Of a DNA stretch of 11,530 bases, positions 1 through 11,530 are shown one piece after another. A program made the position numbers and the translations under genes. The stretch is taken from positions 1-11,530 of the forward strand of contig JBHLNT010000130.1 in NCBI GenBank assembly GCA_048941265.1, in the 5' to 3' direction. Numbering within the stretch: position 1 is the first letter of the stretch; each line of letters opens with the position of its first letter. The notes below the pieces were generated by a model. The model was not told where the DNA came from. It made no database searches and was given only the letters and a program-made list of their open reading frames with translations. The stretch is from Promethearchaeota archaeon (GTDB taxonomy: Archaea > Asgardarchaeota > Lokiarchaeia > Sigyniarchaeales > SOKP01).

Positions 1-1265
1 AGATCCAAAATTAAATCATCGGGATCTTCCAATCCTACTGAAAACCTAAAATGAGTTTTGGAAATGTTCATAGATCTACGTTCCCATCGCGCGAGATCAA
101 TACCCGTCATCAGCCCTGTAAATTCAATTAGCGAAGTAGTATCTCCAAGTGATACACCCACTTTAATGAGTTTGAGCAAGTTTATAAATTTATTACTCAT
201 TTCTTCCGTTTCCAATTCAAAATCAACCATCCCGCCGAATCTTTTCATTTGCCTCTTTGCAAGTTCATGTCCGGGGTGTCCTTCCAAACCTGGATAGATA
301 ACCTCTCTAACTTTAGGATGTTCATTTAGATATCTAGCAATTTTCATGGCGTTTGAGCAATGTCTTTCCATCCGCATATTTAAAGTTCTCATTCCTCTAA
401 GGATCAACCATGCATTAAAAGGACTCAACACAGGTCCATGAGTTTCCCCCCAGAAATAACGAATATTTCTTATATCATTTTCATTTCCGATAACTGCTCC
501 ACCGAGACAATCTCCATGTCCATTTATATATTTTGTTAAACTCTCAATTACTAAATCCGCTCCTAATTCTAAGGGTCTTTGAAGAGCAGGAGATGCCCAT
601 GTATTGTCAACAACGCATTTACCGCCTATTTCATGTATCAAATCCGCACAGGTTTCAATATCTATTACATCATTTGTAGGATTTGCTGGAGTTTCTACAT
701 AAATTAATCTAGTTTGCTCATCTATCGCACTTTTTACCTCTTCAATATTACGCATATCAATTCTTTTAAAGTCTATACCCATTTGAGGATAAATCTTGGT
801 AAAAAGCCGGTAAGATCCTGTATATAGATTTTTATGGATAATCATGTTAGGAATTGTTTCCGGATTATTTTGTGGGAGTAGTTCTTTAAGTTTTTCCGGT
901 TTAACTCTCTCTATACGCTTCTGAAGGACACACATGCAGGCAAGATGAACTGCAGCCATACCAGATGCCACTGAAATCGCTTTTTCTCCTCGATGGAGGG
1001 TTGCTAGTTTTTGATCTAAAGCAAATAAAGTAGGATTTTCTGTTCTGGAATAAAAATAACGATCTTTTAACATTTCATCAAAAGTTCTAAATGTATACGA
1101 TTTTGCTGCATAGATTGGGGGACGAATACTATGTGAAGTCTCAGGGTAAGGATCTTCTCCTGCCCTTAGTATCTGGGTATCAAAACTCATTTTGTCCCAT
1201 AGTTCTCGGTTAATTTTATCATCTTCTCGGGGGATTAATCTGATATCTCTTTCTTCCTCTCCCAT
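1..1265 (-). CDS. PLP-dependent Cys/Met metabolism (trans-sulfuration family) enzyme, methionine gamma-lyase / cystathionine gamma-lyase-like; 3' end truncated by the window edge
   Basis: Not in the ORF track; translated by hand from ATG at 1265, open for 421 codons to the edge (MGEEERDIRL...). Family motifs present: YSRTENPT, ASGMAA, ETPANP, VDNTWASP, PLP-lysine motif SLTKYINGHGD (Lys codon 531-533), LILRGMRTL, YPGL, FGGM, VSLG and RFSVGLEDPDDLILD. Only a few C-terminal residues should be missing. Confidence 0.93.
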   Translation of the reverse strand, partial: MGEEERDIRLIPREDDKINRELWDKMSFDTQILRAGEDPYPETSHSIRPPIYAAKSYTFRTFDEMLKDRYFYSRTENPTLFALDQKLATLHRGEKAISVASGMAAVHLACMCVLQKRIERVKPEKLKELLPQNNPETIPNMIIHKNLYTGSYRLFTKIYPQMGIDFKRIDMRNIEEVKSAIDEQTRLIYVETPANPTNDVIDIETCADLIHEIGGKCVVDNTWASPALQRPLELGADLVIESLTKYINGHGDCLGGAVIGNENDIRNIRYFWGETHGPVLSPFNAWLILRGMRTLNMRMERHCSNAMKIARYLNEHPKVREVIYPGLEGHPGHELAKRQMKRFGGMVDFELETEEMSNKFINLLKLIKVGVSLGDTTSLIEFTGLMTGIDLARWERRSMNISKTHFRFSVGLEDPDDLILD

Positions 1266-1361
1266 GATAATCGCTTTGCTGTAGTTTTTAAAGTTTTATT
1301 TTAAGTTTAATTAAATATAAGAATGAATAGAATTATAAATTCTTGAAGTTTTAAATTATCA

Positions 1362-2879
1362 TTAATCTAATTTTATTCCAGGTATAGAATCAGTTCCCGC
1401 GGTGTTTTCCATTCCTTCTGCTTTTTGATAGTCATCCATCGTTCGAGATGCGACTTTTTTCGTATATTCTGCTAGTTTCTTTTCCACACCTGGATCTAAA
1501 CCAGGACCTATTTGTTTTTGTAAAATTTCTTCTACTTTCGCATATGCATTTTGGATAATATCCTTTGCTCCCCTCTTTTTCCATGTTCCCCGTCTGTCTC
1601 TATCTGCTAATTTTGGGACGAATAGTTCTTTCCTTATGTTTTTTACAGAATGCTTTGTTCCTAAGAAATTTCTTGTTGTCGTAACAATTTTTTTTATCTC
1701 TTCCATAGCAATTGTATCTTCATCGATCCGAATACCTTCCATCCCTCTTTTAATTATATCAATTAATTCATCATCAATAACAAGTAATTCTAAAGCTTCG
1801 GATAAAGATGACTCATAGGTGCCCGCACAAGTAATATAATTTACACCAGAATTAGCCGCACACGATAAAGTCATAAATCGTTCGTACCCGTTTTGGATAT
1901 CAAACACTTTAGATTCAGTGACTGCTCCAGGTCCCCTTGAGGGGATATTATAATGACGTCCTAACTGTGCGAACGCTGAAGTAATTAATCCAGTTTCTAT
2001 AGCACCCCATGCTACATTACCAGTTTGAGGATCCATTGGTGCTGACATCGTTGAATAAAAAATGGGAGCACCTCTATTTATTAATTGAGTTAATGTGATA
2101 GATGATAATATTTCCATATTAGTTTGGGTTATTAAGCCTGCTAATGTAACAGGTGCAGTTGAACCAGCACTAGCAGCAGGGGCAATGATGGTAGGCTGTT
2201 TATATTTAGCCCAAACAAAGAGACCATTCAACATAATTCTAGTTAACATTAGTGGACTAGTAGGATTAAAGAATCCTACCAATCTAGGGGATTTTATTAG
2301 TTCATCATTCCCTCCTACGATAATGGATGTTAAATTCATCATGTCCCGGGATGCCAGACCTCCATAACATCCTAAACCATATGGTTTGCGACTATGTTCT
2401 GCCCAAGCCCTTATTGCATGGCAATGTAATTCCAAAAAAGGAACATCATTGGGCCATACATCCACATGAGAACACATGATATTTTTTAGACTATCGACAA
2501 TTCTAATTTGTTTAACCGTATCTTCCATGATTGTTTTTCGTATACCTCGTTTACTTCTGGGGTCATAGATTTTTACTGGAGTTCCAACTGTAGCAAATTG
2601 GCTTGATTTTGTATCTACAGAGAAGGAAAATGACCCATCTGGCCCCCATAAAGTGAATTTATCGGGAACGTGTTTTAACTGCTCCTTAACGAGCTCTTCT
2701 GGAAATTTGACCCACATATTTTTACTATTATTATCCACTATTGCTCCACTCTCTTTTAATAAAGTTCTTGCCTCTGGAGAATCAACTATTATACCCGTAG
2801 TTTCTAATAGTTCTAGAGTTGAGCTGTGAATTAGTTCGAGCTCATCTTTCGTTAATACTTCCATTCTTGTCATTTTCAT
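1362..2879 (-). CDS. mttB: Trimethylamine methyltransferase (MttB) superfamily corrinoid methyltransferase, non-pyrrolysine, paralog 1
   Basis: 505 aa. Motifs: EVLTKDELELIHSSTLELLETTGI, NPTSPL, AGSTAPVTLAGLITQTNME, GAP, MDPQTG, E-x-G, QLGRHYNIPSRG, TESKVFDIQNGYE, LVIDDE. No in-frame TAG. SD-like AAAGGAG upstream (reverse complement of about 2890-2896). Confidence 0.93.
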   Translation of the reverse strand: MKMTRMEVLTKDELELIHSSTLELLETTGIIVDSPEARTLLKESGAIVDNNSKNMWVKFPEELVKEQLKHVPDKFTLWGPDGSFSFSVDTKSSQFATVGTPVKIYDPRSKRGIRKTIMEDTVKQIRIVDSLKNIMCSHVDVWPNDVPFLELHCHAIRAWAEHSRKPYGLGCYGGLASRDMMNLTSIIVGGNDELIKSPRLVGFFNPTSPLMLTRIMLNGLFVWAKYKQPTIIAPAASAGSTAPVTLAGLITQTNMEILSSITLTQLINRGAPIFYSTMSAPMDPQTGNVAWGAIETGLITSAFAQLGRHYNIPSRGPGAVTESKVFDIQNGYERFMTLSCAANSGVNYITCAGTYESSLSEALELLVIDDELIDIIKRGMEGIRIDEDTIAMEEIKKIVTTTRNFLGTKHSVKNIRKELFVPKLADRDRRGTWKKRGAKDIIQNAYAKVEEILQKQIGPGLDPGVEKKLAEYTKKVASRTMDDYQKAEGMENTAGTDSIPGIKLD

Positions 2880-2925
2880 GATAGATTAACTCCTTTTATC
2901 GCTATTTTTTCTGATTTTTATTGAT

Positions 2926-2960
2926 TAATTTTTTTAAAAATAATAATTTTTTTAAAATTA
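2926..2960. promoter_or_regulatory. Divergent promoter region with two tandem near-palindromes (TAATTTTTTTAAAA repeated with 18-bp period)
   Basis: TAATTTTTTTAAAA occurs at 2926-2939 and 2944-2957. 2944-2960 is a perfect 7-3-7 inverted repeat. It lies near the centre of the 136-bp gap between divergent mttB1 and the corrinoid gene, and TTTAAAA TATA-like words read on both strands. Confidence 0.45.
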
Positions 2961-3015
2961 TACGATAAGAATAATAAATATAGGATAATAAGAAAAATAG
3001 AAAGAGGATGTTAAG

Positions 3016-3663
3016 TTGTCTTTAAAAGAAAAAATGAAAGAAACGATTATAGAATGGAACGAAGATGGATTAAGAGAGATATGTAGATCTGCTATTGAAA
3101 GTAAAGAAGCATCGGCAGCTGAACTCTTAAGTATCATAGGAGATGTCATGAGATTTATTGGGAATCAATTTGAAAATGAAGAAATTTTTCTACCGGATTT
3201 AATTGGCTCTGCTGATACCGTTAAGACTATCATAGATGAAATTTTAGATCCTGCAATTAGAGCTTTAGGAGAGGAAAAGCAAACAAAAGGAAAAGTTGTT
3301 TTGGGGACTGTAGAAAGCGATGTTCACTCTATTGGAAAAGATCTTGTCGGTTCATTTCTCTTTTCCAATGGATTTGAAGTGTATAATTTAGGAGTTGATG
3401 TATCTGCTTCGGCATTTATTGAGAAAGCGGAAGAAGTGGGAGCTCAGATAATTGCGATGTCATCACTTTTGACAATGTCAATGGATTTTCAAAGGAAACT
3501 TATAAAAGAATTGGAAGATAGAGGCATCCGTAATAAATATAAAGTAATAGTCGGTGGAAGTCCGACCTCAGACGAATGGGCAGATGAAATTGGAGCTGAT
3601 GGTTGGGCTGATGATGCTATAGAAGCTGTATCTCTTGTGAATAAGATCCTAAATATTAAATAA
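3016..3663 (+). CDS. Methyltransferase-cognate corrinoid (B12-binding) protein, MttC/MtbC/MtaC-like
   Basis: 215 aa. N-terminal cap domain (IGNQFENEEIFLPDL) plus B12-binding domain with DxHxxG (SDVHSIGK), NLGVDV, SSLLT, VIVGGSP and IGADGWADDA. TTG start with SD-like AGAGGA at 3003-3008; alternative ATG at 3034. Confidence 0.95.
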   Translation: MSLKEKMKETIIEWNEDGLREICRSAIESKEASAAELLSIIGDVMRFIGNQFENEEIFLPDLIGSADTVKTIIDEILDPAIRALGEEKQTKGKVVLGTVESDVHSIGKDLVGSFLFSNGFEVYNLGVDVSASAFIEKAEEVGAQIIAMSSLLTMSMDFQRKLIKELEDRGIRNKYKVIVGGSPTSDEWADEIGADGWADDAIEAVSLVNKILNIK

Positions 3664-3696
3664 AATTACCTTGATTTTAGAGAGTTAGATCAAAAA

Positions 3697-5223
3697 ATGA
3701 AAATAAATAAATTAGAAGTTCTTTCCAAGGATGAAATAGAAACCATTCATTCTGCTTCTATTAAATTATTGGAAAATGTCGGTATTAAAATAGATGCTGA
3801 CGATTGCCGAAAACTACTCCAAGAAAACGGTGCTGAAGTAGATAAAAATTCAAATTTCGTTAAACTTCCTGAACTTTTAATAAAGGAACAATTAAAGCAT
3901 GTACCAGATTCTTTTAGATTGTACGGAAGGGACGGTTCCTTTAATTTTGAAATTAATACTCATAGTACCCAATTTGGGACTATTGGTACTCCAGTTCGTA
4001 TTTATGATGCAATGAAAAAAAAAGGCTATCGAAAAGTTGTTTTAGATGATAATATAAACCAAATACGTATTGTAGATCGTACAGATCATATCATGGCATC
4101 ACATATAGATGTATGGCCTAGCGATGTGAACTTTCTTACTGTGCATACTGAATGTATATATGTTTGGGCAAAAAATACTCGAAAACCTTACGGTTCTGGA
4201 TGTTATGGAAGAGTCGCAAGCAAAGATATGATTGATATGATGTCTATTATTGTAGGTGGAGAAAAAGAATTAATGAACAGACCAAGAATGATTGGTTTTA
4301 TGAATCCAACAAGTCCACTACATTTACCCACCCTAATGACAAATGGTCTTGAAATTTTTGCTAAATTTAAGCAGCCAACAATCGTTGCTCCTGAAGCCTT
4401 AGCTGGTACGTCAGCTCCTGTTACAATGGCGGGTTTATTAACCCAAACCAATGCGGAAATACTGGCAGGAATAGTTGTGGCTCAATTATATAATCCAGGT
4501 GCCCCTGTATTCTTCGGAACGGTATCACATATAACTGACATGAGATCTGGAAATTCCGCAATAGGATCTGTAGAGACAGGTCTAATGACTGCTGGAATAG
4601 CTCAGTTAGCAAGATATTATAATATTCCTAGTAGAGGTTTAGGTGCGGTGACTGATTCCAAATGTTTTGATATTCAAAATGGCTTAGAACGATATCAAAC
4701 TTTAATGTTTGCGGCTCAGGCAGGTATTAATTACATTACATGTGCTGGGACATACGAAGCTACACTCGCGGAAGCATTAGAATTAATTCTAATTGATGAT
4801 GAAATTGCAGGTATGATTAAAAGAGCATTTAATGGTATTGAGGTAAATGAAGACACAATAGGTTTGGATGTAATAGAAAAAGTTGCCACTAAAACAAAAC
4901 CGGGTGCAACTTTTTTAAGTGAAAAACATACGAGAAAATATATGAAGAAAGAGTTGTATATACCAAAACTATTGAACAGAAATCGAAGAACCACATGGCG
5001 TAAAAAGGGGAAGAAGGACATAATTAGTAACGCAAGCGAGAAAGTTGAAAATATTCTAAAAGAATTCGTGGAGTTTGAAATTCCAACAGATATGGATAAG
5101 GAATTGAAATCCTTTATGAGAATGGCTGAAGAAAGAACTTATGATTATTTTAGAAAAGCTGAAGGGATAAGTGCTGATTCTGTAAGCTTACCTGATGGAA
5201 TCGAAATTCGTGAGAATAAATAA
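3697..5223 (+). CDS. mttB: MttB superfamily corrinoid methyltransferase, non-pyrrolysine, paralog 2
   Basis: 508 aa, 33 bp downstream of the corrinoid gene, so probably one operon. Motifs: NPTSPL, AGTSAPVTMAGLLTQTNAE, PGAP, DMRSG, QLARYYNIPSRG, TDSKCFDIQNGLE, LIDDE. No in-frame TAG. Confidence 0.93.
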   Translation: MKINKLEVLSKDEIETIHSASIKLLENVGIKIDADDCRKLLQENGAEVDKNSNFVKLPELLIKEQLKHVPDSFRLYGRDGSFNFEINTHSTQFGTIGTPVRIYDAMKKKGYRKVVLDDNINQIRIVDRTDHIMASHIDVWPSDVNFLTVHTECIYVWAKNTRKPYGSGCYGRVASKDMIDMMSIIVGGEKELMNRPRMIGFMNPTSPLHLPTLMTNGLEIFAKFKQPTIVAPEALAGTSAPVTMAGLLTQTNAEILAGIVVAQLYNPGAPVFFGTVSHITDMRSGNSAIGSVETGLMTAGIAQLARYYNIPSRGLGAVTDSKCFDIQNGLERYQTLMFAAQAGINYITCAGTYEATLAEALELILIDDEIAGMIKRAFNGIEVNEDTIGLDVIEKVATKTKPGATFLSEKHTRKYMKKELYIPKLLNRNRRTTWRKKGKKDIISNASEKVENILKEFVEFEIPTDMDKELKSFMRMAEERTYDYFRKAEGISADSVSLPDGIEIRENK

Positions 5224-5224
5224 A

Positions 5225-5269
5225 TTTTGCTTCTTTTTAATTAGTTCTATATATTTTGACTTTTATTTG
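5225..5269 (+). terminator. Putative oligo-T archaeal terminator after mttB2
   Basis: Several T tracts (TTTTG, CTTCTTTTT, TTTTG, CTTTTATTTG) in the 46-bp convergent gap. Confidence 0.35.
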
Positions 5270-6223
5270 TTACAAAAACAGAATGATATAATTTCCAATA
5301 ATTATCAAACTCACGGCAATTAGAAATCTTTTACGGAATTTTTCTTTTAAAATGAGAACAGAAAAGATCTGCTGAACCATAGGGGTATTAGCTGTTATTG
5401 TCGATGTTAGAATTAATCCATTAATCCTCGCAGCTTCATAAAACAATGAATCTGCCAAACCTAAAGATAACGAGCCAGCAATCCCAATATATCCATAATA
5501 TTTTAAATTATGTCTTTCCTCTTTTTTAAAACCACCATAAAATTCACGCTTAAAGAACCCTAAAATGGTTATGAAAACTGTAGCAAAAATGATTCGAAGA
5601 AAATTGGTAACATATACATCGTTACTAATGATTCTTGCTTGATGAAATGAGACGATGGCTATAGCCCATAAAAAAGCTGTTCCAATAGCGAAAACTACAC
5701 CAATAAATACCTCTTCAGAATTTTCTCTTTTTTTATTATTCTGGCCTCGTTTGTTCAGATCAATCTCTTGATCTTCATCCTTATCCTTTTTACTTAATAA
5801 TAACACACCAGAAAGAATTAATATACCACCAATTAAAATAGACCATGTTAATTCCTCACCAAATAGGAAGAAAGCGAAAGGATATACAAATATCAAGCTC
5901 AATTGCGTTAGGGGAAACGCTCGCGAAGCATCAATTTTTTTAAGCGATGTAAAATACATTAAATCCCCTACAGTAACACTTAAACCACAAATTAAGCATG
6001 AGATAAGATAAATTGCAAGTTCATATTTACTCAATCTTGATAAAAAGGTATAGCTTCCAATGATCAATGAAAGAAGAAATGTAAAAAGTGAAACACAACA
6101 TAATCTAAAAAGGATGGTTCCTTTTGTATTTGTTTTACCTAGACCAAATTTATAAACTAAGGACGCCAAACTCCAAGTAATTATTGCATCAATGGTTAAT
6201 AAATATCCTATTAATTCAGCCAT
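5270..6223 (-). CDS. EamA/DMT superfamily transporter
   Basis: 317 aa with about 10 hydrophobic helices in two repeats. DMT hallmarks: W-S-x(5)-K, LYF-like LMYFTSLKKIDASRAFP, FLFGEEL, FLWA, VLILKEK. Confidence 0.9.
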   Translation of the reverse strand: MAELIGYLLTIDAIITWSLASLVYKFGLGKTNTKGTILFRLCCVSLFTFLLSLIIGSYTFLSRLSKYELAIYLISCLICGLSVTVGDLMYFTSLKKIDASRAFPLTQLSLIFVYPFAFFLFGEELTWSILIGGILILSGVLLLSKKDKDEDQEIDLNKRGQNNKKRENSEEVFIGVVFAIGTAFLWAIAIVSFHQARIISNDVYVTNFLRIIFATVFITILGFFKREFYGGFKKEERHNLKYYGYIGIAGSLSLGLADSLFYEAARINGLILTSTITANTPMVQQIFSVLILKEKFRKRFLIAVSLIIIGNYIILFL

Positions 6224-6369
6224 TTTGTATTGAAGAAAAATCAGATTTGATTATATAGGTATTTAATTCATAATTAATTTATATTTCGAATCTCTCGTGT
6301 TTTTAATTTGATTTAAATTTATATTAAATTAGAAAAAAATTATTAAAGATTAAAGAATTTAATGAAATT

Positions 6370-7083
6370 ATGAGAAAAGAAGAATTTTTGAAATCTATTG
6401 ATTCTAAGATTTTAAAAGATTCTATTATGCAAGAAGTGTATTCTAAAGAGAATTTAAATAAAGAAATCATTAAGAATCACACTTTTAGTACGGGAACTAC
6501 TACAGTAGGCTTGATTTGTAAGGATGCTGTTATTTTAGGAACTGACAAACGAGCAACAATGGCTTATTTCATTGCAAGTAAAACTGCTGAAAAGTTGCAT
6601 AAAATCCAAGATCATCTCTGGATGACCATAGCAGGAAGCGTTGCTGACGCTCAATATCTCGTAGAAATATTAAGAGCAGAGACTTCTATTTATCAACTTG
6701 AAAAAGATAATAAGCCAATACCGGTAAAGGCTGCCGGAAGAATGTTATCAAACATCTTATATCGATATAAACTATTCCCTTTTGAAGTTGGGCTTATACT
6801 TGGAGGAGTGACTGAAAATGAAGGACCTATTCTATTAGATATTGGCGCTTATGGTTCAATCTTGCCAGAGAAATTTGTAGCGGTTGGGAGTGGCCAAAAT
6901 TTTTCATTTGGTGTACTCGAAGCTAAGTATAAAGATAATCTCACCCCAGAAGAGGGGAAAGAAATTGTTAAAAAAGCAGTCACCTCATCTATAATTCGAG
7001 ATATGGCTAGTGGAAATGGAATAGACATTGCCGTAATTAAAAAAGAGGGTCCTGCTGAAAGAGAATTTATTCCAATAAAATAA
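6370..7083 (+). CDS. psmB: 20S proteasome beta subunit (archaeal type, predicted active)
   Basis: G|TTTVG autocleavage site with Thr1 at 6496. Asp17 (TDKRAT) and Lys33 are at the correct spacing. AGSVAD, GSG and RDMASG motifs present. Confidence 0.96.
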   Translation: MRKEEFLKSIDSKILKDSIMQEVYSKENLNKEIIKNHTFSTGTTTVGLICKDAVILGTDKRATMAYFIASKTAEKLHKIQDHLWMTIAGSVADAQYLVEILRAETSIYQLEKDNKPIPVKAAGRMLSNILYRYKLFPFEVGLILGGVTENEGPILLDIGAYGSILPEKFVAVGSGQNFSFGVLEAKYKDNLTPEEGKEIVKKAVTSSIIRDMASGNGIDIAVIKKEGPAEREFIPIK

Positions 7084-7090
7084 TATCAAC

Positions 7091-7113
7091 TATTTTTTAT
7101 TCTCATTCTTTTA
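7091..7113 (+). terminator. Putative T-rich terminator after psmB
   Basis: TATTTTTTATTCTCATTCTTTT begins 8 bp after the stop codon. Confidence 0.35.
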
Positions 7114-7135
7114 TTAATAGGAACTCATCTTAAAT

Positions 7136-7150
7136 CGCAAACTTTATATT
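7136..7150 (+). promoter_or_regulatory. Candidate BRE/TATA promoter for the 7300 gene
   Basis: CGCAAAC followed by TTTATATT. A second candidate, TTTATAAA, lies at 7224-7231. The background is AT-rich, so this is uncertain. Confidence 0.3.
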
Positions 7151-7299
7151 TGAGAATAAAGTTTAAAAGTATTGATTTTACTAAATTAGTGATTTTAATA
7201 ACCTTTAATAATAATAACATATCTTTATAAAAATAAAATACAATAATTAAGTCAGTAGAAACAACACACAACAGAACATAAATTTAATGGAGCAAAAAA

Positions 7300-8028
7300 A
7301 TGTCCTACAAAATAATCGTGGATTTATCTCACAATGAACAGATCGAGGACTTTCCGGAGTTTAGTTTAGGCGAGGATGATTATGATGTTGAATATATTGA
7401 TAAGAATGAAATTCTAACCTTTGATGAACTTGAAGATTTTGATATATTATTTATAGGAAATATTCAACATATGAAAAATAATAAGAAAGATAAATTTACT
7501 CCTGAACAACTAAGAGACATTAAAAGATTTGTAGGTGAGGGAGGAGGACTCCTAATAACATCTGGAGCTGGAGGAGATCAAGACATACCTATGAAATTAG
7601 GTTCCATTAGAGTGTTATATAAATTAACGGGAGTTAAGAGATTTTGGAATGGCAAAATATTAGAATCCCCTTCAAATTTTTTAGTCAATAAGGAAAATTT
7701 ATTGATTAACGAATTATTTAATCATCCAATAACAAAAGGCATCTCCGAAGTCGTTTTTCCAGAATGTACTTTTTTTAGTTTGACTGAGGAAGAAGTTGAA
7801 GATATTATAGTGACTTCAGAAAAAGCAGAATTTAAATACTTTAGTGATGATGATACAGATGAAGTAGGACCAGTACCTATATGTGTAGTTAGTGAATTTT
7901 ATAATGGAAGATGTGCAACTTTTGGGTCCTCTGACTGGATGATTGAAGATAGCGATTTTGGAATAGACGCGGGAGATAATTTAAAGTTTCTTGAAAATGT
8001 TATAAAATGGCTTAGTTTTGAAATCTAA
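7300..8028 (+). CDS. Stand-alone GIFT (GldG/IFT52)-like, DUF4350-type domain protein (class I glutamine amidotransferase-like fold)
   Basis: 242 aa, acidic, no signal peptide or TM segment. Pattern: IIVDLSHNE, LEDFDILFI, KFTPEQLRDIKRFVGEGGGLLITSGAGGD, HPITKGI, GRCATFGSSDW, DNLKFLENVIKWL. Confidence 0.7.
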   Translation: MSYKIIVDLSHNEQIEDFPEFSLGEDDYDVEYIDKNEILTFDELEDFDILFIGNIQHMKNNKKDKFTPEQLRDIKRFVGEGGGLLITSGAGGDQDIPMKLGSIRVLYKLTGVKRFWNGKILESPSNFLVNKENLLINELFNHPITKGISEVVFPECTFFSLTEEEVEDIIVTSEKAEFKYFSDDDTDEVGPVPICVVSEFYNGRCATFGSSDWMIEDSDFGIDAGDNLKFLENVIKWLSFEI

Positions 8029-8113
8029 ACTCATCTTATTCTAAACATAAAACTGAGTTATTCCTGATTCAGCATTAAAACTAATAATAACATATTCCAA
8101 TCTAATTCTGAAG

Positions 8114-8146
8114 AAGCGTTTCTTACGCTTAAAAATTAAAAAAAAA
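8114..8146 (-). terminator. Oligo-T tract plus short hairpin between convergent genes
   Basis: A9 at 8138-8146 and A5 at 8131-8135 read as T tracts on the minus strand, just downstream of the MCP stop. Adjacent 6-bp stem: AAGCGT-ttctt-ACGCTT (8114-8130). Confidence 0.45.
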
Positions 8147-8169
8147 GGTAAAAATAAGGCATAAATGAG

Positions 8170-8997
8170 TCATTTAATATGATATAAGCTATTTTTAAGT
8201 TCATCTGCTAGGGCTTCTAATTTATTGGCAGTCGCGGTAATTTCTTCCATTGAGGCAGTTTGCTCTTCCGCTGAGGCGCTAATTCCTTGCATACTTTCAA
8301 AAGATAAATTTATTTTGTTGATTATTTCATTAATTTCATGTCCTGTATTTGTAACGGCTTTCTTTGACTGTGTAGCTAATTTTCGGACCTCTTCAGCAAC
8401 AACAGCGAAACCGCGTCCGTGTTCTCCCGCTCTTCCAGCTTCTATACGAGCATTTAAAGCTAATAAATGAGTTTGTTCTGCTAAATTCGTAATAATATCC
8501 ATAATATTAATAATATTCGTTGAAGATCTCATTACTTCCTCGGTATTTCTGGTCATTTGCATAGATGCTGAAGCAATTTCTTCTGCTGATGCGTTGACTT
8601 CACTAGCACTTGCGGCCAACTCCATAGCTATATTTGCGACATTTACGGAACTTTCAGAAGAAGTATTAATCACCTCTTCTAATTGTTGATAATTTATCTT
8701 TATAATTCTATTCATGTATAGAGTAAGGATTATAGCAACAGAAATTCCCAGTGGATAAAGTACAAAAGCTGAAATCCATGAATTATTGAAAGTTCCGGCC
8801 TGAAGTAAACCCAATATAGCCATTAATCCAACTACAAAAGTAGAAACAAAAGCTACTTTAGCATAGATCTTTGATTTTTCATTTCGATAATGATAATTAT
8901 ATACTAAAGAGATAACAACAACACAAATTGGTACTAGAATGTAATTTAAGGTATTATCATAATTCATCTGTAATAGCACAAATATCCCCAATTTCAA
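8170..8997 (-). CDS. Methyl-accepting chemotaxis-like protein (short signalling domain, about 3 N-terminal TM helices)
   Basis: Hairpin-tip motif [37 protein letters not shown] and methylation-like motifs ([20 protein letters not shown]). Start is uncertain: TTG 8997 or ATG 8967. Confidence 0.9.
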
Positions 8998-9044
8998 TAA
9001 TTTGATAGTATTCAGAAATTGTGTATCTCTAATAAAATGAGAAC

Positions 9045-9058
9045 TATTTAAATTTGCG
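9045..9058 (-). promoter_or_regulatory. BRE/TATA promoter of the MCP-like gene
   Basis: Minus strand reads CGCAAA-TTTAAATA, a good archaeal BRE plus TATA match about 50 bp upstream of the TTG start. Confidence 0.5.
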
Positions 9059-9071
9059 TTTTGAAATCAAT

Positions 9072-9091
9072 TTTGTGCTTAAGATCACAAA
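9072..9091. promoter_or_regulatory. Palindromic operator-like site TTTGTG-N8-CACAAA
   Basis: Perfect 6-bp inverted repeat containing G/C in an AT-rich divergent intergenic region, just upstream of the BRE above. Confidence 0.4.
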
Positions 9092-9252
9092 CTCTACTAG
9101 TATTAGGATCTTATAATTAAAATTAAATTATTGAGTTAATAATATAAATCTAAAGTCTTTTTAATCTACTAGAGAAGATATAATATATATTAGAATATTG
9201 GTAAGAATAATTATAATATAGAATTCCAAATGTATAAATATTAAAAAAATTC

Positions 9253-10113
9253 TTGGTACAATCACTTATGATAATAAAAGTTCGTTGCCCTTCTTGTGGA
9301 AAATGGGGAGATATTGAAATCTCTGAAGAATCAACGAAACATATTACACGTGGACTCCTCTCTGTGAATGTGATGGCGAATACTATTTGTCCGGATTCAT
9401 TTATCGCCTATGTTGATAAAAATTTAAGAGTTAGGGACTATTTTATTGCTGATTTTCAAATTGAACTTCCCGAAACGATTTTTGAGAAACCAGTTATAGA
9501 AAAAAGACTACTTTTCGAAGATACACTTGATTTGGATTTAATAAAACTCAATATACCGGCTATTATACTGTCTTATATTCTTAGAGGAATCTTTTTCAAA
9601 CAAAAAGTCGCATTAGTTTTAGAGGAGATTTTCTTAAAAACTCATATTACCAATTTTTTTAAATATACTACTCAAGATACATTTAAATCTGAGATTTCTA
9701 TAATTTCTAAAGAGGATTATATGAATAATAAAAAGGATTTTAAAGATTATTTGGTATTTGACAATAATGGAATAATTAATGATAAAGATAAAATAATTAA
9801 TCCAAAAAAAATTCCCATTGAGAAAAGAATAATTCATCAATTTCTTCTTGAAAGCGATAAGAATGTAAGTTTCATTCTATTGAGAAATGAAATGCAAAAA
9901 GCCTTTGAATTATCTAAATATATTGCTAGTTACTTTGACACAGTAGAAGATAGGAAGAAAATCGATGCTCATAAAATAAGTGATAATCTACAAGATGCAT
10001 ATAAAAGTAAAATTTCTTCTGTTTATTTAAACTTCCTATTTGAGATAGTAGAAAATTATTTTGAGGTTAATATACCGAGTAATGTGAAATTAGTCTTAAA
10101 GACAATCTTTTAA
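9253..10113 (+). CDS. Hypothetical protein with N-terminal Zn-ribbon-like module (CPSC...CPD), Lokiarchaeia-type family
   Basis: 286 aa open frame with VRCPSCGK...ICPDSFIAYVDKNLRVRDY. Start is TTG 9253 or ATG 9268. Family assignment is from recall, not from a search. Confidence 0.75.
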   Translation: MVQSLMIIKVRCPSCGKWGDIEISEESTKHITRGLLSVNVMANTICPDSFIAYVDKNLRVRDYFIADFQIELPETIFEKPVIEKRLLFEDTLDLDLIKLNIPAIILSYILRGIFFKQKVALVLEEIFLKTHITNFFKYTTQDTFKSEISIISKEDYMNNKKDFKDYLVFDNNGIINDKDKIINPKKIPIEKRIIHQFLLESDKNVSFILLRNEMQKAFELSKYIASYFDTVEDRKKIDAHKISDNLQDAYKSKISSVYLNFLFEIVENYFEVNIPSNVKLVLKTIF

Positions 10114-10154
10114 AATAGGGAATTTTTAAATATTTCAAACTTAAATATATTAAT

Positions 10155-10874
10155 ATGGCAATTGAACCTAATTCACCTGAATTTAATTTATTATTTCTTT
10201 TAGTACTTATAATAATAGCTATAACAGGAATGATTTGCGTCTATTTAGGAAAGAGAGTTTTAGATAAAAGCAAAGAGCAAGGTTTTCTTTCCTTTGATTT
10301 TCTTTTTGGAATTTTTATTAGTATGAGTACTTTATTTGTTTCAAGAATAATATATATGTATTTTGATTTCTATTTAACTCAATTTGACACAACCAAATAT
10401 TATTTATATCCCAATATATGGTACTATAAAATTGGGGGATTAATTTATCTATCGGGCTTTGCCATACTCCTCTTTATAATTGATAAGGAATTGTTAGAAT
10501 TCAAATTAAAAGGGATTCTTGCTTATATTATCATTGCTGTTGTTTTAATTGAATTAATATATCCCGTCAATTCACAAAAAGATTTCGAATTTATATCGGC
10601 ACTAGAAATTATTGCTTTTTTTGTGGGATTATTAGTGCCATTCATTTTCATTTATATCGGTGCGAAAACACCCAGTTTACAGGCGACTTCATTCATATTC
10701 GCTACTGGAATTATCTTATTCTATATAGGAGTCGCAATTGTAGCAGAATTTATTTTGGCTCCATTAAGAGAAAGCTATGGATCAGCAATTCAAATAACTA
10801 TTTGGATTTTGTCATTAATTCTTCAGATCATCGGTTTAATCTTAATGACTTATGCTTCAACGAAATATAAATGA
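10155..10874 (+). CDS. Hypothetical 7-TM integral membrane protein
   Basis: 239 aa with seven hydrophobic segments of about 20 aa and no soluble domain. It starts 41 bp after the previous gene on the same strand. Confidence 0.8.
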   Translation: MAIEPNSPEFNLLFLLVLIIIAITGMICVYLGKRVLDKSKEQGFLSFDFLFGIFISMSTLFVSRIIYMYFDFYLTQFDTTKYYLYPNIWYYKIGGLIYLSGFAILLFIIDKELLEFKLKGILAYIIIAVVLIELIYPVNSQKDFEFISALEIIAFFVGLLVPFIFIYIGAKTPSLQATSFIFATGIILFYIGVAIVAEFILAPLRESYGSAIQITIWILSLILQIIGLILMTYASTKYK

Positions 10875-11015
10875 TTCTATTTCATATTAAGCATTTAAAT
10901 CAAAATTTTCTTTAAGATTAAATTAAGATAAAGTACTTTAAACAATCGAAATTTTAATTTAATCAAACATTATTAAAAGAAAAGAGCTCATACAATAAAA
11001 TTAACTATCTTAAAA

Positions 11016-11530
11016 ATGGTTTATCGAATTTTACGTCCAGATTCAATGTCAGTTTGGAAAAATGAAGAAATACTTAGGAGATTTTCATATTATAGGGGGA
11101 TAATAGATGGTACTCGTATTGCTAGGTATTTAATTGCAAGGACTTTAGAATGTCACTTTAATCCGAATGATTCATTAGAAAATTTAGAAACTCTGCTTAA
11201 TGAAAAGTCAAAAGAATTCAATCAAATTATCTATGAAAATGCTGAAGAGCTTAAAACAAGAAAAGTTACCTCTCCTAATTATATAAGTTTAGCTGAAACT
11301 ATTGCTAATAAATATCTCGAAAGTTGTATCTTTTGTGAACGGGAGTGTGGAGCAAATCGCATTAAAAATGAAAAGGGATATTGTCTATTAACTAAAGATT
11401 CCTATGTATCATCCGCTTTTTTACATATGGGCGAAGAGAGTGTATTAATTCCTAGCGGAACAATTTTTTTTCAATCCTGTAATTTTGGCTGTGTATTCTG
11501 CCAAAACTATGATATTTCTCAAGCTTGGAA
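11016..11530 (+). CDS. pflX: PflX-type (COG1313) radical SAM protein, pyruvate formate-lyase activating enzyme-like; 3' end truncated by the window edge
   Basis: Not in the ORF track; hand translation from ATG 11016 is open to the edge: MVYRILRPDS...CIFCERECGANR...GYC...FLHMGEESVLIPSGTIFFQSCNFGCVFCQNYDISQ. It has the CxxxCxxC radical SAM motif plus the upstream CxxCxxxC-x(11)-C motif typical of PflX. Confidence 0.88.
   Translation, partial: MVYRILRPDSMSVWKNEEILRRFSYYRGIIDGTRIARYLIARTLECHFNPNDSLENLETLLNEKSKEFNQIIYENAEELKTRKVTSPNYISLAETIANKYLESCIFCERECGANRIKNEKGYCLLTKDSYVSSAFLHMGEESVLIPSGTIFFQSCNFGCVFCQNYDISQAW

Follow-up and report, generated by a model that had tools for sequence, protein, structure and literature searches.

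Gene content of the locus

The window analyzed here, an 11,530-nt stretch of a Loki-type Asgard archaeon, was checked by profile and open reading frame searches. All five genes of the layout read from the sequence in an initial annotation were found in their places (Table 1): a PF01053-family PLP enzyme and MttB1, transcribed in one common direction, a corrinoid protein and MttB2, transcribed in the opposite one, and an EamA transporter facing them. The divergent arrangement of mttB1 and the corrinoid gene also stands. The AT-rich spacer that separates them is presumed to be a bidirectional archaeal promoter region; a conserved block within it is found only in the two closest relatives.

Table 1. 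Genes and features of the analyzed window.
Feature	Position	Strand	Evidence
Cys/Met-metabolism PLP enzyme (methionine-gamma-lyase-like)	3..1265	(-)	PF01053, 400 bits; continues beyond window start
mttB1, non-Pyl MttB-superfamily methyltransferase	1362..2879	(-)	PF06253, 319 bits
AT-rich divergent intergenic spacer, mttB1/corrinoid gene	2880..3015	.	136 bp, sequence read
Corrinoid (B12-binding) protein, MtgC/MtbC type	3016..3663	(+)	PF02607 (B12-binding_2) + PF02310 (B12-binding); TTG start
mttB2, non-Pyl MttB-superfamily methyltransferase	3697..5223	(+)	PF06253, 344 bits
EamA/DMT transporter	5270..6223	(-)	PF00892

The window comprises the entire contig C119, whose first 77 bases coincide with the end of contig C26. 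The latter carries the end of the gene for the PLP enzyme (hereafter, the lyase; 429 aa in full), namely its final 8 codons and stop codon, as well as a convergently oriented gene for an MFS_2 carrier. The carrier matches PF13347 with 202 bits and reaches 180 bits with TIGR00792, below the cut-off of 231, and its closest solved relative is MFSD2A, a symporter of the quaternary-amine zwitterion lysophosphatidylcholine (95 bits, versus 62 for MelB). GPH carriers mostly move glycosides, and the known S-methylmethionine importers belong to another family; both points count against the function proposed below.

The corrinoid protein consists of a B12-binding_2 cap and a B12-binding domain with the DxHxxG motif in the form DVHSIG; its TTG start aligns with ATG in the relatives. 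Among the NCBIfam models it matches MtgC best, but its 197 bits fall short of the cut-off (310), thus it is not MtgC proper. Elsewhere in the source genome (G000) there are two copies each of MtrH and RamA, 36 B12-binding and 27 URO-D matches, and these genes are predicted to supply the rest of the pathway.

Conservation of the cassette in Asgard genomes

Members of the lyase clade were identified in 75 of 400 Asgard genomes, and in 67 of these 75 an MttB gene is located within 2 kb; all 20 relatives whose lyase is at least 62% identical carry MttB on the lyase contig, at a distance of no more than 1 kb. The lyase-MttB-corrinoid-MttB synteny put forward in the initial annotation therefore does recur in Asgard archaea (Promethearchaeota). 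The arrangement is found in dozens of genomes with protein identities of 62-95%, which is far beyond chance, with the provision that these genomes are kin and the counts overstate the number of independent events. In genus g11 the gene order is changed (mttB2<-corr<-|->lyase->mttB1) and the linkage is kept, as it also is in the loci that possess no mttB1. The taxonomic distribution of the lyase clade is patchy even inside one family (71 of 134 genomes).

The conserved core of the cassette consists of the GPH/MFS_2 carrier, the lyase, the corrinoid protein and MttB2, usually accompanied by MttB1. The core gene mttB2 is present in all 31 related loci, always downstream of the corrinoid gene (itself present in 30), and mttB1, an accessory member, occurs in 19. 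The MFS_2 carrier adjoins the unit in 25 of the 31 loci, and five of the six misses are contig ends. The EamA/DMT transporter, initially counted as part of the unit, must be removed from it: it lies beside the cassette in 2 of 31 loci, both from genomes of the same genus (G001 and G003), and the conserved carrier is the GPH/MFS_2 protein outside the window. The cassette thus comprises four to five genes: the carrier on the adjoining contig, the lyase, the accessory MttB1, the corrinoid protein and MttB2. A URO-D/MtaA-like gene follows mttB2 in genus g3 and is confined to that genus. Pairs of an MttB2-like protein and a corrinoid protein that come without the lyase were found in other Asgard families (G060, 65% identity; G179, 48%). 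No paper describing the cassette was found in the literature searched, in agreement with the initial impression that the module is undescribed.

Sequence features of the lyase and the MttB methyltransferases

The lyase is the only real PF01053 member of its genome (398 bits, versus 33 for the next match). No PF01053 enzymes were found in the near-complete cassette-free relatives G006, G019 and G024, therefore a housekeeping role of the lyase is unlikely. Its clade is isolated: among single-domain proteins in a set of 1.84 billion representatives, the score falls from 781 to 297 bits or less. The closest solved relative is the methionine gamma-lyase (MGL) of Citrobacter freundii (311 bits, 40% identity), to which the predicted structure (pLDDT 89) aligns with a TM-score of 0.93. 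The PF01053 fold and the PLP-binding Lys, catalytic Tyr, Asp and Arg of MGL are all present, along with the Ser, and the residues Y72, R74, Y148, D220, K245, S372 and R407 are invariant in the clade, which predicts a catalytically intact enzyme.

The assignment of the lyase as a canonical methionine gamma-lyase was rejected. Where MGL has its signature active-site Cys (C115 of the C. freundii enzyme, C116 of the Pseudomonas putida one), all 26 clade members have Gly150. The K239/D240 pair is not kept either, and the clade possesses a 21-residue insert at positions 118-138. The lyase scores below every NCBIfam equivalog cut-off, including those for MGL (TIGR01328, 356.5 versus 549.7; PRK07503, 334 versus 666) and cystathionine gamma-synthase/gamma-lyase (PRK07811, 358 versus 513). 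In addition, the family-wide His of the MTH motif is replaced by Gly, a Pro by Thr and His241 by Glu; residues found only in this clade are T149, R153, E241, E274, T377, T383 and G388. The lyase resembles MGL in having Val (Val371, in 26 of 26 clade members) at what we presume to be the position of Glu339 in human cystathionine gamma-lyase (CGL), and differs from it in keeping an Arg at Tyr+5 (Arg153), like CGL and cystathionine gamma-synthase. Such an Arg is presumably characteristic of enzymes whose substrates carry a distal carboxylate (cystathionine, O-succinylhomoserine). Since the lyase lacks the MGL Cys and the K/D pair and keeps this Arg, methionine may not be its substrate.

Two side observations concern this assignment. 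The mapping of Arg at Tyr+5 is supported only by the mutations that the title of 5tsu lists. A methionine-cleaving lyase would be expected without MttB as well in peptide fermenters, which is not the case; this counts against methionine as the substrate.

It can be speculated that homocysteine is produced or recycled by the PLP enzyme and then accepts the methyl group of an onium compound to form methionine. Such anabolic coupling has precedents in the corrinoid system shared by glycine-betaine demethylation and methionine synthesis described for Ruegeria pomeroyi (PMC12478193) and in the corrinoid-dependent core methionine synthases (PMC7857596). It appears quite improbable for this cassette: the search of its genes for a homocysteine-binding methyltransferase domain returned none, a dedicated importer is linked to it, the distribution within one family is patchy, and complete relatives manage without any such PLP enzyme.

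Both MttB proteins are full-length members of PF06253, far above the cut-off of 25 bits, and share 55% identity. Their frames are open, with no internal stop and no in-frame UAG, thus both belong to the non-Pyl type; one in-frame stop in mttB1 was observed in each of three genus-g11 genomes. The cut-off of the Pyl-type trimethylamine MttB model (TIGR02369, 525 bits) is not reached by MttB1 (367) or MttB2 (407), and MttB2 scores 260 bits against MtgB of Desulfitobacterium hafniense and 229 bits against Pyl-MttB. To our knowledge, only six substrates have been assigned to the MttB family, trimethylamine and five quaternary amines, although non-Pyl members are very numerous, and none is known to accept a sulfonium, a point against the function proposed below.

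The closest characterized system is MtgB/MtgC of D. hafniense (PDB 2QNE, 9YCE), with its relatives MtpB, MtcB, MtyB and MthB; it shares the non-Pyl MttB TIM-barrel family with the cassette. In both systems a DxHxxG corrinoid protein is encoded next to the methyltransferase, and separate proteins serve as second methyltransferase and activase. Arg312 of MtgB is described as binding the acidic group of the substrate (PMC13080624), a role that this Arg has in all characterized family members, and its equivalent, in an IPSRG motif, is conserved in MttB1, MttB2 and all aligned orthologs (14 of 14 for MttB1 and 17 of 17 for MttB2). However, the cassette MttBs score only 237-260 bits against MtgB, and the glycine-betaine site is lost: Y97 is V in MttB1 and I in MttB2, H348 is deleted, and F356 is S and T, respectively. 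They are therefore not MtgB-type glycine-betaine enzymes, in line with the initial annotation. The cassette further differs from MtgB/MtgC in having two MttB paralogs around one corrinoid gene, a linked PLP lyase and GPH carrier instead of a BCCT/ABC betaine carrier and MtgA, and a likely tetrahydromethanopterin acceptor served by MtrH.

An earlier study (PMC11291895) proposed methylotrophy via non-Pyl MttB, corrinoid protein and MtrH in Atabeyarchaeia, Freyarchaeia and other Asgard archaea, and the present locus shares with those systems the Asgard host, the non-Pyl MttB, an MtbC-like corrinoid protein, MtrH and the route of a methylated substrate into the Wood-Ljungdahl pathway. It differs in its fixed private PLP lyase and GPH carrier; that paper contains no mention of a gamma-lyase. 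The cassette could accordingly be an ordinary N-betaine demethylation module of the kind proposed for other Asgard archaea, where the PLP enzyme acts on another compound, for instance a sulfur amino acid or a different amino acid, and merely co-travels. The conserved R312, the lyase-free pairs in other families and the use of N-quaternary amines by all characterized non-Pyl MttB enzymes (as outlined in PMC11291895) speak for this reading. We nevertheless consider it rather unlikely, because in the genomes searched the lyase is not seen apart from MttB, it stays linked through rearrangement and is absent from relatives that have no module, and the residues for glycine betaine are gone.

Proposed function and candidate substrates

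On balance, the stretch appears to be a single catabolic unit, the substrate of which would be an acidic onium compound that is taken up by the cell and has its amino-acid end free; the gene set probably lets the archaeon feed on a methylated, amino-acid-like compound. The near identity of the mappable pocket positions in MttB1 and MttB2 counts against the unit reading, because it offers no explanation for a second MttB. We infer the direction of flow, the substrate class and a candidate substrate as follows. The carrier, in line with its affinity to MFSD2A, would import a zwitterionic acidic onium compound whose alpha-amino-acid end is free, and MttB2, together with MttB1 where present, would transfer one methyl group from the onium center to the Co(I) corrinoid protein, held in the reduced state by RamA-type activases encoded elsewhere. 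An MtrH-type enzyme, also encoded elsewhere, would pass the methyl group to tetrahydromethanopterin and the Wood-Ljungdahl pathway. The private PLP enzyme would then split the demethylated amino acid by gamma- or beta-elimination; a leaving group and ammonia would be released, and the 2-oxo acid that remains could be fermented.

PLP chemistry requires a primary amine, therefore the methylated center should sit on the side chain. The most economical candidate would be S-methylmethionine, converted to methionine and methyl-Co(III), with subsequent lysis of methionine to methanethiol, 2-oxobutyrate and NH3; its sulfur and carboxylate are three carbons apart, like the nitrogen and carboxylate of gamma-butyrobetaine, the substrate of MtyB. 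We tentatively suggest that MttB2, and perhaps MttB1, may be S-methylmethionine:corrinoid methyltransferases, the first sulfonium-demethylating enzymes of the MttB superfamily, with the lyase splitting the methionine formed. A further MttB step from methionine to homocysteine, or MttB demethylation of free methanethiol or DMS, fits poorly, since both MttBs keep the Arg for an acidic group and thioether-to-pterin methyl transfer is energetically poor.

The fixed importer and the private, remodelled PLP lyase narrow the substrate to acidic onium compounds whose amino-acid end is free, a class small enough for the question to be tested using a short compound panel. Should a sulfonium, for instance S-methylmethionine, turn out to be the substrate, the known chemistry of MttB enzymes would grow, Asgard archaea would have a part in the organosulfur cycle and in the formation of methanethiol in sediments, and these relatives of eukaryotes, which are hard to culture, could be enriched on a defined growth substrate. 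In the case of S-methylmethionine, Loki-type Asgard archaea would act as an anaerobic sink of onium organosulfur compounds and as a methanethiol source, and the methyl groups would feed the archaeal Wood-Ljungdahl pathway.

The affinity of the carrier to a lysophosphatidylcholine symporter is in line with a different substrate, a betaine-lipid or lyso-lipid head group such as the trimethylhomoserine of DGTS, and an O-substituted homoserine would, by general chemistry, suit a gamma-lyase. This reading is very improbable, since DGTS, with three methyl groups on its alpha-nitrogen, offers the PLP enzyme no primary amine, and three demethylations would be needed; the MttB enzymes known to us remove one methyl group, from quaternary amines only.

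In the proposed unit demethylation precedes lysis. The reverse order, in which the lyase cleaves an imported conjugate and the MttBs demethylate the released acidic onium compound or, as in the second option of the initial annotation, methanethiol or DMS, is improbable. The fixed acidic residues E241 and E274 and the altered motifs of the lyase could suit a cationic side chain, and the URO-D/MtaA family, represented after mttB2 in genus g3, handles methyl-thiol chemistry in methanogens. However, this gene is limited to one genus, the conserved Arg would find no acidic group to bind in free methanethiol or DMS, and no candidate conjugate is known. In Methanosarcina, methylated sulfur compounds are handled by the mtpCAP and mts systems, which, like the cassette, pair a corrinoid protein and a methyltransferase with an MFS carrier, but their methyltransferases are of the URO-D/MtaA type and deliver the methyl group to coenzyme M with no PLP enzyme involved, whereas the Asgard cassette uses the MttB fold and a PLP enzyme.

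Gene content and boundaries of the cassette

Across the 11.5-kb window, which is the complete contig C119 of the source genome, we identified 11 ORFs of at least 80 aa with a sensible reading. The region from 1 to 6223 was annotated using the Pfam and NCBIfam profiles, and the profile matches and ORFs placed all five genes of the initial annotation where it had put them. In the corrinoid protein, the DxHxxG motif takes the form DVHSIG.

Features of the window and the evidence for each
Feature	Coordinates	Strand	Evidence or remark
Cys/Met-metabolism PLP enzyme (lyase)	3..1265	-	Pfam/NCBIfam; runs past the window start
mttB1, MttB family	1362..2879	-	Pfam/NCBIfam
Corrinoid protein, cap and B12-binding domains	3016..3663	+	Pfam/NCBIfam
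mttB2, second MttB	3697..5223	+	Pfam/NCBIfam
EamA carrier	5270..6223	-	Pfam/NCBIfam
Chemotaxis signalling-domain protein, 275 aa	8170..8997	-	PF00015, 103 bits
Two ORFs, 286 and 239 aa	9253..10874		no Pfam or NCBIfam match
Overlap with the end of contig C26	1..77		77 identical bases
Overlap with the start of contig C169	11454..11530		77 identical bases

The mttB1 and corrinoid genes diverge from an AT-rich spacer of 136 bp, as had been claimed, whereas the divergent promoter placed within it was assumed. An alignment of the spacer across relatives revealed conservation between the closest relatives only, and a promoter/terminator scan found 20 sites versus 29 in shuffled sequences, using a sigma-70 type model that is inapplicable to archaea.

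The last bases of C26, a contig of 3,856 bp, coincide with the first bases of the window, and C26 completes the lyase gene with its final 8 codons and stop codon, the full-length product being 429 aa. A convergent MFS_2/GPH carrier gene lies on C26 with its 3' end approximately 65 bp beyond that of the lyase gene; after it come a metallo-beta-lactamase-fold gene and ogt. The join between the two contigs is real, since the two closest relatives possess the same order (carrier, lyase, mttB1, corrinoid gene, mttB2, EamA) on single contigs. The overlaps at both window ends, each of exactly 77 bases, look like assembly-graph breaks rather than true ends.

Outside the cassette, the PF00015 protein has no detected sensor or membrane part, and its gene is also present in the same-genus genome G001. 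The two unmatched ORFs lie in a stretch with a GC content of 24-26%, versus 33-37% in the cassette, and are missing between the chemotaxis gene and the next ORF of G001 (locus L009); this stretch looks like a strain-specific insertion.

Conservation of the lyase-MttB linkage in Asgard archaea

A contig search with the lyase retrieved 11 loci, all from Asgard MAGs, and the retrieved relatives are Promethearchaeota/Promethearchaeia MAGs, i.e. Loki-type Asgard archaea. Among 61 relatives, the lyase was found at no less than 62% identity in 20 genomes, all of which possess an MttB gene within about 1 kb on the same contig. The lyase clade is present in 75 of 400 genomes of the phylum, including 71/134 in family f1, 1/14 in f2, 1/31 in f13 and 1/22 in f16. 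An MttB match lies at most 2 kb from the lyase on the same contig in 67 of these 75 genomes, with three candidates scored per genome; among the other eight, six lyase matches are no farther than 1.6 kb from the edge of their contig. The proposed recurrence of the linkage between the lyase, mttB and corrinoid genes in Asgard genomes is thus borne out.

Gene presence was counted in 31 annotated lyase-bearing loci. The mttB2 gene occurs in all 31, the corrinoid gene in 30 (it is absent in G015) and the MFS_2 carrier in 25; five of the carrier misses are contig ends, and the sixth locus has a 294-aa ORF followed by the contig end. The mttB1 gene is present in 19 loci and absent in 11, one locus being not scorable. 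The EamA gene, taken by the initial annotation as a module member, occurs in only two loci, both from the same genus as the source genome, and is a bystander. The conserved unit consists of the carrier, the lyase, the corrinoid protein and MttB2, usually with MttB1.

In genus g11, the corrinoid gene and mttB2 are divergent from the lyase and mttB1 genes, the latter two having exchanged places while remaining together, and the remaining flanking genes vary by genus. The lyase-bearing genomes are kin, so that the linkage counts are not independent events. Still, that the linkage has survived rearrangement, the loss of a gene from the unit and sequence divergence down to 62% identity speaks for its being under selection. 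The cassette is a genuine, conserved feature.

Several neighbors were rejected as cassette members, each being limited to one or two genera: RDD, VTT and Flavin_Reduct genes, two uncharacterized proteins of 366 and 381 aa, and a thioredoxin-fold pair. A highly divergent URO-D/MtaA-like gene is located after mttB2 in genus g3 only (L016, L017, L019, L025, L050), where the carrier also has a second MFS_2 gene and a pair of thioredoxin-fold genes beside it. In G282, the carrier and the lyase are separated by an inserted MNT/HepT toxin-antitoxin pair. Single in-frame stops interrupt mttB1 in three g11 genomes (TAG in G210:C141, TGA in G211:C99, TAA in G223:C113), and the G252:C65 lyase contains an in-frame TAG. 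These represent decay or sequencing error, as the mixture of stop codons argues against recoding.

Properties of the lyase and the MttB proteins

The lyase is the sole true PF01053 protein of the source genome (398 bits versus 33 for the next match). No such protein is present in three near-complete cassette-free relatives (G006, G019, G024), and two other relatives carry a different one. The lyase therefore behaves as a private cassette part, not as a housekeeping trans-sulfuration enzyme. Among 1.84 billion representative proteins, its clade forms one full-length cluster (781 bits) with no close relative outside the clade, the next single-domain proteins reaching at most 297 bits and 46% identity. 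The best 120 of 5,984 close matches are all Asgard records or metagenome contigs with automatic names only.

The best solved relatives by both sequence and fold are methionine gamma-lyases (MGLs; 311 bits, 40% identity, TM 0.93 for a structure model with pLDDT 89), and the catalytic residues Y72, R74, Y148, D220, K245 (the PLP lysine), S372 and R407 are invariant in the clade. The proposed membership of the Met/Cys gamma-lyase family stands to this extent. A canonical MGL was rejected, because Gly150 aligns with the MGL cysteine, the K/D pair is not retained and every NCBIfam equivalog cut-off is missed (cystathionine gamma-synthase 358, MGL 356, OSH sulfhydrylase 328 bits). The ESM Atlas look-up returned generic trans-sulfuration clusters only, all at 0.98 and none discriminating. 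Relative to positions conserved in the 24 nearest relatives, the clade has fixed Gly149 to Thr, His241 to Glu, Glu377 to Thr, Pro383 to Thr and His388, invariant in 24/24, to Gly. A 21-residue insert (118-138), modeled as a short helix, is present in all 117 aligned full-length members.

According to the title of entry 5tsu, the substitutions E59N, R119L and E339V turned human cystathionine gamma-lyase (CGL) into an engineered methioninase. At what we take to be the equivalent positions, Phe/Tyr, Arg and Val occur in the clade; under this assumed mapping, the clade appears to resemble MGL at two of them and CGL at the Arg.

MttB1 and MttB2 are 55% identical to each other and contain no in-frame stop, thus both are non-pyrrolysine forms. 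Their scores against solved MtgB (237 and 260 bits, respectively) and the pyrrolysine-containing MttB (209 and 229) are similar and modest; those against 4yyc are 179 and 184. According to PMC13080624, MtgB contacts glycine betaine through Y97, F356, R312 and H348, and R312, which pairs with the acidic group, is common to all characterized members (MtgB, MtpB, MtcB, MtyB, MthB). R312 is present in MttB1, MttB2 and every aligned ortholog, whereas Y97 is replaced by Val/Ile, F356 by Ser/Thr, and H348 is deleted. With these three residues not retained, neither protein is a glycine-betaine enzyme; both probably still accept an acidic onium substrate, and they are alike at the mappable pocket positions.

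Candidate substrate and methyl-corrinoid metabolism

PLP enzymes require a primary alpha-amine, the conserved Arg of the MttBs implies a substrate carboxylate, and a dedicated importer implies an external substrate. Taken jointly, the three requirements favor an onium compound with the methylated center on an amino-acid side chain, which narrows the cassette substrate to a testable class. The nearest solved relative of the carrier, MFSD2A, is a quaternary-amine zwitterion carrier, a weak hint towards an onium substrate.

With slightly better than even confidence, we read the cassette as one catabolic unit in which demethylation precedes lysis. The carrier would import an onium amino-acid-like compound methylated on its side chain, an MttB would demethylate the candidate substrate S-methylmethionine (SMM) to methionine, and the lyase, acting as a gamma-lyase, would convert methionine to methanethiol, 2-oxobutyrate and ammonia. 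SMM is the simplest fit, with three carbons between its sulfur and its carboxylate, as between nitrogen and carboxylate in gamma-butyrobetaine; as the actual substrate, we nevertheless consider it rather improbable. Counting against SMM are the departure of the lyase from a standard MGL, its retained Arg, presumably of the type found in enzymes that bind a distal carboxylate, its invariable occurrence with MttB, and the unexplained role of MttB1. We consider two steps suggested by the initial annotation less probable, namely further demethylation of methionine to homocysteine and demethylation of free methanethiol or DMS by an MttB. The molecules concerned have no acidic group or no good leaving group, and thioether-to-pterin methyl transfer is energetically poor.

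The cassette is a form of the corrinoid-dependent MttB methyl-transfer systems that our literature search did not find described. Nothing in our literature search joins MttB with MGL, although subscription journals and supplements may hold more. The matches listed contained no combination of MttB with SMM, DMSP or sulfonium, nothing on MttB demethylation among those for SMM and corrinoid, no mention of MGL among those for Asgard archaea and, by title and abstract, no new MttB superfamily substrate since 2021 beyond phosphocholine.

The corrinoid methyl-transfer repertoire of the source genome is very large (6 MttB matches in all), comprising, away from the cassette, four further MttB copies, two MtrH homologs, one of them 1.6 kb from a B12-binding gene, two RamA-type activases, 36 B12-binding domains and 27 URO-D family genes. 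One paralog (65% to MttB2) on contig C96 (L005, 3030-9882) lies beside formylmethanofuran dehydrogenase genes, with no corrinoid gene nearby. The genome thus has available a route by which methyl-corrinoid could feed the archaeal Wood-Ljungdahl pathway, as proposed in other Asgard lineages (PMC11291895). The C96 neighbors include FwdA-like, molybdopterin-subunit and acyl-CoA synthetase genes, in the same order in G001 and G003.

Corrinoid-MttB pairs without the lyase were observed in two other families. In G060 (L051, f7), the pair (65%) adjoins genes for an NMO-family FMN enzyme and a 2-oxoacid:ferredoxin oxidoreductase; in G179 (L052, f21), genes for two enoyl-CoA hydratases and for an amino-acid dehydrogenase of the Glu/Leu/Phe/Val type come after the pair (48% to MttB2). 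Another paralog of the source genome (60% to MttB1), on C251 (L006, 8673-12247), has Lys at the position of the conserved Arg312 and is followed by a 4Fe-4S (Fer4) protein and an aminotransferase-type PLP enzyme nearest to PRK07324, GntC and capreomycidine synthase (VioD-like). It was rejected as a second case of MttB-PLP pairing, the trio being kept only in the same-genus G003; the DUF6206 adjacency of this locus recurs in G021.
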